Positions 1 through 5,226 of a stretch of 5,226 nt of DNA are shown here, in pieces. The stretch spans positions 1 through 5,226 of IMG/VR virus record IMGVR_UViG_2693429676_000014. The stretch is one strand, 5' to 3'. The position numbers and the translations under genes were made by a program. Position 1 is the first letter of the stretch. Each line of letters begins with the position of its first letter. Under the pieces are notes generated by a model that did not search any database, was not told where the DNA came from, and worked only from the letters and a program-made list of their open reading frames with translations. This stretch comes from a virus (taxonomy: Duplodnaviria > Heunggongvirae > Uroviricota > Caudoviricetes).

Positions 1-1170
<1,170 letters not shown>

Positions 1171-1206
1171 TGGAGCACCTGTGTTGTTCTGAGGTGAGCA
1201 TATCAC

Positions 1207-1242
1207 CTCTGTTCAGGTGGCCAAATTCAGTGTGCCACTTCA
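1207..1242. repeat. IS911 left terminal inverted repeat (~36 bp)
   Basis: Reverse complement begins TGAAGTGGCACACTGAATTTGGCCACC. It sits just upstream of the orfA start, and baseplate-gene sequence begins immediately after position 1242. Confidence 0.85.
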
Positions 1243-2609
1243 TTTCTTCACTCTTTTCTGCATCTTCAGGTATCAATTGGCGCGATAATCTTTACGACGC
1301 TTCATTTCGTGGCGTTCCGTTTTCGGTGGAGAGCGACGAGGGTTCGTTCGGACGCCGCGTTCAGGTCCATGAATACCCAAACCGTGACAAACCGTACACG
1401 GAAGATCTCGGGCGTGCCACGCGACGGCTGACGATTAATGCGTATCTCGTTGGTGATGATTACGCAGAGCAGCGCGACAGGCTGATTACAGCGATTGAAA
1501 CCGCCGGGCCGGGGACGCTGATCCATCCGCAGTTCGGTGAAATGCAGGGCTGTATTGACGGGCAGGTGACCGTTTCTCACTCCGGCACTGAAGGCCGTAT
1601 GTGCCGGGTTTCATTTCAGTTTGTTGAGAGCGGGGAACTGTCATTTCCGGTCGCCGGAGCTGCAACCGCCAGAAAACTGGAGGAGTCGTCCGTATTCCTG
1701 GATGAGTTGATTGAAGACATGTTCGGCGATTTTGATCTCGCGGGAATACCGGACTTTATTCAGAACGATGTTATTGCCCGGACGACCGATATGCTGGGAA
1801 CCGTTCAGACAGCTTTCAAAATGGTTAATTCGGCTGTTTCTGCCGGAGCGAGACTACTGCAGGGCGATTTATCCGTCATTCTGATGCCGCCGTCGGTTGC
1901 CAGTGATTTTGTGCATACGTTGCAGGATACCTGGCGGGCCGGAACCCGGCTGGTGGATAACACACAGGATCTGGTGCAGTCCATAACGACAATGTCCGGC
2001 ATTACGCTGGACCCAGGACTGGCACCGCGTGCGGTGTGGCCCACAGATTCCGCATCGGTTATCAGGCAAAAACAGCAGACAAACCTTGTGGCTGCTGTCA
2101 TCCGGACGACGGCAATCAGCGAAGCCACAAGGGCGGTCACTTCACTGCCACAACCCGGAAGCCTGGTGAAAAATCAGCAGGCGGTTGTGGCTGTTGGTGG
2201 TTCCACTGAACGTCAGTCCGATATTATTCACGTTTCTCATCCGGCACTTGACAGCGTGGCAGCCAGCACAGGACAGGATGAGAGAGCGCAACCACCCACG
2301 CGGGAAAATCTCACCATCATACGCGAATCGCTGAACGCGGCGATTGAACAGGAGCTCAGGCGTACGGCGGATGACAGGCTGTTTTTTCAGCTGACGTCAT
2401 TACGTACAGAACTGAACCGGGATATTCAGGCGCGTCTGGTTCAGACGGAGGAAACCGCAGAGCGAACGCCAGCGGAAGTTCTGCCTGCGCTTGTTCTGGC
2501 TGCGTCATGGTACGACGATGCGTCCCGTGAAACTGATATCCTGGATCGAAATGCCATCTCTCATCCGGGCTTTGTTCCGGTCAGGGCATTAAGGGTACCC
2601 GTCAGATGA
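1243..2609 (+). pseudogene. Mu N (gp43)-like DNA circulation protein, 5' end separated from its start by the IS911 insertion
   Basis: The conserved N-terminal motif ...INWRDNLYDASFRGVPFSVESDEGSFGRRVQVHEYPNRDKPYTEDLGRA... (DNA circulation N-terminal domain) begins about 12 codons after the IS end. There is no in-frame ATG, GTG or TTG between the junction (1243) and that motif; the first is a GTG at 1326, inside the conserved region. The ORF-track protein (1170..2609) takes its first 24 residues from IS911 sequence. The frame is otherwise intact to the TGA at 2607..2609. Confidence 0.75.
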
Positions 2610-3682
2610 ATGATACCGTTTTACTTCGGGTTTCCGGTCGCGAATGGGGCGGCTGGACATCCGTCCGTATCAGTGCGGGCATTAACCGTATTGCCCGGGA
2701 TTTTAATGTTGCCATTACCACCCGCTGGCCCGGAAGCCGGGATTATCAACCCCGGATAAAAAATGGTGAGCTGGTTGAAGTGCTTATCGGGGATGAGCCT
2801 GTGCTCACCGGATATGTGGAGGCACTACCGCTTCGTTATGACGCCAGCAGCGTCAGCATGGGAATTGTCGGGCGAAGCAAAACAGCCGATCTGGTTGACT
2901 GCTCTGCTTTGCCACTCCAGCAGAGCGGAAAAAACCTGCTCAGAATAGTCAGTGAACTGGCTGCGCCATTTGGCATCACCGTTGTTGATGCTGGCGTGCC
3001 GCAGACAGCGGTGATTGATGCCCAGCCGGAACACGGCGAAACCGTTGCCGATTGTCTTAACCGGTTACTGGGGCAGGTTCAGACGCTGGCTTATGACGAT
3101 GAATGCGGGCGACTGGTTCTGGGAAAACCCGGAACAGGTAAAGCGGCGACGGCGCTGGTGCTGGGAGAGAATATTCTTTCCTGTGACACGGAAAGAAGCA
3201 TCAGAGAGCGGTTTTCTGAATATCAGGTCAGTGGGCAGCGCCCGGGCAACGACGATGATTTTGGTGAGGCCACCATTGCCGCAATACGTCAGACCATTCA
3301 GGACAGTGGCGTGACCCGTTATCGCCCTTTGTTGATTCAGCAGTCAGGCACAGCAACGACAGCAACCTGTAAGGCCCGTTGTGAATTTGAAGCGCGCCAA
3401 CGGGCTGCGCTTACCCGTGAGACAACATATACGGTTCAGGGCTGGCGGCAGGGCAGTGGCGCGTTATGGCGTCCGGGGTTATCTGTCATCGTTTTCGACC
3501 CGCTGAATAATTTTGATAATGATGAACTGGTGATCGCAGAAGTTACCTATAACCAGGACGACCGGGGCACGACGACTGAATTACGGGTTGGCCCGGCAGA
3601 TGCTTATCTCCCCGAGCCTGTTACCGCCAGGAAGAAAAAAATGTTGAGGAGGATTTCTGATGAACGGGTTTTCTCTTCGTAA
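2606..3682 (+). CDS. Mu P (gp44)-like baseplate hub protein (phage late control gene D family), 358 aa
   Basis: Intact 358-aa ORF. Its ATG overlaps the upstream stop as ATGA (2606..2609), with a weak AAGGG ribosome-binding site 10 nt upstream. Size and position after the N-like gene match the Mu N-P-Q-gp46-gp47 order. Family assignment is from memory. Confidence 0.85.
   Translation: MNDTVLLRVSGREWGGWTSVRISAGINRIARDFNVAITTRWPGSRDYQPRIKNGELVEVLIGDEPVLTGYVEALPLRYDASSVSMGIVGRSKTADLVDCSALPLQQSGKNLLRIVSELAAPFGITVVDAGVPQTAVIDAQPEHGETVADCLNRLLGQVQTLAYDDECGRLVLGKPGTGKAATALVLGENILSCDTERSIRERFSEYQVSGQRPGNDDDFGEATIAAIRQTIQDSGVTRYRPLLIQQSGTATTATCKARCEFEARQRAALTRETTYTVQGWRQGSGALWRPGLSVIVFDPLNNFDNDELVIAEVTYNQDDRGTTTELRVGPADAYLPEPVTARKKKMLRRISDERVFSS
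3646..3652 (+). promoter_or_regulatory. Ribosome-binding site (GAGGAGG) for the gp45-like gene
   Basis: Near-consensus Shine-Dalgarno sequence 7 nt upstream of the ATG at 3660, lying inside the 3' end of the P-like gene. Confidence 0.6.
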
Positions 3683-4193
3683 TCTGATTTCCCGGGCTGT
3701 CATCACGGCGGTGGATTCCGCCAGAAAGTGTCAGTCTGTAGGGTTGAAAATGATAGCCGGAGATCAGAAACAACACGTTGAGCACCTTGAACCTTATGGT
3801 TTTACATCTGCCGCACAGAACGGTGCTGAGGGCGTTGCTTTATTTCCGGCGGGCGATCGTTCTCATGGTGTGGTTGTGGTCGTGGCTGACAGACGTTACC
3901 GGCTGAAAGGACTGAAACGTGGGGAAGTGGCGCTTTATGACGATCTGGGACAGTCCGTTGTCCTGACCCGTTCCGGTATTGTGGTGGACGGGGCCGGGAA
4001 GGCCATAATTTTTAAAAACGCGCCTAAAGCGCGCTTTGAAATGCCAGTCGAATCCACCGCCGATATTACTGACAATTGCGACAGTGGCGGACTCAGCATG
4101 CAGCAAATGCGGCAGGCCTACAATGCCCACAAACATACCGAAAATGGTGATGGTGGCGGGATCACTGACACGCCGGATCAACCGATGGGCTGA
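3660..4193 (+). CDS. Mu gp45 (Q)-like baseplate central spike protein (baseplate assembly protein V family), 177 aa
   Basis: ATG at 3660 with a strong GAGGAGG ribosome-binding site 7 nt upstream, overlapping the last 23 nt of the P-like gene. Motifs typical of the family: RAVITAVD, LEPYGFTS, GEVALYDD. Confidence 0.88.
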   Translation: MNGFSLRNLISRAVITAVDSARKCQSVGLKMIAGDQKQHVEHLEPYGFTSAAQNGAEGVALFPAGDRSHGVVVVVADRRYRLKGLKRGEVALYDDLGQSVVLTRSGIVVDGAGKAIIFKNAPKARFEMPVESTADITDNCDSGGLSMQQMRQAYNAHKHTENGDGGGITDTPDQPMG

Positions 4194-4198
4194 AAATC

Positions 4199-4609
4199 AT
4201 GATGATTAATGTTAACGGGCGACCCGTGTCGACCGGGGCTTCGATCGACCTTCTGACGCGTGCTGTGATTATTTCGCTTTTTACATGGCGGCGTGCCGGG
4301 CGTGATGATGCACCACGGATATTTGGATGGTGGGGGGATACCTGGCCTGCGGTTCAGAATGATCGCACGGGGTCGCGTTTGTATCTGTTGCGACGCAGCA
4401 AGCTGACAAATAAAACCCCGCAGCTTGCCAGAGATTATGTCCGTGAGGCGCTGGCGTGGATGGTGGAGGATGGTGTTGCTTCCCGTCTTGATATTAACGC
4501 TGTCCGGACCGGGACAGACTCGCTGGCACTTGCCATTACCATTTACCAGCGTGACGGCAATATTCACAACATTATTTTTGATGATATCTGGAGTGAACTG
4601 AATGGCTGA
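4199..4609 (+). CDS. Mu gp46-like baseplate protein (phage GP46 family), 136 aa
   Basis: Intact ORF starting 5 nt after the gp45-like stop (ATG at 4199, alternative ATG at 4202) and ending at TGA 4607..4609. Size and position match Mu gp46. No strong ribosome-binding site, so probably translated by coupling or reinitiation. Confidence 0.82.
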   Translation: MMINVNGRPVSTGASIDLLTRAVIISLFTWRRAGRDDAPRIFGWWGDTWPAVQNDRTGSRLYLLRRSKLTNKTPQLARDYVREALAWMVEDGVASRLDINAVRTGTDSLALAITIYQRDGNIHNIIFDDIWSELNG

Positions 4610-5195
4610 CAGTCAGTTTTATCGCCCCGGCCTCCCGCAACTTATTTCTATGATCCGGAGCGATTTATTAACCCGCTTTGAGCAGGATACGCTGCTTCGT
4701 CGTATGGATGCGGAAGTGTATGCCCGTGTACAGGCTGCAGCCGTACACACGTTGTACGGGTATATCGATTATCTTGCCAGAAATCTGTTACCGGACGTGT
4801 GTGATGAAGACTGGCTGTACCGGCACGCCAGAATCAAACGCTGCCCGCGAAAAGAAGCGGTGGCAGCCCGGGGATTTGTGCGCTGGGATGGCGTAGAGGG
4901 GACGCCGGTATTGCCAGCGGGAACGCAGATCCAGCGTGATAATCAGGTGACCTTTACCACGACGGCGACGGTGACCGCAGCCGATGGTCTTCTCCGGGTG
5001 CCTGTTGTGGCAGACGAACCGGGATCGGCGGGGAATACGGATGATGGTATTGCCATGCAACTGGGAACACCCGTCAGTGGTCTGCCGTCCACAGGGTACG
5101 CTGACACCATTACAGACGGTGAAGATATTGAAAATCTGGAAATATGGCGTGCCCGCGTTATGGAACGTTATTACTACATTCCACAGGGGGGCGCA
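4602..5195 (+). pseudogene. Mu gp47 (W)-like baseplate J-family protein, 3'-truncated by an IS1 insertion at 5195/5196
   Basis: Not in the supplied ORF track. Manual translation from ATG 4602 (GGAG ribosome-binding site at 4589..4592, 8-nt ATGGCTGA overlap with the gp46-like stop) gives MADSQFYRPGLPQLISMIRSDLL...AGTQIQRDNQVTFTT...EPGSAGNTDDG...RYYYIPQGGA with no stop. The frame is cut after PQGGA by the IS1 terminus at 5196. Baseplate J assignment is from family-typical motifs (PAGT, AGNTDDG, PQGGA). Confidence 0.8.
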
Positions 5196-5218
5196 GGTAA
5201 TGACTCCAACTTATTGAT
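5196..5218. repeat. IS1 terminal inverted repeat (23 bp, right-end type)
   Basis: GGTAATGACTCCAACTTATTGAT matches the canonical 23-bp IS1 right-end repeat. Confidence 0.8.
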
Positions 5219-5226
5219 AGTGTTTT
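5211..5226 (-). CDS. IS1 transposase InsB (InsAB') extreme C-terminus; last codons plus stop only
   Basis: The reverse complement of the window end reads ...AAA CAC TAT CAA TAA, matching the ...K H Y Q stop ending of IS1 insB as I recall it, with the stop codon (5213..5211) inside the repeat. Too short to confirm independently. Confidence 0.45.

Follow-up and report, generated by a model that had tools for sequence, protein, structure and literature searches.

The window analysed here, a stretch of 5226 bases, sets an insertion sequence directly against a phage gene of the DNA circularization (N) type, and it raises the question of whether this gene still possesses a start of its own and, if not, what the loss amounts to. 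An earlier note on this DNA had proposed that IS911 cuts the N-like gene from its start codon. The window corresponds base for base to an entire draft contig of the Shigella sonnei assembly GCA_001258435.1, CXCX01000195.1, and it falls into three parts (Table 1), namely IS911, a phage tail and baseplate block (1243-5196) and the tip of an IS1. Both contig ends sit inside repeats (IS911 and IS1), and short-read Shigella contigs usually start and stop within repeats. In the phage block, N with its DNA_circ_N domain is followed by P (baseplate hub), gp45, gp46 and gp47 (Baseplate_J), the last up to codon 198; the window comes from the tail and baseplate region of a prophage remnant that is phiP27-like, has a Mu-type tail and adjoins smpB. 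We compared it with the E. coli prophages L001 and L002, with ten complete S. sonnei chromosomes (L003-L012, of which L008 is CP061367.1) and with phiP27 (L016).

Table 1. Features of the 5226-base window.
Feature	Coordinates	Strand	Basis or remark
IS911 (IS3 family), lacking only the 7 outermost nt of its right inverted repeat	1..1242	-	99.9% identity to copies annotated 'IS3-like element IS911 family transposase'
IS911 orfB, DDE/rve integrase core	2..841	-	Pfam rve E=3e-32; NCBIfam transpos_IS3 302 bits (cutoff 160)
IS911 orfA, 100 aa, HTH, reading away from N	868..1170	-	Pfam HTH_Tnp_1 E=5e-14
IS911 left inverted repeat (IRL), abutting the phage gene	1207..1242	-	terminal 5'-TGAAGTGG
Hybrid ORF, 459 aa	1230..2609	+	GTG and 4 codons from IS911 IRL, in frame with N codon 10 onward
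5'-truncated phiP27/Mu-type N gene (DNA circularization protein)	1243..2609	+	Pfam DNA_circ_N E=2.8e-36
Conserved N-terminal motif WRDNLYDASFRGVPF, start of the DNA_circ_N domain	1278..1322	+	homologue comparison, codon walk
Baseplate hub gene P (Mu gp44-like)	2606..3682	+	A-run deletion rewrites and lengthens the C-terminus
Baseplate assembly protein V (Mu gp45-like)	3660..4193	+	Pfam Phage_Mu_Gp45 E=2e-26
GP46 family baseplate protein	4199..4609	+	Pfam GP46 E=4.5e-33
Baseplate J/gp47 gene, IS1-truncated after about codon 198 of 360	4602..5196	+	Pfam Baseplate_J
IS1 terminal 30 nt, (G)GTAATGACTCCAACTTATTGATAGTGTTTT, contig end	5197..5226	.	identical to the IS1 end in L008

The left part of the window has the features of an IS3-family element, with an HTH-containing orfA and a DDE/rve orfB joined by a -1 frameshift, near-identity to a named element, and TG…CA ends with imperfect terminal inverted repeats of about 36 bp. 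The A6G frameshift motif (A AAA AAG) linking orfA and orfB lies at 913-919 on the minus strand, beginning at IS coordinate 324, which is window position 919 read on that strand, and relatives of the element carry the annotation 'programmed frameshift'. The left inverted repeat finishes at 1242, reading …GTGTGCCACTTCA / …CCACTTCA. It matches the right repeat at 24 of 36 positions; the matching positions include the initial 8 nt and the TGGCCACC block. The right repeat is present in the window from its 8th base; the outermost 7 nt (TGAAGTG) are off the contig and were inferred from the full copy of E. coli EC28 (L017).

Similarity to the intact prophages opens exactly at 1243, so that phage sequence begins right after the IS terminus, as the earlier note had read it. 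From nucleotide 26 on, N is 100% identical to positions 6001-7367 of L001 and to the gene of S. sonnei L008. The intact gene of the E. coli and S. sonnei loci begins with an ATG exactly 25 nt before the junction point, in the context …GGAGACAGT ATGGACTTACCTTCTTTACCTTCTC|TTTCTTCACTC…, and in phiP27, where the 5' end of N is divergent, the reading frame also places the ATG 25 nt upstream. The alignment with intact homologues that the note had suggested thus gives a precise loss: 25 nt (ATGGACTTACCTTCTTTACCTTCTC), or 8 codons and 1 nt, encoding MDLPSLPS and the first base of L9. The GGAGA ribosome-binding site of N and the hairpin-T7 terminator just upstream are gone from the window as well. Intact N proteins of the same clade, including that of phiP27, have 463 aa and start MDLPSLPSL|SSLFSASSGINW….

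We also considered whether N might naturally start downstream of 1243, a finding that would have spoken against any truncation. This was ruled out, as all same-clade proteins begin with MD(L/F)PSLPSL, 25 nt upstream. Shorter N homologues of other genera use an ATG of their own without counterpart here. Between the junction and the WRDNLYDASFRGVPF motif a codon walk found no in-frame ATG, GTG or TTG. The W codon of the motif occupies 1278-1280 and is preceded by the junction-straddling ATT and 11 full codons, in agreement with the distance of about 12 codons given previously. The only in-frame starts nearby are three within the IS (TTG 1170, GTG 1194 and GTG 1230) and GTG 1326, which falls in the conserved domain.

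The truncated gene is otherwise a recognizable member of its family. Its N-terminal DNA_circ_N (PF07157) domain spans positions 2-87 of the 88-position profile, P comes immediately after N at 2606, and a tape measure gene lies upstream of N in phiP27, in E. coli and in complete S. sonnei genomes, so that N holds the place between tape measure gene and P that is typical of Mu N. The N protein of Mu binds injected phage DNA ends and serves in their protection and circularization. A complete coding sequence with its own start and ribosome-binding site is absent from the window. As the IS911 end stands in place of the GGAGA site and the first 25 nt, N is to be regarded as a gene remnant or a hybrid ORF rather than an intact member of the family.

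The closest functional phage is the Stx2e phage phiP27, whose N is gene L48 (NP_543100.1) and which matches window positions 1254-5196, almost all of the phage segment, at 96.9% nucleotide identity. It has the same N-P-gp45-gp46-gp47 order, the same N-terminal motif and an N of 463 aa, whereas in the window the first 25 nt of the phiP27/Mu-type gene are replaced by the IS911 end. The complete S. sonnei chromosomes, for example CP061367.1, likewise differ from the window in having the native N ATG and no IS911 at the site. The E. coli and S. sonnei prophages carry an ORF of 160 aa between the tape measure gene and N (L001 5447-5975), which has no Pfam match and is followed, just before the N ribosome-binding site, by the strong hairpin-T7 terminator (GCCGCCAGAAATTGGCGGTTTTTTT). 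phiP27 lacks both this ORF and the terminator, and its N stands 15 nt after the tape measure gene; the ORF and terminator look like a moron-type insertion.

Taken together, the proposal of the earlier note is confirmed: IS911 sits at codon 9 of N in an already broken S. sonnei prophage and has cut the gene from its start codon. Very probably, IS911 landed in, or became joined to, codon 9 of N in one S. sonnei sublineage, with its left end facing N and its transposase reading away. The element removes the N ATG, the ribosome-binding site and the link to upstream transcription at the price of only 8 leader residues. The reading frame happens to remain open into the IS end, and a GTG 13 nt inside the IS can be read as a start.

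A contig that begins in IS911 and ends in IS1 first calls for the question of whether the junction is real. Short-read assemblers often mis-join in such repeats, and the contig could be a chimera in which an IS911 copy was joined to an unrelated, IS-flanked phage fragment. However, at least three contigs, assembled independently and by different assemblers, share the same 1242/1243 junction; they come from the two NCBI assemblies GCA_001258435.1 and GCA_013154895.1 and from the Logan assembly of SRR28621830, which was built from raw reads. Of the IS they include 1242, 455 and 77 nt, and additional samples are listed with the same contigs. The identical junction in three independent contigs rules out a one-off mis-join, and we regard the probability of an artefact as practically negligible.

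The distribution of the junction points to a young event. S. sonnei CP061367.1 is 100% identical to window positions 1243-5226, including the IS1 in gp47 and a frameshift in P, so that IS911 is the only difference. IS911 is absent from the N site in all ten complete S. sonnei chromosomes, and among complete E. coli genomes none has the junction, no match there covering 80% or more of the query. Judged from these comparisons, the IS911 event is recent and specific to a sublineage, on a background that is otherwise unchanged, and the insertion in N is a potential sublineage marker. Short S. sonnei N proteins of 262 aa, annotated as 'tail/DNA circulation protein' (cluster P0116, 91 members), were considered as further IS hits and rejected, as there is no IS in either L018 or L019. 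In L018 (CXDA01000221.1) the short protein stems from a scaffold gap filled with a run of the letter N and is no biological truncation, and in L019 the same protein simply begins at the contig end.

A simple transposition into N and an IS911-mediated rearrangement would both place the IS terminus at 1242. Target duplications of IS911 and the IS3 family are direct and of 3 bp, rarely 4 bp. A simple insertion therefore predicts a left junction …ATGGACTTACCTTCTTTACCTTCTCTTT|TGAAGTGGTCAAC… (…ATGGACTTACCTTCTTTACCTTCTCTTT|TGAAGTGGTCAACAAAAAC…), with the 5' end of N and a 3-bp TTT duplication. If the junction were instead the endpoint of a deletion or an inversion, the first 25 nt of N would have been lost or relocated together with the upstream tail genes, and past the other IS end unrelated sequence would follow. 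IS-mediated rearrangements abound in Shigella genomes (PMC7373316), and the left junction predicted for a simple insertion has not been seen, although the searches for it were of low power and used collections that lack these short draft contigs. Exact scans of genome and metagenome contig collections, both without S. sonnei draft assemblies, returned 0 matches for the right junction and likewise 0 matches for the predicted left junction with a spacer of 0-8 nt. Nine predicted junction-spanning peptides, allowing target duplications of 0-5 nt, were absent from the protein collection, where such short ORFs are rarely called.

On the other side, the ten complete S. sonnei genomes carry no IS911 copy (no match to window 1-1242) within 10 kb on either side of the site, which makes a pre-existing neighbouring copy an unlikely recombination partner. 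The right flank of the junction is unaltered, and the neighbouring IS1 in gp47 is itself a simple insertion: in L008 (10998-11775) it is flanked by a 9-bp target duplication, GGGGCGCAG. Given the unaltered right flank and the lack of a nearby partner copy, a simple insertion is probable, and a deletion or inversion is a lesser, though real, possibility.

What has N lost at the protein level? To place the missing residues, we sampled 120 full-length N homologues from the homology search and a cluster look-up. In 105 of the 120, the leader before the AS[FL]R[GN]V core has 9-19 residues, and a leader of 27 residues was found only in the phiP27 clade. The 18-19 residues that remain after the junction are about equal to, or longer than, the whole leader of most homologues. 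As 105 of these proteins manage with 19 residues or fewer, the lost residues are dispensable in principle. They are part of a variable, non-conserved leader, and the loss in protein is trivial. The insertion costs N its translation initiation rather than its protein substance.

This leads to the reading frame that crosses the junction. The N frame is open from 1155 into the left end of IS911 and onward, and GTG 1230 is preceded, 9 nt upstream, by a Shine-Dalgarno-like AGGTGG at 1215-1220. The claim of the earlier note that no usable start exists between junction and motif accordingly stands; it does not extend into the IS, where GTG 1230 lies in frame. Because of this GTG in the IS end, annotation pipelines call a 459-aa 'intact' protein. 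The hybrid product reads MCHFI-SSLFSASSGINW…, and the exact protein is present at NCBI as CSQ33161.1, OOO77071.1 and WP_052971568.1, under the label 'DNA circularization N-terminal domain-containing protein [Shigella sonnei]'. Its first five codons are the IS911 terminal repeat, yet it is annotated as an intact protein and not as a pseudogene.

The hybrid ORF might be translated from GTG 1230 into a functional N-like protein, the IS having merely swapped one leader peptide for another. The frame that is open over the junction, the AGGTGG element, the RefSeq annotation and the short leaders of most homologues, about as long as what remains here, are all in keeping with this possibility. However, a consensus scan of 900-1500 on either strand found no sigma-70-like promoter, the spacing of the Shine-Dalgarno-like element is long, and no outward promoter is known at the left end of IS911. 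The earlier reading that the element is transcribed away from N and offers no obvious outward promoter is upheld here: orfA runs from 1170 to 868 on the minus strand. In addition, partner genes of N are broken, P by a frameshift and gp47 by IS1, and the remnant is without regulators and head genes, so there is no particle in which N could act. A functional hybrid protein is therefore very unlikely.

A near-full-length N may nevertheless be translated from GTG 1230 if any transcript crosses the IS end. In the most far-reaching form of this idea, the left end of IS911 would act as a portable translation start that yields near-full-length N from read-through or antisense IS transcripts, which we consider highly improbable. 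If it held, the tail-module gene would still be expressed despite the insertion, as the RefSeq annotation tacitly assumes. With the promoter scan empty, the transposase genes pointing away from N and no outward promoter known at that end of the element, WP_052971568.1 as an intact protein is regarded as an annotation artefact rather than as evidence of expression. We infer that the hybrid ORF is without meaningful expression, and the record of this 459-aa 'DNA circularization protein' should carry a pseudogene flag.

Several lesions are shared with S. sonnei genomes that lack IS911 at this site. The IS1 that splits gp47 is common to all S. sonnei loci examined; the match of the window to L001 stops at 5196, and in L008 the gene continues beyond IS1. 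The A-run of P at 3635-3641 is A7 in the window and in all S. sonnei loci and A8 in phiP27 and E. coli. The resulting shift of -1 nt exchanges the last 7 residues (…KKKNVEEDF) for 14 others (…KKKMLRRISDERVFSS), and P then overlaps gp45 by 23 nt. A further IS1 is found within the 160-aa ORF that precedes N, in those S. sonnei loci (most of the ten) where it is annotated. No integrase, terminase or portal genes were found within 10 kb of the S. sonnei remnants. With IS1 in gp47, the frameshift in P and the IS1 upstream, the prophage was already defective when IS911 arrived. Since other lesions had already disabled it, the insertion is probably inconsequential and a matter of neutral decay in a dead prophage. 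An IS3-family element is also present in the S. sonnei copies, alongside a fragment of the head protease gene. We asked whether the IS3-family element adjacent to the sheath gene of the complete genomes is the same IS911 copy, and this was ruled out, as that element shares no similarity with window 1-1242.

A reading as neutral decay would fit the IS expansion that is well documented for Shigella. Five IS, IS911 among them, have expanded in all Shigella, and IS911 gives rise to strain-to-strain variation and pseudogenes (Hawkey et al., 2020; PMC7373316). Prophage regions of S. sonnei have homology to phiP27, and most of them carry IS elements (PMC6128377). The window resembles the Shigella IS911 pseudogene insertions (PMC7373316) in the element itself, the A6G frameshift, the TG…CA ends and the lineage-specific insertion into a coding sequence, and it differs from them in nothing of substance. 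The site at N codon 9 was not found in the text of that study, nor, by product name, in its supplements. The event is of an ordinary, already catalogued kind and routine genome decay for S. sonnei, and its biological weight is small: it adds one more lineage-specific IS911 site to the IS-driven decay of this species.

Two minor observations concern the neighbouring baseplate genes. The exact GP46 protein sequence is found in thousands of S. sonnei contigs. P contains a (GCTGGT)n hexanucleotide repeat at 3154-3159, with one copy in the window, L008 and L001, two in L004, three in L003 and four in L010, which accounts for P proteins of 358, 360, 362 and 364 aa in the complete S. sonnei genomes, and the repeat could serve as a typing locus.

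Follow-up and report, generated by a model that had tools for sequence, protein, structure and literature searches.

Genes of the baseplate block

The stretch of DNA analysed here (the window, 5,226 nt) is the entire contig CXCX01000195.1, identical over 5226/5226 nt, from a short-read draft assembly of Shigella sonnei (GCA_001258435.1). Between positions 1243 and 5195, it encodes on the plus strand homologues of Mu gp43 (N), gp44 (P), gp45, gp46 and gp47, assigned by Pfam and arranged in the Mu order. In the profile search of the window, all five families scored far above their gathering cut-offs, and BLASTP of the window products against the Mu proteins yielded E-values from 8e-14 to 7e-50. 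An earlier, sequence-only reading had described a Mu-like baseplate block between two insertion sequences (IS); its coordinates for the block and for both IS boundaries proved exact, and the correspondence to the Mu baseplate module was recovered as the same gene order in the window and in the Mu record. In Mu, gp43 is the tube initiator, gp44 the hub, gp45 the spike, gp46 wedge protein 1 and gp47 wedge protein 2 (PMC11915804), and, by homology, the homologous products of the window presumably have the same structural roles.

The first gene, N' (1243..2609, plus strand; DNA_circ_N, E = 3e-36, in ORF 1170-2609), encodes the homologue of gp43, the tail-tube initiator, also known as DNA circularization protein. 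It lacks the first 25 nt, with which the start codon and 8 codons are gone, and the remainder matches, at 100% identity, residues 10-463 of the 463-aa protein that is intact in S. sonnei 53G and in the E. coli prophage L001; with L48 of phage phiP27 the identity is 96%, and with Mu gp43 it is 37% across 89 residues. The gene for the baseplate hub, P (2606..3682, plus strand; Pfam GpP-like_1st, Gp44-like_2nd and GpP_4th), encodes 358 aa compared to 351 aa in relatives. Alignment revealed a 1-nt deletion in an A-run (A7 at 3635-3641 versus A8 in relatives), because of which the last 6 residues of P are replaced by 13 others and the ORF overlaps gp45 by 23 nt. The 358-aa form is that of S. sonnei and the 351-aa form that of E. 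coli; P is 99.4% identical to phiP27 L49 over residues 1-345 and 32% identical to Mu gp44.

The homologue of Mu gp45 (3660..4193, plus strand; Phage_Mu_Gp45, E = 2e-26), the central spike or baseplate assembly protein V, is full length at 177 aa, with 96% identity to phiP27 L50 and 26% to Mu gp45. The gp46 homologue, baseplate wedge protein 1 (4199..4609, plus strand; Pfam GP46, E = 4.5e-33), has 136 aa and differs from phiP27 and L001 by an in-frame 3-nt deletion (one codon) after about 4302; it is 95.6% identical to phiP27 L51 and 39% identical to Mu gp46. Finally, gp47' (4602..5195, plus strand), the Baseplate_J/Mu gp47 homologue and wedge protein 2, covers profile positions 2-134 of 255 and consists of the first 198 of 360 codons, followed by IS1; these are 100% identical to residues 1-198 of the 360-aa protein of L001 and 98.5% identical to phiP27 L52. 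Of the three internal genes that had been described as intact, gp45 and gp46 are indeed open, whereas P is frameshifted at its 3' end. An Rfam scan detected no RNA families in the window.

Insertion sequences and the locus in S. sonnei

IS1 is a 768-bp element with terminal inverted repeats (GGTAATGACTCC...) that carries insA and insB and generates a 9-bp target duplication. In the window, it is represented by the first 31 nt, the terminal inverted repeat GGTAATGACTCCAACTTATTGATAGTGTTTT (5196..5226, at the contig end), which match the element end exactly and are identical to the IS1 end at the same site in 53G. Phage DNA ends at 5195, and comparison of the 53G junctions with the uninterrupted gp47 gene of L001 places the target site, GGGGGCGCA, at 5187..5195. 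In 53G, the same junction is followed by a full IS1 with InsA and InsB, beyond which GGGGGCGCA is repeated as a 9-bp target-site duplication; this identical junction corroborates the earlier claim that IS1 cuts the right terminal gene here. Given the duplication, and given that the rest of the tail follows in 53G, the IS1 in gp47 looks like a simple insertion and not the edge of a deletion. The gene was interrupted in all ten S. sonnei loci examined and, in the accessible part of the table in PMC7373316, in 47/47 strains among those listed. With gp47 disrupted in all S. sonnei copies inspected, no tail can be assembled from the remnant.

Positions 1243-5226 of the window are 100% identical, IS1 junction included, to positions 8638-12621 of the 53G locus (L003). 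This remnant (HE616528.1, about 3,018,700-3,033,600) shares with the window the IS1 site in gp47 and the frameshift in P; by contrast, its N is intact (463 aa) and free of IS911, by which N is cut in the window. A check of the flanks, as had been proposed, found in 53G the sheath, tube and tape-measure genes on one side and the gp47 C-terminus, gp48 and the tail fibres on the other. With the tape-measure gene upstream and the Phage_Mu_Gp48 and fibre genes downstream, the arrangement is colinear with the Mu record, and the tmRNA gene (ssrA) comes directly after the fibre genes. The notion of an isolated 3.95-kb island bracketed by IS elements has to be abandoned because identical sequence runs on both sides of the block in 53G. 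Short-read assemblies break at repeats, such as IS copies, and the window ends in IS copies for this reason; the visible IS sequence amounts to 1242 nt of IS911 and 31 nt of IS1, nothing more. The apparent bracketing thus largely reflects contig breaks at repeats.

Other IS copies interrupt the locus as well. In 53G, an IS1 lies within a 160-aa ORF (target duplication CGTTAAAAC), and most S. sonnei strains carry an IS1 in the ORF upstream of N. IS600 occupies a 3.5-kb deletion junction in 53G, with IS4 beyond it, and all that is left of the prophage upstream of the tail genes in S. sonnei is a 452-bp protease fragment between IS4 and IS600.

The left part of the window (1..1242, minus strand) is IS911, an IS3 family element, with 99.9% identity to annotated IS911 copies and with the Pfam domains HTH_Tnp_1 and rve. 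IS911 is about 1250 bp long and has imperfect terminal inverted repeats starting TGAAGTGG, with orfA and orfB joined by a -1 programmed frameshift. Here, 1242 of about 1249-1250 bp are present, 7 nt of the IRR end missing at the contig edge. Both reading frames are open, OrfA running from the ATG at 1170 to 868 and OrfB from 841 to 2, and the NCBI annotation gives the 389-aa programmed-frameshift product (OrfAB) at 2..1170. The IRL end is at 1242, with the terminal repeat ...GTGTGCCACTTCA, and the inverted repeat was confirmed in a full copy (L017). Identity, IRL, open reading frames and annotated OrfAB all agree with the assignment to IS911, of which the last 7 nt and the target duplication lie beyond the contig. 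Phage DNA begins at 1243, a point that in intact relatives lies 25 nt into the reading frame of N; the left terminal gene is accordingly cut where the sequence-only reading placed the cut, yet its loss is limited to these few nucleotides.

At least three contigs, two in NCBI assemblies and one in a Logan run and each from a different sample, contain the IS911-N junction at 100% identity; the chimeric N' product is encoded on four contigs altogether, and the junction was absent from the complete genomes searched. The accessible part of the S3 Table of PMC7373316 includes an IS911 site called by ISMapper at IS-free 53G coordinates 2758453/2758446. As predicted, this listed site is -453, +3954 and -4861 nt from the two IS1 sites and the IS600 site, the table coordinates being matchable only to within about 100 bp. 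Both of its flanks, as listed there, map within 7 bp of each other, which is the signature of a simple insertion with target duplication, and the site is missing from 47/47 strains among those in the accessible listing. IS911 is a rare-sublineage insertion.

Alternatively, IS911 could be the endpoint of a deletion or rearrangement through which the start of N and the tape-measure, tube and sheath genes were lost or relocated. The window stops 7 nt before the far end of IS911, leaving the other flank unseen, and an IS-associated deletion did happen in the same prophage, at the IS600 junction. However, an ISMapper site at the matching position, in the accessible part of the table and linked to this isolate by position only, has flanks within 7 bp of each other, and we consider a deletion or rearrangement endpoint unlikely. 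The IS911 of this isolate looks like a simple insertion, not a deletion edge; such an insertion would join the IS911 IRR end (TGAAGTGGTCAACAAAAACTGG...) to ...ATGGACTTACCTTCTTTACCTTCTC, with a short duplication.

A chimeric N gene and possible residual expression

Direct reading of the sequence identified a substitute GTG start for N' inside the IS911 IRL (1230..1242, plus strand), with a Shine-Dalgarno-like AGGTGG 9 nt upstream of the GTG at 1230. The chimeric ORF (1230-2609) encodes 459 aa starting with MCHF, the first four codons coming from IS911, and a protein of exactly this sequence has been deposited as WP_052971568.1 / CSQ33161.1, under the name 'DNA circularization protein [Shigella sonnei]'. 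For chimeric N versions initiating at TTG 1170 or GTG 1194, exact-product look-ups gave no match. A promoter and terminator scan of the window gave counts at chance level; no promoter-like site stood above chance, and none was on the plus strand in or near the IS911-N junction. As judged from the substitute GTG with its AGGTGG and from the open gp45 and gp46, residual expression may be possible. The dN/dS ratios relative to phiP27 were 0.06-0.16, a range compatible with constraint, and the disrupted gp47 gives the same value. We rejected dN/dS as evidence for or against co-option because of this shared value and because nearly all the divergence predates decay; the low values mirror the past of these genes in a phage, not their present use.

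The sequence-only reading had raised the possibility that the surviving genes are co-opted, for example, in a tailocin-like particle. That N', P, gp45 and gp46 are expressed and serve such a particle or another host function could be suggested by the open gp45 and gp46, the nearly open P, the substitute start available for N' and the identical sequences across many S. sonnei genomes. However, a species whose common ancestor is as recent as that of S. sonnei, dated to the late 17th century (PMC7373316), would be expected to show such identity. Moreover, IS1 splits gp47 in every S. sonnei copy seen, and each wedge of a Mu-type baseplate requires two gp47 (PMC11915804). Deletion has removed the head genes, the second IS1 and IS911 break the operon, no promoter-like site exceeds chance, and dN/dS is equal for the broken gp47. 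A tailocin would have a full sheath, tube, baseplate and fibre set, no head, and host control; here, gp47 is split, N is cut and there is no promoter signal. With gp47 interrupted in 10/10 S. sonnei loci and in 47/47 strains among those in the accessible part of the published listing, co-option appears very improbable. Equally little credence is given to a more specific scenario in which the chimeric N' (without 9 native residues) would be made along with the hub, spike and gp46 and retained for host benefit in the sublineage; were it true, the benefit could be interference with incoming P27- or Mu-type phages.

The parent phage

Positions 1254-5196 of the window show 96.9% nucleotide identity over 3943 nt to the Stx2e-converting phage phiP27 (NC_003356 / AJ298298), whose genes L48-L52 correspond to the five in the window, without change of order and at 95-99% protein identity. 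In 53G, the match to phiP27 spans the sheath gene through the tail fibres, with 96.5% identity from the sheath to the tape measure and 93% from gp47 to the fibres. In contrast to phiP27, the window has N cut by IS911, gp47 cut by IS1, the end of P frameshifted and gp46 one codon short, and the S. sonnei copy, a remnant at ssrA, is missing the head, regulatory and stx regions. The S. sonnei locus is a remnant and not a complete, inducible phiP27-like genome with integrase, regulation, lysis, terminase and head genes; an earlier paper reported phiP27-like prophage regions from this species (PMC5447701). Nothing directly useful emerged when the literature was searched for phiP27 in combination with Mu-like tails.

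These relationships bear on the earlier designation of the block as part of a Mu-like prophage. Colinearity with the Mu baseplate order holds, but the high nucleotide identity is to phiP27, not to Mu. If the block were the remnant of a true Mu-like transposable prophage, with A, B and c expected or once present nearby, the assignment of all five genes to Mu-named Pfam families in the gp43-gp47 order would be readily accounted for. However, the colinear Mu proteins of the same families are only 26-39% identical to those of the window. The phiP27 record lists an integrase and an excisionase, along with a Q-like gene and a cos site, and is devoid of a transposase; phiP27 has an HK97-type head and is of the Mu type in the tail module only. 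Furthermore, the 44-kb E. coli prophage L001, 99% identical to the block, carries lambdoid late genes, a P27-family terminase and an HK97-type head. Mu is transposable, whereas the phage type around the block here is not. No transposase A, B ATPase or c-type repressor was found within 10 kb on either side in the ten S. sonnei loci, in L001 (44 kb) or in phiP27. To look for Mu A, B and c, as had been proposed, is misdirected because the parent phage is of the phiP27 type and only its tail is of the Mu type; none of the three genes is expected. The remnant also adjoins ssrA, a classic integrase attachment site. Taken together, these observations make derivation from a Mu-like transposable prophage extremely unlikely.

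Discussion

The window very probably represents the baseplate section of a defective phiP27-like prophage adjoining ssrA in S. sonnei that has become nonfunctional debris, a reading based on direct observation of what the genes are, of the two junctions, of how the block relates to phiP27 and of the condition of the 53G locus. That the IS junctions are assembly artefacts in a genome where the prophage is intact, as could be thought of a short-read contig ending in repeats, has a negligible probability because closed S. sonnei chromosomes have exactly the same IS1-gp47 junction, with a target duplication, and the IS911-N junction recurs base for base in at least three contigs of different samples. 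A plasmid origin was rejected as well, given that the plasmid collection matched the IS portion of the window alone. The earlier description of a degraded, IS-riddled prophage tail module remains apt, with both terminal genes interrupted at the IS boundaries.

These results are compatible with a stepwise history of decay. Phages of the parent type integrate by a tyrosine integrase, package their DNA from cos and have an HK97-type head, with a contractile tail comprising a Mu-type gp43 tube initiator, gp44 hub, gp45 spike and gp46, gp47 and gp48 wedge proteins. The entry of IS1 into gp47, which left a 9-bp duplication, would predate the divergence of the S. sonnei lineages; an IS600-associated deletion would have taken out the capsid and connector genes, the head protease gene remnant becoming flanked by IS4, and P would have acquired its poly-A frameshift. 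In most lineages, a second IS1 would have inserted into the small ORF that separates the tape-measure gene from N. IS911 would then have landed 25 nt into N, in the opposite orientation, in a rare sublineage including this isolate, detaching N and the downstream genes from the start codon and from upstream late transcription. We infer the order of these inactivation events and the absence of expression, as well as, from 53G and the published table, the continuity of the remnant beyond both IS elements in this isolate. The five genes of the block are relics, nonfunctional phage debris.

The locus is one instance of the IS-driven gene inactivation documented in Shigella by Hawkey et al. 2020 (PLoS Genet, PMC7373316). 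IS1, IS4, IS600 and IS911, all of which interrupt it, are four of the five IS types dominant in Shigella, and S. sonnei has a median of 286 IS per chromosome, with strain-specific sites in 75% of genomes (PMC7373316). An IS-interrupted prophage tail in this species is an ordinary, already known consequence of IS expansion, and its importance beyond bookkeeping is small. The case does illustrate that an IS-bracketed 'island' in Shigella short-read contigs can be a product of assembly and not necessarily a biological unit, and that 'Mu-like' Pfam names on tail genes are no proof of a transposable phage. The IS911 insertion could be a sublineage marker for S. sonnei genotyping. In WP_052971568.1, automated annotation has logged a truncated N, headed by four IS911 codons, as an apparently intact protein.

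Gene content and affinities

Positions 1243-5195 of the window hold five consecutive plus-strand reading frames, the products of which match the Pfam families DNA_circ_N, GpP-like/Gp44-like/GpP_4th, Phage_Mu_Gp45, GP46 and Baseplate_J (E-values of 1e-19 to 1e-36, each above the curated cut-off). Comparison with the Mu record places these frames in the order of Mu genes 43 (N), 44 (P), 45, 46 and 47, to which cryo-EM has assigned the roles of tube initiator, hub, spike, wedge protein 1 and wedge protein 2, respectively (PMC11915804). A sequence-only reading had recognized this order, and its boundaries are exact, with IS911 ending at 1242 and IS1 starting at 5196; this observation is confirmed, and the interpretation attached to it is supported in part.

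One part that fails is the attribution to a Mu-like prophage. The block shares 96.9% identity with the Stx2e-converting phage phiP27 and 99% with a prophage in E. coli FDAARGOS_944, whereas its proteins share with those of Mu a common gene order but only 26-39% identity. The phiP27 genome combines the same Mu-type tail module with an integrase, an excisionase, a Q-like gene, a cos site, a terminase and an HK97-type head, and no transposase is found in its record. The E. coli FDAARGOS_944 prophage carries RusA and Q, genes for lambdoid lysis, the small subunit of a P27-family terminase, and a protease and capsid of the HK97 family. Taken together, these identities and gene sets indicate that the element is a phiP27-like prophage carrying a Mu-type tail module, not a Mu-like prophage. 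Prophage regions of this kind have been described previously in S. sonnei (PMC5447701); at least 80% of the block is present in only 48 of 5426 complete E. coli genomes.

Against the FDAARGOS_944 prophage (L001), the most divergent gene is gp46 (4199-4609, compared with L001 22958-23371), at 93% protein identity. Because its neighbours are nearly identical (100% for N and the gp47 fragment, 99.7% for P), this divergence points to mosaic exchange of a small segment inside the tail module. In the same E. coli prophage, ISEc60 interrupts both the portal gene and the sheath gene, and a frameshifted gene for the T3SS effector ipaHe lies just past the tail-fibre genes (L001 28822-30463), a cargo arrangement like that of EIEC and Shigella.

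The remnant in S. sonnei

In S. sonnei 53G and nine other S. sonnei genomes, the same sequence sits inside a larger tail remnant rather than forming an isolated island. This remnant comprises IS4; a head protease gene reduced to a 452-bp fragment; IS600, at the junction left by the loss of ~3.5 kb of capsid and connector genes; the sheath, tube, chaperone and tape-measure genes; a 160-aa ORF, split in most strains by IS1 with the duplication CGTTAAAAC; an intact 463-aa N followed by P, gp45 and gp46; gp47, which IS1 divides, flanked by the duplication GGGGGCGCA, with the C-terminal part beyond it; gp48, the fibres and the fibre chaperone; and the tmRNA gene ssrA. The earlier reading of the block as a prophage remnant undergoing erosion by IS is upheld; IS4, IS600, IS1 and IS911 lie in or beside the locus.

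In the 53G locus (L003), IS600 (1737-2998) lies exactly at the junction, and the missing segment corresponds to the major capsid through tail-terminator genes (L001 10326-13834), an IS-adjacent deletion in the same remnant. Target duplication is not expected at a junction of this type. In S. sonnei CP044151.1 (L006 18196-20904), the DNA past the tail fibres is unlike that of the other genomes, with a phage integrase (Arm-DNA-bind_2 and Phage_integrase) replacing smpB, ratA and ratB; the fibre-side end of the remnant may therefore have been rearranged.

The IS junctions

The window covers contig CXCX01000195.1 (5226 bp), from the draft S. sonnei assembly GCA_001258435.1, from end to end, and in most assemblies carrying the same P protein that protein lies on contigs of 2-5 kb. 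Such contigs have the appearance of being bounded by repeats, so that the bracketing of the block by two IS is partly an assembly effect, and the tail genes go on in 53G. Nevertheless, both junctions are real. Positions 1243-5226 match HE616528.1, identified in PMC5447701 as the S. sonnei 53G chromosome, at 100% identity, IS1 junction included, and this junction is found in closed genomes; among the matches listed, three contigs from different samples share the IS911 junction without a base of difference.

On the right, positions 5196-5226 are the IS1 terminal repeat. Given the duplication and the C-terminal part of gp47 beyond IS1 in 53G, this appears to be a simple insertion past which the tail genes run on. 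The published ISMapper table gives this site in all 47 of the S. sonnei strains read from it, out of 126, and the IS1 site in the 160-aa ORF as absent, among these strains, from a lineage I strain only (PMC7373316). In agreement with the latter entry, the ORF is intact and free of IS1, between the tape-measure gene and N, in some S. sonnei genomes (L005 and L011, 8084-8566).

On the left, positions 1-1242 are 99.9% identical to annotated IS911 copies, with the transposase frames on the minus strand, the terminal repeat (IRL) ending at 1242 and the contig starting 7 nt inside the other end. In intact relatives, N begins with ATGGACTTACCTTCTTTACCTTCTC, followed by TTTCTTCAC, and the phage part of the window starts at that TTTCTTCAC; only 25 nt of N are lost, but with them go the start codon and the signals ahead of it. 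In position, the insertion matches an entry for IS911 in S3 Table of Hawkey et al. (2020; PMC7373316), given as 2758453/2758446 in IS-free 53G coordinates. Neighbouring IS sites predicted from the 53G locus at −453, +3954 and −4861 nt relative to it have table entries within the predicted intervals (IS1 2757919-2758045, IS1 2762346-2762434 and IS600 2753511-2753737, respectively). Given 76 IS911 sites spread over ~4.5 Mb, agreement to within 100 bp would arise by chance with a probability of ~0.3%. Both flanks of the tabulated site map together, the signature of a simple insertion. From this position and mapping, we infer that IS911 is directly followed, in this isolate, by the beginning of N and the tail genes upstream of it. 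A simple insertion would join the IRR end TGAAGTGGTCAACAAAAACTGG to ...GGAGACAGTATGGACTTACCTTCTTTACCTTCTC with a duplication of a few bases; IRR joined elsewhere would point to a deletion or rearrangement. The site is rare, being recorded in 0 of the 47 S. sonnei strains read from the table, and an exact-product look-up returned the chimeric N product from only four short contigs and no closed genome.

The locus is one instance of an IS process already documented in S. sonnei, where chromosomes hold a median of 286 IS, 85% of them belonging to IS1, IS2, IS4, IS600 and IS911, and 75% of genomes have strain-specific sites (PMC7373316); four of these dominant types are found here.

Coding integrity and expression

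Of the three internal genes previously taken to be intact, gp45 is full length, but gp46 is short by one codon and P (2606-3682) is frameshifted at its end. Loss of 1 nt from a run of A (A7 at 3635-3641, compared with A8 in phiP27 and L001) changes ...KKKNVEEDF to ...KKKMLRRISDERVFSS and makes the ORF overlap gp45 by 23 nt. The resulting 358-aa P, present on 187 contigs, appears to be the S. sonnei form; E. coli members of the cluster are mostly 351 aa. In two S. sonnei assemblies, UGZB01000001.1 (3 gaps) and CP029794.1 (1 gap), extra indels shorten the gp45 and gp46 gene calls (L004 11055-12002 and L009 11144-11587), which may be further decay or long-read homopolymer errors.

The block is most likely inert phage debris. 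Two gp47 are required per wedge of a Mu-type baseplate (PMC11915804), and none of the S. sonnei copies examined has an unbroken gp47; the remnant lacks head genes, and the operon is interrupted by up to three IS. No promoter-like site scored above chance in the scan, with none on the plus strand at the IS911-N junction, and no RNA families were detected in the window. The dN/dS values relative to phiP27 are 0.06-0.16 for N, P and gp45 and likewise for the broken gp47; they reflect the past of these genes in the phage and are uninformative on present function.

Truncated N (1230-2609) is publicly annotated in Shigella sonnei as a 459-aa 'DNA circularization protein' (WP_052971568.1, CSQ33161.1) with no pseudogene flag. 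The first four codons of WP_052971568.1 (MCHF) come from the IS911 terminal repeat, so that it is a chimeric gene call, only apparently complete. The GTG at 1230 in the IS911 end, already the start annotated by NCBI, is a possible route for residual expression.

Follow-up and report, generated by a model that had tools for sequence, protein, structure and literature searches.

The baseplate J gene at the right-hand end of the DNA analyzed here, a 5,226-nucleotide stretch that we refer to as the window, is interrupted by an insertion sequence. Very probably, this is a simple insertion of IS1 (IS1A type) at codon 198/199 of the J gene of a phiP27-like prophage, accompanied by a 9-bp duplication of the target. 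The window copy of the gene is a disrupted member of the Baseplate_J family, that is, a pseudogene. The event is an ordinary IS1 pseudogenisation that had already been sequenced in published reference chromosomes and is in this respect already known. The features of the window are collected in Table 1.

Table 1. Features of the window, with positions counted from its first nucleotide
Feature	Position	Strand	Basis
IS911, complete but for the outermost 7 nt (contig end)	1..1242	-	99.6-99.9% identity to annotated copies
DNA-circularisation (Mu gp43-like) gene without its first 25 nt	1243..2609	+	PF07157, E = 3.3e-36
Baseplate hub gene (Mu gp44 / GpP-like)	2606..3682	+	Pfam GpP-like domains
Mu gp45 / gpV-like baseplate spike gene	3660..4193	+	Pfam PF06890, E = 2.1e-26
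GP46-family baseplate gene	4199..4609	+	Pfam PF07409, E = 4.5e-33
Baseplate wedge gene, 5' fragment (codons 1-198 of 360)	4602..5195	+	PF04865, homologues, open frame
Target-site duplication, left copy, 9 bp (GGGGGCGCA)	5187..5195	.	Same 9-mer at the far IS1 end
IS1, first 31 nt, from the right end (IRR) inward	5196..5226	-	Identical to L007 10998-11028
IS1 right terminal inverted repeat, 23 bp (GGTAATGACTCCAACTTATTGAT)	5196..5218	.	Single exact match in the window

Results

The window is a draft contig bounded by IS elements

The window was identical to the whole of a 5,226-bp draft contig of Shigella sonnei (L022, CXCX01000195.1, assembly GCA_001258435.1), and both contig ends were located inside multi-copy IS elements, IS911 on the left and IS1 on the right. 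The accession prefix CXCX is near CXBN, CXBR, and CXBV, prefixes given for S. sonnei isolates of the Holt et al. 2012 collection (PMC5447701), and the present isolate may belong to this collection as well. The short-read assembler could not cross a multi-copy repeat, which is why the window breaks off 31 nt into IS1. The draft contigs L023 and L024 share the IS911 junction and end 27 and 74 nt, respectively, into the same IS1. Furthermore, among the 4,067 collection blocks holding the GP46 protein, the longest contig was only 2-5 kb in 3,664, which fits the segment usually being a contig of ~4.4 kb that runs from one IS1 to another. The contig end is a repeat-induced assembly break, not a biological boundary.

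Exact matches to the GP46 and hub proteins were used to obtain longer loci. These numbered 20 (L002-L021) and came from ~18 assemblies, two of which had been fetched twice. Most of the loci were taken from chromosomes of 4.5-5.0 Mb, and two were draft contigs. Window positions 1243-5226 were 100% identical to positions 7045-11028 of one of these loci, L007. As for the strains, HE616528 is S. sonnei 53G of lineage II and CP019689 is S. sonnei 75/02 of lineage IIIc (PMC5447701).

At the left end, positions 1-1242 matched copies annotated as 'IS3-like element IS911 family transposase,' and the IS911 terminus (...GTGTGCCACTTCA) ended at 1242. The element has entered the DNA-circularisation gene 25 nt downstream of the start codon; the gene aligned to L007 from 7045, 25 nt past the ATG at 7020. 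The contig runs through nearly the whole of IS911 at its left end, rather than breaking at the inner edge of the element or including a k-mer-sized stub of it. No IS911 was present at the position corresponding to 1242/1243 in any of the 20 long S. sonnei loci, and the 459-aa ORF with a GTG start that results from the IS911-cut DNA-circularisation gene is on record in 4 contigs only. The IS911 insertion looks like a rare sublineage event and is a potential sublineage marker.

The last 31 nucleotides are the right end of IS1

The sequence at 5196-5226 was GGTAATGACTCCAACTTATTGATAGTGTTTT. The 23-bp right inverted repeat of IS1 matched once in the window, with 0 mismatches, and in none of 200 dinucleotide-preserving shuffles (0/200), even with up to three mismatches allowed; a chance likeness to IS1 was ruled out on this basis. 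The G at 5196 fits the gene and IS1 alike, and the junction is therefore ambiguous by one base. A canonical IS1 end starts with GG, so we placed the start of IS1 at 5196 and the 9-mer at 5187-5195.

In L007, the element that starts with these 31 nt is 768 bp long (10998-11765) and 100% identical to E. coli elements with the annotation 'IS1-like element IS1A family transposase.' In the sister loci, insA and insB are located past the position of the window end; they are encoded on the minus strand, in antisense to the baseplate gene, and give matches to the Pfam families Zn_ribbon_InsA, HTH_Tnp_IS1, and DDE_Tnp_IS1. The DDE_Tnp_IS1 gene (insB) is nearest the side of the window end and the InsA gene is at the far end, which indicates that the window reads into the right end of IS1. 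The left inverted repeat, IRL (GGTGATGCTGCCAACTTACTGAT), was found at the far end of the element in the sister loci. The characteristics of the IS1 family, namely inverted repeats of ~23 bp, a length of ~768 bp with InsA/InsB (InsAB'), and a duplication of 8-9 bp, were all found, the length, the coding content, and the right-hand duplication being read in the sister loci while the window itself shows 31 nt of the element only. The preliminary description had taken the last 31 nt for the right end of IS1, with the 23-bp repeat starting at 5196, and this was borne out by the exact match and by the identity to L007. Its expectation that IS1 would follow downstream agrees with all 20 long loci, and the expected length of ~768 bp with most of them.

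IS1 splits a baseplate J gene

The reading frame that starts at the ATG at 4602 contained no stop codon up to the last base of the window. It consists of 198 codons of the gene, ending in ...RYYYIPQGGA, and 10 codons derived from IS1 (GNDSNLLIVF). The frame is missing from the ORF list because the tool omits ORFs that run off their source. The interrupted 5' frame of the complete genomes runs 26 codons into IS1 before it meets a stop, and its product is 224 aa long. The 198-aa fragment matched the Pfam family Baseplate_J (PF04865) with E = 3.5e-24 and 85.9 bits (cut-off, 21.1 bits) over residues 69-198, a match that covers only positions 2-134 of the 255 in the profile. The full architecture of Baseplate_J, Baseplate_J_M, and Baseplate_J_C is not present in the window copy, and in the sister loci Baseplate_J_M and Baseplate_J_C are found on the displaced fragment past IS1. 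The preliminary description had read the 4602 frame as entering IS1 after the last codons of the gene, had tentatively explained its absence from the ORF track by the lack of a stop in the window, and had assigned the fragment to the Baseplate_J family; the open frame of 198 codons, the stop within IS1 in the complete genomes, and the Pfam match, respectively, support these three readings.

When IS1 and one copy of the duplicate were removed from L007 in silico, an ORF of 1083 nt (360 codons) without an internal stop was restored. The restored protein matched phiP27 L52 at 351 of 361 aligned positions and a copy from an E. coli prophage at 354 of 361, the shared stop being counted in both cases. 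IS1 cuts the N-terminal Baseplate_J domain midway, and for this reason the baseplate wedge gene has, judging from its sequence, probably been inactivated.

The target duplication and the displaced 3' part are found in the sister loci

In L007, IS1 is followed by GGGGGCGCA and then by GACCCTGATTATG..., which is the remainder of the gene. IS1 was found at exactly the same position in all of the 20 long loci. Its length was 768 bp in most of them, 767 or 769 bp in two, and 449 bp in one strain. The exact junction string and the 9-mer that follows the element were detected in 17/20 sister loci. In the other three, where two loci had one G fewer in a homopolymer and one had a single-base difference in the inverted repeat, the 9-bp duplication was recognized by the right-hand junction; these differences are minor and of the sequencing type. 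The strain with the 449-bp element is represented by CP029794.1 (L011 10998-11446, and L019), in which approximately positions 239-556 of the J-gene IS1 are gone. Either a genuine deletion derivative or a fault in the assembly could account for this copy.

The 3' part of the gene is pushed 777 bp away in the sister loci, and no uninterrupted J gene was found among the S. sonnei loci fetched. It had been suggested beforehand that 5187..5195 would be the target duplication and that the 3' part of the gene had been displaced or deleted. The former holds in the sister loci, where the 9-mer recurs at the far end of IS1 with the remainder of the gene next to it; for the latter, displacement was confirmed in these loci and deletion was not. 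By the same token, the far junction of the present isolate would be expected to be the same as that in the sister genomes.

E. coli homologues are uninterrupted

Intact E. coli genes annotated as 'baseplate J/gp47 family protein' are 1083 nt long and showed 97-99.5% nucleotide identity. They aligned with the window as far as 5196 and no further, and past this position they run on as ...GCGCAGACCCTGATTATG or ...CACAGGGGGGCGCAGACCCTGATTATG. The 9-mer GGGGGCGCA is single-copy in these uninterrupted homologues. No J/IS1 junction was found in 5,426 complete E. coli genomes; the best 30 of 2,725 matches stop at 5196, and any record spanning the junction would have outranked these 30, indicating that none exists in that set. 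A search of the GTDB species representatives, a set suspected to hold few Shigella genomes, with the 30-nt J/IS1 junction gave 0 matches. GTDB is suspected to place Shigella within E. coli.

The neighboring genes form a Mu-type baseplate cluster

The J gene is located in a Mu-type baseplate cluster, as seen from the four Pfam matches upstream and from Phage_Mu_Gp48 downstream in the sister loci. The GP46-family gene ends in a stop codon that overlaps the start codon (ATG) of J (ATGGCTGA). Compared with phiP27, for which the tail module only was covered, the sequence was collinear and showed 96.9% identity over window positions 1254-5195 (3.9 kb). The gene order shared with phiP27 is DNA circularisation, hub, gp45-like, GP46, J, gp48-like, and tail fibre.

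Two variable sites were observed in the hub gene. One is a hexanucleotide repeat, (GCTGGT)n, at 3154-3164, with 2 units in the window, in one E. coli prophage, and in phiP27 (with one base different), and 3, 4, or 5 units elsewhere in S. sonnei. The frame is kept, and the hub proteins are 358, 360, 362, and 364 aa long according to the number of units. With just two hexamer copies, the window gave no repeat in Tandem Repeats Finder; the variability was seen by aligning the sister loci. The hexamer array is a potential typing locus or sublineage marker. The other site is a run of A at 3635-3641, which is A7 in the window and in the three S. sonnei strains compared, and A8 in phiP27 and the E. 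coli prophage. The difference between A7 and A8 shifts the frame of the last hub codons, from ...KKKNVEEDF and a stop to ...KKKMLRRISDERVFSS and a stop, and as a consequence of the shift at A7 the hub gene and the gp45-like gene share 23 nt. The A7 run is located shortly before the ribosome-binding site that serves the next gene. The shift may be another sign of decay.

The prophage carries further IS elements

The S. sonnei prophage adjoins smpB and is heavily degraded. Of its head genes, only a fragment of the prohead-protease gene remains. An IS3-family element is located just upstream of the sheath gene, and copies of IS4 flank the prophage region. A second IS1 (L007 5828-6595) lies after the tape-measure gene, ~450 bp upstream of the DNA-circularisation gene, in the orientation opposite to that of the J-gene IS1 and with a 9-bp duplication of its own, CGTTAAAAC. 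In the usual S. sonnei arrangement, the two IS1 copies are ~4.4 kb apart. According to their gene tables, L015 and L021 appear to be without the second IS1. In strain 75/02, the region is inside a prophage called 'PhiP27' by PHAST (PMC5447701).

Discussion

The InsAB' transposase binds the 23-bp ends of IS1 and makes staggered cuts, 9 bp apart, into which the element is inserted; repair duplicates the target. In the case of the J gene, a 768-bp element of the IS1A type would have transposed into codon 198/199, antisense to the gene, and filling in of the cuts 9 bp apart would have left GGGGGCGCA on both sides. The 5' part would then read 26 codons into IS1 and stop, giving a product of 224 aa, and the 3' part would be displaced by 777 bp. 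The complete ends, the 768-bp element, and the perfect 9-bp direct repeat fit this mechanism. Under a simple insertion, the left end of IS1 (...GTTGGCAGCATCACC) would be joined to GGGGGCGCAGACCCTGATTATG, and the string predicted at the far junction is GTTGGCAGCATCACCGGGGGCGCAGACCCTGATTATG, leading a contig that would carry the 3' fragment of J and the gp48-like gene.

In the present isolate, the IS1 at 5196 might instead be the breakpoint of a secondary inversion or deletion mediated by IS1, with the 3' part of J located elsewhere or lost, but we consider this improbable. The contig does end inside IS1, with the sequence beyond it not visible; the extra IS911, absent from all of the 20 long loci, makes this locus not identical to theirs; and Shigella genomes are reported to undergo IS1-mediated inversions and deletions, IS-driven rearrangements being frequent in them (PMC8072062). 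However, each of the 20 long loci keeps the simple insertion with an intact duplication and an adjacent 3' fragment, and L023 and L024, with the same IS911 junction as the window, simply end in IS1, as the collapse of a repeat predicts. If such a rearrangement had taken place, the IS1 breakpoint together with the rare IS911 would suggest that the prophage is still being dismantled in a sublineage-specific manner and could provide a typing marker.

Two other explanations are far less probable still. As a short-read contig ending at a repeat, the window might have an assembly artefact in its terminal 31 nt, a chimeric k-mer join to the repeat, and the gene might be intact in the real genome. This is scarcely credible, given that complete chromosomes sequenced in many independent projects, those of 53G and 75/02 among them, have a base-identical junction, and that every S. 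sonnei locus fetched has the interrupted gene. It is just as hard to believe that two IS1 copies bracketing the ~4.4-kb tail segment constitute a composite transposon and that the junction at 5196 arose when this unit moved. In L007, two oppositely oriented IS1 copies are indeed located ~450 bp upstream of the DNA-circularisation gene and in the J gene, but they have separate perfect 9-bp duplications (CGTTAAAAC at the upstream copy and GGGGGCGCA at the J copy), and phiP27 and the E. coli prophages are collinear with the DNA that separates the two copies as well as with that on either side. We rejected an origin as a composite transposon because a duplication belonging to each IS1 and this collinearity indicate two independent insertions in situ.

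The simple insertion is common to all the S. sonnei genomes examined, lineages II and III included, and is apparently fixed in S. sonnei. Being shared by strains of lineages II and III and absent from E. coli, it most likely predates the common ancestor of at least these two lineages. The prophage was already defective, or on the way to becoming so, at the time of insertion. Given its several other defects, the insertion is probably without cost to the host.

The biological weight of the insertion is small, as it is one among the hundreds of IS insertions catalogued in S. sonnei. The shared IS1 insertion is nevertheless a clean derived character of S. sonnei versus E. coli. Its practical value is in annotation: the 4602 frame is best annotated as a baseplate J pseudogene, 5' fragment, disrupted by IS1.

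Comparison with known systems

The closest known counterpart of the gene is L52 of the Stx2e phage phiP27 (NP_543104.1), an orthologue that is intact in a complete phage, whereas the S. sonnei J gene is split by IS1 in a prophage riddled with IS elements. The N-terminal Baseplate_J domain is also shared with Mu gp47, P2 gpJ, and T4 gp6, and the neighboring genes mirror the Mu order gp43-gp44-gp45-gp46-gp47-gp48. The similarity to Mu gp47, P2 gpJ, and T4 gp6 is at the family level only, and the function is that of the family by extension. As in other contigs broken by repeats, the ends of the window lie in multi-copy IS elements, the difference being that the left end includes an almost complete IS911. 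The 9-mer used as the IS1 target is G+C-rich here (GGGGGCGCA). An expansion of IS1, IS2, IS4, IS600, and IS911 is reported for all Shigella species, and IS1 is the most abundant IS in Shigella, accounting for 42-59% of the insertion sites per genome (Hawkey et al. 2020, PMC7373316). Compared with the IS1 pseudogenes described in Shigella (PMC7373316), the disrupted J gene involves the same element and is in no way different in kind.
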